Source: an uncultured delta proteobacterium (lineage in GTDB: Bacteria > Desulfobacterota > Binatia > UBA9968). Taken from it: a DNA stretch of 64,000 nt. Shown here piece by piece: positions 1 through 64,000 of the stretch. The translations under genes were made by a program, and so were the position numbers. The stretch's first letter is position 1, and every line of letters begins with the position of its first letter. The stretch covers positions 32,001 to 96,000 of the forward strand of contig CAVXEP010000020.1 of NCBI GenBank assembly GCA_963760795.1, read 5' to 3'. The notes under the pieces were generated by a model. That model had not been told where the DNA came from and made no database searches. It was given only the letters and a program-made list of their open reading frames with translations.

Positions 1-796
1 TCGATTCCGCCGCTGGCCAACGGCTCGTCACAACCGTCGATCTTCAACATGGCGAAGAATCTGCGCGCCTTGGGTTTTGCGCCGCAGATTAATGAAGAAC
101 CGTTGAAGCCGGTGACCGAACACTTCACCGCCATCGCCGAGCGCGACGGCCTCGCCATCGGCCAACCCCTCGCCTACGATCACTCGCAATACCTCCATCA
201 AGTCCCCGGCGGCATGATTTCCAACTTGCGCCACCAGCTACGTTTGGTCGGCATGGAAGATAAACTGCCGGCGACCTTGGACGAAGTCGGCGCGCGTGCG
301 CGCTGAGTTTGGCTTTCCGATCATGGTCACGCCGCTGTCGCAATTCGTCGGCACCCAGGCGGCGATCAACGTCATCGTCGGCGAGCGCTACAAGGAAGTC
401 ACCGATCAAGTGATCCAATACGCCCTCGGCGTCTGGGGCGCCGAAGCCACTGAGATCATGGATCCCAACGTGAAAGATCGCATACTGAATCGCGGCCGTG
501 CCAAGGAATGGACCGCCTGGGAACCGCCGCAACCTTCGCTCAAAGAAATCCGCAACAAATTCGGCGGCCCATCGCTCCCGGATGAAGAACTCATACTACG
601 CGTCTACGCCGGCAGCGATAATGTCAACGCGCTCTTGACCGCCGGCGCGCCACCGCCAAAACTCGACGGCAAACGGCCGCTCATGCAGCTGATCGAAGAA
701 CTAACCAAGAAAAAAGACAGCAGCCACATCCACATCCGCCGCGACGGTGTCTCGCTGACTTTGGGAAAGTCGCCCAAGGCCGAAACCTCGGCGTGA
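1..796 (+). CDS. Pyruvate/oxaloacetate carboxyltransferase-like protein (OadA/PycB type), 5'-truncated by window edge, apparent frameshift near 290
   Basis: Motifs HQVPGGMISNL and VRAEFGFPIMVTPLSQFVGTQA; ORFs 49..306 and 296..796 join if one base near 290 is removed. Confidence 0.85.
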
Positions 797-812
797 AATG
801 CGGCGGTTGTTC

Positions 813-881
813 TCACCACGAAGGCACGAAGGACACGAAGGTTCGAAAAATTTTTCGACTCTTCGTGATCCTTCGTGGTGA
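813..881. repeat. Palindromic intergenic element, family A (CACCACGAAG...CTTCGTGGTG)
   Basis: tcaccacgaaggcacgaaggacacgaag ... cttcgtgatccttcgtggtga; related copies at 7773-7853, 18355-18648, 21511-21540, 24874-24938. Confidence 0.85.
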
Positions 882-909
882 AAAATCTTTAGCATCCTAT
901 GGAGCAACC

Positions 910-2349
910 ATGAACTACCACGGCCTGCGCGACTGGCTCGCCAAAGTCGACGCCTTCGGCGAACTGACGACGCTCGAAAACATCGACTGGAATCTAGAAA
1001 TGGGCGCCATCGTCGACGTGCTCTACCGCGAGCATCCGCCCCATGCGCCGGCGCTGATCTTCGACAACATCAAAGACCATCGGCCCGGCTATCGCACACT
1101 GTTCGGCCATTTCGCCTCGCCGAAGCGCATCGCGCTGACCCTCGGCGTCACCGAGGAGTTCGATCACGTGTTGGAATTCACTCGCATCTATCATCAGCGC
1201 ATGAAGCAGAGCGCGCCGCTGCGCATGGAACAAGTGACAACCGGCCCGGTTCATGAAAACGTCCAAGAGGGCAACCACGTCGATCTGTCGATCTTCCCTT
1301 CGCCGCTTATGCATGAAAAAGACGGCGGCCGCTACATCGGCACCGGCCATCTGGTGATCACCAAAGATCCCGATTCGGATTGGATCAACGTCGGCACCTA
1401 CCGGATCATGTCGCAGGATAAAAACACGCTGAGCATTTACATCGGTCCGGGAAAACACGCCTTCATTCACAAACAGAAATATTTTGACAAAAACCAAGCG
1501 ATGCCGGTCAACGTCGTTCTCGGCAGCGATCCTCTCGACTGGTTCGCCGCGGCCTGTCCGGTGCCCGCGGGCGTCAGCGAGTTCGACTACTCCGGCGGGT
1601 TGCGCGGCGCGCCGACCAAAGTGATTCGCAGCGACATCACTGGCCTACCCTATCCCGCCGATGCGGAAATTGTTTTAGAGGGCGAAATCCGCCCGGGTGA
1701 ATTTAAAGACGAAGGTCCCTTTGGCGAGTGGCCCGGCTACTACGCCAGTCCTCGCAGCCCCGAGCCGTTCATTCGTGTCAAACGCGTCTTGTATCGAAAT
1801 AATCCGATTATTTCCTGCGCCAACCCGGCGCGCCCGCCGCACACTCTCACGCTCCTGCGCGCCATCACCCGCTCGGCCCATGTCTGGGAAGAAATGGAAA
1901 AAGCCGGCATCCCGGACATAAAAGGCGTCTGGTCCCACGAGCCCGGCCCGCGCCAGTTCACCGTCGTCGCCATCAAGCAGCGTTATCCCGGCCATGTGAA
2001 ACAAGCCGGTATGATCGCGTCCCAATGCTTCTCCGGCGGCTATCAAAATCGCTTCACCATCGTTGTCGACGACGACATCGATCCGACGCGCATTGACGAT
2101 GTCGTCTGGGCGCTATCGACCCGCTGCGATCCCGCGGACGACATCGACATCCAGCGGCGCAGCTGGTCCAGCGCCCTCGACCCGATGATCCATCCCGACT
2201 CTAAAGTATTTCTCAATTCCCGCGCCGTCATCGACGCCTGCCGACCATATGAATGGATGAATAAATTTCCCGAAGTCGCCGAAACCAGTCGGGAGTTACG
2301 CAAAACCGTCCTCGGCAAGTTCGGCCGCGCGTTTTTCGGACTCAAATGA
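910..2349 (+). CDS. UbiD-family (prFMN-dependent) decarboxylase
   Basis: EGPFGEW motif, DGGRYIGT, NVGTYR, VVDDDIDP; ATG 910 preceded by GGAG (the upstream extension of the ORF runs through a repeat). Confidence 0.93.
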   Translation: MNYHGLRDWLAKVDAFGELTTLENIDWNLEMGAIVDVLYREHPPHAPALIFDNIKDHRPGYRTLFGHFASPKRIALTLGVTEEFDHVLEFTRIYHQRMKQSAPLRMEQVTTGPVHENVQEGNHVDLSIFPSPLMHEKDGGRYIGTGHLVITKDPDSDWINVGTYRIMSQDKNTLSIYIGPGKHAFIHKQKYFDKNQAMPVNVVLGSDPLDWFAAACPVPAGVSEFDYSGGLRGAPTKVIRSDITGLPYPADAEIVLEGEIRPGEFKDEGPFGEWPGYYASPRSPEPFIRVKRVLYRNNPIISCANPARPPHTLTLLRAITRSAHVWEEMEKAGIPDIKGVWSHEPGPRQFTVVAIKQRYPGHVKQAGMIASQCFSGGYQNRFTIVVDDDIDPTRIDDVVWALSTRCDPADDIDIQRRSWSSALDPMIHPDSKVFLNSRAVIDACRPYEWMNKFPEVAETSRELRKTVLGKFGRAFFGLK

Positions 2350-2496
2350 CTACCTGCGCGCGGTGACAAACTCTCAGATAACGACCAAATCTTCGACTTT
2401 GCAATTGGGTAATTCTTACGTGTTTCGTAGTAGGAATTTTACCTACTTCCAGCTACTGAAAAACTAGAAATCGCCGTAATTTCGCCCACTTCCCGC

Positions 2497-2512
2497 TGGC
2501 CCAAGGTTTGCT
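2497..2512 (+). promoter_or_regulatory. Putative sigma-54 promoter (-24/-12)
   Basis: TGGCCCAAGGTTTGCT, GG-N10-GC spacing, about 28 nt upstream of ATG 2540; inverted repeat gtagg-N7-cctac at about 2429-2445. Confidence 0.55.
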
Positions 2513-2539
2513 GTTTTTAACCCACGAGAGGGAAAAACT

Positions 2540-2818
2540 ATGAAATACGGTATTTTTATATTTATTCTCGTTTTTGTCTTCAGAGCCGTTTCAACGTCGG
2601 CTTTTGATTTGAAAAATAACCAGCGCGACGAGCGCGATTTGCGCATCGAGATCGAAACGATTCCGTCGCCAGTGCAGCATGACTTTGACAAGTACATCCA
2701 AGACCTCGCTGCCGCGGCGCAAAGGGAGGCGAGCCCGGAAGAACGGGCGCGAAAAGAAGAAGCAGCTAAGGATCACCAAATTAAAGTGCTAAACCCGATC
2801 GTGCTTTTCCGCTGGTAA
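2540..2818 (+). CDS. Small secreted hypothetical protein
   Basis: Signal-peptide-like N-terminus (MKYGIFIFILVFVFRAVSTSA), GAGGG RBS, 92 aa ending in an aromatic residue (LFRW). Confidence 0.65.
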   Translation: MKYGIFIFILVFVFRAVSTSAFDLKNNQRDERDLRIEIETIPSPVQHDFDKYIQDLAAAAQREASPEERARKEEAAKDHQIKVLNPIVLFRW

Positions 2819-3125
2819 CCGGCTTTCCTTGAGTTAAGGTGTGCGCTACGGCGGACCCACACCGCGTAGGAAGATTTTACTAAACTCATTTTTCTAATCA
2901 TCGAACGCTTTCCGTCGTGCAATATTATTTGCCGTATTGAATCTATCCTCCCCCGGCAGGGGTGGGTAAATGCCTTTACGATTGGCAAACTCCACGCCCT
3001 AGGCGAGAATTGTCGTCGTTTGATTGTCGAAATAGAAGACTTGGAACGCTTTATCTACGCTGGAGCGGCGGTTTTGCTGAGCACAACCCCCATGCGAGTC
3101 ACCCAGCATTATTCCCCTGCACACG

Positions 3126-3245
3126 GTCATCGACGCCGGCCAGCTGTATGCATGGATGAGTAAATATCCGGAGATCGCCGAAATCAGGAAGCACTAAGAA
3201 AAAATACTGGCAAAGGCGGGACGGCCGTTGATTGGTCTTCAGTGA
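3126..3245 (+). pseudogene. Degenerate copy of the 3' tail of the upstream UbiD gene
   Basis: Translates VIDAGQLYAWMSKYPEIAEIRKH*EKILAKAGRPLIGLQ* versus UbiD VIDACRPYEWMNKFPEVAETSRELRKTVLGKFGRAFFGLK* (2227-2349). Confidence 0.8.
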
Positions 3246-3426
3246 GAGCTGGGGAGGCCATTGTTGTCGTGCGGTTGTGGTGTGCGGAGGATAGCAGCCT
3301 CCGCGCCTGAGTGTAGATGACTGGAAAGTTCGTCTTTGCACTGTGCGTCGCGTGAGATATGATCCTCTGCGGCGACCTTGAACAATATTCGCGAGCTTGA
3401 GCGCTGAGCGATTTGCAAAGCTAACC

Positions 3427-3951
3427 ATGGCGATCTATCAACTGGGCGATGACATACCAAATATTCCTAATTCAGCCTATGTCGCAGCTGAAGCGACTGT
3501 CATTGGCAAAGTTACTTTGGGCGAGAACGTGAGCGTCTGGCCCGGCGTCGTTATGCGTGGCGACAACGATTCGATTACGATCGGCAATGGCAGCAACGTC
3601 CAAGACAACGCCGTGCTGCACACTGATCCTGGATTTCCACTCTTGGTCGGCGAGAACGTCACCATTGGCCACCAGGCTGTACTGCACGGCTGCACTATCG
3701 GCGACGGCTCGCTCGTTGGCATCCAAGCCGTCGTGTTGAACGGCGCCGTTATCGGCAAAAACTGCCTGGTCGGCGCCGGCGCTTTAGTGCTGGAAGGAAA
3801 GAGCTACGGCGAGCGCAAACTCATCCTCGGCTCACCAGCCAAAGTCATCCGCGAACTCACTGATGAAGATATCGAAAAAATGCATCGCGCCGCACCGGGC
3901 TATGTGCGGCGCCAGGAAATGTACAAATTGAAGTTAAAGAAACTCGGCTGA
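3427..3951 (+). CDS. Gamma carbonic anhydrase family protein (YrdA/PaaY-like)
   Basis: Hexapeptide repeats, RGDND, NVQDNAVLH, TIGHQAVLHGC (Zn histidines). Confidence 0.93.
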   Translation: MAIYQLGDDIPNIPNSAYVAAEATVIGKVTLGENVSVWPGVVMRGDNDSITIGNGSNVQDNAVLHTDPGFPLLVGENVTIGHQAVLHGCTIGDGSLVGIQAVVLNGAVIGKNCLVGAGALVLEGKSYGERKLILGSPAKVIRELTDEDIEKMHRAAPGYVRRQEMYKLKLKKLG

Positions 3952-4068
3952 TCCAAGTTTAAGTCCGGCGCAATAAACCTGGATCCCCGCGTGCGCGGGA
4001 ATACCGAATTCGCGCGTCACCTTCATCTATCGCCTGCCTGTAACGCAACGACACCTTAACACACACCG

Positions 4069-5073
4069 TCACTTCAAAAATATCTTGCCTAACTCCTTTT
4101 TCTTTTCCTCGAACGCTTTCGCCTCCAGCACTTCCATTTGCACGTACTGAATCTTGTCGGCGCCGGGGAGCGGCGGGTAGATGCCTTTGCGATTGGGGAA
4201 TTCGCCGGCTTGGGCAAGGATTTTCATATTCTCGTCGTCGAGGTAGTAGTCGATGAACGCTTTGCCGGCGCTTGGGCGCGGCGCTTTGTTGCTGAGCACG
4301 GCGTAGTGAGCATCGCCGAGCATTTTTTCGAGACGCACGTAGTCTAGCGGCGCACCGCCCTTGGCCGCGGTGTAGGCGTATTTGATGAAAGTCAGGGCGA
4401 TGGGAAACTCGCCGTTGGCCATGCGCTCGGCCGCCGGCAGCATCGACTCGACCAAGGTCGGCTTCGTCGCCGCCAGATCACGGATGAATTTGTCGGCGCG
4501 TTCTTTGGGCATGATCTTGTGCAAACTCGATAGCCATTGAATGGTCGTCACGTGTAGCGTCGGATCGGCCATCACCAGCATGCCTTTGTATTTTGCATTG
4601 ACCAGATCGTCGAGCGACTTGGGCGCGTCCTCGGCTTTGATCGAGCCCTTGTGATAGACCACGCCGACGATGCCGTAGCGGCTTACCGGGCCGAGCCGCG
4701 CATCGATCTGCTCCTTGGGATATTTTTTCGCCGTCGGCGAGTCGTACTTGGCGATCATCCCTTCGTTGGCCATGATCACCAATGGATCCGAGTTGTTCAT
4801 GACGATGTCGTAGAGCGGCGCGCCGGCGCGGTACTCGCTCATCGACCGGTTCATCACGCTCATCGCCGAAGCGCGCCAGTACTCGGCGTTGAGCCCGGTC
4901 TTCTTGCGAAAGCCAGCCAACACTTCATCCACCACCTGGCTCTCCAACGAGCCGTAAATCACCACCTTACCGCCTTCTTTTTTAGCCGCGTCGATGGTTT
5001 TCGCATCCTGGGCAAAAGTTGGTGACGCCCAGAAAAATACCGCGAGAGCTAAAATCACAATGACGAATTTCAT
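4069..5073 (-). CDS. ABC-type extracellular solute-binding protein (Fe3+/thiamine/polyamine-like)
   Basis: Signal peptide, AAKKEGGKVVIY, KSLDDLVNAKYKG, APRPSAGKAFIDY. Confidence 0.88.
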   Translation of the reverse strand: MKFVIVILALAVFFWASPTFAQDAKTIDAAKKEGGKVVIYGSLESQVVDEVLAGFRKKTGLNAEYWRASAMSVMNRSMSEYRAGAPLYDIVMNNSDPLVIMANEGMIAKYDSPTAKKYPKEQIDARLGPVSRYGIVGVVYHKGSIKAEDAPKSLDDLVNAKYKGMLVMADPTLHVTTIQWLSSLHKIMPKERADKFIRDLAATKPTLVESMLPAAERMANGEFPIALTFIKYAYTAAKGGAPLDYVRLEKMLGDAHYAVLSNKAPRPSAGKAFIDYYLDDENMKILAQAGEFPNRKGIYPPLPGADKIQYVQMEVLEAKAFEEKKKELGKIFLK

Positions 5074-5231
5074 TTCCCCTCCATTAAATCCTGCGACTCC
5101 AACTATCACGGCAGGAATTCTCCGGTCAACATTGAACATTGAACCTTTGAACTGTTTAACCCTCCTGCGTTGACATGAGCGAAGTCAACTTGTTATAGCC
5201 GATTGAAGTTCCAACGAAAGGTGCTCAAACA

Positions 5232-6299
5232 ATGCAAATCATCGACGCCGACGGCCATGTCAACGACCGCCCCTGTATGGACGAAATATCTAAATTCATG
5301 CCGGCGGGCAATCGCACGCAGGTATTTCCTGCTTTCGATCATATTCACTTTCATTACTTGGAAGGCGGCGAAAAGCGTTCGCGCACCGGCGATGTCGGCC
5401 CCAAAGAATGGCTCGACTTCCTGGACGAAACTGAGATCGATTGGACCGTCGTCTATCCCACGGCAGGATTAGCCGTCGGCCGGATCATCGCCGAAGACTG
5501 GGCTATCGCCGCTTGCCGCGCTTATAACAATTGGCTTTATGAAAAATTCACCAAGGTTACGCCGCGCATCAAAGGCATGGCGCTAATCCCGATCCAAGAT
5601 ACTCAAGCCGCCTGTGAAGAATTGCGCCGCGCGGTAAAAGAACTCGGCATGGCCGGCGCCATGCTGCCATCCAACGGCGAAGGCATCAAAGGCCACTTCG
5701 GCTCAAAAATCTATTGGCCGATCTACGAGGAAGCCGAGAAACTCAACGCGCCGCTGGCGGTTCACGTCGGCGCGCTGCACCATTTAGGCATGGACAGCAT
5801 CGGCGTTTACTATCCGGTGCATGCCCTCGGCCATCCGTTCGGGATCATGGCGCAAGCAGCCGCGATGCTCTCCTACGGCGTGTTCGATCGCTTCCCCAAA
5901 CTGCGCGTCGGTTTCCTCGAAGGTGGCGCGACCTGGGTGCCGTTCTTCATGGACCGTCTCGACCGCTCCTACCCGCATCATCTGCAGGTCGACATTCATG
6001 GCGAATTCCTGCCGAGCTCGCACCCTGATGTGATGGCCAGCGAATATTTCCGCCGGCAAACCAAAGCCGGCAAAATTTTTGTCGGCTTCGACGGTGACGA
6101 TCATGGCCTCGGCTACGCGGTCAAAGAAGCGGGCAACGAGTCGTTCGTCTTCGCCACCGACTTTCCGCACGAGAGCTTCGATGCCAAATCCTGCCGCATC
6201 GAGCTCCAGCATATTCTCAGCCGCGAAGATCTCAGTCAGGCCGATAAAGAAGCGATTCTGGGAAAAAATGCCATAACATTCTACGGCGTCGAGCGCTGA
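5232..6299 (+). CDS. Amidohydrolase family protein (Amidohydro_2)
   Basis: IIDADGH, AYNNWL, VHVG, FLEGG, FATDFPH. Confidence 0.92.
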   Translation: MQIIDADGHVNDRPCMDEISKFMPAGNRTQVFPAFDHIHFHYLEGGEKRSRTGDVGPKEWLDFLDETEIDWTVVYPTAGLAVGRIIAEDWAIAACRAYNNWLYEKFTKVTPRIKGMALIPIQDTQAACEELRRAVKELGMAGAMLPSNGEGIKGHFGSKIYWPIYEEAEKLNAPLAVHVGALHHLGMDSIGVYYPVHALGHPFGIMAQAAAMLSYGVFDRFPKLRVGFLEGGATWVPFFMDRLDRSYPHHLQVDIHGEFLPSSHPDVMASEYFRRQTKAGKIFVGFDGDDHGLGYAVKEAGNESFVFATDFPHESFDAKSCRIELQHILSREDLSQADKEAILGKNAITFYGVER

Positions 6300-6314
6300 A
6301 GCGGAGACTCACCC

Positions 6315-6714
6315 GTGCTGCGAATATTATCCGCCTACGAGCCCCAGAGTCTACGCAATCATGCGCATTATCGTCGGCCTACTATTTGTCTGCCACGGTT
6401 TGCAGAAAACTGCCGGCGCCTTTGGCGGGGTCAACGGCGAGCCGGCACCATTGTTTAGTTTGCTCGGTATCGCCGGTTACCTCGAACTCGCACTTGGGTT
6501 GATGATTACCATGGGCATATTTACCGTTGCCGCCGCGTTTCTAGCCAGCGGCCATATGGCCGCGGCCTACTTCATCGGCCATTTTCCAATGGGCTACTGG
6601 CCAATCACGAATCAAGGTGAAGTAGCAGTCTTATACTGTTTCGTGTTTCTCTATATCGCCGCGCACGGCCCCGGCATCTGGAGCGTCGATATGTTCGGCA
6701 GCGCGACGCGGTGA
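6315..6714 (+). CDS. DoxX family membrane protein (N-terminus joined across a +1 indel in a C run at about 6342-6345)
   Basis: HGLQK, ASGHMAAAYF, GEVAVLYCFVFL, GPGIWSVD; GTG 6315 after GGAG gives MLRILSAYEPRVYAIMR if one C is removed. Confidence 0.85.
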
Positions 6715-6828
6715 TTGTCAACCGAGATACATAACTCATAGGGTCTTTGATTTTAACCTTTGTACTGGACGGAGGCTTTGTGATTAAATCGCACCGTTAA
6801 CGATTCTAGGAAAACTTCAGGAGTATTC

Positions 6829-7740
6829 ATGGCAGAAACTTCTTCAGCTGTAGCGACACCTCGCGTCAAAGGCCCGCTCGTCTGGCTCGGCATGGATCAG
6901 CAAGAGCTCGATGACGCTTACGATCAGACAGTCTACGCCCCCAATCAACCCTTGCTCGCCAAGCGCCGCGCCGCCGCCAGCGAGTCGGTGTTGAAACGAT
7001 TTCCGCCGGAGCGCGTCGTCTACGGCCCCAGCGAGCATGAAAAACTCGATATCTACAAAACTCATAAGCCCAACGCGCCGGTGAATGTCTACGTCCACGG
7101 CGGCGCCTGGCGCAACGGCCAGGCCAAAGACTTCGCCTTCCCCGCCGAGATGTTCGTCAACGCCGGCGCGAATTTCGTCGTCCTCGACTTCGTGCAAATT
7201 CAGGACACCGGCGGCAACCTGCTGCCGATGGCGCAGCAAGTCCGCAGCGCCGTCGCCTGGGTCTACAAAAACGCCGCGCGCTTCGGCGCCGATGCCAATC
7301 GCGTCTACATCACCGGCCATTCCTCCGGCGCGCACTTGAGCGGCTGCGCGTTGGTCACCGACTGGCAAAAAGATTTTGGCCTGCCGCCCGACATTCTCAA
7401 AGCTGGATTGTTAGTCAGCGGCATGTACGATTTGCACCCGGTGCGGCTTTCGAAGCGCAGTGAGTATGTGAAATTCACCGACGAGGTCGAGCAAGCGCTC
7501 AGCTCGCAACGCCATCTGGACAAGCTGCATGCGCCGATCACCGTCTGCTATGGCACCCAAGAAACGCCAGAGTTCCAGCGCCAAAACCGCGACTTCGCCG
7601 CCGCGGTGAAAGCTGCCGGTAAGCCGGTGGAACTCCTCGTCGGCGAAAGCTTGAACCACTTCGAGATGCAGGAAACCTTGGGCAATCCCTACGGCATCGG
7701 CGGCCGGGCGGCGTTAAAAATGATGAACTTGTCCGCTTAA
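6829..7740 (+). CDS. Alpha/beta hydrolase (arylformamidase/kynurenine formamidase-like)
   Basis: HGGAW oxyanion motif, GHSSG nucleophile elbow, SGMYDL, NHFE. Confidence 0.9.
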   Translation: MAETSSAVATPRVKGPLVWLGMDQQELDDAYDQTVYAPNQPLLAKRRAAASESVLKRFPPERVVYGPSEHEKLDIYKTHKPNAPVNVYVHGGAWRNGQAKDFAFPAEMFVNAGANFVVLDFVQIQDTGGNLLPMAQQVRSAVAWVYKNAARFGADANRVYITGHSSGAHLSGCALVTDWQKDFGLPPDILKAGLLVSGMYDLHPVRLSKRSEYVKFTDEVEQALSSQRHLDKLHAPITVCYGTQETPEFQRQNRDFAAAVKAAGKPVELLVGESLNHFEMQETLGNPYGIGGRAALKMMNLSA

Positions 7741-7772
7741 CCATTTCTTTCAGGTTTATGCTGAGGAAGCCT

Positions 7773-7853
7773 CACCACGAAGTTCACGAAAGGACACGAA
7801 GGGTTCGGATGATCAAAATTCTGAACTTCGTGCTCTTCGTGTCCTTCGTGGTG
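7773..7853. repeat. Palindromic intergenic element, family A
   Basis: caccacgaagttcacgaaaggacacgaag ... cttcgtgctcttcgtgtccttcgtggtg. Confidence 0.85.
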
Positions 7854-7920
7854 TAAAAGTCTTATTGACCGTGGCACTTGAGCCACACAAAGGCCGCAGA
7901 GTGTTTGACTAGGAGGAACC

Positions 7921-8461
7921 ATGAGCCGTATTCCCCACGCTAAGCGCGATGAATTGTCGCCCGAACAGCAAAAGATTTGGGATCACATCCACGCCGTCCG
8001 CACTGGCGGCGGCGGGCCCTATTCGATGCTGCTGCATGTGCCCGGCCCTCGCCGCCAACGTCGCCGCCACCGAAGATTATTTTCGCTTGGATTCGGCGCT
8101 CAGCGATGCCGACCGCGAGATCGTCATCCTCGCCGCGGCGCGCGAGCTCGGCGCGCACTATCCCTGGGTGCGCCACGAAGCACGCGCCCGGCAAGTCGGC
8201 GTGCGCACGGAAGTGATCGAGACCTTGCGCGCCCAAGGCTCCCGCGCCGGCTTCACGCCGCGCGAGCAACTTCTGACCGACATCCCGCTGAGCTTGGTGC
8301 GCGAACACGGCTTGTCCGATGAACTATTCGCCCGCGCCGAACGCGAGTTGAATCGCCGACAACTCGTCGAAGTCATCGGCCTGGTCGGCCACTACAGCAC
8401 CATCAGCTTCGTCGCCAACACCTTCCAAATACCCAAGCCCGAAGGCAGCCAGACATTTTAG
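7921..8461 (+). CDS. Carboxymuconolactone decarboxylase (CMD/AhpD-like) protein, apparent frameshift at about 8042
   Basis: ORFs 7921..8322 and 7949..8461 join; REIVILAAAR, HYPWVRHE; paralog of the next gene. Confidence 0.85.
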
Positions 8462-8471
8462 AAAGGTTTCT

Positions 8472-9011
8472 ATGAGCAAACTACCCAACGCGACACGCGA
8501 AGGACTTTCCGCAGAGCAGCTGAAAATCTGGGACCGAATCTTCGAGGGTCGCACCGGCGGCGGCGGTCCTTACTCCATGCTGATGCACTCGCCGGAGATG
8601 GCACAGCACTTCGCCGCCACCGAAGACTACTTTCGCAACCATTCGCTCCTGCCCGATGCCGACCGCGAGATCATCATCCTCACCGCTGCCCGCGAAGTAA
8701 GCGCCCACTACGCCTGGACGCGCCACGAAATCCGCGCTCACAAAGTCGGCATCATGCCGGAAACGATCGAAGCGCTGCGCGCCCATGCCGACGCCGACAA
8801 ATTCACCGGCAAAGAAAGACTGCTGGTGGAATTTACCCGCACGCTGATGAACCAACATGAGCTACCCGAAGAATTGTTCGCACGGATGGAAAAGGAGTTC
8901 GGCAAGGCAAAGTTTATCGAAGCCGTCGGCCTGCTCGGCCACTACATCACCATCGGCACAGTGATAAGAATGTTCGACGTCAGACCGCCGGCGGGAAGTA
9001 AGACTTTCTAA
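8472..9011 (+). CDS. CMD/AhpD-like family protein (no CxxC)
   Basis: GGPYSMLMHSP, REIIILTAAR, HYAWTRHE, VGLLGHY. Confidence 0.88.
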   Translation: MSKLPNATREGLSAEQLKIWDRIFEGRTGGGGPYSMLMHSPEMAQHFAATEDYFRNHSLLPDADREIIILTAAREVSAHYAWTRHEIRAHKVGIMPETIEALRAHADADKFTGKERLLVEFTRTLMNQHELPEELFARMEKEFGKAKFIEAVGLLGHYITIGTVIRMFDVRPPAGSKTF

Positions 9012-9031
9012 GAACGCTGCAGAGACAACTC

Positions 9032-9141
9032 CGTCATACCGGCGAAGGCCGGTATCCAGACCCTTCCTCCAGCTGGATACCGTTCTTCAACGGTATGATC
9101 GACGCTGTCGGTCACCTGGATTCCGCGTGCGCGGGAATGAC
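9032..9141. repeat. REP-like palindrome cluster, family C (GTCAT.CC...GG.ATCCA / TGGAT.CC...GG.ATGAC)
   Basis: cgtcataccggcgaaggccggtatccag, ctggataccg..cggtatga, cctggattccgcgtgcgcgggaatgacg; related copies at about 3978-4005, 18440-18517, 24668-24806, 39293-39368. Confidence 0.8.
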
Positions 9142-9175
9142 GAATTTTCGGCTTAATCCTCTCCCTTTACCGTCT

Positions 9176-10171
9176 TCATTTCGCTGGATATCTCTTACTC
9201 AATTCAACAAAGAACCCTTCTTTGTCCAACTCGTTTAACACACCGGCGTCGTAAAACTGCTCGGGCTTGGCGGTTTTTGCCTGGGGCATCTGCGGCGCCA
9301 GCATGTCGAGGATGAATTGAATTCCTTTCGGCGTGAACGTCGGCTTTCTGGGAATCGTCTTCACATAATTTTGGTAGGAAGTCTCCAGCACCTCGGCGTC
9401 ATTGCTGCGCATATACTTGGCGAAGACTTTCTGCGACTCCGGCTTGCGCGCGTAGATGAAATGGATCGACTCCAAGTAACCCTTCATAACATTCTTGACG
9501 ATATCGCGGCTGTTCTTCAAATACGCCCGCGAAGTCGCCAGGCCGTTGCCCTGCACTTCGACACCGAGATCGGCGATCTGCAGCAAATCGACAAAACCCA
9601 TCTTGCGCGCGATCGGCGCGGTTGAAAGATTGAAAAATGACGCATCCACCGTCCCCGCGCTCATCGCCCCCAAGCGCTCGGCATCGGGACCGCCCGGCAC
9701 CAGGATCAAGTCCTTGTTTATTTCCAAATTGAGATGTTTAGCGAGAATTTGCGCTGCGTAATGGGTAATCGAGCCGAAGCCGCTGATGGCCAGCTTCTTA
9801 CCTTTGAGTTGTTCCAGACTGGCTATGCCGGGCCGGACGAAGACCAGCTGATAAAACTTGTTCTCCATGCTGGCGACCAAGACCAGATTATAACCGGTAA
9901 GATTGGCCTGAATTACCGTGCCGACATTAACCATCGGCGGCTCCCCCGCCGCCAACGCTTGCGTCGCCACCTGCCCACCGCGCAAAAACACTGGGTCGAC
10001 CTCGACGCCGTATTTGCGAAATAGACCTTGCTCTTTGCCGACCCAGATATGGCTCTGGGTAAACGCCAGGGACGGATAGCCCATGGTGATGCGCTTCAGC
10101 TCTTGGGCTTCGACCCCACTGGCGATCAAGGCTAAAACTAGGAACAGCCCCGCTACTGCCAACTTAAACAT
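9176..10171 (-). CDS. ABC substrate-binding protein (NMT1/SsuA/TauA-like)
   Basis: Signal peptide, GLFRKYGVEVD, LKGKKLAISGFGS. Confidence 0.9.
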   Translation of the reverse strand: MFKLAVAGLFLVLALIASGVEAQELKRITMGYPSLAFTQSHIWVGKEQGLFRKYGVEVDPVFLRGGQVATQALAAGEPPMVNVGTVIQANLTGYNLVLVASMENKFYQLVFVRPGIASLEQLKGKKLAISGFGSITHYAAQILAKHLNLEINKDLILVPGGPDAERLGAMSAGTVDASFFNLSTAPIARKMGFVDLLQIADLGVEVQGNGLATSRAYLKNSRDIVKNVMKGYLESIHFIYARKPESQKVFAKYMRSNDAEVLETSYQNYVKTIPRKPTFTPKGIQFILDMLAPQMPQAKTAKPEQFYDAGVLNELDKEGFFVELSKRYPAK

Positions 10172-10188
10172 CGCGCCTCCTCAGAGAA

Positions 10189-11379
10189 TTATGCGAGCGA
10201 CACCAGTTCAGGATCGCGCTTGAATAGAGCTTCGCAACCCGTCTCCGTCACGATCACCGGCCCGCCAAAGGCGAAGTGAATCCTGCCGTCGGCGGACAGC
10301 GCCATCGGTTTCCAGACAAAGGTATTGTTCTTCTCAATGGCTAAATCTCGGGCACGGTCACTTTTCGTTCGAAGCGTGAACCGCGGCCCATCGTCGCCAT
10401 AGCCACAGCCATGCAATTGTAAAGTCGTTCGCATGCCGCTTTTTGAGCCGAAGCCGCTAACGAAATCTTCCAGCGCGCCGAAGCTCACGCCGGGTTTGAT
10501 GAATTGCAACCCAGCTTCGTAAACCTCCCGTTGCAGCGCGATCACCGGTTTCCAGGCGTCAGGAATCTTGCCCAGCAACACCGGCTGGCATATCTGCGTC
10601 AACTGCGCACCCATGATCGCGTTGATCTCGCTGGTAATAGATGCGCCGGCTTCGAGCCTGCGGCCAATGGGCGGATTGGTAAAGCGCTGCGGTTTCGCCG
10701 TGTCGATCGCATCGATCGTCAGAGTCATCGGGAAGTATTCGCTGCGCAGCGCCAACATCTTGGCCAACACGTCGGAATAAAAAACCCCGGCGTCAACACC
10801 CGGACAGGCAAGCTTAATCAGTTCATCCAGAGCTGCCGCCGCCACCTCGGCGGAACGGCGGATGAATGGAATCTCTTCCGCGCTCTTCACATAGCGCACC
10901 AGACCGATCACATCCGTGGCGTCTTCGAAGTGCGCGCTCGGCACTTTGCTCATGGCGGTTTCGAGAGCGGTGTGATTGACCACGCCGTCCATAGAGCAGC
11001 AGTGCGTTACGCGGCCGCCTTTCAAGCCGGCCACGCCGATGCGCGCCCGCTCGAAACCCAGGTCGCACAGCGCTTCGCCCATGGGCTCCGCCCACTCGCG
11101 GCCGGTCTGCCAAGGGTCGGGCACCCATTCGTTGTTCGATCGGCGGTCGGCGACGACGATCGGCGCCCGTCCGTCGGTCGGCAAGACCATCGCCGAGCAA
11201 CGCAATTGCGTCATGTAGCGCGCATCGATGCCGTCGCCGAGAGGCACGAGAATGCAGTCGAAGCCAGCTTGCGCAGCGTTGGCACGCACCGCATTCCAGC
11301 GCCGATCGCGCTCCACCAGCGAATAACCATTCCAAACAAAAACCGTCGCGCCGGATCCCGGCGGCGTAGTCCACGGCAT
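10189..11379 (-). CDS. M24 peptidase/creatinase-fold protein
   Basis: ERDRRWNAVR N-domain, RYVKSAEE hinge, HGCGYGDDGP. Confidence 0.82.
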   Translation of the reverse strand: MPWTTPPGSGATVFVWNGYSLVERDRRWNAVRANAAQAGFDCILVPLGDGIDARYMTQLRCSAMVLPTDGRAPIVVADRRSNNEWVPDPWQTGREWAEPMGEALCDLGFERARIGVAGLKGGRVTHCCSMDGVVNHTALETAMSKVPSAHFEDATDVIGLVRYVKSAEEIPFIRRSAEVAAAALDELIKLACPGVDAGVFYSDVLAKMLALRSEYFPMTLTIDAIDTAKPQRFTNPPIGRRLEAGASITSEINAIMGAQLTQICQPVLLGKIPDAWKPVIALQREVYEAGLQFIKPGVSFGALEDFVSGFGSKSGMRTTLQLHGCGYGDDGPRFTLRTKSDRARDLAIEKNNTFVWKPMALSADGRIHFAFGGPVIVTETGCEALFKRDPELVSLA

Positions 11380-11448
11380 AAAAGCTTCCCTTCGGTTCGC
11401 TGTTTCGAGTTCTGAGTAGAACCCGAAACTCGAAACCCAAAACGCATT

Positions 11449-12663
11449 TTAAGTAATCGAGACCATCCCCGGCGTGCGCTGAACCAGCGGCTCCCCACCC
11501 TTATCCGTCACCAGCACGCACCCGCCCCAGCTAGTGTCGAAGGTGCCGTCGGCGCTATGGGCGATCGGTTTTAGAATAAACACGTTGCCCGCCTCGAGCC
11601 CGACCTCGCGATTGCGCATGCCGCGGTTTTGCGGCGTGAACAACGGACCGTCGTCGCCGTAGCCGCGTCCATGCATGAGCAGCTGGCTTTTCATGCCGCG
11701 CTTCTCGCCAAAAGTATTAATCAGATCCATGAATTCGGCGAAGGGGCGGCCCGGCGTGAGATATTCCAGGCCGGCGTAATACATTTCCTTTTGCAGCTCG
11801 ATGGCGGGCTTCCACGACTCGGGAATGGCACCCAAGAGAATCGGCTGCTGCTCCTGGGCGATCAGCCCGCCGAACACCGCATCGACTTCGTTGGCGATCT
11901 TGTACATCGGCTGGAGCGTGCGCCCTTCCATCGGATCTTCAAAGCGCGGCAAGCGCCCGCCGCCGTTGGCGCCGCTGTAGAACGCCATCGGATAGTATTC
12001 GCTGCCGAGCGAGATCATCCGGTGCATCACCTGGGTGTACAGATAACCCTCGTCGACACCCGGCCGCGCCAGCTCGATCATCTTATCGATGCCCGCCGCG
12101 GCGATCGCCGCGCCGCGCCGCAGGCAAGCGATCTGCTCCGCGCTTTTGACATAACGCGCATAACCGATCGCCTCCGTGCCGTTTTCAAAACTCGCGTTGG
12201 GCAAACGCTTGATTACTTCGGCGTAGGAGCTGTGATTGACCACGCCGTGGAACGCGCGCCCATGGGTGTAAAACCCCCGGTGGGTGCCGGAGACACCGAT
12301 GCGCGCGCGCTCCATGCCGGCGTCGATCAGCGCCTGCGCCATCGTTTGGCCCCAGGAACCTTGCACCGGGAGAAACTCGGGAATCCACGCGTTACCGTCT
12401 TCCTGGTCGGAAATCACGATTGGCTTGCGGCCATCGGTGGGCAGAATTACCGCCGCGTTGTCGAGCGTAGTCAGAAACCGGCAGTCCGAGCGCGTGCCGC
12501 GATGCTGCTCCAGGGACAAATGCAGATTGCGCCCGTCCACACATAGCGGTACGAATACACAGTCAAACCCCGCCTTCGCCGCGTTATCGCGCACCCGCTG
12601 CCAACGCCAGTCGCGCTCCGCCAAAGAATAGCCGGTCCATTTGATATCTGCTGGGGCTTCCAT
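11449..12663 (-). CDS. M24 peptidase/creatinase-fold protein (tandem paralog)
   Basis: ERDWRWQRVR, RYVKSAEQ, HGRGYGDDGP. Confidence 0.82.
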   Translation of the reverse strand: MEAPADIKWTGYSLAERDWRWQRVRDNAAKAGFDCVFVPLCVDGRNLHLSLEQHRGTRSDCRFLTTLDNAAVILPTDGRKPIVISDQEDGNAWIPEFLPVQGSWGQTMAQALIDAGMERARIGVSGTHRGFYTHGRAFHGVVNHSSYAEVIKRLPNASFENGTEAIGYARYVKSAEQIACLRRGAAIAAAGIDKMIELARPGVDEGYLYTQVMHRMISLGSEYYPMAFYSGANGGGRLPRFEDPMEGRTLQPMYKIANEVDAVFGGLIAQEQQPILLGAIPESWKPAIELQKEMYYAGLEYLTPGRPFAEFMDLINTFGEKRGMKSQLLMHGRGYGDDGPLFTPQNRGMRNREVGLEAGNVFILKPIAHSADGTFDTSWGGCVLVTDKGGEPLVQRTPGMVSIT

Positions 12664-12761
12664 TTACGTGACCGTCCCTTCAGTTCGCTCGCCGCGTGAT
12701 CACCGAAACGGTTTGAACGATTTGAACTGTTTGAACCTTTTGAACAAATTTTTTCAATGAC

Positions 12762-13738
12762 TCACCGGCGCTGCAACACTTCCGGATTAGCAACATGAAT
12801 CGGCTTGCCGGCGAGATACGCCATGATTTGTTCCACCGCCAAGCCATAGTGAATCTCATAGGTCTCGGCGGTAACGAAGCCCAGATGCGGCGTGCAGATC
12901 GCGTTGTCGAGCTTGAGCAGTGGATGATCGGCAGCGAAGATCGGTTCGTCTTCGTAGACATCGACGGCGGCGAAACCCGGTCGCCCCATTTTTAGGGCAT
13001 CGACCAATGCGCCATCTTCGATCAGCTTCGCCCGGCTGGTGTTGACCAGCAGCGCCGTCGGCTTCATGCGCGCCAAATCCGAACCGCGTGATAATCCCGC
13101 GAGTCTCGCGCACCATCGGCAAGTGCAGCGTCAAAATATCCGACTCGGCAAAAAATTCTTCGCGGCTGCGCCGCCACTTCGTAACCCGCGAGCCGCGCCC
13201 GCGCCAACGAAGCGCCGCGCCCCCAGCAAAGCACCCGCGCGCCAAAGGCCTTACCGATATTCGCGACGATGGAACCGATACCGCCGAGGGCGTAGACCCC
13301 TAACGTCTTGCCGAAGATATCGACACCCACGGTCGACTGCCAGCGTCCCTGGCGCAGCCCGTGAACTTCTTCGGGTACATGGCGCAGCGCCGCCAGTATC
13401 AGCGCCCAGGTTAGCTCCGCGGTGGAATGAGGCCGGCCCTTGCCGCCGGCGCACACCATCACGCCGCGCTCGGTGCATGATTTGAGATCGATATGGGCGG
13501 TCACGCGCCCCGTCTGGCTGATCAGCCGTAAGTTGGGTAACGCCTCAAGCAACGGACGGCGTATCCATGACCGCTGCTGCGTCAAGATAACGCACTCGGC
13601 ATCGCTCAGTCGTCCAGCAAGCTGCGCCGGATCCTTCAGCGTATCGTTGTAAATCTCGACCTCATGTCCGGCAAGCTTAGAGAAGCAGGACATCTGCCGG
13701 AAGGCATCCTGGTAATCGTCGATAACGGTGATCTTCAT
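12762..13738 (-). CDS. D-2-hydroxyacid dehydrogenase family protein, two apparent frameshifts (about 13168 and 13083)
   Basis: MKITVIDDYQ, GKTLGVYALGGIG, SDILTLHL, LVNTSRA, DVYEDEP, TPHLGFV spread over three frames. Confidence 0.88.
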
Positions 13739-13763
13739 TGGCTAGGAATTGGTTGACTGATTT

Positions 13764-14006
13764 TCACCGCAGAGACGCTGAGGGCACAGAGGAAATACAA
13801 AACGTCATGATTACGATACGACTAAGCGCAAATGGATTCCGAATTACGCACATTCAAGACCGAGACCACCACTCCGCCGCCCCAGGGCGTATGCCATACG
13901 CCCCTACATTCGGATTTCCTCTTGGAATTTACTTTGTGCCATTTGCGTTCTTTGCGACCATTCATCCGAATCCGATTTTTTGTGACCTTTGTGCTCTTTG
14001 TGGTCA
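13764..14006. repeat. Composite intergenic repeat cluster
   Basis: caccgcagagacgctgag, gggcgtatgccatacgcccc, tttgcgttctttgcg; about 13870-13930 nearly matches about 21412-21475. Confidence 0.75.
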
Positions 14007-14017
14007 AAACTTTTCGA

Positions 14018-14488
14018 TCACTCATCCTCGCCGAGCATCGTGCCGCGGCAGCGCTTGGCGCCGCACAGGCAGGCATGGTCGCGCTTGGCTTTCTTGGTGT
14101 GCTTCTCGCCGATCTGCAGGTTGTAATCGTAGGCGAGCTCTTCGCCGGGACGAATATCGCGGCGCGCTTCGATAAACACCCGGTGATTTTCTTCCTCGAT
14201 CTCGCAGTTGGGCGCGCAAGAGTGATTGATCCAGCGCGCCGAATTTCCCCCGCGGGTAGCGTCGATCACCAACTCATCGTCGACGGAAAACAACATCGTG
14301 TGCGACGAGTTTTCATGAAGCCGGCCGAAACGCCGGTCCGCCTCTTTGTCGGTTATCAGCTTGCCTTTGTACTCGATAATCCGCGTGCCCTTGGGAATCG
14401 GCCGCAGCGCGAATACCCCGCGTCCATGGATCGGCGAGTTGCGCACGACGATGCGCCGGTGAATCTTTTTGCCTTTGGTCTTTTTCAT
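14018..14488 (-). CDS. SET domain protein-lysine methyltransferase with post-SET zinc motif
   Basis: SPIHGRGVFA, RWINHSCAPN, EELAYDY, CLCGAKRC. Confidence 0.93.
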   Translation of the reverse strand: MKKTKGKKIHRRIVVRNSPIHGRGVFALRPIPKGTRIIEYKGKLITDKEADRRFGRLHENSSHTMLFSVDDELVIDATRGGNSARWINHSCAPNCEIEEENHRVFIEARRDIRPGEELAYDYNLQIGEKHTKKAKRDHACLCGAKRCRGTMLGEDE

Positions 14489-14517
14489 ATTCTTAGATTA
14501 TTGAGCGCGCGCGGAGC

Positions 14518-15949
14518 TTAATCCTTGTCCATAGATTTGACGAATTGCATCATGCGCTCGGCCGGCGCCGGGTCTTGATAAGAAGCGTAGAGCCGTTGGC
14601 GCATGCGGTCGACTTCACCGCTCTGCAAGCGCTCGTAGAGCTGGCTGCGCTTGCCGAACGGCGTCATGACCATATCCGCGGCCACCGCCATCAGAGCGCA
14701 GGTGCTCTTTGGTATCCGGCGCGCCGCCGCGGAAGTAGCGCTCGACAAACGGCCCGAGGTCGGCGCTTTTCAAGTCCGACGCGCCGCCGCTCAACATCAG
14801 CGTGCTGGTCAACAAACCTTCCATGGTCCGCTCGGCGCGGTCCGACGCTTCGATGCTGTGAACCCGATACGCCGAGCTCAACAGCGGCGCCCAGGTGCCG
14901 CCGCCGGCGCGGTAGCCTTTCGACTCGGCCACTTGAATGCACGAGCGCAGGATTTCGATGTCCTGCATCAAACTCGCCAGCAGGATCTGCGACGGCGGGC
15001 TGGTGTTGCGCTTGGCGTACTGCGTCAAGATCTGCGCCACGCCGAGAAATGCCTCGAGCTTGATCACCAGCCGCAGCATCGTCGAGTACTGCCCCCAGGT
15101 GTGAATGTACATAATTCCTGAAAGCAGCTGCGGATCTTTGTAAACGAACATGCGCTCCCACGGCACGACGACATCGTCGAAGATCAGCGCCGCATCGACT
15201 TCGTCGAAGCGCGTGGTCAGCGGCTGGCGCTCGGGATCGGCATGTTCGGCGTAAAGATCGCGGCAGAGAATTTTTAATCCCTTGGTGTTCATCGGGATGG
15301 CGAAGGCGATGGCGTAATCTTGCTCGTCCGGTTCCCGCGGCCGGTTCGGATAGACGATCACCTCGTCGGCGATCGGCGCCAAGGTCGCCAGCGTGCGCAA
15401 GCCGCGCACTACGGGACCTTCCTTGGTCTCGCCGACGACCCGCAGAATCAGATCGGGATCGGCCTGTTTGCCCACCGGCTTGGTGCGGTCGTAGTACTGG
15501 TCGGTCAAGGCGTGGGTGAGACAGAGGTCGTTGCGGCTGACATAGCGATGATAGGCGCGGGCGTTGTCGGCCCATTGCTTGTTGGTCTTTTCGATATGAT
15601 GGGACCAGTCGAGCAGTCCAACCACCAGCTCGGCGACGAACTCCGGGTAGCGCCCCATCTGGCCGAAGGTCTGCTGCGCCCAGAATTCGATATTGCGCCG
15701 CTTGAGCAGAAGCTCGTCATGATTCTTCGGCGGCAGGTAGCTGTAGGAAATCCGCTCGCCTTCGTACTCGCAGGTCATGACATCGCGATGCTCCGGCGCA
15801 TGCTGCTTGTCGTACATATCAGCCAAGGTCTTGATCGTGCCGGTGAAACCGGAATGCGCCGTCACGTCGGCAATGCGCTTACCCGCATGCCACACCTCGC
15901 GGCCGTCGCGCAGCGCCTCGATATAATCCGCCCCTCGTCTAATGGGCAT
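14518..15949 (-). CDS. 4-hydroxyphenylacetate 3-monooxygenase oxygenase-like protein (HpaB family), apparent frameshift at about 14697
   Basis: GADYIEALRDGREVW, MGRYPE, GLKILCR, RFDEVDAALIFDDVVVPWER; C-terminal RSQLYER in a second frame. Confidence 0.88.
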
Positions 15950-16146
15950 GAGAAAAAACCTCCAGAGCCGATATTACTGCTGTTGAAAGCACCAAACTTT
16001 ATAGCGTTAATCCGACACCGCAAGCAACCGCCTGACACTTGTTCATGGATTCTAAACCAGCTAACTGCGCTCAGGTTGACAGCCGGAGCGCCAGCAGGTT
16101 AAGACCGCGCTAGCACCAGGCTGATCCGACGAGTGGGGAGCATGCC

Positions 16147-17136
16147 ATGATCATCAAGGTGCTGATTGCTCTGAACCTGTTGTTGTTCGCTTCGAGCAAC
16201 GGATACACCGGACAAGCGTCGAGCGCGCCGCTTTCCATGCGCTTTCTCTACCCAAGCCTGAGCGGCACCTTCGCCGCGGCTTGGATCGCCAAGGAAACGG
16301 GATACTTTGCCGCGGAAAATCTCGACGTCGAACTGATTCGCGTCGGCGGCAGCACGCGCATCGTCGCGTCCATGGTCGGCGGCAGCGCGCCGATCATTCA
16401 TGCCGGCGCCTCCGCCAGCATGGCCGCCACCGTGGCGGGCAGCGATTCGGTGATCATCGGCTGCATGAGCACCAAGTCGCCGTTTCATCTGATCGCCCGT
16501 CCGGAGATCAAGCAACCCAGCGATCTAAAAGGCAAGCGCGCCGGCATCAGCGCTTTCGGCGCGACTTCTGATTTTCTCGTGCGGCTGGCGCTGCGCAGGT
16601 TCGGCTTGGAACCGGGCAAGGACGTGGCGATCTTGCCCACCGGCGGCGAGTCGGAAGCCTTCGCCGCATTGCAGGCGGGCAGCGTGCAGGTCGCCGCCTT
16701 GGCCTATCCCGCCTACATCCACGCAATGAAGATGGACATGAAAGAGTTGGTCAATTTTTCCGAGCTCGGTTTCGAAGCGGTAAACGCCGCGCTGGTCAGC
16801 ACCCGCTCCTATCTGGCCAACAATCGCGATCAATCCACCCGCTTCGTCCGCGCCCTCATCCGCGGCATGCACCGTTACGCCAGCGACAAAGAGTTCAGCA
16901 AAAAAGTCTTGAGCAAGTACTTTCGCACCACCGATAACGACGTGCTCGAAGCGAGCTGGAAAGATGTCGCGCCGCATCTGCTAAAAGTGCCGCGCCCATC
17001 GGCGAAAGCGATCCAGTTCATCATCGATGGCCAGTTCAAAGACAAAACCCCGCCGCCCAAAGCGGAAATGTTCGTCGACACCTCGATCGTCGATCAGCTC
17101 GAACGCAGCGGCTTTATCGATTCGGTGTACCGGTGA
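16147..17136 (+). CDS. ABC substrate-binding protein (NMT1/SsuA-like)
   Basis: Signal peptide, GYFAAENLDVE, DLKGKRAGISAFG. Confidence 0.9.
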   Translation: MIIKVLIALNLLLFASSNGYTGQASSAPLSMRFLYPSLSGTFAAAWIAKETGYFAAENLDVELIRVGGSTRIVASMVGGSAPIIHAGASASMAATVAGSDSVIIGCMSTKSPFHLIARPEIKQPSDLKGKRAGISAFGATSDFLVRLALRRFGLEPGKDVAILPTGGESEAFAALQAGSVQVAALAYPAYIHAMKMDMKELVNFSELGFEAVNAALVSTRSYLANNRDQSTRFVRALIRGMHRYASDKEFSKKVLSKYFRTTDNDVLEASWKDVAPHLLKVPRPSAKAIQFIIDGQFKDKTPPPKAEMFVDTSIVDQLERSGFIDSVYR

Positions 17137-17316
17137 TGATTTGCCGCGTTAACTGCGCAACAGAGAAGGTCGTCGGGCAGGTTTCTCGCGCCGAAAATTA
17201 GGAACGAATCGGCTAATTCATCGCAGAGACGCCGAGGATGCCAGGGGGGAGAGGAATATACTCTCTGCGAACTCTGCGCCTCTGCGGTGAGTCTTTTCTG
17301 TCTCTAGTAATTGGCT

Positions 17317-17751
17317 CTAATTCTTCTTCCCCGGCTCAGCTTGATAACCCTGTTCTTTCCACTGATTAACCGGGCAAAACGTCGTGCTCTGAAAACCCAT
17401 CTCTTCGGCTAGCTTCGCAGCCTGCGAGCTTTGACGTCCACTGCCTCAGGTGAAGACAATGTAGGTGTCCTTGGCCAGTTTCTTTAGATGGCCGTCGAGT
17501 ACTTCGAGTGGAATATTGATCGCCCCGGGAATGGTTTCTTTCTGGAACTGCTCCGGCGCGCGCACGTCGATAATCAAGATTTTGCCGGCATCGAGTTCTT
17601 TCTTGAGCTCGTCGGCCGGTTTTGGCTTGGCGCCCACCGCCCAGTTGGTCTTGGGATCCACCGGGTAGCGCGGTTGCGCTTGGGCCGCGAACGAAAATGT
17701 TGTCCACAGGATGACCGTAAGCAAACCAACGACAGCTACTTGTGGCTTCAT
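17317..17751 (-). CDS. Putative selenoprotein: secreted rhodanese-domain protein, Sec (U102) encoded by TGA at 17448-17446
   Basis: Signal peptide; IIDVR..E....TIPGAINIP; IVFT-TGA-GSGRQSSQAAKLAEEMGF...WKEQGY continues the rhodanese fold for 42 codons to TAG; downstream hairpin. Confidence 0.85.
17411..17430 (-). promoter_or_regulatory. Putative bacterial SECIS element
   Basis: Minus strand AGCT-CGC-AGGCT-GCG-A-AGCT hairpin; loop starts 22 nt after the TGA. Confidence 0.75.
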
Positions 17752-17786
17752 ATCCGCTCCTTTCAAAGTCGTGCGAAATTATTTTT

Positions 17787-18308
17787 TCAACCGCGATCCG
17801 ACAATTCGAACGCCAGTGTTGCATAGCGCATGAAAACACCGCCGCGCGGTTCCGCCAGCGGACCGTTGGCGACCAGGCATGCGATCACATGCTTGGCGCC
17901 CGGCTGCGCTTTGGCGCTCACCTCAACGCGCTGCGACGCGTTGATGCCGACGATGGTTCCGGCCGGCCGCTCGATCTTGCCGTCGATCCAAATCTCGCCG
18001 TAGTTATCGACGTTGGTTTCGAAGAATACCCGGTAATCGCGCAACGCCACGCCGTTCACCTGCTCCGGCAGCTCGACGGCGATGCGATACCAAGCAAACG
18101 TGAAACCCTTGGAGATACTGCTGCGAATATTGGTGCAAACTGCCCAACCTGAATCATCGAAGTCCGCCAACCGCGGTGGCGCGGCCAATAGCTGCGCTGT
18201 AAGCCCTTCATTCGGCTGGCCCGGCACCAACCCGGGTCCAATGCGCCACTGCCCTTTGACCTTTCGACAATCCTCCGCACTATTCAAATCCAAAGCTATC
18301 CTCGGCAT
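17787..18308 (-). CDS. Hypothetical protein, possible galactose-binding-like beta-sandwich
   Basis: GGAGG RBS, DFDDSGW, AWYR, VDNYGEIWIDG pattern seen in glycoside-hydrolase accessory domains. Confidence 0.7.
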   Translation of the reverse strand: MPRIALDLNSAEDCRKVKGQWRIGPGLVPGQPNEGLTAQLLAAPPRLADFDDSGWAVCTNIRSSISKGFTFAWYRIAVELPEQVNGVALRDYRVFFETNVDNYGEIWIDGKIERPAGTIVGINASQRVEVSAKAQPGAKHVIACLVANGPLAEPRGGVFMRYATLAFELSDRG

Positions 18309-18354
18309 GCTTACCTCCTAAAAGTGAATGATTACCGTAATGCAAAATACTTTT

Positions 18355-18825
18355 TTCACCACGAAGTGTTCATGATCTTACGCTCGCCTACAGAATATGA
18401 AAATGGTTGGGATTCCCTCCATACGCGGTCTGCTTGACGCGTCGTTCCCGCGCACGCGGGAATCCAGGTTTGATCTGCGCCAAATTAGCCTGGATACCCG
18501 CTTTCGCGGGTATGACGGAACCAACGTTTCCTCTTCATTGTGGAGACCCTCACCTTACATGTATTTTCTAAGGAGGGGCACGAAGAACACGAAGGTTTCG
18601 GAGAATAATTATTCCGAACTTCGTGCTCTTCGTGTCCTTCGTGGTGAATACAATCTTGCTACTCTGCGCCATTACGACGGGCGTATACCATACGCCCCGA
18701 CAAACCTGAACGGTGCGTACAGCGCACCCTACGAAGACTTACCTTTGCGCCTTGGCGCCTTTGCGCGAGATATTCCGATTGCCTTGATTCTCTTTATGCG
18801 CCCTTTGCGTTCTTTGCGGCCAATC
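18355..18825. repeat. Nested/composite intergenic repeat cluster
   Basis: Family A element interrupted by an insert of about 210 bp containing a family C pair; followed by gggcgtataccatacgcccc, ggtgcgtacagcgcacc and tttgcg repeats. Confidence 0.8.
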
Positions 18826-18854
18826 TTTCAGCTGCTTGCGCCGTCGCGCGCGCG

Positions 18855-20207
18855 TTAACCTCGGAGAATCTCCGTCAACGATCTTACGTTATCGACTTTT
18901 TCCAAACCCTCGATTAGCGCCAACGCGCGCTCAGCCGCTTCGGCGCTCAAGGTTTCGCGCGCGCACTCGGTAAACTTGCCTCTCAGCTCCGCTTCCGTCA
19001 TGGGAAATTCCGGACTGCCTTTGGAGTGCTGTGCCTCGCGAATATAGGTCTGGCCGCTTTTCGTGCGCAACGTCACCCGGCAGGGGCGGCCGCTCGGGTC
19101 GGTCTTTTTTAGATCATTGCCAAGATTCATCTGCACTCTTTCCGCCAGTTTCAACACATTCGCTTCGCGCACGGCGGCGTCGGTGAATGCATGTAACGAC
19201 ACTTTACCGTCGATCAGCGCCCGCGCCACCAGATAAGGCATGCAAAACTTTCCCTGGATGCTGGTTTGCGGCACTTTGAAAACGATGCGCTCGAAGGTGT
19301 GTTTGGCGACGTCGACGTCGATGCCCTCGACCATCTCCGCAGTCAAGCCGTGTTTGGCTCTGAATTCCAATATCGAATCGATCGCCTGATGCGTCAGCCC
19401 GCCGCAAGGATAAGGCTTGATGCGAATGCCGTCGCTGAGCAGCGCGTAGGACCGGCCCAACTCTTCTATGGGCTTCTCGTCGATCGGCGCACCGGAATGA
19501 AGCACTTTGTAGAAGCCAAAGCCCGATTCGATCGCTTTACCGTTGGCGGTGAAGCCGGATTGCGCCAGCTTGGCCGCGAGCACGCCGTTGCGCGCGCCGA
19601 GGCCGACATGCAACGGCTTGGTCATAGTGCCAAAGTTGGCCACCACACCGCCGGCCATCGATGCCGACATGCCGAGCGCCATTTCAATTTGGGCGGCGTT
19701 GAGCCCGAGCAGCTTGCCGCATGCCGCCGCGGCGCCGAAGGAACCCAGCGTGCTCGGCGCGTGCCAGCCGTCATGTTCGCTGTCGCGCAGCGAGTGCACG
19801 AGCTTTGCCGTGACCTCATAACCAACCGCATAGGCTTCGATGATTTGCCGGCCGCTGGCGCCGAGCGCTTCTCCCAGCGCAAAGGTGGCGGGAATGATCG
19901 GCGCCGTCGGCTGGCCCATCAGGGTAAAGCTGTGATCGAAATCCATCGCGTGCGCCGCCGTGCCGTTCGCCAGCGCCGCGTTGAGCGCGGAAGTTTTGAA
20001 TCTTTGCCCGATGACCGTGGTTTCTTCCTTGGCCTGTTCCTGACGTGCTATCTCGGCGCAAATTTTCGCGTCCTCTTCCTTGCTGCCGGCGAGCGCCACA
20101 CCGAGGCAATCGCGCACAGCGATCTTAGCGGTGGCAATCGCCGCCGCCGGTAGACTTTCATATTTCGCATTGGCGACGAACTGAGCGATCTTTGCGGTTA
20201 CGTCCAT
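18855..20207 (-). CDS. MmgE/PrpD family protein
   Basis: NGTAAHAMDFD, TMTKPLHVG, IKPYPCG, KGSPEFPM. Confidence 0.92.
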   Translation of the reverse strand: MDVTAKIAQFVANAKYESLPAAAIATAKIAVRDCLGVALAGSKEEDAKICAEIARQEQAKEETTVIGQRFKTSALNAALANGTAAHAMDFDHSFTLMGQPTAPIIPATFALGEALGASGRQIIEAYAVGYEVTAKLVHSLRDSEHDGWHAPSTLGSFGAAAACGKLLGLNAAQIEMALGMSASMAGGVVANFGTMTKPLHVGLGARNGVLAAKLAQSGFTANGKAIESGFGFYKVLHSGAPIDEKPIEELGRSYALLSDGIRIKPYPCGGLTHQAIDSILEFRAKHGLTAEMVEGIDVDVAKHTFERIVFKVPQTSIQGKFCMPYLVARALIDGKVSLHAFTDAAVREANVLKLAERVQMNLGNDLKKTDPSGRPCRVTLRTKSGQTYIREAQHSKGSPEFPMTEAELRGKFTECARETLSAEAAERALALIEGLEKVDNVRSLTEILRG

Positions 20208-20319
20208 ATCATTCTCCTCACTTTACTGGGAATTTCAGATTGCAGATTGCATATCTCAGACCCAAGCCAACTGCGCTCAGTCGCGACAACCCGCTGGGCG
20301 ACTATCCGTCATAAATCTT

Positions 20320-21375
20320 TTAACTGCCAAGAATCTTTCTCGCCTGCTCGACCACTTCGGGCGGCTGATTCAAAACTTCCTTGACCAACGCCTCCAAGTC
20401 TTCCCCCGCCGCATACTCCACATCCATGCGCGCGCGTTTCGCTTCGGCCAACAGCTCGGAGTCCTTCAAGACATTGCGAAAACTCTCGCGCAGCATTTTG
20501 ACTCGATCCGGAGGCGTTCCTGGCGTGACCAGCACCGGCCGGCCGAACTCGCCGCCGGATAACAGCGCCTGGGCGACGCGCCGCTTGGTGCTGGCGACTT
20601 TGAACTCATCCAAGATCTCATAAATCGTCGGCGCCTCGGCCGCGCGCGGGTCGCGCTTGCGGCCGGATTGGAGCACATGGAAATCGAAACTTTTCTTATG
20701 CCAGGAATTGAAAGGTTCCCGGCCAAAGTGCGACGCCAGCGTGTGCGCCCGGCAAGCGATCTCGCCTTTTTCCACTGCCAAGTCGGCGTCGCTGCCACCT
20801 TGATAGCCTGACACCGAATTGATCTTCGCGCCCACGGTCAGCTCCAGGATCCGCGCGATGATGTAATCCGAGCTGGTGGTGCCGGAGCCGCCGCAACTGG
20901 GCGGCTGCTTAGCTCTGACGATATCGCCGACGGTTTTAAGTCCGGTATCGGCGCGCATGTAAAACATGATCGAATCCTGCGACGCCGAACCGAGCCAGTG
21001 AAATTTCCTGAGGTCGAACTGCGCTTCCTTACGGCCGATGAGCTGTTCGATGTAAATGCTGTTGTTCGGCAAGAGCACATGCAGGCCGTCCGGCTTGGCC
21101 ACGCCGTAAACGTAATTAGTCGCGCTGATCGAGCCGGCGCCGGGCATGTTGTGGACGATTACGTTGGGATTACCGGGGATATACTTGCCCCAATAGCGGG
21201 CGATGAGCCGAGCCCAAGAATCGTAGAAATTTGCCGTCGCCGAACCGACCACGAATCTGAGCGTCTTGCCTTTGTAAAATGACTCGCTCTGCGCTTCGGC
21301 AATCGCCAGCGGGAACAAGATCGCCGCAGCCAGCAACAAACAAATGTGAATGAGAGACAGTTTCGCTTTGGTCAT
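20320..21375 (-). CDS. Tripartite tricarboxylate transporter substrate-binding protein (Bug/TctC)
   Basis: FYKGKTLRFVVG, NMPGAGS, AKPDGL, GYQGG. Confidence 0.9.
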   Translation of the reverse strand: MTKAKLSLIHICLLLAAAILFPLAIAEAQSESFYKGKTLRFVVGSATANFYDSWARLIARYWGKYIPGNPNVIVHNMPGAGSISATNYVYGVAKPDGLHVLLPNNSIYIEQLIGRKEAQFDLRKFHWLGSASQDSIMFYMRADTGLKTVGDIVRAKQPPSCGGSGTTSSDYIIARILELTVGAKINSVSGYQGGSDADLAVEKGEIACRAHTLASHFGREPFNSWHKKSFDFHVLQSGRKRDPRAAEAPTIYEILDEFKVASTKRRVAQALLSGGEFGRPVLVTPGTPPDRVKMLRESFRNVLKDSELLAEAKRARMDVEYAAGEDLEALVKEVLNQPPEVVEQARKILGS

Positions 21376-21683
21376 GGCGACATTCACTCCGGTGGTCGTT
21401 GGGCACTCGCCGCTCCGCCACCCCAGGGCGTATGCCATACGCCTCTACAATCGGATTTCTTCCTTGGAATTTTTTTGCGCTTTTTGCTGCGGTTAATTAT
21501 CCAATTCCAAACTTCGTGTCCTTCGTGATCTTCGTGGTGAGATCAAGACTTCTCGTCCTGCCACGACTTGATCATAGTCTCGAAAGCGCGAGCCTAGTCG
21601 ATGTTCTAACGAGCTGTCAACTGACAATGCGTCGACGCGCAAGGCGTTTCATGCTACCGATGAGCGGACATCCGCCACCCATC

Positions 21684-23321
21684 ATGGAAAAAGCCTTCGC
21701 CCAACAATCACGCGCCAGCGTCGCGCGCAACGCCGGCATCGTCAGCCTCGCCGTCATGGCGAGCCGCGTGCTCGGTCTGGTGCGCGATCAGGTCTTCGCC
21801 GCCCTGTTCGGCGCCGGCTTGCAATACGACGCCTTTCTCACCGCCTTTCGCGTGCCCAACTTACTGCGCGACCTGCTCGCCGAAGGGGCGCTGTCATCGG
21901 CGTTCGTCACTACCTTCACGCAGACGCTGCAACAAAAAGGCAAAGACGAAGCGATTCGGCTGTCCAACCGCGTCGCCACGCTGATCGTCGCGTGCATCAC
22001 GGCGGTTTCTATCTTCGCGTGGATTTTTACTCCTGAGATTGTCCGACTGCTCGCGCCGGGATTCTACGCTGTGCCTGGGAAAGCCGAGCTCACCATTGAA
22101 TTGACGCGGGTCATGATGCCGTTTCTCTTGCTGATCGCCCTGGCGGCGCAAGCCATGGGCATGCTCAACGCGTTCAATATTTACGGCATGCCGGCGCTGG
22201 CTTCGGCGTTTTTCAATCTTGGCTCGATCATCGGCGGCTTGCTATTGGGTTATCTCATCGGACCGGCCATCGGCTTGAGCCCCATCGCCGGCATGGCTTA
22301 CGGCACAGTGATCGGCGGCTTTTTGCAGTTCGCCGTGCAATGGCCGAGCCTGCGCCGTTGCGGTGTCGGCTACCGGGCCGATTGGAATGTGAACGACTCG
22401 GGCGTGCGGCAGATTCTTCGGCTCATGGGACCGGCGATCATCGGCGCCGCCGCCGTGCAGATCAATGTTTTCGTCAACACCAGTTTCGCTTCGGCGATCG
22501 TCGATCCGGCCACCGGCGCGGTCGCCAACGGACCGGTGTCCTGGCTCAACTTCGCCTTTCGCTTCATGCAGTTTCCCATCGGCGTGTTCGGCGTCGCCAT
22601 CGCCACCGCCACCCTGCCGACGCTATCGCGCAGCACGACGAATCCGAATTTCGAAGAATTTCGCCAAACCCTGACGCACGCGCTGGCGCTGGTGTTTCTC
22701 CTATGCATCCCGTCGGCTGTCGGCCTGGCGGTGCTGGCCCATCCGATCGTCGCCCTGGTCTTCGAGCATGGCAAGTTCACCGCCTTCGACACCGCCCAGA
22801 CGGCCAACGCCTTGGCAGCCTACGCCGTCGGTCTGGCCGGCTACGGCGCCATTAAAGTTCTGTCACCGGCGTTCTACGCGCTCAACGACGCGCGCACACC
22901 GATGTTGATCAGCCTGGGATCGATCGCAGTGAATTACGTCATGAACTCACTGCTGGTCGGCCCCTTCGGCCACGTCGGTTTGGCATTTTCCACCTCGGCG
23001 GTGGCGTTGGTGAATTTTCTCCTGCTGGCGTTGTTAATGCGCCGCCGCTTGGGCCGCTTGGCCGGCCGCAAGCTCGCGGTCACCGCCGTGAAAATCGCGC
23101 TCGCCTCAGCGGCCCTCGCCGTCGTCGCATGGATCGTCAATGAAAGCGCCGGCGCCTTGCCGCTGCATGGTTTGGCACTGGAGTTCAGCCGCGTCATCGT
23201 AGCGATCGTCCTGGCCACCGCGACCTTTTACGGCGTCTGCCGACTGCTGCAAGTGGGCGAGTTGCAAGAAGCCATCGACGCCATCGGTGGCAAATTAATC
23301 CGCCGACTGCGGCGCAAGTAG
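21684..23321 (+). CDS. murJ: Lipid II flippase MurJ (MviN)
   Basis: SRVLGLVRD, AFRVPNLLRDLLAEGALS, RFMQFPIGVFG, FYALNDARTP; start codon uncertain (21651-21684). Confidence 0.95.
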   Translation: MEKAFAQQSRASVARNAGIVSLAVMASRVLGLVRDQVFAALFGAGLQYDAFLTAFRVPNLLRDLLAEGALSSAFVTTFTQTLQQKGKDEAIRLSNRVATLIVACITAVSIFAWIFTPEIVRLLAPGFYAVPGKAELTIELTRVMMPFLLLIALAAQAMGMLNAFNIYGMPALASAFFNLGSIIGGLLLGYLIGPAIGLSPIAGMAYGTVIGGFLQFAVQWPSLRRCGVGYRADWNVNDSGVRQILRLMGPAIIGAAAVQINVFVNTSFASAIVDPATGAVANGPVSWLNFAFRFMQFPIGVFGVAIATATLPTLSRSTTNPNFEEFRQTLTHALALVFLLCIPSAVGLAVLAHPIVALVFEHGKFTAFDTAQTANALAAYAVGLAGYGAIKVLSPAFYALNDARTPMLISLGSIAVNYVMNSLLVGPFGHVGLAFSTSAVALVNFLLLALLMRRRLGRLAGRKLAVTAVKIALASAALAVVAWIVNESAGALPLHGLALEFSRVIVAIVLATATFYGVCRLLQVGELQEAIDAIGGKLIRRLRRK

Positions 23322-23448
23322 GTTCGCACCCTTTAGTAACTTATGACTAACCGCGGCAATGCGGATCGAGCACGAGCACGTCGTTAAAGCCGGCCATTGA
23401 CATCGTTGGCACCGCCATTTAACAATCCGCCCGAACCAAGGAGAGCTT

Positions 23449-23937
23449 ATGCCTAAAGTCACATCCCTCGGACATCTGGGTTTTCATGTGCGCGATATGG
23501 AACGCTCGGTGGCGTTCTACCGCGACATTCTCGGTTTAACCGTCAGCGACCGCAGCCCGCGCGGCGCCGTGTTCATGACCAGCCAAGATCGCAGCGTCGA
23601 GCACCACGAGCTCTACTTGGCGCCGGGGCGCGACGACGACGGCAAGGTCAACGTCTTGCAGCAGATTTCCTTCCGCTGTCCGACGTTGAAGGATGTCAAG
23701 GATTTCTATCAGCTATTCGTCGACAAGCAGGTGCCGATCAACCGCTGCGTCAGTCATGGCAACACCGTCAGCATCTACGCCAGCGACCCCGACGGCAACT
23801 CGGTGGAAGTCTACTGGCCGAGCGGCGTCGACGTGCCGCAACCCTTCGGCAAACCGATGGACTTGACCAAAAGCGAGGTGGAAATCCGCGAACAGCTCAA
23901 TCAGATCCTGACAGAGTGGCAAAACCAAACTTCATAA
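23449..23937 (+). CDS. VOC/glyoxalase family protein
   Basis: LGHLGFHVRD, FYRDILG, HHEL, DPDGNSVEVY. Confidence 0.9.
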   Translation: MPKVTSLGHLGFHVRDMERSVAFYRDILGLTVSDRSPRGAVFMTSQDRSVEHHELYLAPGRDDDGKVNVLQQISFRCPTLKDVKDFYQLFVDKQVPINRCVSHGNTVSIYASDPDGNSVEVYWPSGVDVPQPFGKPMDLTKSEVEIREQLNQILTEWQNQTS

Positions 23938-23993
23938 AACCCGCTCTCAAGAATAATTAACAATCGGCGAGCCCAGAAGTCATTGGAGACGTT

Positions 23994-24563
23994 ATGCCGC
24001 GTATTCCCTACGTTGACCCGGATAAAGTTACCGACCCAGAGATCAAGGGCTATCTGGAGCGCGCTCGCCGTGAAGGCACGCCGCGCCCTGAAAGCCAGGC
24101 CGTGCGAGCCAACGTCCCCGAGGTCATCCGCGCGTTCTCGCAGGCGTGGGAACTCACGTTCCGCAACGGCGTCGTCGACCACGCGCTCAAAGAGCTTTGC
24201 CGGGTTTACGTTTCGAAATCGATTGACTGTCAATATTGAGGCGTGCAGCGCTCCGTCCAGGCTGGACGGCAAGGGCTCATTGAAGCGAAGTATGATGAGT
24301 TGCTCAACTTCGCCGACTCGGACAAATTCACCGAGCGAGAAAAAGTCGCGCTAACCTACACCAGCGCGATCGCTTGGAACTCAGACATCGCCGACGACGC
24401 GCTCTGGGCAAAATTGCACCGACTTTTTTCGACTCCCGAGTTGGTCGAGCTCGGTTTTTTCATCGGCCTCACCCTCGGCCAACAGCGCTGGATCAAAACC
24501 CTCGGCATCGACCATGGCGCCGTACTCGGCGATACCACCGCCGGTCTCGCGCCGACGAACTAA
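23994..24563 (+). CDS. Putative selenoprotein: AhpD/CMD-family protein with CxxU motif (U82, TGA at 24237-24239)
   Basis: ORFs 23994..24239 and 24243..24563 are in the same frame; LKELCRVYVSKSIDCQY-TGA-GVQR matches the AhpD CxxC position; FTEREKVALTY and ELVELGF downstream. Confidence 0.9.
24247..24277 (+). promoter_or_regulatory. Putative bacterial SECIS element
   Basis: CCGTCC-AGGCT-GGACGG hairpin (24253-24269) with an imperfect lower stem agcgct/agggct; loop starts 19 nt after the TGA. Confidence 0.8.
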
Positions 24564-24584
24564 GCGGAGAAAAACATTCATCTC

Positions 24585-24938
24585 GCCACCGAATTGTCCA
24601 TGAACTTGCGCTCGCCTACAGAGCATGGAAATGGTTCGCATCCCAGAACATGCTCCCCTCGTCGATTCGTCATTCCGGCGCTCGCGGGAATCCAGGTTTG
24701 GTCGGCGCCCGATTAGCCTGGATACCCGCTTTCGCGGGTATGACGGAACCCAGGCGGCTCTTCGTCGTGCATCCCACTCCTGGATGCCGGCCTGGGCACG
24801 AATGACGAATTCGGAATGAATACCTCGGAGGCTTCGGTATCTTCATACTCTATACGAGCGCAAGCTCATGCAACCTTCGTGGTGCAACACTCTTTCCCAT
24901 TCGGTTGCGGCTGCGCCGCGCTGGGTACTTCGTGGTGA
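24585..24938. repeat. Nested MITE/REPIN-like element with about 34 bp terminal inverted arms
   Basis: Arms 24599-24632 and 24839-24870 are imperfect reverse complements, enclose family C palindromes and are flanked by family A-like ends. Confidence 0.75.
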
Positions 24939-24947
24939 AAACCAATT

Positions 24948-26637
24948 TCACAAACGCTCACCGCCGACTGAGCGCGACCGTTCAGCGATTTGCGAAACAT
25001 CGTCCAGCGCATAAATCGCTAGCGCTTCGCGCCGGTTGCGCACGGTAAGTTCGTGGCGCGGCAGGCTGGCCGTGTTCAACCCCGACTGCTTGGCGACTTC
25101 TGCCGAGATCACCAACTGACAGTGAAACTCCTTGGTCGCATCTTGCAGCCGGCTGGCGACGTTGACCGTATCACCGATAGCGGTGACGTGAATCGTTTCG
25201 CCGTAGCCCATGCGCCCTACCACCGCCGGGCCGCAGTGAATGCCGATGCCAATGCGCAGTGGCGCGCTGAGTTCTTCTGCGAGTGCTCCGCTGAGCTCGT
25301 CGACCCGCTTAATCATCACCTGGGCAGCGGCGAGCGCTTGGCGGCAGCCTTCTTCGGGTCCGCTTTCGACGCCGAACAGCGCCATCACACCGTCACCGAC
25401 GAATTTGTCGATGATGCCGCCGCTCGAGACGATTGCCGCACCGACGGCGGTGAAATAGCTGTTCAAGAAAAACACTAAATCGTAAGGCAGTTTGGTTTCA
25501 GCGATGCCGGTAAACGAGCGAATATCCGCGAACATCACGGCGATCATGCGCTCCTGGCCGGCGAGATAGGCCGGTTGCCCATACCCCGCACTCGCCTGAG
25601 CATGGGGCGGCAGGAGCGGCGTCACCGTGAGATTATTCGTCGGCCGCAGCTGGCAGGCCAGTCGAACATCGGGCGCGGCGCCGACGCGCTGCAAGACTTT
25701 CAACTCGCCGGCAGCCGGCGGCGGCAAATTGGCAGCGCCATGAGTGACCCGCACCCGGCACGTCGAGCAGCGCCCGCGACCGCCGCAAACCGAAGCATGG
25801 GGGATCGCCGCTAGACGGCTCGCTTCGAGGACGGAGAAATTGCGCGGCGCCTGCACCTCCCGGCCATTGGGATACGTAATGCGGATGCGGCTGCGCCGCT
25901 CGATCAAGCTGCGCGCAACCGCGCGCTATGAGCGCCAAGACGATCGCCGCGCCGAACGTTATCAGCACGCCGTCATAGATCTGGTACAACACCGCTCGCT
26001 GGCTGCGCGGCGGCACTTTCGCAGCCACAAGGAAGCGCTCGAGCCATTCCGGCTGGCGCGCGATCAGGTTGGACACTTCCCGACCGGCACCGACGAAACC
26101 CAACAGCCCGCACACCGGGATAAGCAACGCCAGGGTGAGCAGGTAGGGCGCGATGCGCGGATACCATTTCTTCAATCGCAGCCAGTAGTGGCAGCCGATA
26201 CAGCCATGGGTCCAGGCGATGACAATCAGGATCGCCTGCTTCAATCCATCCATCGGCGCAGCATGCCAGAGGGTCAAAACCATCAAAGTGTAGGAATCGT
26301 CGACGCCAAAAAATTCATGGGTGAGCCGGGTGCCGACGATATGGATCGTCAGCAATAGCGGGATGGTCAAACCGAATAACAGTTGCAGCACCTCGGCCAC
26401 CGGCATGCGCCAATGGCGCCGCTGGTACAGCGCCCAAATCGCCAAGCCTAAGTGAGTCAATAACGCGCTGTAAAGAATCGCCGTGCCGACGGGATTGCGC
26501 CACAAAAGCAAAAACCAGCCACGCCCCCACTCCATCGCCGCCAACGAAATCAAGCCGAGCGCATGATTGAGCAAATGCGTCGACAAATAGGTGAGCAGAA
26601 TTAGCCCCGTAACCAAACGTGTGCGCCGAACGTTCAT
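24948..26637 (-). CDS. Class III adenylate cyclase with His-containing membrane domain and 2Fe-2S ferredoxin domain (CyaC-like), apparent frameshift at about 25915
   Basis: HLLNHALG and WTHGCIG membrane helices, CGGRGRCSTC...RLAC, FADIRSFT, DKFVGDG, GDTVNVASRL. Confidence 0.9.
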
Positions 26638-26866
26638 GATTGCGCGCCAATCTACTACGACCGCGCCCCCGCCGTCTATGCAACAACGCTGCAAGCCGAA
26701 CAAGGCCATGATCCGAATTCCCGAAGCCTCACCCCTTACTCCTGACGCCTAACTTCTCATAGCCTTCCTCCTGTTGACTCCCTCCGCCAACTCGGCCTAT
26801 TTATGGACGGTCCAGTTTTTCACCGCGTGCCGGAACAGGCACTGGCTATTCGAAAGGAGCCAGACC

Positions 26867-28000
26867 ATGAGAGATGGATTTAAGATCATCGACGCCGACC
26901 GCCATGTGCTCGAGCCGTCGGATCTGTTCGCCAAATATTTACCGGAAAAATTTCGCAGCCGGGTCGACATCCAGGGACCCAACCAGTCCTATCGTAGAGT
27001 AGACGGCGAGTTAATTTCCGACGCCGATCGGTTGCGCGACGCGACTAAACAAGAAGACTTCGGCTTTACCTTCGCCGCCTCGAAAAAATGGCGCGAGACC
27101 TTCGCCGATGCCCTGGCGGCGAAATTCGATACCGCGTCCAACGTCCGCGACATGGACAAAGAAGGCGTCGACATCGGCGTCCTCTTCCCCACCGTCGGAC
27201 TCTACATCATGTGGCGCGACAATTTAGATCCCGAACTCTCTGCCGCCATCTGCCGCGCCTACAACACCTGGATGTCGGACTATTGCAGCGCCAGCAACAA
27301 GCGCCTCTACGGCGTCGCCTTGATACCGCTACAAGACCCGGTCCGCGCGGTGGAAGAGTTGCAGCACGCCAAAAAGCTCGGCCTGGTCGGCATCTTCTGG
27401 CGGCCTAACAAGCTCTGCGGCCGCACCATATCGAGCCCCGACTACGATCCGATCTATGCGACCGCCGCCGACCTCGGCATGACCGTCTGCGTGCACGAAG
27501 GCGCGCGCACCGTGCTGGCGCAAGCCGGCTCGGACCGCTACAGCGAGTTCGGCCGCCATGTCGCCTGCCATCCCTTGGAACAGATGCTCGCCTGCCTGAA
27601 TCTCTGCGCCGACGGCGTGCTGGAAAAATTTCCCAAGCTCAAGGTCGCCCACCTGGAATCGGGCTGCGGCTGGGTGCCGTTCTGGTTGGAGCGCATGGAC
27701 GAGCATTGGGAGCATGCCGGCCATGGCCAAGCCAAGACGACCAAAGAAAAACCGAGCTTCTATTTCAAGCGCCAATGCTGGACCAGCGCCGAAGCCGGCG
27801 AAGAGTTGGCGCCGGTTTTTGTCGAGCATGTCGGCGAGGATTACTTATTGGTCGCCACCGACTATCCGCACAGCGACTGCATCGGCAAGTTCCCCGATCG
27901 CACCGTCGGCGATCTCACCACCAACAATCATCTCTCACAAGAAGCGCGCCGGAAAATTTTATGGGACAATCCGAAGCGCTTTTACGGACTGGAGGTTTGA
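26867..28000 (+). CDS. Amidohydrolase family protein
   Basis: IIDADRHVLEP, VHEG, LESGCGW, TDYPH; AGGAG RBS. Confidence 0.92.
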   Translation: MRDGFKIIDADRHVLEPSDLFAKYLPEKFRSRVDIQGPNQSYRRVDGELISDADRLRDATKQEDFGFTFAASKKWRETFADALAAKFDTASNVRDMDKEGVDIGVLFPTVGLYIMWRDNLDPELSAAICRAYNTWMSDYCSASNKRLYGVALIPLQDPVRAVEELQHAKKLGLVGIFWRPNKLCGRTISSPDYDPIYATAADLGMTVCVHEGARTVLAQAGSDRYSEFGRHVACHPLEQMLACLNLCADGVLEKFPKLKVAHLESGCGWVPFWLERMDEHWEHAGHGQAKTTKEKPSFYFKRQCWTSAEAGEELAPVFVEHVGEDYLLVATDYPHSDCIGKFPDRTVGDLTTNNHLSQEARRKILWDNPKRFYGLEV

Positions 28001-28005
28001 CTCAC

Positions 28006-29031
28006 ATGGGTAAGTTTCACGTAGTTTATTTTGGCAGCAACGATGTCCCGGTCGATCTGCTCAAGCCAATCCTGGCCGAGATCGACGCCGACATGACCAT
28101 CCGCCGCCCGACCACCGACGCGGAAGTGATCGAAATGGCCAAGGACGCCGACGGCATCATCATGCACGGCTCGGTGCCGCTATCGCGCGAAATCATTTCG
28201 CAGATAAAGCGCGTCAAAGTCGTCTGCCGCACCGGCGTCGGCGTCGACAGAATGGATCTCAAAGCCGCCGCCGATCACGGCCTGATCATCTGCAACGCCG
28301 CCGGCTGCAACTCCATCGAAGTCGCCGAGCAAGCGATCGGCTTGATGATCGCGATCTCGCGCAAACTCGTGCGCATGAACCAATACGTCCACGACGGCAA
28401 GTGGAAACGCCACACCGCTGAACTGCACGCCTACCGCGGCCGCGTGTATCGAATCCAAGGCTGCACCATGGGCATCGTCGGCCTGGGCCATGTCGGCAAA
28501 CAAGTCGCCCCGCGCGCCCAGGGCATGCGCTTGAACGTGCAAACCTTCGATCCCTATCTCGATCCCAAAGTAGCCGAACAGATGAATGTGAAAATGGTCT
28601 CCTTCGATGAGTTGGTAAAGACTTCCGATTTCATCAGCGTCCACGCGCCGCTGACCAAACAGACCCGCCACATGTTCGGCATGCCGCAATTCAAGATGAT
28701 GAAAAAGAGCGCCTATCTGATCAACTGCGCCCGCGGCGGCCTGGTCGACACCGACGCATTATATGACGCCCTGGTCGCCGGCGAACTCTCCGGCGCCGCC
28801 CTCGACGTCACCGACCCCGAACCGTTACCCGCCGATCACAAAATATTAACGCTGCCCAACGTCATCGTCACCTGCCACACCTCGGCCAACTCCGACGAGT
28901 CCTACGTCGACTGCCAAACCCACGCCGCCAGAGAAGTCGTCGGCGTATTGAGCGGCCGAGGCCCGACGACGCAGATCAAAGATCCATGGTTGTTGGCGGA
29001 GGCGCAGGATGAGGGGTTTGGCGGAGTGTAA
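28006..29031 (+). CDS. D-isomer 2-hydroxyacid dehydrogenase (CtBP/SerA-like)
   Basis: RTGVGVD, GIVGLGHVG, INCARGG, DVTDPEP, TCHTSA. Confidence 0.92.
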   Translation: MGKFHVVYFGSNDVPVDLLKPILAEIDADMTIRRPTTDAEVIEMAKDADGIIMHGSVPLSREIISQIKRVKVVCRTGVGVDRMDLKAAADHGLIICNAAGCNSIEVAEQAIGLMIAISRKLVRMNQYVHDGKWKRHTAELHAYRGRVYRIQGCTMGIVGLGHVGKQVAPRAQGMRLNVQTFDPYLDPKVAEQMNVKMVSFDELVKTSDFISVHAPLTKQTRHMFGMPQFKMMKKSAYLINCARGGLVDTDALYDALVAGELSGAALDVTDPEPLPADHKILTLPNVIVTCHTSANSDESYVDCQTHAAREVVGVLSGRGPTTQIKDPWLLAEAQDEGFGGV

Positions 29032-29061
29032 AATTGTTGACCCTGCTTTCTCGCCGTAACG

Positions 29062-29096
29062 AAGGCCCGAGTCGTATTGACTTGGGCCTTTGTCTT
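29062..29096 (+). terminator. Rho-independent terminator-like hairpin
   Basis: aaggcccgagtc-gtatt-gacttgggcctt followed by a short T-rich tail. Confidence 0.6.
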
Positions 29097-29145
29097 AGCG
29101 GGCGGATTTGACCTTCGTATTCAAGGAATTTATTAGGACACTTGG

Positions 29146-30361
29146 ATGTCACAACCCCGCATCATCATCGCCGGCGCCGGTCCGGTGGGAGTCGTCTCCG
29201 CGCTCGCGCTGGCGCAGCAGGGCTACGCCGTCACGCTGCTCGAAGCCGACGCGGTGATTGACGACAATCCGCGGGCGGCGACGACTCATCCGTCGACGTT
29301 GGAGATGATCGCGCGGGTTGGCTTGATCGATCAGTTCATCAAGGAAGGTCTCGTCGCGCGCTATTTTCAGTTTTGGGACAAGCCGACACGGACTCGCATC
29401 GTTCAGTTCGATCATGAGCTTTTGCGCGATGAGACGCCTTACCCGTTTGTCGTGCAGACCGAGCAGCATAAGCTGGCGCGCATGGGCATCGAGCGGCTTA
29501 AAACCTTTGCCGATGTCGAGGTGCGATTCTCCACTCGGGTAACCGGAGTAACGCAAGACGCCAACCAGGCAACTGTAACGGCGGAAGGACCGAACGGCAT
29601 GGAAACCCATCGCGGCGATTGGGTCATCGGCGCGGACGGCGGGCGCAGTACGGTGCGAAAGTCGCTGGACATCGACTTCGAAGGCTTCACCTGGCCGGAG
29701 AATTTTCTCGTGCTGACGACGACGGAAGACTTTCAGCAGCTGCTCGGCGGCTGTTGCTATCGCAACTATCTCGCCGACCCTGATGAATGGACGAACTTAT
29801 TCAAAGTCGCCGGCGACGACGGCAAGGGACGCTGGCGCGCGGTGTTTCCGACCAAAGTCGAAGAGAGCGACGAGCAGGCGCTGGGCGACGAGTCGACCTA
29901 CTCGCGTTTGCAGCGGGTCTATCCATTGAACCGGCGCTACAACGTCGTCCATCGCAATCTCTACAAAGTTCATCAGCGTGTCGCCGCCACTTTCCGCAAA
30001 GGCCGCGTGGTCCTCGCCGGCGATTCGGCTCATGTGAACAACTCCGTCGGCGGCTTGGGTTTGAATAGCGGCATCCACGACGCCATGGAACTGGTCGACA
30101 CGCTGCGTGAGATTATCGACAAGAAAGCGGATCACACCCTGCTCGACCGCTACACGCGCCGGCGGCGCACCAGCAATATCGAATCGGTCCAAGAGCAAAC
30201 CATCACCAACAAGAAGCGCCTCGAAGAGCGCGACCCCGCGGCACGCCAAGCCCGCTTCGACGAGCTCCGCGCTATCGCCGAAGATCCGAAACTAGCACAA
30301 GGAATTTCTCCTGCGCACCTCGCTCATCGCCAGCGTACGCAAGGCGCAGAGCATCGATTGA
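29146..30361 (+). CDS. FAD-dependent monooxygenase (MhpA/PheA-like), apparent frameshift at about 30295
   Basis: GAGPVG, GADGGRS, LAGDSAH, GGLGLNSGIHDA; probable true C-terminus KEFLLRTSLIASVRKAQSID* in another frame. Confidence 0.9.
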
Positions 30362-30514
30362 CTGTTGTCACTCCGCGGATACTGGCGCATCGATTCGAAC
30401 AGCGCCCCTTCGTCACGGCACAATCCTGTTCCGTTTCCGCCGCAAATTGCCCACTTCACGGAAGGCTTTAGCCAATTAAACGAAAATCCTGGCAATCGAA
30501 GGAACATTTGCTCG

Positions 30515-30530
30515 GGGCATGGTAGTTGCT
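30515..30530 (+). promoter_or_regulatory. Putative sigma-54 promoter
   Basis: GGGCATGGTAGTTGCT, GG-N10-GC, about 38 nt upstream of ATG 30568. Confidence 0.5.
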
Positions 30531-30567
30531 GCTCCAATTACTGGAACGAATGGGAGGGGCATACACT

Positions 30568-31140
30568 ATGAAGAACTATTTGACAGCCGGAATCCTGTTG
30601 GCGCCATTAGCGACGGCGGCGGCCTTCGCCCAGAGCGGCGACGAGGATTTTTACCAGCAGTGGGTCAATATCAAAGACGGCGAAGTTTCCGTCGCCTTCA
30701 ATCAGACGCCCGTGCAATTCGCTCTCGATGCGTTTCACGCCAAGACCGGATTTAACATCGTCGTGCCAGCGTCGACGGAGTCGAAGACCGTCAATCTGCG
30801 TTTGCATCGTCAACCCTTCGAACCGGCGATTCGTTCGCTCATCTCCACCATCGGTTATGACAATTTTGCCATGGTCTACGATCAGAAAGGCCGGCCCCAT
30901 AGCGCAGTGGTTCTCGGCGCGCGGGCACCCGCTGTGATCGAGGCATCGAACACCGCTGCACCGATCGCGCCTCTGACCATCGAAGAGCGCGACCGGCTCA
31001 AAAAAGAAATCGACCGCTGGAATGAACTGAAACAGGAAGAGCGCGGCCGCATCGAAGATCGCTTGCGTAACGTGCCGCCGTCGGAAGACCGCGAGATTCT
31101 GGTCCGAGAGTATGGCCGCCAGCTCTTAAGCTTGAAGTAA
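30568..31140 (+). CDS. Secreted hypothetical protein, possible secretin/TonB N-terminal-like domain
   Basis: Signal peptide (AAFA/Q), VSVAFNQTPVQFALDAF...GFNIVV pattern, charged helical C-terminus; GGAGG RBS. Confidence 0.65.
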   Translation: MKNYLTAGILLAPLATAAAFAQSGDEDFYQQWVNIKDGEVSVAFNQTPVQFALDAFHAKTGFNIVVPASTESKTVNLRLHRQPFEPAIRSLISTIGYDNFAMVYDQKGRPHSAVVLGARAPAVIEASNTAAPIAPLTIEERDRLKKEIDRWNELKQEERGRIEDRLRNVPPSEDREILVREYGRQLLSLK

Positions 31141-31217
31141 GTCGTTCGAACGACGAAGGACGAAGCGCCGCAGCGATATGCGCGCTTCATCCTTCCGCCT
31201 TCATCCCGCAGCCTTTT

Positions 31218-32372
31218 TTACTTTCCCCACAATTCTTTAGTCGCGATGCGCGCCCCTTCAGCCATCGCCTCAAACTTCGCCCAACCCACCTGCGGATGAC
31301 CGACCCGCGAGCCGATGCCGCAATCGGTGCCGGCGATGATGTTTTCCTTGCCGACGATCTTGGCGTAACGCACTAAGCGATCGGCGATCGCCCGCGGATG
31401 CTCGATGAAATCGCTGTAGTGGCCGACGACCCCGGGCATGAGCATCTTGCCATCCGGCAGCTTCACCTCTTCCCAGACGCGCCACTCATGATCGTGGCAG
31501 GGATTGGACGCCTCGATGGAGTAGGCGCTCGCTTTAACTTTGAGAATCAGATCCGCAATGTCCTTGAGCGGTACGTCGTATTTGTGCGGCCCATGATAAC
31601 TGCCCCAGCACATGTGGAAACGAATGCGCTCCTCGGGTAACCCGGCGAGCGCGTGGTTCAGCGCGGCGATGCGCAGCTCCTGATATTTGCGATAGTCCGC
31701 CAGACTCATGTCCGGATGCATCTGCCAGGCATCGGCGAGATCGGGATCGTCGATCTGCAAGACGAAGCCGGCATCGACGATCGCTTGGTACTCTTCACGC
31801 ATCGCGCCGGCGATGGCGAAGAGATACTCCTCGGTGGTCTTGTAATATTCGTTCTTCATCCAATGCTCCATCGTGCCGGGAGCGATGGCCGGGAGAAATC
31901 CCTCTGTGTACTGCTTGCCTTGGAGCGCCGCTTTGAGATTGGCGATGTCGGCGTTGACTTCATCCTGGCCGATATACTTGAGCGGCTCGACGCAGTAGAA
32001 CACCCGGGCGTGATGGCCGACGGCGGTTCTGCCGCCGCGGTTGAAATATTCGGTGAACTCCTTCATGTCGCGGCCGAAGATCGATGTCGGTTTGAAATCC
32101 GCCCCGGCCTCGCGCTCGACGAATCCGCCGAGCCGCTCTTTGGTGTAGCGGGAGAAATTCGATTTGCCCAGCTCGCCGTCATTGACCACGTCGATGCCGC
32201 AGTCGATCTGCTTTTGCACCACTTCGGCCACCGACTCGCTGGTCCGCTTGGCCAGCGCCGCGCTGTCATAAGGTTTACCCTCATTGCGCGCCACCAACAT
32301 CTCCATCAAATCCTTGGGCCGCGCCAAACTGCCGACATGGGAGACTAAAATTCTATCCGTGCTATGTTTCAT
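31218..32372 (-). CDS. Cobalamin-independent methionine synthase II / epoxyalkane:CoM transferase family protein
   Basis: SHVGSLARP, DGELGK, LQIDDP, HMCWG and TDCG zinc ligands. Confidence 0.9.
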   Translation of the reverse strand: MKHSTDRILVSHVGSLARPKDLMEMLVARNEGKPYDSAALAKRTSESVAEVVQKQIDCGIDVVNDGELGKSNFSRYTKERLGGFVEREAGADFKPTSIFGRDMKEFTEYFNRGGRTAVGHHARVFYCVEPLKYIGQDEVNADIANLKAALQGKQYTEGFLPAIAPGTMEHWMKNEYYKTTEEYLFAIAGAMREEYQAIVDAGFVLQIDDPDLADAWQMHPDMSLADYRKYQELRIAALNHALAGLPEERIRFHMCWGSYHGPHKYDVPLKDIADLILKVKASAYSIEASNPCHDHEWRVWEEVKLPDGKMLMPGVVGHYSDFIEHPRAIADRLVRYAKIVGKENIIAGTDCGIGSRVGHPQVGWAKFEAMAEGARIATKELWGK

Positions 32373-32436
32373 AAACTCCCTCAATAATGCTTCTAAACAA
32401 TTGGAACCTTTGGAACCACTGGAACGATTGGAACTA

Positions 32437-33579
32437 TCATTGCTTTGCCGGCAGCGCCTTCTTGATCAACTCGCGAATGCTATCCAACTCCTCGATCCAC
32501 TCAGTCGTGATCCACAGGTAGCGCCCGCCTTTGCTGCGCTTGGCGAGATCGAGAACTTTATCCTTGGGAATGTCTTCGCGCAGGGAGTCATACTGGCCGA
32601 AAGTCTTGGCGTTGTGCTCTAGCCAAGTGCTCTGTCCTTCTTTGGAAAGCAGCCAATTGATCGCCACCTTGGCGGCGTTGGGATGGGGCGCGCGGTTGAA
32701 GAAGCTCAGCGTGCCGTTGTAAGTCGCCAGCGACGCCCCTTCCTTCATATGGTTGGGAACGAATTGGTTGATCGGCAGTCCCTGCGCGATCGCTTTGTCG
32801 ACATCGCGGGCGCCGAAGCCGAGGGCATGGCGCCCGGTGCTGAGCCAGTCCATCAGCTGGTCGTCCGAGCGCACGATGGTCATGTTGGTTTCGGCGTAGA
32901 GCCGGCGCAGAAACTCCGGACCGAGTTCGGGATGCTTGTAGAAAAAAATCTGCGGCGTATTGATCGGCCCGGCCACCAGCGGATCGATGGTGACGATCTT
33001 ACCCTTCCACTTGGGATCGAGCAGATTCCAGTAGGAGCGAATCTCCGCGGCATTGACCAGCTTCGAATTAAAAGTGATATCGCCCGCCCGCGGCGTGCCT
33101 TCGAAGACGAAGATATAACGGTTCTCCGGATCGTTGTAATGATGCTTGCCCTCGAACCAATTGGCTTCGTTAAGAATCTCGGGCAGCACCAACAGCGGCT
33201 TGATCGGCTCGAGGATCTTGGCCTTGTGAAACACCGTCAGCGGCGTGACGTTGCCGGTGATGCACAGGTCGGCGATATACTTCTCGCCGCGCCGCTCGCT
33301 CATCACCCGCTGGCCCAGCTGAAAACCGCGGCCGACTACTGATGTAACCTTGATCTTGGGATACTTCTTCTGAAACCCGTCGCGAAACACCGACTCGAAC
33401 GCCGAGGTCATGTAAATGCTCACCGCCCCCTCTTCCTCCGCGGCTTTCACGGTCTTTTCCCAATCCGCTTGCCAGGCCGCCGGCTTAACTTCAGCGGCAT
33501 GGCCCAACGATTCGACCATGACTGAGAACAGCGTCAACAGAACCATTGCATAGGCATCACGAATCGATTTTGCGGTCAT
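32437..33579 (-). CDS. ABC extracellular solute-binding protein
   Basis: WEKTVKAAEEEG, LLDPKWKGK, APHPNAAKVAINWLLS. Confidence 0.9.
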   Translation of the reverse strand: MTAKSIRDAYAMVLLTLFSVMVESLGHAAEVKPAAWQADWEKTVKAAEEEGAVSIYMTSAFESVFRDGFQKKYPKIKVTSVVGRGFQLGQRVMSERRGEKYIADLCITGNVTPLTVFHKAKILEPIKPLLVLPEILNEANWFEGKHHYNDPENRYIFVFEGTPRAGDITFNSKLVNAAEIRSYWNLLDPKWKGKIVTIDPLVAGPINTPQIFFYKHPELGPEFLRRLYAETNMTIVRSDDQLMDWLSTGRHALGFGARDVDKAIAQGLPINQFVPNHMKEGASLATYNGTLSFFNRAPHPNAAKVAINWLLSKEGQSTWLEHNAKTFGQYDSLREDIPKDKVLDLAKRSKGGRYLWITTEWIEELDSIRELIKKALPAKQ

Positions 33580-33717
33580 GGGCAGGCTTCCTTTCGCACG
33601 CCGGGTGATTAATCAATGGCCCGGTCAAAACGATACATGGAGGTAAATTTCTCAATTGATAATGTAAGCGGACCAGCTGATATTCCGCGGCGAAAATTTT
33701 ATCGATGTCTCGGCGTC

Positions 33718-35190
33718 CTAATCGCCTACTCGCCCCGACTGTTTCTCCATCACGTACTTCACCAAGAACGGCCATACTTGAGTTGCGTCGGCCAACATCT
33801 CGGCGTAGATGCCGTTCTTGTCAGCTTTGCGCCACGATTCATTCTCAGAATAGGTGCAGCCCGACAGATGGCCGAAGTGGGGCTTGTCAGGGCAAATTCT
33901 CACGCCATAGCAGAATTTGCGATTGGGGAAAGTCGGGCCCAGCCGCTCGTTGATGATCTCGATCAAGGGCGCGACGTTTTGCACGTTGTTACGCGGCACG
34001 CCGCCGCCGATGGAAAGTATGCCAAACCGCTTCGGCCCGGTGACCACGCGAATCAACTCTTTGCTGTCCAGTTCCAGGTTCATCAGGATCGGTTTCTTGC
34101 CGCGCCGGCGCCGTTTGATGTTGTGAATATAGATATCGTTGCCCAGCTCCGAGTCGACGAACGCCGGCACGAACACCGGAACGCCATGCTGGTACGCCGA
34201 CTTCAGCACGCCGCGATCCTTAGGGTAATTTTCCGCAAGATGCTTGCCGATTAGTTTATTAAACGCCGTCGGACTGAGCATCACTTTGCCGTCGATCTTG
34301 TCGATCACCTTGCCGATGACTTCTTCCACCGTGTCCAGATTGGATTCCGGCTCCAACGTGTCGGTCACGCGGTTGAGCTTACGCCGCGCCAGCTCGGTGT
34401 CGTCGTACTTGGGATTGTATTTGTAATGCTTGAGGCCTATGGAGGATACCAAGCCATGAGCCATCAGCGCGCCGGTGGACGAGATCGCATGGATCAAGCC
34501 CAGCTCGATCATGTCGCAGATGATCAGATCCATCTTGCCGACGGTCATGGCGCCGCTGACCGTGAGAAAACGCACGCAGTCCTTATCGCCGGTCATCGCT
34601 TCAAGAGCTTTTGCGCCGCGCGCCACCTGCGCCGCCAGGCCGCCATTGGCAGCCAGGCCGGAGATGAAGGAACTGATCGAGCTGCGCCTGCCGTTCAACC
34701 ATTCATCGAGGGCGGCGTAAATCACCGGCATGATGAAACGCGGATCGGCGAACACGGCGTCGGGGAAAAACCCGTCACGCACCTGGCCGGGCCGCGCCAT
34801 GTCGAAGGGGTTAATAAAGATGGCGCGCTTGGGCTTCTTATAAATCGGCTCGGCATCGCGCTCGGAGAACGCGCCGACGACGATGACATTGCCGCCGCGA
34901 GTCTGCATCTTGGCGTAGGCCGATGGCGTCACGATCCGCCGGCACCAGCGATTTTCAACAAACTTCTTGAGCAGCCGTCCCAGCGGTGTATTCTCCAGAC
35001 CGTCGTAGATCAGCAGCGGCTTGTCTTGAGCCGACGCCATCGCGCAAATGGTCTTGGCCGCCTCGCCGAGCATGCGCGCGCCAAAGGCGCAGTAGCGCAT
35101 GGCGTCAACGATATCACCGACCGATTCGCACCGTTGTAGATCGATGGATTTCAGTTCCTCGAATTGTCGGGTTTTGGCGGAATGTTTCAT
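33718..35190 (-). CDS. Deoxyhypusine synthase-like protein (homospermidine synthase type) with N-terminal extension
   Basis: FLTVSGAM, STGALMAH, VPAFVDSELG, IGGGVPRN, SGCTYSENESWRK (catalytic Lys position), ADATQVWP. Confidence 0.9.
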   Translation of the reverse strand: MKHSAKTRQFEELKSIDLQRCESVGDIVDAMRYCAFGARMLGEAAKTICAMASAQDKPLLIYDGLENTPLGRLLKKFVENRWCRRIVTPSAYAKMQTRGGNVIVVGAFSERDAEPIYKKPKRAIFINPFDMARPGQVRDGFFPDAVFADPRFIMPVIYAALDEWLNGRRSSISSFISGLAANGGLAAQVARGAKALEAMTGDKDCVRFLTVSGAMTVGKMDLIICDMIELGLIHAISSTGALMAHGLVSSIGLKHYKYNPKYDDTELARRKLNRVTDTLEPESNLDTVEEVIGKVIDKIDGKVMLSPTAFNKLIGKHLAENYPKDRGVLKSAYQHGVPVFVPAFVDSELGNDIYIHNIKRRRRGKKPILMNLELDSKELIRVVTGPKRFGILSIGGGVPRNNVQNVAPLIEIINERLGPTFPNRKFCYGVRICPDKPHFGHLSGCTYSENESWRKADKNGIYAEMLADATQVWPFLVKYVMEKQSGRVGD

Positions 35191-35300
35191 TGCAGCTTTC
35201 GTGTTCTTCAAATGCCCTTAGCAAAGAGGACGGGTTTAAAGCCCGTCCCCAACAAGAATTGAATCTATTTTGCGTTCTTTGCGGCTAACCTTCCGGGATT

Positions 35301-36335
35301 CTAGCGCAGCGCCGGCAACACCGACTGGGCGCAGCGCTCCATCGACTTGAGCACTTTGTCTTGGCTCAAGCCGCCGAAGTGAAAGGTCAAGCCGATATGG
35401 GTCGTGCCAACCACGTCGACGATGCGCTTGAGAATGCGCGCGCAAGTCTCCGGCCCGCCGAACACCCCGCGGCTTTCGCGCGCCATCGCATCGTAGCTCA
35501 AGTGTGGGAACCTGGTCTCCCAGGCCGGAGTTCCCGGCTCGGTGCCGGTCGCTGCCAAGGCGAACACGCGCCAGCGGTGCCAGTGCTCGATCACTTCTGC
35601 GCGCGCGCTTTCGTCGGTGTCGCCGACATAGACCGGATACATGGTAAAGACATCTTTGTCGTCGGTGCGATGACCAGCCGCGCGAAGCGCCGCTTTGTAC
35701 CACTCAATGCGCGGTGCCTGGTCTTCGTTGGTGACGACCCACGGCAAGGTCATCAAATGGTGGCCGCGCTTGCCGATCATGGCGAAGCTCTCCGGATCAC
35801 GATTGGCGGTGATATATATCGGTGGATGGGGCTGCTGAAACGGTTGCGGATAGACTTTGAGCTTGGGAAACTTGTAGTAATCTCCCTGCCACTCGAACTC
35901 CTCACCGCTCCAGGCCCGCATGACGATATCGAGCGCTTCGGGCAAGCGTTTCTGGGCGCTCGTATAGTCGTGACCGAATACCTCGTATTCGTCGGGGTGC
36001 ATGCCTCGTCCCGCGCCGAAATTTAGCCGCCCGCTCGACAGCTGATCGACCATGGCAAACTCTTCGGCGATGCGCAGCGGGTTGTGCATCGGCAGCAGCG
36101 ATACCGCTGCGCCCAAGCGCATCTTCTTGGTGCGCTGCGCCGCCGCCGCGAGCATCACCGACGGACTCGGCATCTGCCCGCCGAAGTGGCGAAAGTGATG
36201 CTCGGTCACCCACAACGAATCGAAACCCAGCGCTTCCGCGGCGTCCATCTGCTCGAGCCACTTGGAATAAATCTCCCGGCTACCGCCATCCAAATCGGGA
36301 ACATAGGTGTTAAGAATGTAATAACCGAATTTCAC
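35301..36335 (-). CDS. LLM-class flavin-dependent oxidoreductase
   Basis: GFDSLWVTEHHF, HNPLRIAEE, SSGRLNFGAGRG, PFQQPHPP; GTG start after GAGAGG. Confidence 0.92.
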   Translation of the reverse strand: MKFGYYILNTYVPDLDGGSREIYSKWLEQMDAAEALGFDSLWVTEHHFRHFGGQMPSPSVMLAAAAQRTKKMRLGAAVSLLPMHNPLRIAEEFAMVDQLSSGRLNFGAGRGMHPDEYEVFGHDYTSAQKRLPEALDIVMRAWSGEEFEWQGDYYKFPKLKVYPQPFQQPHPPIYITANRDPESFAMIGKRGHHLMTLPWVVTNEDQAPRIEWYKAALRAAGHRTDDKDVFTMYPVYVGDTDESARAEVIEHWHRWRVFALAATGTEPGTPAWETRFPHLSYDAMARESRGVFGGPETCARILKRIVDVVGTTHIGLTFHFGGLSQDKVLKSMERCAQSVLPALR

Positions 36336-36511
36336 ATCGACCTCTCTTTGTAACGTGCCACCGAAAATATGGGGAATTCGCCTGTGGGTCAAGCAAAGTT
36401 CGCAGGTTATAAATTGCCAGCGTCCCGGCGCTGCCTGCGCAAAGCCACTTCTATTTGCAATCGCGCGGTAAATTGGGATTATAGAGCGGTAACGATGCTA
36501 AGGAGACCCGC

Positions 36512-37381
36512 ATGAATCGAATCACCACCGCCGGCCGTCTGCTGTTGGCCCTTTTTTGGTTGGCGACATCGGCCGCGGCCCAGGCTCAAGACCTTGAGAA
36601 ACTGCCCTTCGTGCCGACACCGCAGATCGTCGTCGACGAGATGCTGAAAATGGCCGGCGTCACCGACAAAGACTTCGTCGTCGACTTGGGCTCCGGCGAT
36701 GGCCGTATGATCATCACCGCGGCGCGCAGCTTCAAAGCCAACGGTCTCGGCGTCGACATCGATGCCAAACTCGTCGATCTCGCCACCAGCCACGCGCGCA
36801 ACGAAGCCGTCAGCGACCGCGCCAAGTTCATCGAGCAAGATATGTTCAAGGCCGACATCAGCAAAGCCACGGTGGTGACGCTCTATGTCCTGCCCGATTT
36901 CATGGAAAAGCTACGGCCCAAACTTCTGCGCGAGTTGAAACCCGGCGCGCGTATCGTCGCCCATGATTATTATATGAGCGAGTGGCCTCCCGATCGCTTC
37001 GCGGAAATGAACGTGCCGGAGAAAAAAGCCGCCAACGGAACGGAGAAGGCCTATCTCTACCTGTGGACCGTTCCGGCAACCGTCCAAGGCGACTGGCGCA
37101 TCAATTGGGATTTCGGCGATGGCAAACCGCAGTTGATCGTCCTGGCATTCAATCAAAGATACCAAGTGATCAATGCTTCCGCCGCCAGCAAAGACGGCGA
37201 GATGAAGATCGCCAACGCCACGCTCAAAGGCGACGATATCGACTTTTTCCTCACCGTCGGCGCGAACAATTACCGCTTCACCGGCAAAGTTCAGGGCGAT
37301 CGCATGAGCGGCATTGCCGTCACCGGCGCCGGTGGCAAACCGATCCCGTGGAGCGCCGCCAAGATGCCGCCGGAAAAGTGA
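36512..37381 (+). CDS. Class I SAM-dependent methyltransferase with signal peptide and C-terminal beta domain
   Basis: PFVPTP, DLGSGDGR, TVVTLY, LKPGARIVAHDY. Confidence 0.9.
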   Translation: MNRITTAGRLLLALFWLATSAAAQAQDLEKLPFVPTPQIVVDEMLKMAGVTDKDFVVDLGSGDGRMIITAARSFKANGLGVDIDAKLVDLATSHARNEAVSDRAKFIEQDMFKADISKATVVTLYVLPDFMEKLRPKLLRELKPGARIVAHDYYMSEWPPDRFAEMNVPEKKAANGTEKAYLYLWTVPATVQGDWRINWDFGDGKPQLIVLAFNQRYQVINASAASKDGEMKIANATLKGDDIDFFLTVGANNYRFTGKVQGDRMSGIAVTGAGGKPIPWSAAKMPPEK

Positions 37382-37506
37382 GTTTGACATCTTGGCTTGG
37401 GTCTCGTAGGGAAAGGAAGTTGTCGACATCCTTCGGGCCTTGATGATGAATCGACTTAAGCAAAAACAAGTGAAATAAACCTAGATCGAAAGCGAGGGCA
37501 AATCTC

Positions 37507-38566
37507 ATGAACGCACCCGTATCCGCATACACCCCTGAAGTGGTATTGGCCGGCGAGAAGATCATTTCCGCCGACTCCCACATCCAGGAACCGGAAGATC
37601 TATGGGTCAATCAACTGCCGGCGGCGATGAAAGATCGCTACCCCAAATTTCCCAAGCGCAATTCGCCCGGCGAAAAACCCGGCGGCTGGGACCCCAAAGC
37701 GCGCATTAGCGAGATGGAAACCGACGGCGTGTCGGCCGAAGTGCTCTATCCGACGCTGGGGCTGCGCTTGTTCGCCATGGAAGACGCCGAATGCCAGGAA
37801 GCCTGCTTCCAAATCGCCAACGATTGGATGATCGACTACTGCAAAGTGACGCCGGGCCGGCTTGATCGGCATCCCGATGATCTCGCTGTACAATATCAAG
37901 AACGCCATCAAGGAACTCGAGCGTTGCAAGAAAGCCGGCATGGTCGGCTGCTTGATCTGGCAGGTACCGCCGGACCATCTGCCGTTCTCCAGCGACTACT
38001 ACGATCCGTTCTGGGAAGCCGCCGGCGAGATGAATATGCCGGTGAACTTGCATATCCTCACCGGTTTCAACTACAGCCGCTTCGAGCGCAAAGGACTCGA
38101 CACCTACAAGACCGCCGTCAACGATAAGGTCAACGACGCGGCGAATACGTTATTCGATCTGATCTTCACCGGCGTGTTGTCGCGTTTCCCAAAACTCAAA
38201 CTGGTCTACGTCGAAAATGAATGCGCCTGGCTGCCCTTCTACTCCCACGAGTGGGACAAATACTACACCCGCTTCAAAACCAAAGTGCCGCTGCCGTTCA
38301 TGAAAAAACTCCCCGGCGAGTATATCGACGAACAAGTGTACGCGACCTTTTTTAGCGATCCGTGCGGCGGCCAGCTGATGAATCGTTTCGGCCAAGACAC
38401 CTTCATGTGGTCCAACGATTACCCGCACGCCGCCTCGCCCTGGCCGCACTCGCGCAAGGTGATCGCCGAAGAGTTGGGCCACCTGCCCAAAGACGTGCTG
38501 CGCAAGGTCGTGCGCGAGAACGTCATCAAGCTCTACAACTTGAAGATCGACGGCATCAACAATTGA
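37507..38566 (+). CDS. Amidohydrolase family protein, apparent frameshift at about 37857
   Basis: ISADSHIQEP, VNLHILTG, WSNDYPH across two frames. Confidence 0.88.
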
Positions 38567-38670
38567 ATTGTCCAAGCGAGTCATCCCGAACGAAGGTGAG
38601 GGATCTCGATTCCCGCGCCTATCCGAGCGCTGCCGAGGCTCGAAATGACAAAATAACACGGAGAATCGCC

Positions 38671-39165
38671 ATGCAGAAAAGCGCCACCGCCGCGGTTTTT
38701 AAAAACTACGATCAACCGAAGACCCAGCTCTTCTCGCTCAAGACGCCGTACATGGAACAAGGCCGAGTCACCCAGCTGGTCGCGGAAACGCCGAACCTGT
38801 GGATTCACACCAAGGTCAATGCCGAAGGCGGCGAAAACGAAATCCATAAGCACTTGGGCGAAGACCACGCCTTCATCGTTCTCGAAGGACAGATGAGCGT
38901 CTTCGACGAACAGGGCGGCGAGATCGAAGTGAAGCAATATCAGGGCGTGATGATCCCCAAGGGTGCTTACTATCGGTACTTGAATACCGGCGACGGCAAC
39001 CTGGTTGTGATCCGTGTCGGCGCCGGCGTAAAGGGACAACAGCAGGCGGGTCAGGAAACGCGCCTCGGCGCCGACGGCAAACCACTGGTCAGCGGCACAC
39101 CGGAGAACCGCAACAAACCGCCCATCGAGATGATCGGCAAGTTTTTCGCCGAAGCCGCGGGTTAA
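38671..39165 (+). CDS. Cupin domain protein
   Basis: GGENEIHKHLGEDHAFIVLEG, IPKGAYY. Confidence 0.85.
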   Translation: MQKSATAAVFKNYDQPKTQLFSLKTPYMEQGRVTQLVAETPNLWIHTKVNAEGGENEIHKHLGEDHAFIVLEGQMSVFDEQGGEIEVKQYQGVMIPKGAYYRYLNTGDGNLVVIRVGAGVKGQQQAGQETRLGADGKPLVSGTPENRNKPPIEMIGKFFAEAAG

Positions 39166-39202
39166 GCGCGCTGCTGCGCGGCAAATACTTGTCGAAGCCA
39201 AA

Positions 39203-39232
39203 GGGCCGCTCACAGTGAGCGGCCCATTTTTT
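39203..39232 (+). terminator. Rho-independent terminator
   Basis: Perfect stem gggccgctcac-a-gtgagcggccc followed by atttttt. Confidence 0.8.
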
Positions 39233-39530
39233 GGCGCGTAGTTTCCGTAGATCTTGACTCATAGGTCGCGAATAGATTTAGCAGTCGTTTCGTCGTCATG
39301 CCGGCGCAGGCCGGCAACCATCTTCGTTGCCACAGCCACACCTGGATACCGGCCTGGGCCGGTATGACCGATGATCGATTTGATGAATTTCAAAGCATGC
39401 ACGCTCGTTCATCTTAACTCCAACCGCAACATTCTCCCCAACCGAGTTTGACAGCCCACCGCTGAGTTCAGTATTGCTCATAGCGCAAGTCATTCTAGGG
39501 CGCGTGAGCGCCAATCCTGTGAGGGTTGCT

Positions 39531-40559
39531 ATGAAAAAAATAGTTCTAGCTCTTTCACTCGGTTTGTTCTGCACTTCACATGTGCACGCCCAAGGGCAAT
39601 TCTTCGAAGGCAAGACCGCCAAGATCATCGCCGGCTTCGGCGCCGGCAGCGTCGACGATGCTTGGTCGCGCATGCTCGCCCGCTTCATGGGCAAACACAT
39701 CGCCGGCACACCGAGCTTTCTCGTGCAAAACATGCCCGGCGCCGGCGCCATGATCGCGGCTAATTATGTTTATAGCGTCGCCAAACCTGACGGACTCACC
39801 TTGGCCGGCATTCGCGCCGGGCTTTACTTCGACCAGCTGGTGCGGCGCAAGCAAGTGCATTTCGACTGGCGCAAGTTCACCTGGCTCGGCAGTCCGTCGC
39901 AGCCCGATCAGATGATCTATATCCGCGCCAATTCGCCGTACAAAACCATTCACGACGTGCGCAGAGCCGCCGACCCGCCCAAGTGCGGCGCCTCCGGCAC
40001 CGCATCCCCCGGCCACTATCTGACTACTCTCTTGGAACAAACCATCGGCGCGAAATTTATTTCGATCACCGGCTACAAAGACGGGCCCGAGGTCGACCTG
40101 GCGGTCGAGCGGGAAGAAATCCATTGCCGCGGCATTTCCTTGGAAACCGGCTTCGCCCGCGAGCCGCTCATCGGTTGGCTCAAAAGCGGTTATGTCCGCG
40201 TGCTCATGCAGACCGGCAGAAAGCGCGACCCCAGACTGCCCGATGCGCCGACCATCTACGAGCTCATGGATGAGTTCAAAACGCCGGAGTCGGGCCGGCG
40301 CTTGGCGACGATTGTCCTCGCCGTCGCGCAATTCGGCCGCCCCTACGTGTCGTCGCCGGGACTGCCGCCGGAGCGGGCGAAAATGTTACAGAGCGCCTTT
40401 GTCAAAGCGACCAGCGATCCGGAGTTCGTCGCCGAGGCGAAACGGCGCCAACTCGAACTCAATCCGATCTACGGCGACGAACTGAACACCCTTGCCCAGG
40501 AAGTCATCGCTCAGCCCGTCGACGTCGTCGAACGGATGAAACAGATCATGGGCAACTGA
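39531..40559 (+). CDS. Tripartite tricarboxylate transporter substrate-binding protein (Bug/TctC)
   Basis: FFEGKT, NMPGAG, AKPDGLT, GYKDG. Confidence 0.9.
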   Translation: MKKIVLALSLGLFCTSHVHAQGQFFEGKTAKIIAGFGAGSVDDAWSRMLARFMGKHIAGTPSFLVQNMPGAGAMIAANYVYSVAKPDGLTLAGIRAGLYFDQLVRRKQVHFDWRKFTWLGSPSQPDQMIYIRANSPYKTIHDVRRAADPPKCGASGTASPGHYLTTLLEQTIGAKFISITGYKDGPEVDLAVEREEIHCRGISLETGFAREPLIGWLKSGYVRVLMQTGRKRDPRLPDAPTIYELMDEFKTPESGRRLATIVLAVAQFGRPYVSSPGLPPERAKMLQSAFVKATSDPEFVAEAKRRQLELNPIYGDELNTLAQEVIAQPVDVVERMKQIMGN

Positions 40560-40573
40560 GCAAAAAGAGTCCG

Positions 40574-41665
40574 ATGAGAAACTTGATAATCTTGATCGCA
40601 TTCTTCTGCGTCGCCGCCTATGGCATCAGTTCGGCTCACGCGTTGACCGCTGAGGAGATCGCCCTGCTAAACAAACCGGACCGCCAAAAGATTCTCGAAG
40701 AAGGCGCCAAGAAAGAAGGTAAAGTGGTTTGGTACACGCCGCTGATCGTCAACCAGGCGGTGCGCCCACTCAAAGAAGTTTTCGAGAAAAAGTATCCATT
40801 CCTCAAAGTCGACTTCCATCGCGCCATCTCGCGCGGTTTGGTGCAGAAATGGCTCGCGGAAAACGCCGCGAAGCGCTACGAAGTCGACGTAGTCGGCGGC
40901 GGCGAAGTGACCATGCTCGGCAAGAAGGCCGGTCTGCTACTGCGCTTTTCCTCACCCTTCTCGCGCGAATACCCTACGGAATTGAAAGACCCCCAAGGTC
41001 TTTGGAGCGCGACCAATCTTTATTTCATGACGCTCGCCTATAACACACGGCGCATCAAGCTCAATGAAGCGCCGAAAACCTATGAAGACTTATTGAACCC
41101 CAAGTGGAAAGGTCGCATGGCCTGGCACATGGGCTCCAACAGCGGCACGCCGCTGTTTATCGGCAACATCATTTCGGCCCTGGGAGAAAAAGCAGGTACC
41201 GCATATTTGCAGAATTTGGCCAAGCAAGGTGTTATCTCGGCAACCGCAAGCGCCCGCGGCATCGTCGATCTGGTGGTCGCCGGCGAATACGACATCGCCA
41301 TCAATATCTTTAACAACCATGCAGAGATCAGCAAAGATGCCGGCGCGCCGGTAGACTGGCAACCCCTGGAGCCGGTGCCGTCGCAGATGGGAACAACCAG
41401 CGTGGCGAAAACCGCGCCGCGGCCCCATGCGGCGATGCTATTCACCGACTTTCTCCTATCCGAAGAAGGTCAAAAGGTGTTTCAACGCGCCGATTATTTA
41501 CCGGCCCATCCCAAGATTTTGGCACAATCTCCCGAGCTCAAACCAGGCGGCGGCAGATTCGCCAAGGCCAATTATTTTCATCCGGAAACAGTCATGGAAC
41601 AGAGCGACAAATGGCTCGCGCTGCAAGAGAGAATTTTTACCAAGCAGCGAAGCACTTCGCCGTGA
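40574..41665 (+). CDS. ABC extracellular solute-binding protein
   Basis: EGAKKEGKVVWY, EDLLNPKWKG, APRPHAAMLF. Confidence 0.9.
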   Translation: MRNLIILIAFFCVAAYGISSAHALTAEEIALLNKPDRQKILEEGAKKEGKVVWYTPLIVNQAVRPLKEVFEKKYPFLKVDFHRAISRGLVQKWLAENAAKRYEVDVVGGGEVTMLGKKAGLLLRFSSPFSREYPTELKDPQGLWSATNLYFMTLAYNTRRIKLNEAPKTYEDLLNPKWKGRMAWHMGSNSGTPLFIGNIISALGEKAGTAYLQNLAKQGVISATASARGIVDLVVAGEYDIAINIFNNHAEISKDAGAPVDWQPLEPVPSQMGTTSVAKTAPRPHAAMLFTDFLLSEEGQKVFQRADYLPAHPKILAQSPELKPGGGRFAKANYFHPETVMEQSDKWLALQERIFTKQRSTSP

Positions 41666-41976
41666 ATAGCCGCGACCATCGCATTTTCAGCAGTCAGGTC
41701 ATAGGGCGGCGAAGCCGCAACCGAAAAAAGAATGGCCGCAAAGAACGCAAAGGCGCAAAATAGAATCGGAAGTCGTAGTGGCGGGTTTGAAACCCGCCCT
41801 CTCGGCTTTGGCGCATCGAGAAATTTCCAAGCGCGCAAGCACGTGCCACTTTCTGAAACCTTCGTGTCGTTGGCGACCTTCGGCTAAGACCGACTTTTCT
41901 CTCGGTTGTCCCTTTGCCAACCATAACCGTTTTGTGATTAAAATCGAAAAAAGCGAATCTGCCAAGGAGTAATGCC

Positions 41977-43063
41977 ATGCCGATCATCGATGCCGACACT
42001 CATATCGACGAGACCGAAGCCACTTGGGAATATCTCCGCGACTTCGAGCAGGACTTCAAACCGATCACCCAGTATCCCAGCCGCGTCGATCCCTCGAAGA
42101 CACCGGCGCGCTATTGGCTGGTCGACGGTCATCGCCAGATGCGCTTCGTGCGCGATGACGGCAATACCCGCACCACGGTGGCGACCCGCGAGTTGCTCGA
42201 CGTGCCGGCGCGGCTGCGCGACATGGATGCCATGGGCACGGAAGTCCAAGTGCTTTATCCGACGCTATTCTTGATGGAAGCCACCGAGCGCCCGGAAGTG
42301 TCCACCGCCCTGCGCCGCAGCTACAACCGCTGGCTCGCCGACCGCTGCGCCGAGTCCCATGGCCGCTTGCGCTGGGTCTGCTTGCCGCCGCTGATGAACA
42401 TGGACGAGACCATCAAGGAACTACAATTCGCCAAGGATCACGGCGCCTGCGGCATTTTGAAAAAAGGCGATTTGGAAGCCGGCAAATGGCCCGCTGACCA
42501 ATATTTCACCCCGCTATACGAGGAAGCCAATCGTTTGGACTTGCCGATCTGTGTGCACATCGGCTCGGGCACACCGGACTTCGTGCCGGCGCGGGAATTT
42601 TCCCTGGGTTCGTTCATGCGCTCGCAGTTGCCGACCGTTCATGCGTTTCACACCATCATCCGTCACCAACTGCCGGTGAAGTATCCCAAGCTGCGCTTCG
42701 GTATTATCGAAGCCGGCTGCTCGTGGATCCCGTTTATCGCCTGGGAACTCAAACGACGCATGGAAAAAGCCGCCGACGGCTCCGGCTCATTCAGCCAGTT
42801 CGCCCGCTACTACGCTGTCATCCGACTTGCTCAAAGCCAACCGCATGTACGTCACCTGCCAGGTCGACGAAGACTTGCCGTATGTCCTAAAAGTCGCCGG
42901 CGAAGACAGCCTGATGGTCGGCTCCGACTACACTCACCGCGATTCGTCGATGGAGTACGAATTTCCGCGCCTGCTCAAAGAACGCGCCGACGCCGGCGAG
43001 ATTTCGAAGTCTGCGGTACAGAAGATTCTCTACGACAACGCCAAAACGTTCTACGGAATCTGA
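41977..43063 (+). CDS. Amidohydrolase family protein, apparent frameshift at about 42810
   Basis: IIDADTHIDE, CVHIG, IEAGCSW; C-terminal GSDYTH in ORF 42827..43063. Confidence 0.88.
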
Positions 43064-43134
43064 GAATTGTCAGCGGACAATGCCGAGCGCGTTATGAATC
43101 GCGCAAGCGCGGCGGCAACCCGAAGCAATCGCCG

Positions 43135-44235
43135 TCATTTGAGAAATTGGTTATAAAAGTAGTCAACCCAGTCGTTATTCTTATCGGATTGCAGATCCGG
43201 GTTTATGTAAATCGCCTTTTGAAATCTGCCACCGCCGGCTTTAAGATCGGCCTGCAAAGCGGGAACCCCCGGATGCGCGGGTAGATAGTTCACCGCTTGA
43301 AAAACTTTCTGTCCGGCCCTGGATAGCAAAAAATCGAGAAACAACATCGCCGCGTGGGGATGGGGCGCGTGCTTCGCTAAGCCGACCGTGCTTATCGTAG
43401 CCGGCACCGGCTCCAGCGCTTGCCACTCCGCGGGCGCGCCGGCAATTTTGCTGATATGAGCGTGATGGTTAAAAATCATCAGCCCGAGCGGATATTCCCC
43501 GGCAATGACCAAGTCCAAAATCTGTCTGTTAGCGGCTGCGTTATTGGCGATACTTTGCGCTTTTAACTTTTGCAGATAGGACTTGCCTGCGTTGTCTCCC
43601 ATTGTCAGCAGCGCGTTGCCGATGAAAAGCGGCGCTCCCGAGGTGCGGTTTGTCGACCACATCATCTGATTTTTCCAGCGCGGATTGAGCAGATCCTCGT
43701 AGGTTCTTGGCACCTCGTTGGGTTTGACCATCCTGCTGTTGTATCCAAGAGTCATGAAATAGACATTGCTCACACCCCAAAATCCTTGCGGGTCCTTGAG
43801 CTCGGCGGGATACTCGGCCGAGTGCGGCGAGAGAAACTTTTGCAAATAGCCCGCCTGCCGCGCCACCGTCGTGGCGCCGCTGCCGCTGATGACATCGACG
43901 TCGTATCTCTTCGCTTGATACTCGGTGAGGATTTTCTGGCCTAGGCGGTCCGAATTTGCGCGAAAAAACTCAAGTTGGATAAACGGATACTCCTTTTCAA
44001 ACGCCGCTTTCAGCGGACGGACGACCTGATCGACGATCAGTGCCGTGTAAAACATCAGCCTGGCTTCCTTCTTGGCCCCATCGACAAGAATCTTTTGGCG
44101 CCCGGCCGATTTAAGCAAAGCAATCTCTTCCATTGTCGCGGCGGTCGCGAACGGAGTCCACAAGAACGCTCCAAGCGCCATCGCCACCAGCAGGTAACCT
44201 GATTGAAGAATCGACCGTGGCTGTTGACCGGTCAT
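43135..44235 (-). CDS. ABC extracellular solute-binding protein
   Basis: Close paralog of the genes at 40574, 46656 and 57084; APHPHAAMLF. Confidence 0.9.
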   Translation of the reverse strand: MTGQQPRSILQSGYLLVAMALGAFLWTPFATAATMEEIALLKSAGRQKILVDGAKKEARLMFYTALIVDQVVRPLKAAFEKEYPFIQLEFFRANSDRLGQKILTEYQAKRYDVDVISGSGATTVARQAGYLQKFLSPHSAEYPAELKDPQGFWGVSNVYFMTLGYNSRMVKPNEVPRTYEDLLNPRWKNQMMWSTNRTSGAPLFIGNALLTMGDNAGKSYLQKLKAQSIANNAAANRQILDLVIAGEYPLGLMIFNHHAHISKIAGAPAEWQALEPVPATISTVGLAKHAPHPHAAMLFLDFLLSRAGQKVFQAVNYLPAHPGVPALQADLKAGGGRFQKAIYINPDLQSDKNNDWVDYFYNQFLK

Positions 44236-44295
44236 CTCGCTACCTCCTCAGAACTTAGTCTCCCGTCCATGAGTGCGGCAATTTCACGAACGTCG

Positions 44296-45066
44296 TCACT
44301 GCTTCCGGGTCGCCGCGAGCTTTTGATAATTCCACGTTCCGTCGCGTTGCGGCGGGCGGCCTTTGAGGACATCTTTGAAATGCGGCTGTTCGTACAGCGG
44401 TGTGCGATTGGACATCTCGTCGACTAAGTTGCCAGGCAAGCTTTTATAATCCTTGCCCTCAGCGCAATAGGCCAGGTAATTCATCCGCGCCTGTTCTTCC
44501 AAGTACGCCATGCCCATCACCGCTTCGGACGGATTCTTTCCCGTCGTCACCGCGCCGTGGCCATAAAGCAGCATCGCTTGGCTCTCGCCCAACAGATTTG
44601 CCACCTCCATGCCTTCGGCGTCGCTCTGAATCGTCTTGACGTGGGGATAAATCGGCAACGGCCGCTGCACCAGCTGCGCGCCTTCCTGACACATCGGCTT
44701 TAGCCCGCCGGTCAGGATGCTCATGAGTATCGTGTAGCGCGGATGCACGTGCACGACCGCCTGCACGTTCGGATGCGTCTTGTAAATGCAGGCGTGGATT
44801 TTGACTTCCGAGCACTGCGTCAGCCCGGTACGCCCGCCGATCTTGAAACCCTCGGTGTCGCACATGACCATGTCATCGGCCTCCATCACCGCCAGCGCGT
44901 CGTACTCGTACTCGCGTCCTTTGACGAAAAAATGATTGGGCTCAGTGGGAATGCGCATACTCGCGTGGCCAAAGGCGGCGGCAAACCCGGTGGCTAAGCC
45001 AAGATTGGCGAGCACTCGGTTCGCCGCTGCCACCTCGCGTTTTACGTCTTCATTGTCTGAATTCAT
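44296..45066 (-). CDS. Class II aldolase/adducin family protein
   Basis: FGHASMR, EVKIHACIY, VVHVHP, GHGA. Confidence 0.9.
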   Translation of the reverse strand: MNSDNEDVKREVAAANRVLANLGLATGFAAAFGHASMRIPTEPNHFFVKGREYEYDALAVMEADDMVMCDTEGFKIGGRTGLTQCSEVKIHACIYKTHPNVQAVVHVHPRYTILMSILTGGLKPMCQEGAQLVQRPLPIYPHVKTIQSDAEGMEVANLLGESQAMLLYGHGAVTTGKNPSEAVMGMAYLEEQARMNYLAYCAEGKDYKSLPGNLVDEMSNRTPLYEQPHFKDVLKGRPPQRDGTWNYQKLAATRKQ

Positions 45067-45308
45067 TTCTCTCTCCTTCTAGCGCGAGCGCGTTCTTTCA
45101 CGCCCGCTGGTTATGCCGTTTTGTATTTGTGCTTCTTGATTCGAATTGCAAAACTCGTCCTGAACGAATGTGCAGGATCTTGATCTACCTGACTCCCAAC
45201 TCCCGCCGCTTTGCGAATCGATGGATAACTGATTCCCCTCAAGGCCGCCTCGCGATCCATTTTCATTACGCTGATCGAGGTTTTGCTCCGTCCGCGGTAA
45301 TTGGGCGA

Positions 45309-45719
45309 TTAGAACGACACGCACGAACGGGCCGTCACTCGAAGCACCGACTCTTGTTGAAATTGTTCCTTGTACACGGCGACGAGCTCTCGAACATTCT
45401 TTTCGAAGCGTTCCTCGTTGGGATGAATAATTTGCACCACGTAGGTTGCCTCTCGAGCCATCGTGCCATTTTCCATATTCCACTGCCCCGACGCTCGAAA
45501 CACGGTGAGCCCCTGCGGAAACCGAGGAGTGATGACATCTCCAAGGAATTGATTCCATTCCTCTCCCGTAACCACGCCATCTGGTTTGGCGGTACCGAAG
45601 TACAGCGAATTATGAATGGCAAATTGCTCCTCGCTCCGACAGTTTTCCTGGCGCAGTGACATGCATGCGGGCAACCAGGCCGCAATAGCAACGACAAGCG
45701 TGATTTGCGAAAACTGCAT
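45309..45719 (-). CDS. DUF3574-like exported/lipoprotein
   Basis: LYFGTAKPDG, FLGDVITPRFPQGLTV, GQW, FQQESVLR. Confidence 0.82.
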   Translation of the reverse strand: MQFSQITLVVAIAAWLPACMSLRQENCRSEEQFAIHNSLYFGTAKPDGVVTGEEWNQFLGDVITPRFPQGLTVFRASGQWNMENGTMAREATYVVQIIHPNEERFEKNVRELVAVYKEQFQQESVLRVTARSCVSF

Positions 45720-45897
45720 GGCTACAACGAGATATCCCATCAATCAATATTCTTCGCAACGCGCAATTCAACTTAGCCTGAACCATCTGCGTACCCTCAG
45801 CGAAATTACTCTTGCCCGAATTGACCCACCCCCGCGATGCCCTGGCGATGGAAAATCTCCGGTCTCAGTTTCCCGCCCAACCGGCAGCGAGTTTCCC

Positions 45898-46644
45898 CTA
45901 GCCAGGTTTCACGGCGACGAGGTTGACCAGCGTTTCTTCCCGCTGCGCCGGGACGCCGAAGCCAAACCACTCGAAGGCGCCGAGATCAGACCGACTCCAC
46001 CACAGATAGGGTAGCGACACATTCTGGGAACCAAAAGTAAAACCTTGATCCCGAATCATCGCCTGGTACTCCGCCGCGCTACGCTGCACATGCATCGGAT
46101 GGCGAAACAACAGGCGAATGATCCATGAGTGGATATAGGCGCGAGTCGATTCGGCGAACAACAATAACCCGCCGGGTTTGAGCACGCGAAACATTTGCGC
46201 CAATGCCATTCGCTGTCGCGATAGATGGTGAAAGGTCTGATGGCAAAACACCAAGTCCACGCTGGCATCGGCGACATCGAGCGCCGCGATATCGCAATGA
46301 CGCAGTTCTATCGGAATTTTTTCTTTCAACGCTTCAGCCTGGGCATGTTGCAGACATTTCACTTCAGCGTCGACACCGATCAAGCGCTGTGGCGAGAAAT
46401 GCTCGATCAACAGCCGGAAGGACTTGCCTTGCCCGCATCCCGCGTCGAGCACGATCGGATAGGATGGCTGGCGTTGCGGCATCAGTCGTTCCAAATCGTC
46501 AAGCGCAACTCTCAGCACATGGGTGGTCCAAGTCTGGGTGCCGAGAAACCAAAAGCCAATCCTGGTCTCCGGTACGAAGGCTATGTCAGCAGCGCTATGA
46601 GTTGTCTTCATACCTATGAACTGAACATTCATCGAGTCGTTCAA
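45898..46644 (-). CDS. Class I SAM-dependent methyltransferase
   Basis: LDAGCGQG, HQTFHH, RVLKPGG. Confidence 0.9.
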   Translation of the reverse strand: MNDSMNVQFIGMKTTHSAADIAFVPETRIGFWFLGTQTWTTHVLRVALDDLERLMPQRQPSYPIVLDAGCGQGKSFRLLIEHFSPQRLIGVDAEVKCLQHAQAEALKEKIPIELRHCDIAALDVADASVDLVFCHQTFHHLSRQRMALAQMFRVLKPGGLLLFAESTRAYIHSWIIRLLFRHPMHVQRSAAEYQAMIRDQGFTFGSQNVSLPYLWWSRSDLGAFEWFGFGVPAQREETLVNLVAVKPG

Positions 46645-46655
46645 CCCCCCGGGCC

Positions 46656-47738
46656 TCAGCGCAAAAATTCCTTCTCAAAATAATCCGCCCATTCATTGCT
46701 CTTGTCGTAGAGCAACTCCGGGCTGAGATAATTGGCTTTCTTGAAGCGCACGCCGGGTTTCAGATCGGCCTGCAGGGCGGGGATTTCGGGATGGGCCGGC
46801 AAATAATTGGCGGCTTGAAATACCCGCTGGCCTTTGCGCGAAAGCACGAAGTCGAGAAACAGCATCGAGGCATGCGGATGGGGCGCGGTTTTGGCAATGC
46901 CGATGGAATTGTTGGTCGCGGTCACCGGTTCCAGGGGATGCCACTCCACCGGGGCACCGGCGGCTTTGCTGATAAACGCATGGTGGTTAAAAATTTGAAT
47001 CGACAGCGGATATTCGCCGGCGATGACCAGGTCGAGTATCTGCCGCGCGCTGGCGGTGCTCTTGGCGATGTTTTGCTGTCGCAATTTTTGCAGATAAGCC
47101 TTGCCGGCTTCCTGACCCATGCTGGTGAAAATGTTGCCGACGAATTGCGGCGCGCCCGAGCCCCGGCTGGTGGACCACATCATTTGGCCTTTCCAGCGGG
47201 GATTGAGCAGGTCTTCATAGCTCTTCGGCAACTCGGCCGCTTTCACCAGGCGCGTGTTGTAACCCAAGGTCATGAAGTAAACGTTAGTGCTGCCCCAGAA
47301 ACCGTTGGCATCTTTCAACTCGCGCGGGTACTCGGCGATGGGCGGCGAATAGAAACGCTGCATTATCCCGGCGCGCTGCAACATGGTCGCGGCGGCGCTG
47401 CCGCTGACGATATCGACCTCGTAGCGTTTAGCCTGGTGCTCGGCCAACACCCGCTGGGCTAGGCGGTCGGCGTTGGCGCGAAAAAACTCGATTTGGAGAA
47501 ACGGATATTCCTTCTCGAAGGCATCCTTCACCGGGCGCACCACCTGATCGACGATCAGTCCGGTGTAGAATGTAACCTTGCCCTCTTTTTTCGCGCCTTC
47601 GACGAGAATCTTTTCGCGATTGGGCGATTTCATTAAAGCGATTTCTTCCACCGTCGCCGCGTGCGCCACAGTGGCGGGAACCGCCGCCACGGCGGCGGCC
47701 AAAGCCAAGAGTAAGCGCATGAACAGATTGCCAAACAT
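46656..47738 (-). CDS. ABC extracellular solute-binding protein
   Basis: EGAKKEGKVTFYTGLIVDQVVRP; close paralog of the gene at 57084. Confidence 0.9.
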   Translation of the reverse strand: MFGNLFMRLLLALAAAVAAVPATVAHAATVEEIALMKSPNREKILVEGAKKEGKVTFYTGLIVDQVVRPVKDAFEKEYPFLQIEFFRANADRLAQRVLAEHQAKRYEVDIVSGSAAATMLQRAGIMQRFYSPPIAEYPRELKDANGFWGSTNVYFMTLGYNTRLVKAAELPKSYEDLLNPRWKGQMMWSTSRGSGAPQFVGNIFTSMGQEAGKAYLQKLRQQNIAKSTASARQILDLVIAGEYPLSIQIFNHHAFISKAAGAPVEWHPLEPVTATNNSIGIAKTAPHPHASMLFLDFVLSRKGQRVFQAANYLPAHPEIPALQADLKPGVRFKKANYLSPELLYDKSNEWADYFEKEFLR

Positions 47739-47963
47739 AACCGTTCCTCCTCTGACCGCAGTTTAGGCGATCATCTTGCCAAATAAGTTGCCAACGACTT
47801 CATGGCGCAAGCTAGACCTGCTGTCGCCTCGCTGTCAAGTATGGCCCCGGCAGCGCGAAAAACGGTCGCACTGAATTTTTCTTGCCAGTCGGCCGATTCA
47901 TGGTAAGGTCCGGCCAAATTAGCTGAGCGAAACCACCGCGGCAATTTTCTCGGGAGAAATATC

Positions 47964-49146
47964 ATGCCGGAACAAGCCATCAAAGATAAAACCGCCATCG
48001 CCGGTATCGGCTGGACGGCGTTTACACGCAAGTCGGGGGTGCACACATTGACGCTCGCCGCAGAGGCGAGTCTCAACGCCATCGCCGATGCCGGACTTGA
48101 GGTGCAGGATATCGACGGCGTCGTTTCGTATTTTCACAAGCGGCCGGAGTCTAAAGAGGTGTCCGAGCTGACGCAGATGTTGGGCATCAAGAATTGCAAC
48201 TTTCAGCTCTACAGCGACGGCGGCGGCGGTTGGAACTGCGCCGCGGTATTATCCGCGGCCATGCTGGTGCACTCGGGCGTCTGTAAGAACGTTCTGGTGT
48301 TCAAAGCGCAGAATCGCTACAGCGAAGGCCGCGCCGCGCGCAGCCGAGCGCGCCCATGACGTGAGCGGTCCCGATCAGTTTACGATGCCCTTCGGCCAGC
48401 ACCATGCCGCGGCCCATTTCGGCCCCCACGCCACCGCGCACATGGCGCGCTACGGCACCACGTCGCTCGACTTCGCCCATCTCGCCGTCACCGAGCGCAG
48501 CCACGCCATGCTCAACAAGAAAGCCATGATGCGCAAGCCGATGACCATCGAAGAACATCAGGCGTCGCGTTGGATCATTTATCCATTTCGCCTGTTCGAC
48601 TGCTGCCAGGAAACCGACGGCGCCGTGGCGCTGGTGGTGACTTCCGCCGAGCGAGCGCGCGACCTGAAACACGCGCCGGTCTACATCATGGCCGGCGTCG
48701 GCGGCACCAGCCAGCCCGCCGGTTGGTGGGAGACCAATGGCGTGAATACGGCGCCGCGACTTTACGAAGGCGCCGGCATCACGCCGCGGGATGTCAGCTT
48801 CGCCGAGATTTACGATCCGTTCACGTTCATGTGCATGACCCATCTCGAGGATTTAGGAATGGTACCCAAAGGCGAGATTGGCCCATGGGTTCGCGCCGGA
48901 AATAATCGCCTCGATGGCTCGCTGCCAGTGAATACCCACGGCGGCCTGTTGTCGGAAGGACATATCGCCGGCCTCAACCATTTCATCGAAGCGGTGCAGC
49001 AGCTACGCCCCGAAGGCGTCGTCGACGATCTCTGCGATGGGCCGCACAGCTACGACCGCGCCACCTGCCGCCAGGTGCGCGATCCGCAGATCGCGCTGCT
49101 CTGCGGCGAATGCGTCGACAGCGCCATGCTGCTGAGAAAGGCTTGA
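47964..49146 (+). CDS. SCP2-thiolase-like / Ltp2-like protein, apparent frameshift at about 48345
   Basis: TAIAGIG, DCCQETDGAVA, IYDPFT, NTHGGLLSEGH. Confidence 0.87.
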
Positions 49147-49148
49147 GT

Positions 49149-49565
49149 ATGAACGCCTACGCCAAACCGCTGCCCCGCACCGATGTCGACACGCAACCAT
49201 TTTGGGATGCTTGCAAGCTTCACGAACTGCGCGCCCAACGCTGCAACGATTGCCAGCACTTCCGCTGGCCGCCCCAAGCATTTTGTCCCGAGTGTTATTC
49301 GTGGAAGTTTGAATGGACCCGCCTGGCGGACACCGGCAAGGTTGCAACCTTCGTCGTGGTTCATTACGCCGCGATCACGGCCTTTCAACCCGACCTACCC
49401 TACGTCGTCGCCCATATCGCCATCGACGGCACCGACGGACGCGTGCAGCTCCTCAGCAACGTCATCGACTGCCCGTGGCAAGAAGTGAAAGTCGGTATGG
49501 CGGTAAAGGCAGTGTTCGAAGATGTGACGCCGGAAGTGACGTTGGCGAAGTTCAAACCGGCTTAA
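49149..49565 (+). CDS. DUF35 Zn-ribbon/OB-fold protein
   Basis: PFW, CNDC...CPEC, PYVVA, VKVGMAV. Confidence 0.92.
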   Translation: MNAYAKPLPRTDVDTQPFWDACKLHELRAQRCNDCQHFRWPPQAFCPECYSWKFEWTRLADTGKVATFVVVHYAAITAFQPDLPYVVAHIAIDGTDGRVQLLSNVIDCPWQEVKVGMAVKAVFEDVTPEVTLAKFKPA

Positions 49566-49634
49566 CCAGGACGGCTCCCGCTCGATTCTTCCGCGTGACA
49601 TGAATCACCAATTTTTCCATGGAGGTGATCACCT

Positions 49635-50798
49635 ATGCCTGGCGCATTAGAAGACATTCGCGTGATCGATTTCACCCACGCGCTCAATGGCCCTTTTTGC
49701 ACGATGCTGCTCGGCCACCTCGGCGCCGAGATCATCAAGATCGAGCCGCCGAGCGGCGACAGTTTTCGCCGTATCTGGATGCCACCCGACGCCAAAGTCG
49801 ACGGCTACGAGTTTCTCTGGATCAACGTCAACAAAAAAAGTGTCGCCCTCGATCTCAAAAGCGAACGGGGCCGTGAGCTGGCGCGGCAGCTCATCGCTTG
49901 CTCCGACGTGTTGGTCGAAAATTACTACAAGGGCACCATGGAACGCTTTGGTCTCGACTATGAATCCGTCAAGAAGATCAACCCGCGCCTGATCTATGCC
50001 TGCTCGCGCGGCTATGGCGATTGGGGCCCCTATTCGAACTACGGCAACACCGCCGCCAGCAACAACAGCATCGCCGGCTGGACGCACACGGCGTGGCAGG
50101 AAAGCGGCGTGGAGGGAGCGCGCGCGCTGGGTATCGGGGATGAAGCTGCCGGCGTCAGCATGGCCCTGGGAATCTTAGCGGCGCTGCACGCGCGCCAACA
50201 CACCGGCGAAGGCCAAAAGCTCGTGGTCTCCATGCAGGAAGCGGTGCTGGGTTTCATGGTCAGCTCGATGCACGAATTTTTTACCGGGAACAAGGTCGGC
50301 GGTCAGCCGATGAAAGTTGCCGACGGCTATTTCACAATGCGCATGGCGGATTTAAGCGATGCCAACTGGGCCAAGCTCGCCCGCTTGATTGGCCAGGATA
50401 ATCTTACTACCGACGCGCGTTTTGCAACGGCCGCGGCGCGCCGCCAGAATCATGCCGCGCTGGAGGCAATCATTCGAGCCTGGGCGCGACAAAAAACTCG
50501 CCAAGAGATTTGGCAAGGACTCCGCGACCTCGGTTACTTTGGCGCACCGGTCCTGTCACTTGGCGAGGTAATGGAAGATCTCCATATCAGAACCCGCAAA
50601 GCCTTTATCCAACGCGACCACCCCAGCGCGGGAGCCACCACCCTGCTGGCGCCCTGGATTCACCTCTCGAAAACGCCGGCGACCATTCATGACGATGCGC
50701 CGGCGATCGGCCAGCACACCGACGAGGTACTTGGCAAGCTTCTCGGCGTGAGCCCGACGGAGCTAAGCGATCTGCGCCAGCAAGGTGTCGTAAAGTGA
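49635..50798 (+). CDS. CaiB/BaiF (class III) CoA transferase
   Basis: [39 protein letters not shown]. Confidence 0.93.
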   Translation: MPGALEDIRVIDFTHALNGPFCTMLLGHLGAEIIKIEPPSGDSFRRIWMPPDAKVDGYEFLWINVNKKSVALDLKSERGRELARQLIACSDVLVENYYKGTMERFGLDYESVKKINPRLIYACSRGYGDWGPYSNYGNTAASNNSIAGWTHTAWQESGVEGARALGIGDEAAGVSMALGILAALHARQHTGEGQKLVVSMQEAVLGFMVSSMHEFFTGNKVGGQPMKVADGYFTMRMADLSDANWAKLARLIGQDNLTTDARFATAAARRQNHAALEAIIRAWARQKTRQEIWQGLRDLGYFGAPVLSLGEVMEDLHIRTRKAFIQRDHPSAGATTLLAPWIHLSKTPATIHDDAPAIGQHTDEVLGKLLGVSPTELSDLRQQGVVK

Positions 50799-50898
50799 CT
50801 AGGGGCCACACGCGAGATTGCCGCGAAGGAAGGGTAGCAAAGCAGATCGTGTGAAACTAACTCCATCCTAAGATTCTAACCGAAATGGCGGGTGAACC

Positions 50899-52038
50899 AT
50901 GAAATACCGGCATTACGCGGGCAGTGCTTATCTCCGGGGTTTTACCTTGCTGCTGATTTGCCAGCTGAATTTTCCCACCACCGCCGCTTTTTCTCAGAGC
51001 GCGACGGGCTGGAAAGCCAAGTGGGACAAGGTGCTTGGCAGCGCCAAGAAAGAAGCAACGGTGGTCGTCTGGGGGCCGCGCGGCGATATCATCCGCAACG
51101 CGCTGGTTCAAGGCTTCAAGAAAGCAATCGGCGAGATTGATGTCGAGTACTTGGCCGCCAGCGGCAGCGAGTTCGCCGCCAAAGCAAGGGCGGAGCGGGC
51201 CGCTGGGCTCTATAGCGTCGATGTCGTGCTCGCCGGCAGTACGACGGCGATCTGGTATTTCAAACCCATGGGGGCCCTCGAACCCATCGAACCGATTTTG
51301 CTATTGCCTGAGGTAACCGAGGGAAAAAACTGGCGCGAGGGCAGGTTGGAATTCTCAGACGAGCCCAGGCGTACGAATCTGGTTTTTGTCACCCACGCGC
51401 AGTTTCCAGTGATCTACGATCCCGCCCAGGTCAAAGCCGATGAGGTCGATGAGCTCAGTGACCTGCTCGAGCCAAAGTGGAAAGGCAAATTTATTTTGAG
51501 CGATCCGCTTCCCGCCGGTCCGGGAAATTCATTTTTCCGGCTCATCTGGGAGAACCTCGGGCCGGACAAGGCAACCGATTATTACAGAAAACTTCGCGGC
51601 CAAATCGGCGCCGTGGACCGCGACGCGCGGCGCCTCATCGAGTGGGTGGCGCAAGGGCGGTTTGCCGTTGGACTGGGTGCCAATAGCTCGATTGTCGAAC
51701 AGTTGCAAAAGCGTGGGCTGGTGGTCAGCGTGATGCCCTATTTCAAAGACATTGGCACCCATGTCGGTGCCGGCAGCGGCACGATCATGCTCATGAACAA
51801 GGCGCCGCACCCCAACGCCGCCGCGATTTTCATCAACTGGCTGCTCAGCAAAGACGGCCAGACATCATGGACCAAAGCCGACAACGATCTCAGCCGCCGG
51901 ATCGACGTGCCGTCCGACAACGTACCGCCATATCGTTTGATCAAACCAGGTGTGCCGTACTGGCGCGGCTACCTGGAAAAGAACGTGCCCCGTTCAGAAG
52001 AAGAGGAGAAACTGCTTAAGGAGCTTTTCAGCAAGTAA
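50899..52038 (+). CDS. ABC extracellular solute-binding protein
   Basis: WDKVLGSAKKE, LLEPKWKGK, APHPNAAAIFINWLLS. Confidence 0.9.
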   Translation: MKYRHYAGSAYLRGFTLLLICQLNFPTTAAFSQSATGWKAKWDKVLGSAKKEATVVVWGPRGDIIRNALVQGFKKAIGEIDVEYLAASGSEFAAKARAERAAGLYSVDVVLAGSTTAIWYFKPMGALEPIEPILLLPEVTEGKNWREGRLEFSDEPRRTNLVFVTHAQFPVIYDPAQVKADEVDELSDLLEPKWKGKFILSDPLPAGPGNSFFRLIWENLGPDKATDYYRKLRGQIGAVDRDARRLIEWVAQGRFAVGLGANSSIVEQLQKRGLVVSVMPYFKDIGTHVGAGSGTIMLMNKAPHPNAAAIFINWLLSKDGQTSWTKADNDLSRRIDVPSDNVPPYRLIKPGVPYWRGYLEKNVPRSEEEEKLLKELFSK

Positions 52039-52043
52039 CGCGG

Positions 52044-52126
52044 CTGCCCGTGCAAGAAGTCAAAGTCGTCTGGCGGTGCAGGCAGTATTCGAAGACGTGA
52101 CGTCCTGGATGACGCTGGCGAAGTTC
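52044..52126 (+). pseudogene. Displaced copy of the 3' tail of the DUF35 gene
   Basis: 70 of 85 positions identical to 49469-49553 by manual alignment. Confidence 0.88.
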
Positions 52127-52307
52127 CACGACGAATTCGCGAGCAATGGCGAAGATCCTCATCCCATTTTGGTCCGCGGGGCCGCTTTTCGATTGTCACA
52201 TACGTGTAGGGGCGCCGACCGGCGTGTCGGCCCTCCGAAATGGCGGTCACCCTTCGACTCGGCTCAGGGCCGGCGCCGGTCCGCCCTACCATTAAATGCT
52301 GCTTTCT

Positions 52308-53291
52308 TCATCGGATCACCCGGTCCGCCCGCGCCAGCACATTCGGCGGTATCGTCAGACCGATTTGCTGCGCCGCTTTCAGATTGACGATGAACTCGAA
52401 CTTCATCGGCTGCTCGACTGGCAAGTCGGCGGGCGTCCGACCTTTGAGAATTTTGTCGACATAGGTAGCGGCGCGCCGCATCAAGTCGGGAAAGCTGGCA
52501 CCGTAGCTCATGAGCCCGCCAGCTTCGACGAAATCGGACCTAGAGTAGGTCGCCGGTAGGCGGTTCTTCACCGCCAGTTCGATAAACTGCGTGCGATGCA
52601 GCGAGGCCAAGGGAGTCTGCAACACGAGGATTGCGTCGGCATGACCCTTGGTGGCGGCGAGGAATGCAGTCTCAACATCCTTAGGATCGAGCACATCCAG
52701 GTATTGAAGCTTCACCTTCAACGCCTTTGCGGCGAGTTCCACCTCTTGCAACGATTGTGCGTTACCCGGCTGGCGCGACGTCCCGAAAACAGCGATGCGG
52801 GAGAGCCGACGAACGATTTCCTTCATCAGCTCCAGTTGTTTGCCGCTTATCTCGGGCGCCAGTGTGGATAATCCAGTGATGTTTCCACCAGGTCGCGCGA
52901 GACTGGCGACGAACCCATTGCCGATGGGATCATTATCGAACCCCATGACAATCGGAATCGTGCTGGTCGCTTCCTTAGCACCTTTAGTATCCGCTGGCCC
53001 GGCCGTAACAATCACATCCACATTCAAACGCACCAATTCAGCTGCGAGGCCGGGGATGCGATCGAGCTTGCCCTCGGCCCAGCGGTAGTCAATGAAAATA
53101 GTTTTCCCCTCGACATAACCAAGTTCACGCAAACCCTGCTTGAACGCGTCGATGCGTGCCGCGGTCGCCGCCGGCGAAGTAGCACCCAGGTATCCGATGC
53201 GTGGGATTTTCGTTGGCTGTTGCGCGTCAGCCACGAATCCAAGTCCCAGCAATGTCACTGTGATGACGATCGACCTAACGATGTTATTCAT
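52308..53291 (-). CDS. ABC_sub_bind (putative Trp/Tyr-type) substrate-binding protein
   Basis: GLRELGYVEG, SLARPGGNITG, GGLMSYG, PADLPVEQP. Confidence 0.92.
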   Translation of the reverse strand: MNNIVRSIVITVTLLGLGFVADAQQPTKIPRIGYLGATSPAATAARIDAFKQGLRELGYVEGKTIFIDYRWAEGKLDRIPGLAAELVRLNVDVIVTAGPADTKGAKEATSTIPIVMGFDNDPIGNGFVASLARPGGNITGLSTLAPEISGKQLELMKEIVRRLSRIAVFGTSRQPGNAQSLQEVELAAKALKVKLQYLDVLDPKDVETAFLAATKGHADAILVLQTPLASLHRTQFIELAVKNRLPATYSRSDFVEAGGLMSYGASFPDLMRRAATYVDKILKGRTPADLPVEQPMKFEFIVNLKAAQQIGLTIPPNVLARADRVIR

Positions 53292-53365
53292 AACTCTCCT
53301 GTAAAGTTGTGCGGTACTCCTGTAATCGAAAAGCGGTCCGCGCGGTTTCTGTTCTTATTACCCTT

Positions 53366-54350
53366 TTACTTATGAACCCGGTCCGCGCGCACCAGCACGT
53401 TCGGTGGAATCGTCAGGCCGATCTGCTTCGCCGCTTTCAGATTGACGATGAACTCGAACTTCATGGGCTGCTCCACCGGGAGGTCAGCCGGCGATCTGCC
53501 TTTCAGGATCTTGTCCACATAAGTAGCGGCGCGCCGAAACAAGTCCGGGAAGCTGGTGCCATAGGACATGAGTCCACCGGCGTCGACGTATTCTCTGAAG
53601 CTGTACATCGCCGGGTACCTGTGCTTAGCCGCAAACTCCACGATCAGTCCCCGGTTTAAGAAGACCAATGGGTCCGGCAGCTCGAAAAGTGCCTGGGGCC
53701 GTTCCGTTCCCCACGCCGGACAGGACCTTTTCAATCTCTTTCTGGTTTCGCGCCTCCATGGAGAGCAATGCCACTTTCAGCGCCTGGGCCGCCACTTGCG
53801 TGTCTTTGAAAGCGGTCGGCTGACCCGGCTGGTTTGGGTTCCATATGACACCGACGCGCAAGAGGCGTGGAAGAACTTCTTTGAGTAGCTCCAGCCGTTT
53901 GCCGCTCAAGTCAGGGGAAAGGTGGGTCAGCCCTGTGATGTTTCCACCCGGACGTGCCAGGCTGGCGACAAATCCTACTCCGACTGGATCGGTGACTCCC
54001 GCCATGACAATGGGGATGGTAGTGGTTTGTTCCTTGGCGACCCGGATCGCCGGTGTCGCCGAAGAAATTATCACATCAACCTTGGCCTGGACGAACTCAG
54101 CCACGAAACCTGGCAAGCGTTCTAACTTTCCTTCGGCCCATCGGTACTCGATCACGATGTTTTGGCCATCAACATACCCAAGCTCGCGCAGCCCCTGCAC
54201 GAATGCCTCGGCGTGATGCCCGGCAGTCTTCAACGATCCGGCCCCTACGTAACCTATTCGCGGGATCTTAGTTGGCTGTTGCGCCTCGGCGGATAAGCTA
54301 AACGTGAGGATCATGGTGCATAGAGCAACGCGATAGATTTTTCTAGTCAT
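53366..54350 (-). CDS. ABC_sub_bind substrate-binding protein, apparent frameshift at about 53715
   Basis: Tandem paralog of the previous gene split between ORFs 53625..54362 and 53366..53734. Confidence 0.88.
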
Positions 54351-54562
54351 GTCTGTTCTCACTTTCGATGGTTAACGCCGCAGGTTAGTCCTGCCGTTGG
54401 CTCCCTGTCAAGTTTTTCCTCCGCTGAGCATGACGCATTCGCGGTGGTGAAAACTGTTGCCTACCCATCGATTCGTGCTATGTTCCAGCCAAATTATTTC
54501 CCAGACGTGATGACGGCGGTGATCATTTCATCCTGCCATCCTTGCTCAAACGAGGAGGCCCT

Positions 54563-55725
54563 ATGCCCGGTGCACTAGATGACATTCGCGTGATCGATTT
54601 TACCCATGCTTTGAACGGCCCGTTCTGCACCATGCTGCTCGGCCATCTGGGCGCGGAGATCATCAAGATCGAACCGCCGGCGGCGACGGCTTTCGCCGGT
54701 CGTGGATGCCGCCCGACGCAAAGGTCGACGCTTACGAATTTCTCTGGATCAACGTCAACAAGAAGAGCGTCGTGCTCAATCTCAAAAGCGCTCAAGGCGC
54801 CGAGCTGGCGCGCCAGTTGATCGCCAAAGCCGATATCGTCGTCGAAAACTACCACACCGGGCAGATGGAGAAATTCGGCCTGGGCTACGAAGATTTGAAA
54901 AAGATCAACCCGCGCCTCATCTACTCTTGCACGCGCGGCTTCGGCGAGTCGGGTCCGTACAAAGACTACGGCAGCACGGCGCATACCAACAACAGCATGA
55001 CCGGCTGGACCCACACCGGCTGGGGCTACAACAAAGCGCCGGGCACCAAGGCGATCGGCATCGGCGACGAAGCCGCCGGCGTCAGCATGGTTTGCGGCAT
55101 TCTCGCGGCGCTGCATGCGCGGGAGAAATCCGGCGAAGGGCAAAGAATCGTCGTGTCGATGCAGGAAGCGCTGTTGGGTTTCATGATCAGCGAGTTTCAC
55201 GAGCATTTCGTCGGCATCGAAGTCGGCAACTATCCGGTGCCGGCGGCGGACGGTTATTTCACGCTGCGCATACCGGATATCAGCGACAGCGGCTGGGCAA
55301 AGCTCGCGAAATTAATGGAACGCGAAGATCTGCTCGCCGACCCGCGCTTCGCCGACGCGCCGGCGCGCAAGCAGAACCGCGGGCAATTGAACGACCTGAT
55401 CAAAGCCTGGGCGAAAACCAAAACCCGCCAGGAACTTTGGCAAGGACTGCGCCACATCGACTACTTCGGCGCGCCGGTGCTGTCGATGGGCGAAGTCATC
55501 GAAGACGAGCATATCAAAGAACGCAAAGCCTTCATCGACAGGAATCACCCAGTCGCCGGCCCAACCAAACTCTTGGCGCCGTGGATTCACATGTCGAAGA
55601 CGCCAGCCAGCATCCGCGACGACGCCCCGCTGCTCGGCCAGCACACCGATGATGTTTTGGCAAAAGTCTTGGGCTTGAGCGCCACGCAGTTAAGCGCCCT
55701 GCGCGCGGAGAACGTGATTAAATAA
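54563..55725 (+). CDS. CaiB/BaiF CoA transferase, apparent frameshift at about 54690
   Basis: Close paralog of 49635..50798 ([20 protein letters not shown]); GAGGAGG RBS. Confidence 0.9.
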
Positions 55726-55891
55726 CCGCGACGAAGTAAACAAAGCATTTCGCGTCCGGGGGATTAACCCTGCGCGCGACCAAAGGGGTTGCTCGCCCCC
55801 TTTGGATTCCCGATTTAATGGCGCCCGCAGCAAGCTGCGGGGAATGTTTAGATGCAACTCTTCATCCGTCTAGCGAAAGCGGAGGTGAACG

Positions 55892-56923
55892 ATGTCTCGT
55901 TTAACTCGTAGGGGTTTTCCTGGTCGGGCGTTAATGCTCGGGTGCTCCTTCGCCTCTCTGTCCCTGTCCCTGTTTCACCCCGCAAGCGTAGCGGCCCAGA
56001 CCAAGCCGCTCAAACATATCTACGTCGGCATCTCCTCGGTCAGCATGGGCAACATCATCATCTTCGTGACCAAGGAAGCCAAACTCTATGAAAAGTACGG
56101 ACTCTATGCCGATCCGGTCGCCATGCGCGGCTCGGGCGAATCGTCCAAGGCGATGATCGGCGGCAGCATCCAATTTTCCCCCATCGCCACGCCGACAGTG
56201 ATCAACGCCGGCCTGTCGGGCGCCGATCTGGTGATCCTCGGCCATACCATGCCGGGCGTCGTTCATGCCATGGTCGTCAAGCCGGAAATCAAAAGAGTCG
56301 AAGATCTTAAAGGCAAGAAGATCGGCGTCACCACTTTCGGTTCGCTCACCGATTTTCTCGTCCAATTCCATCTGCGCAAGAAAGGGCTTAACCCCCAGCG
56401 CGACGTCGCGCTGATCCAGATCGGCGGCGATCCCGAGCGCATCGGCGCGCTCAAGCAAGGCTCCATCGACGCCGCGTCGCTGTCATTTCCCGGTTACGGC
56501 ATCGCCACCAAGATGGGTTTCCCAATTCTCTGGGATTCGGCGAAAGAGATCGATTATCCGTGGATCGAGATCACCACAAGGCGCTCGATCATTCAGAAAG
56601 ACCGCGAGATGGTGATGAATTACATGAAGGCGCATCTGGAAGCGACCGCGCTATTCAAACGTGACCGCGAGTTCGGCAAGAAAGTGATCAAGAAAGCTCT
56701 GCGTCTGGACAATGAAGAACTGGTCAACGAATCCTACGATATTTTTTCCAAGGCGTTCCTGCCTACGCCCTATCCCAACACGGCAGGGATGAAAACCAGC
56801 TTCGAATACGTCGCCGCCACCCGCCCCGAAGTCCTGGACCACAAACCGGAAGAGTATGTCGACCGCAGCTTCGTCGAAGAGCTCGACAAAAGCGGCTTCA
56901 TCAAAAAGCTCTATGAGAAGTGA
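55892..56923 (+). CDS. ABC substrate-binding protein (NMT1/SsuA-like)
   Basis: DLKGKKIGVTTFGSLTD, FVEELDKSGFI; N-terminal TRRGF resembles a Tat signal. Confidence 0.9.
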   Translation: MSRLTRRGFPGRALMLGCSFASLSLSLFHPASVAAQTKPLKHIYVGISSVSMGNIIIFVTKEAKLYEKYGLYADPVAMRGSGESSKAMIGGSIQFSPIATPTVINAGLSGADLVILGHTMPGVVHAMVVKPEIKRVEDLKGKKIGVTTFGSLTDFLVQFHLRKKGLNPQRDVALIQIGGDPERIGALKQGSIDAASLSFPGYGIATKMGFPILWDSAKEIDYPWIEITTRRSIIQKDREMVMNYMKAHLEATALFKRDREFGKKVIKKALRLDNEELVNESYDIFSKAFLPTPYPNTAGMKTSFEYVAATRPEVLDHKPEEYVDRSFVEELDKSGFIKKLYEK

Positions 56924-56932
56924 ACTGAGCGG

Positions 56933-57013
56933 ACCGACGACGTGTTGGGAAAAGTCCTGGGCTTGAGCGCCGCGCAGTTAAGCGAACTGCGCGGCGGGAA
57001 CGTCATCAAGTAG
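56933..57013 (+). pseudogene. Displaced copy of the 3' tail of the CoA transferase gene
   Basis: 66 of 81 nt identical to 55645-55725; translates TDDVLGKVLGLSAAQLSELRGGNVIK*. Confidence 0.9.
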
Positions 57014-57083
57014 CACATTGTAATTCTAGTCAGCCGAGAGAAATACCATTCTCAGAATCCGGTCTTCGCCCAGGGAGCTTCGT

Positions 57084-58184
57084 TTACCGCAAGAACTCTT
57101 TTTGAAAATAATCGGTCCACTCGTTGGCCTTTTCATGCATCACTTCCGGGGTGATGTAGCTGGCGCGCTTGAATCGTCCGCCGCCGGGCTTGAGATCGGC
57201 TTGGCGTGCCGGGACCTCCGGATGGGACGGCAGGTAGTTGGCCGCTTGCATGATCCGTTGGCCTTTGCGCGACAGGATGAAGTCGAGAAACAACATCGCC
57301 GCATGGGGATGGGGCGAATTTTTCGCCAGGCCGATGGTGCTGATGGTCGCGGTCACCGGCTCCAACGGCAACCACTCCACCGGCGCGCCGGCGGCTTTGC
57401 TGATGTAAGCATGGTGATTAAAAATCTGCAGCGCCATTGGATACTCGCCGGCGATCACCAGGTCGAGCACCTGGCGCGCGCTGGCGGTGCTCTTGGCGAT
57501 ATTTTGCATCTTCAACTTTTGTAAGTAGGCTTTGCCGGCTTCTTGTCCCATGGTGAGGAGAATGTGGCCGATGAACTGCGGCCCGCCCGAGCCGCGGCTA
57601 GTCGACCACATGATCTGCCCTTTCCAGCGCGGGTGGAGCAAGTCATCGTAGCTCTTCGGCACATCGGCCGCGCGGACGTTGCGCGTATTGTAGGCCGCGG
57701 TCATGAAATAAACGTTGCTGCTCGCCCAAAAGCCTTTGGGATCTTTGAGTTCGTTGGGGTACTCGGCCAGCTGCGGCGAATAGAAACGCTGCATGAAACC
57801 CGCCTGCTGGATCATCGTCGTCGAACCGCTACCGCTGATCAGATCGACATCGAAGCGCTTGGCCTGATATTCGAGCAGCATCTTTTGCGCGACCCGTTCC
57901 GAGTTGCCGCGAAAAAAATCCAGCTGAATAAACGGATAGTCTTTCTCGAATGCCTCCTTGAGCGGCCGCACCACCTGGTCGACAATCAGTCCGGTGTAAA
58001 AAGTAACCTTGCCCTCTTTCTTGGCGCCTTCGACGAGAATCTTCTCGCGGCCCGGCGACTTGAGCAGCGCGATGTCTTCCACCGTGGCTGCTAACGGATT
58101 TGCCCCCGGTAGCATCGCGACGCCGAGGCAAACGGCCAGGAACAACTTTAACGACCGATATCCTCTGAGATTCATCATGATCAT
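57084..58184 (-). CDS. ABC extracellular solute-binding protein
   Basis: Close paralog of 46656..47738. Confidence 0.9.
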   Translation of the reverse strand: MIMMNLRGYRSLKLFLAVCLGVAMLPGANPLAATVEDIALLKSPGREKILVEGAKKEGKVTFYTGLIVDQVVRPLKEAFEKDYPFIQLDFFRGNSERVAQKMLLEYQAKRFDVDLISGSGSTTMIQQAGFMQRFYSPQLAEYPNELKDPKGFWASSNVYFMTAAYNTRNVRAADVPKSYDDLLHPRWKGQIMWSTSRGSGGPQFIGHILLTMGQEAGKAYLQKLKMQNIAKSTASARQVLDLVIAGEYPMALQIFNHHAYISKAAGAPVEWLPLEPVTATISTIGLAKNSPHPHAAMLFLDFILSRKGQRIMQAANYLPSHPEVPARQADLKPGGGRFKRASYITPEVMHEKANEWTDYFQKEFLR

Positions 58185-58247
58185 TTTCCCCTTGCCCCTG
58201 TAATCGTTACCCATGTAAGTCGTGCCTGAACACGCAATCCTCCGTTA

Positions 58248-58388
58248 CCCCTCTTTGGCAAAGAGGGGCAGGGGAGATTTTTGGGCTCGCGCGAGCCCAT
58301 CGTCCCACAGGACAATCTGGCTGCTAACAAGACAACCGCCCTACCGCACAACCAAATCCCCCTCGATCTCCCTTTTCCAAAGGGAGAA
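58248..58388. repeat. REP-like inverted pair (CCCCTCTTT..CAAAGAGGGG type)
   Basis: cccctctttggcaaagaggggcaggggagattt ... aaatccccctcgatctcccttttccaaagggaga. Confidence 0.7.
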
Positions 58389-58590
58389 GAGATCACAAAG
58401 AACCTTCTGCCCCCTCCCTCCGTGTCCAGCGAGTGACATGTAATGCAAGAGAAGTTGCCGTCGATGCGCTGTAGAAATTTACCACGAACTAATCTTGGCG
58501 CCGTCGCATTTCAAGTTAACCGCCGATTTGACAGCTCCGACACGCTGCCATAATTTGCCTGGTGAATCATTAAGAGAGAAGGAAACAGGT

Positions 58591-59679
58591 ATGCGCGTGA
58601 TCGATTGCGACGCCCATGTCGAAGAGTGTGTCGAGACTTGGCAATTTCTCGACCCGGAATTTTATTTGTTAAGACCGATACCGGTGACGTTTCCCGAAGA
58701 CACCTGCTTCGGCTGGCATAACGCCGCCTGGGTGATCGACTACAAGCTGCGCTTCTTTGCCGCGAATCCGACCACCATGAAGCGCGCCGGGGAAAAAGAC
58801 GTGTCGATCCCGGTGCAGGAAATGCGCGATGTCAAGACTCGCCTGCGCCACATGGACGAGTTGGGCATCGACACTCAAGTGGTTTTTCCGTCGATTTGGC
58901 TTGGCTGCTTGGCCGAGAACGTCGAACTCGAAGCCGCGCTGGCGCGCAGCTACAATCAATTCATGGCGACTCAGTGCGCCCAGTCCGGCGGGAGAATTTG
59001 CTACGTCGCCATTGTGCCGTGGCGCCGTCCTGACATGGCGGTAACGGAAATTCGCCGGGTCAAAACTCTCGGCTGCGCCGCCGGCATCTATGCCCGCGGC
59101 ATCGAATGGGACCGGCCGCTCACCCATCCCGACCACTGGCCGATCTACGAAGAGGCGGCGAATCAAGATTTACCGGTCACGGTCCATGTCGGCAACGGTT
59201 CGAGTCCGATGATCCGCGAAATGTTCCAGGGCGTGCCGCGGCCGACCTACGAAGACGGCAAGCCCCATGTCCATCCCTTGGGTAAAGGCATCGTCAGCGG
59301 CCCTTACGTGCTCTACGCCTTTCAACAAATTCTCGGCTCTAGGCTGCTCGAAGATTTTCCCAAGCTGCGCGTCGCTTTCTTGGAAGCCGGCTCGGAGTGG
59401 ACAGTGCAACTGATCAAAGGCCTGCGCGGCCAGAACGGCGCGAAGATAGATCAATGGCTCGCCGAACGGGTCTTCGTATCCTGCGCCATGGACGACGACC
59501 TGCCGTACATCATCGGCAAGAACGGCGACGATTTTCTCGTCACCGCAACCGACTTTCCCCATGGCGATGCGTTCCGCCAAGATCATCTGGCCAACGGATT
59601 AAAGGCGCGCGGCGATCTGAGCGCCAGGACGATGGAGAAAATCCTCTCGGCAAATCCGCAGCGGTTGTTTCATTTTTAA
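58591..59679 (+). CDS. Amidohydrolase family protein
   Basis: VIDCDAHVEE, VHVG, FLEAG, ATDFPH. Confidence 0.92.
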   Translation: MRVIDCDAHVEECVETWQFLDPEFYLLRPIPVTFPEDTCFGWHNAAWVIDYKLRFFAANPTTMKRAGEKDVSIPVQEMRDVKTRLRHMDELGIDTQVVFPSIWLGCLAENVELEAALARSYNQFMATQCAQSGGRICYVAIVPWRRPDMAVTEIRRVKTLGCAAGIYARGIEWDRPLTHPDHWPIYEEAANQDLPVTVHVGNGSSPMIREMFQGVPRPTYEDGKPHVHPLGKGIVSGPYVLYAFQQILGSRLLEDFPKLRVAFLEAGSEWTVQLIKGLRGQNGAKIDQWLAERVFVSCAMDDDLPYIIGKNGDDFLVTATDFPHGDAFRQDHLANGLKARGDLSARTMEKILSANPQRLFHF

Positions 59680-59757
59680 CTGTAGCAGCGACCGGCGGGT
59701 CGCCCGCGGGCCAAGCCGCACGCTTAAGGTTTCACGACCACAGCTGGATTGGGCAAC

Positions 59758-61761
59758 TCAGTTGGTTTTCCAATTCCTGGCCAACCGGAAAATTTCGGCG
59801 GAACGAAAGATCTCCAACAACGCATCGTCGACTAAGCCACGCTTAGCCTCGTCGTGCAGGATATCGAGGGCCCGCTCCCACGGCACGGCCGGTTTGTAGG
59901 GCCGGTCGCCAGCCGACAGCGCGTCGTAAATATCGGCGATGGTCATCATCTTCGACTGCATCGGGATATCCTGCGCCGCCAGACTGTGCGGATAACCCGT
60001 GCCATCGAGTTTCTCATGATGCGCCGCGGCGATCTCGGCGACGTTCTTGATCTCCTTGGTCCAGGGGATTTGCCGTAGGAAATTCTGCGTGTGATCGACA
60101 TGGGATTGAATTTGCAAGCGTTCCGCCTCGTCGAGACTGCCCTGCGGGATCGCCAACAGCCGCGCCTCCTGCGGCAACAATAGCGCCAAGGGTCGCCCAT
60201 CGGCGTCGGCGACTTGCCGCGCTGCCCCCAGGGCCAAGCGCGCAAAGTTACCTTCATGTAACAGCGTCGGCTCGTTGCAGCGAACGATAAACCCTAGCAG
60301 CTCGTCGAGTTCCAGCAGCTCGGCTGCCAATTCGCCCTGGAACCCCACCTGCTGGCGCAGAAACTCGTCCCGCCCTTTGTCGAGTAGGTAAGCAAGCCGG
60401 CGTTCGCTCTGCGCGTGTTCTAAAGCTTTGCGCGCGTAGGCAAAGCGTTGTTGGATCAGTTCGAGCTGGCCGGGATAAAGCTTTTTGGCTTTGACCAGCA
60501 CCTGTTCGCGCACACCGACCTTGCCGAAGTCATGCAGCAGCGAGGCGTAGCGTATCTCCTTCATCTCATCGCGGCTGAAGCGAACTTTGCGAAATGGCGC
60601 GGTGTCGGCGCGGTCTACGGCTTGCGCCAGGCCGAGGGTCAGATCGGCGACGCGAAAGGAATGGCCGGACGTGGTCGGGTCGCGCGATTCGATGGCCGTG
60701 ACCGACGCACGCACGAAACCCTCGAAGAGAGTCTCGATGCTTTCATAGAGCCGGATGTTCTCCACCGCCACCGCGGCCTGGCTCGCCAGGGAACGCAACA
60801 TCGGCCGGCATTGCTCGGGGAAGGGCACCACCACCGCATCCACGCTCCGTTGGTCAACGCGCAGCGTCGCGTCGCGTTTGCAATTGATCAATTGCACCAC
60901 GCCGATGATTTCCCCTTGGGGATTTTTCATCGGCACGGCGAGCATCGATTTGCAGCGATAGCCGTATTCCTCGTCATAGCTGGTATTGAAAGTGAACGGC
61001 AAGTCGCAAGGAATTTGATAAACATTGTCCAATACCAACTCCGTGCCGGTAAGCGCGACGTATCCAGCGATACTGGTATGATCGATCGGCAAATAGGTCT
61101 CGGCCATAGGCTCTTGGATGCTGTCGTTTTGCGTCTGGGTAAAACGCAACCGGTGCCCGCCATCGCCGTCGTCCTCGACCAAGTACAGTGACCCGGCGTC
61201 GCTCTGACTAATCTCCCGGCTTTTCTGCAGGATCAAATTGAGCAGCGATTCGCGGTCATGCTGAGACGACAGCGCGATGCCGATCTCATTGAGCCGGTCG
61301 ATCTCGCTCTGAGTGCGCTGAACTTGTTTTTCAATCTCGCTCTGCCGGCGCCACAGCAATAGATTATCAAAGGCAGTGCGAATCTGGCTGCCCAAGACCG
61401 GCGCCGGCGCGGCGATCTGCACGACCGCGAAAATCGGCAGGCCGCTCGCGTGTGGCAATACCTCGTCACCCGGGCCGGCAACGTATAACAGTCGCGCGCG
61501 ATGGTCACGGATCGCCGCGCGCCAACTTTCATTGAGCAACTCCAGCCGGTCGACCAATGCCACCGCAAGACCGCCCTCCCCAGCGGGACAATTTTCCGCC
61601 AGCGGCAGAATCCGCCAGTGAGGATCAAGTCCGCTGAGCGACGGTGCCCAGTCGTCATACTGATAATAAACTTGCCGGCCGAGGCCAGCTTGAAGGAAAT
61701 CTCCGCCGCTTTGGGTTTGCGCGGTATCACTCGCGCGAGCAGATGGATCGTTAAATTTCAT
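59758..61761 (-). CDS. GAF + HD-GYP cyclic-dinucleotide phosphodiesterase
   Basis: GAF domain (DAGSLYL, SMLAVPM), RDPTTSGHS, LLHDFGK, HHEKLDGTGYP, ADIYDAL. Confidence 0.92.
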   Translation of the reverse strand: MKFNDPSARASDTAQTQSGGDFLQAGLGRQVYYQYDDWAPSLSGLDPHWRILPLAENCPAGEGGLAVALVDRLELLNESWRAAIRDHRARLLYVAGPGDEVLPHASGLPIFAVVQIAAPAPVLGSQIRTAFDNLLLWRRQSEIEKQVQRTQSEIDRLNEIGIALSSQHDRESLLNLILQKSREISQSDAGSLYLVEDDGDGGHRLRFTQTQNDSIQEPMAETYLPIDHTSIAGYVALTGTELVLDNVYQIPCDLPFTFNTSYDEEYGYRCKSMLAVPMKNPQGEIIGVVQLINCKRDATLRVDQRSVDAVVVPFPEQCRPMLRSLASQAAVAVENIRLYESIETLFEGFVRASVTAIESRDPTTSGHSFRVADLTLGLAQAVDRADTAPFRKVRFSRDEMKEIRYASLLHDFGKVGVREQVLVKAKKLYPGQLELIQQRFAYARKALEHAQSERRLAYLLDKGRDEFLRQQVGFQGELAAELLELDELLGFIVRCNEPTLLHEGNFARLALGAARQVADADGRPLALLLPQEARLLAIPQGSLDEAERLQIQSHVDHTQNFLRQIPWTKEIKNVAEIAAAHHEKLDGTGYPHSLAAQDIPMQSKMMTIADIYDALSAGDRPYKPAVPWERALDILHDEAKRGLVDDALLEIFRSAEIFRLARNWKTN

Positions 61762-62094
61762 GGCAATTACGCTACCGTTCGGCCAATGACCGGATAATAA
61801 CTATGTAGCGGCAGCCTACTCAACCAGCTAGGGTCAGGCCCAAACAGGAACGATCTTGACGCTCGGATTTCTCCGCCAAGGTATCGATAAAGGGACGCAG
61901 ACATTGCGACCGGCGAAATACTCTCTTTCTAAGTCAGCCACTGATCCAGGCAAAAGACGAGAATGACAGCCGCGCCATCGCCACTGACGATTTTGGTCCT
62001 CCCACTGGGCTTCCCCCGCCAACCCGATCTGACTCACAGCTGAAAATTTTGACAACCGGGGTTCGCCACGACGCATGCAGATTCGCCTGTCGAG

Positions 62095-62110
62095 TGGCAT
62101 GAGGCGTGCT
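62095..62110 (+). promoter_or_regulatory. Putative sigma-54 promoter
   Basis: TGGCATGAGGCGTGCT, GG-N10-GC, about 90 nt upstream of ATG 62198. Confidence 0.5.
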
Positions 62111-62197
62111 CTTTCTCAAACACCAAAACATATTGGCTTCACCAACTCCCGGCGGACTCCCGTCCTGGATCTATGAACAGTGGAAAGGATCGCAACT

Positions 62198-64000
62198 ATG
62201 AACCTATTTATGTCAATGACGCGACGATTGGCAATCCTCGGTAGCATCGCAGTCATCGTCGGCCAATTTGACCCTAGCGCGTTTGGCCAATCTCATCCGC
62301 ACCTGTTTCGCCAACGGCCAGTGCCGATCTTGCCGGAGCGTAACGCCAGCGTGGCGTCCATCGGCGACGTTGATCACAACCTTCTGGCCAGTAACCCCGA
62401 GCGCTTGACCATCGTCGTGCCCGGCAAAGCCGATCTGCTGATCGACCGTCATCATCACGACCAGCGCAGCGCGGACAACATGGTATGGCGCGGTCAGGCC
62501 GACGACGACCCAAGCAGCAAGGTGACTTTGACCCTCCATAACGGCATTCTCCTCGGCCATATACAGAGCGGCAACGAAATCTTTGCGCTGCGTCCGGGAC
62601 GCAATGGCCGCACGATCATCGAAAAAATCGACACCGACAGTTTTAACCCCGAATGGGGCCATGACCATCGTACCCATGGCCATGATAAAGTCCCGCCAAA
62701 GCGCGCTGGCACTGCCGACCTGAGCGGCACCAGCAGCGCAACCGCGCCTGCCACTGCAGCAGCAACAACGACCACAGAAATTGTCTTGATGTCGGTCTAC
62801 ACGCCCCAGGCTCGCGCCGCCGCTGGAGGAGTAGCGCAAATCCAAGCGCAAATTCAAGCCGCGGTGGATCAAGCCAACACCGCCTTTATCAACAGTAACA
62901 TGATCGCCCGTTACCGCTTGGCGCACACCGCCGAAGTGGCTTACACCGATTCAGGCGATATTGACACCGACTTGAACTGGGTCACCGGCAACGCCGCCGT
63001 CGCGTCATTGCGCAATACCCACTCGGCCGACATGGTGTCGCTGATCACCGAAAACGGCGGCGGTTATTGCGGCATCGGCTGGGTGCAAAGAAATCCTGGC
63101 GCAGGTTTCGCCTCCTATGCCTTTCAAGTCACGGCACGTGGCTGTCTTGCCAATAGCACTTTAGCCCATGAACACGGCCACAACCTGGGTATGGAACATG
63201 ACCCGGCTACCGCGGGAATTTCCCCGGCGGGCGCTTCCTATGACTGGTCTTTCGGTCACAACGTCCCCGGCTCATTCCGCACGATTATGTCCTACAGCCT
63301 GCGCCGCGCCTTGTCCGCGCGTGTTGCATTACTCCAATCCCGATGTTCTCTACAACGGTCTGCCGACCGGCATCGCCAACGAGCGTGACAACGCTTGGAC
63401 TGGAGATTTGACCGCACCGATCGTCGCCGCCTTTCGCAGCGGCGGCGACGCCGCCGTCAACAACCCACCGGCGTTTACCAGTGATCCGATCAGCAAGCCA
63501 AACGCCACCCAGGCGCTAGCCTATTCAAGCAGCGTCGCCAGCAACGCCAGCGATGCTGACGGCGACACTTTGACATTCTCCAAGAGTGGCGGACCAGCCT
63601 GGCTCATTGTCGCCCAAAACGGCGCTTTGACCGGCACCCCGAGTGGCAGCAATCTGGGAGTTAACACTTTCACAGTGAGCGTTACCGACGGCAAAGGCGT
63701 CCCTGACACCGCGACACTGCAAATCACCGTAGTGAGCGGGTTGAGCGCGCCGAGCGGTCTCGTCGGTTCGTCGACACTCGCGCGGCGCATTAATCTTGTC
63801 TGGAATGATAACTCCAGTAACGAGAAAGGGTTCAAAATCGAGCGCTCCACTGACGGCGTGAACTTTACTAGAATCGCCACCCGTCCCGCTAACGCAACGG
63901 CTTTTACCGATGGTAACCGCCGCTCAGGATCGACCTACTACTACCGAGTCCAGGCATATAACGCGAGCGGCCATTCCGCCTATTCAAATACTGTCAGCGT
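62198..64000 (+). CDS. Secreted metzincin (M12/reprolysin-like) metalloprotease with Ig-like and fibronectin III domains; frameshift at about 63300, runs off window end
   Basis: HEHGHNLGMEHD zinc motif, TIMSY Met-turn; shifted frame continues YSNPDV, NNPPAFTS..DADGDTLTFS..GPAWL..LTGTP and WNDNSSNEKGFKIERS..YYYRVQAYN. Confidence 0.88.

Follow-up and report, generated by a model that had tools for sequence, protein, structure and literature searches.

An in-frame TGA in an AhpD-superfamily gene of an uncultured soil bacterium is very probably read as selenocysteine

Introduction

Does the TGA at positions 24237-24239 of the DNA analysed here end a gene, or is it read through as selenocysteine (Sec)? 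The DNA, hereafter the window, is a stretch of 64,000 nt from an uncultured delta proteobacterium (GCA_963760795.1, contig CAVXEP010000020.1, positions 32,001 to 96,000). Translation with table 11 gives two ORFs in one frame, 23994-24239 (81 aa) and 24243-24563 (106 aa), and the TGA is the sole interruption of frame 23994-24563. The initial annotation placed this TGA at the second Cys of an AhpD C-x-x-C motif and proposed a single Sec enzyme of 189 aa, recoded with the help of a hairpin just downstream, probably co-transcribed with an upstream VOC gene and liable to be called as two fragments by standard pipelines.

Results

The reading frame

Re-reading the frame confirmed the two same-frame ORFs and the position of the TGA at the second Cys of C-x-x-C. 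The complete AhpD/CMD-superfamily CDS (23994-24563, plus strand) runs from ATG 23994 to TAA 24561-24563, and a Shine-Dalgarno-like GGAGA (23985-23989, plus strand) is read directly in the sequence 4 nt 5' of the ATG. The N-terminus MP[RH]IPYV is common to the orthologs at the same-genus loci. The read-through product has 189 residues and carries the motif S-I-D-C79-Q-Y-U82-G-V-Q-R-S, in which Cys79 (TGT, 24228-24230, plus strand) opens the C-x-x-U redox motif and residue 82 is encoded by the candidate Sec-UGA (24237-24239, plus strand).

A crude filter for other two-part frames with C..U, U..C or a similar arrangement in the window gave 14 candidates; by eye, the 13 others look off-frame and of low complexity.

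Conservation of the TGA in homologs

A word-indexed homolog search gave 5573 matches at E <= 0.001, the best 120 of which cover 94-100% of the read-through protein; full-length homologs span 99% of its 189 residues. In an alignment of these best 120, the first position of the motif is Cys in 119 and a gap in one. At residue 82, 109 sequences have Cys, 10 have Trp and one has a gap; the 10 Trp-bearing sequences are the closest relatives, with 69-80% identity. These Trp were presumed to be TGA codons that the source pipelines had translated with a different code.

The expected footprint of a gene called in two pieces was also present. In an exhaustive search of representatives, with 1150 matches at E <= 0.001, the table of the 150 matches listed was read by eye: 16 of them stop at query residue 81, which is their own C-terminus, and five begin at residue 84. 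These pieces are the footprint of one gene called as two fragments, as the initial annotation had predicted of standard pipelines.

Genomes were compared at the DNA level as well. Whole-genome searches of 60 relatives and of the window's own genome found 25 other genomes whose match contains exactly one TGA, 23 of the same genus and two from another family of the order (the 23 include the unpublished genome G004, used for this count of 25 only). Cys forms, at 53-58% identity, were found in five genomes among the 60 relatives. The TGA stands within C-x-Y-TGA-G-V-Q-R-S in 19 of 19 other same-genus loci, or 20 of 20 with the window's own. It occupies the same column in 80 of 80 loci from species representatives of a genome collection (73-98% identity), 79 of them located by this motif and L097 by a less strict version of it. 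In two distant orthologs (L040 and L041, 47-50% identity) the TGA is in the same column with different residues following it. Among all the loci located the interruption is always TGA and never TAA or TAG. The homologs show either Cys or TGA at this column. That the TGA and its hairpin are more than chance rests on conservation, of the TGA here and of the stem pairing given below.

A FastTree tree was built from 199 rows after masking of the Sec column; P0043, which has a gap there, was left out, and rows with Trp were assumed to be Sec. This tree requires 10 changes between Sec and Cys, five of them forced by well-supported branches. Such a number agrees with the repeated exchange of Sec and Cys that the available text of PMC1794560 describes in bacterial selenoproteins.

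Some copies depart from the common pattern. Three same-genus copies are broken: G025:C56 (L043) is truncated after residue 144, and G008:C54 and G004:C152 match in two pieces; these may be either frameshifts or assembly errors. At L091 there are apparently two TGA-bearing copies about 2.8 kb apart (tblastn match 1087-1647, with the motif also at about 4111).

The hairpin downstream of the TGA

A bacterial SECIS core hairpin lies at 24253-24269 (plus strand), with a stem of 24253-24258 paired with 24264-24269 and the loop AGGCU at 24259-24263, in agreement with the earlier description of a CCGTCC-AGGCT-GGACGG hairpin whose loop follows the TGA by 19 nt. The A and U of the loop are able to pair, leaving GGC. 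The bSECIS model in the accessible part of PMC13188914 calls for an apical loop of 3-9 nt on an upper stem of 4-16 bp, a G in the first two loop positions (mostly N1-G-[G|U]-N-N2), a spacing of 16-37 nt between UGA and loop, and a minimum free energy of -7.5 kcal/mol or lower. With a loop of 5 nt on a stem of 6 bp, the loop sequence A-G-G-C-U, a spacing of 19 nt and -9.8 kcal/mol, the present hairpin lies within all four of these published constraints.

The 17-nt hairpin alone, at -9.8 kcal/mol, has a z-score of -3.37 and none of 200 shuffles folded as well. A 60-nt fold of this G+C-rich coding sequence was no better than its shuffles (z -0.38; 65 of 200 fold as well). Scanning 24150-24350 against Rfam at E <= 10 gave three chance-level matches (best E 0.45) and no bacterial SECIS family.

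Among 20 orthologs the wobble-position entropy averages 0.93 bits and reaches its minimum for the gene, 0.17, at codons 81-92 (11-codon window starting at codon 81-82). The 33 nt past the TGA contain five variable columns against a mean of 15.4. In 75 distinct 45-nt sequences the 6-bp stem (columns 17-22 with 28-33) has standard pairs in 450 of 450 cells, and three of the six pairs show compensatory changes: C-G to U-A in nine sequences, U-A to C-G in four and C-G to A-U in two. None of 500 shuffles reached the observed pairing, the count of double-change cells or the covariation score, a test that is inflated by the kinship of the sequences and uses a structure derived from one of the sequences tested; register-shifted controls gave 18-49% pairing. 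L040 and L041 have a 7-bp hairpin of other stem sequence with a GGC or GUC loop at the same distance from the TGA. No such hairpin was found in three of three Cys-form loci.

Selection on both sides of the codon

The window's gene was compared with 19 same-genus orthologs. For the 104 codons past the TGA dN/dS was 0.045-0.137. The 81 codons upstream gave 0.00-0.12; synonymous sites were saturated in two of the comparisons. The low dN/dS downstream means that the part after the TGA is translated in the same frame.

Purifying selection downstream would also fit a C-terminal part that is translated separately. The TGA would then be a true stop, and a protein of 81 aa and another of 106 aa, started at the GTG at 24243 that lies one codon past the TGA in the window, would assemble into the enzyme. 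The start codon needed for this is poorly kept. GTG is found at codon 84 in just 37 of 75 distinct sequences, and in 39 of 79 loci there is no start at or before that codon, the first in-frame ATG, GTG or TTG lying further on (codon 95-177) or, in one locus, being absent altogether. Every break is a TGA, and every one falls at the Cys column. The co-varying hairpin would be left unexplained. Furthermore, the joined protein matches the Pfam CMD family PF02627 with 25.2 bits (cut-off 23), neither half alone matches it, and the second redox residue would be lost. A split gene is therefore extremely unlikely.

Sequencing runs

A TGT or TGC codon becomes TGA by a single-base change, and a nonsense mutation in a decaying gene, or a sequencing error, would produce the same interruption; the few relatives with broken copies (G025, G008 and G004) could be taken as a sign of such decay. 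Public sequencing runs bear on this. The stretch is present in soil metagenome contigs from several studies, and in contigs of four public runs from three studies no letter other than those of TGA was found at 24237-24239, neither TGC nor TGT being present. DNA contigs bridge the TGA in X1 (24123-24424) and in X2 (24180-24274). A metatranscriptome contig of 269 nt, X15, also bridges it (24017-24285), while X16 covers 24229-24428 with a left flank too short to count as bridging; the other RNA runs, which contained less than one fifth of the words, were left out. The codon is TGA in more than 100 independent assemblies, down to 47% identity, and dN/dS is about 0.05-0.14 on both sides of it. One systematic error shared by all these assemblies is implausible across technologies and studies. 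The probability of a pseudogene or sequencing error is thus close to nil.

The X15 contig, being from an RNA library, is a weak hint of expression, as such contigs may stem from DNA. Contig cover was missing over parts of the VOC gene and of the gap that follows it and has no bearing on co-transcription.

Just downstream of the selenoprotein gene, contig word-depth climbs steeply at 24632-24700, and up to about 24850: starting at about 4-5, it reaches 75-300 in X1 and 27 in X2. Repeat-like inverted motifs occur in 24632 to about 24850, which suggests a multi-copy intergenic repeat element.

Selenocysteine machinery and genetic code

The assembly is binned, with 6.58 Mb in 35 contigs, 89% completeness and 6% contamination. 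All the components looked for in the genome were found over their curated cut-offs: selA (612 bits), selB (410) and selD (379) on contig C11 and tRNA-Sec (76.7) on C13. The selenoprotein gene is on C20, and thus gene and machinery are on different contigs of a binned assembly. ARAGORN also reported a tRNA-SeC with anticodon tca. The selD gene itself has one in-frame TGA and is probably a Sec-type SelD. The selD, selB and selA genes (L001, L002, L009) lie together on the minus strand at C11:1948-7514, with about 1.3 kb between selB and selA.

The Trp found at the residue-82 column in 10 of the 120 best homologs, as given by source annotations, would be expected if UGA were read as another residue, either as Trp under code 4 or 25 or by near-cognate read-through with Cys or Trp. 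The tRNA complement and the stop codons tell against this. Among 43 tRNAs the anticodon tca is unique to tRNA-Sec, tRNA-Trp has cca, and 55 of 79 orthologs use TGA as the ordinary terminal stop of the selenoprotein gene. Taken together, these observations speak against a code in which TGA means Trp. The full selABD set is present as well, the homologous residue is Cys and not Trp, and the Trp calls are most simply, on our assumption, translations by gene callers run under code 4. Decoding as Trp or Cys is very unlikely.

Given the conserved TGA, the selection on both sides of it, the SECIS, the machinery and the fold described below, the earlier proposal of one 189-aa Sec enzyme is upheld. All the computational checks suggested in the initial annotation had a favourable outcome. 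As judged from sequence comparison, the two ORFs almost certainly encode a single protein in which the UGA is decoded as Sec.

Protein fold and family placement

PF02627 is the only curated model that the protein passed. AlphaFold2, run on a 56-sequence alignment, predicted one all-helical domain (pLDDT 95.3, pTM 0.90) in which Cys79 immediately precedes a short helix, residues 80-83, containing residue 82. Foldseek matched this model to AhpD-core proteins, with TMq of 0.78 for 6k40, 0.77 for 2prr and 0.76 for 2oyo, and 0.61-0.63 for 7xw1, 2ijc and 2gmy. The lowest E-value, 5.5e-05, was obtained with the debrominase Bmp8 (6ohj, TMq 0.69). When solved structures were compared by family profile, PA0269 came closest (E 2e-15), followed by Bmp8 (E 1.3e-13), and their motifs, C-A-Y-C and C-M-Y-C respectively, align onto C-x-Y-U.

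In the canonical AhpD motif CxxCxxxH, the His four past the second Cys acts in a proton relay. The locus departs from canonical AhpD in having Arg86 instead of this His and in having no adjacent ahpC. Arg86, four past Sec, is nearly invariant, and PA0269 has His there. With Arg in place of His, the details of AhpD-type catalysis may differ.

The homologs carry the source name 'alkylhydroperoxidase family enzyme'. NCBIfam models gave sub-threshold matches only, 55.7 against a cut-off of 310 for NF053654 (residues 1-158) and 25.3 against 81.8 for TIGR01926. Since the TIGR01926 cut-off is missed, the gene is filed in the superfamily as a separate subfamily, and since the NCBIfam cut-offs are missed, filing as a classical AhpD-like protein rests on motif and fold. 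The protein belongs to a Sec subfamily of the AhpD superfamily that is captured by no curated NCBIfam model.

A distant AhpD/CMD paralog without an internal stop lies at 8580-8939 of the window on the plus strand (G000:C20:40580-40939, L020), with 22% identity over residues 38-158 (E 4.7e-7).

Gene neighbourhood and distribution

The upstream gene, 23449-23937 on the plus strand, is of the VOC/glyoxalase family (Pfam Glyoxalase PF00903, 61.1 bits). A promoter-like site, 23397-23426, precedes it, the gap to the selenoprotein gene is 56 nt, and no terminator-like site was found in this gap. Co-transcription of the two genes, proposed in the initial annotation, is thus plausible in the window, but the pairing is not conserved. 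In the 77 assessable loci with at least 700 nt upstream, from the 79 genome-collection loci found by motif (L097 being left out), the VOC gene is directly upstream in 11, 1.1-2.8 kb away in six and not in the locus in 60. The VOC link holds only in close relatives.

The neighbours in the window are MurJ, VOC, a Fer2-cyclase, an ORF of no assigned family and an amidohydrolase. The Fer2-cyclase gene is convergent (24948-25907, minus strand) and fuses a 2Fe-2S ferredoxin domain, PF00111, to an adenylate/guanylate cyclase domain, PF00211; it may be a redox-sensing cyclase.

The named neighbours in more distant loci are varied enzymes and regulators. Among 123 flanking ORFs of 63 loci (L063-L126, L097 left out) the largest shared neighbour family was found in four loci. 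No adjacent peroxiredoxin was seen at the loci examined and no operon partner emerged.

These results bear on the kind of reaction catalysed. The protein could be a genuine selenoprotein and yet a reductase of small molecules, for example a reductive dehalogenase like Bmp8. Bmp8 has the lowest Foldseek E-value, its profile match is about as good as that of PA0269, and catabolic neighbours occur in other lineages (amidohydrolase, MmgE/PrpD, 2-hydroxyacid dehydrogenase, M24 peptidase). However, the TM-scores are higher to 2prr (0.77) and 6k40 (0.78), uncharacterised peroxidase-related AhpD-core proteins, no halogenase or bmp-like genes were found among the neighbours examined, and no conserved neighbour points to a pathway. 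A small-molecule reductase, of the Bmp8 type or similar, is unlikely.

By record title the 80 loci are assigned to at least 11 phyla, with 18 in Binatota, 10 in Rokuibacteriota, the remainder in others and 19 without a label, although such labels of metagenome-assembled genomes (MAGs) are unreliable. An even sample of 400 other genomes of the window's phylum gave no match (0 of 400) at E <= 1e-30. The patchy spread of the Sec form over L047-L126, at 73-98% identity and with unrelated neighbours, suggests either that a single gene has spread horizontally or that the MAG labels are unreliable.

Discussion

The best overall explanation of these results, and on the sequence data a very probable one, is that the locus is a Sec-recoded gene of the AhpD superfamily, in which the UGA is recoded by way of the hairpin and Cys79-Gln-Tyr-Sec82 forms the redox motif. 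SelB carrying Sec-tRNA(Sec) would bind the hairpin at 24253-24269, 13 nt past the UGA, and the bound SelB would recode the UGA at 24237-24239 as selenocysteine. If selenium were lacking, the ribosome would be expected to stop there and release a fragment of 81 residues.

The attacking residue of the AhpD CxxC motif is the one in the second position, the position held here by Sec82. By analogy with AhpD and the thiol-oxidoreductase families, the selenolate of Sec82 would attack an oxidised substrate, either a hydroperoxide or an oxidised partner protein. The presumed resolving cysteine, Cys79, would convert the intermediate to an intramolecular selenenylsulfide, and this might then be reduced by a cellular thiol reductant, a dithiol. 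For the activity itself, a peroxide or partner-protein reductase is a suggestion from these analogies with an even chance of being right.

A further proposal goes beyond this. The proteins may be a distinct, uncurated Sec subfamily, marked by CxYU, by Arg for the AhpD His and by about 50 extra N-terminal residues, that spreads as a single gene among soil and groundwater bacteria of at least 11 labelled phyla and carries out small-molecule reduction of the Bmp8 or deiodinase kind, for example dehalogenation. Bmp8 reportedly shares its mechanism with the Sec-dependent thyroid deiodinase, and were such chemistry true here, Sec would give a catalytic advantage. The proposal as a whole seems improbable.

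For annotation the preferred reading, a single Sec-containing AhpD-superfamily enzyme, has a practical consequence. One selenoenzyme replaces two meaningless fragments or a Trp under the wrong code, and at present no curated NCBIfam model rescues the subfamily. The presence of selA, selB, a Sec-type selD and tRNA-Sec indicates that an uncultivated soil lineage uses selenium, and the hairpin adds a well-supported example of a SECIS with natural compensatory variants.

Comparison with known systems

AhpD-like proteins were rightly cited in the initial annotation as a recognised selenoprotein family, and have been so since 2005, when the Sargasso Sea metagenome yielded CxxU selenoproteins of the AhpD-like and CMD-like types, according to the available text of PMC1088965. 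The portion of the GOS selenoproteome report at hand (PMC2398784) gives 299 genes for AhpD-like 1 and 70 for AhpD-like 2, the latter commoner in non-marine samples, and both AhpD-like and CMD-like selenoproteins appear in the accessible parts of recent reviews (PMC9312934, PMC13188914). The present work is therefore a re-annotation within a type known since 2005 and not the description of a new kind of system. Since AhpD-like selenoproteins with CxxU already belong to the textbook inventory of the prokaryotic selenoproteome, no new question is raised.

The AhpD-like family (COG2128/YciW type, TIGR01926; 'AhpD-like 1') and the present protein both have CxxU with Sec second and many Cys homologs, a downstream SECIS hairpin with a G in the apical loop, and the helical AhpD-core fold. 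That family was defined on marine samples, whereas the present carriers are soil and groundwater MAGs, and the two are set apart by the TIGR01926 score and not by member sequences. With the CMD domain-containing or 'AhpD-like 2' proteins (PF02627), likened here from the descriptions in the available parts of PMC1088965, PMC2398784 and PMC13188914, the protein has PF02627 and CxxU in common. The best NCBIfam match, NF053654 'GroundWater_YciW, YciW-related (seleno)protein', is a Sec/Cys family of groundwater-type organisms to which the protein is related without being a member.

Among solved structures Bmp8 (6ohi, 6ohj) has the same fold (TMq 0.69-0.70) and a similar length of 187-195 residues, but differs in its 19-20% identity, in Cys instead of Sec and in belonging to a marine bromopyrrole pathway; the neighbours examined here included no counterparts of that pathway's genes. 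The closest by sequence is PA0269 of Pseudomonas aeruginosa (2ijc, 2o4d, 7xw1; TMt 0.79-0.85), which has about 145 residues, lacks the N-terminal 50 or so residues of the present protein, and has Cys for Sec and His for Arg86.
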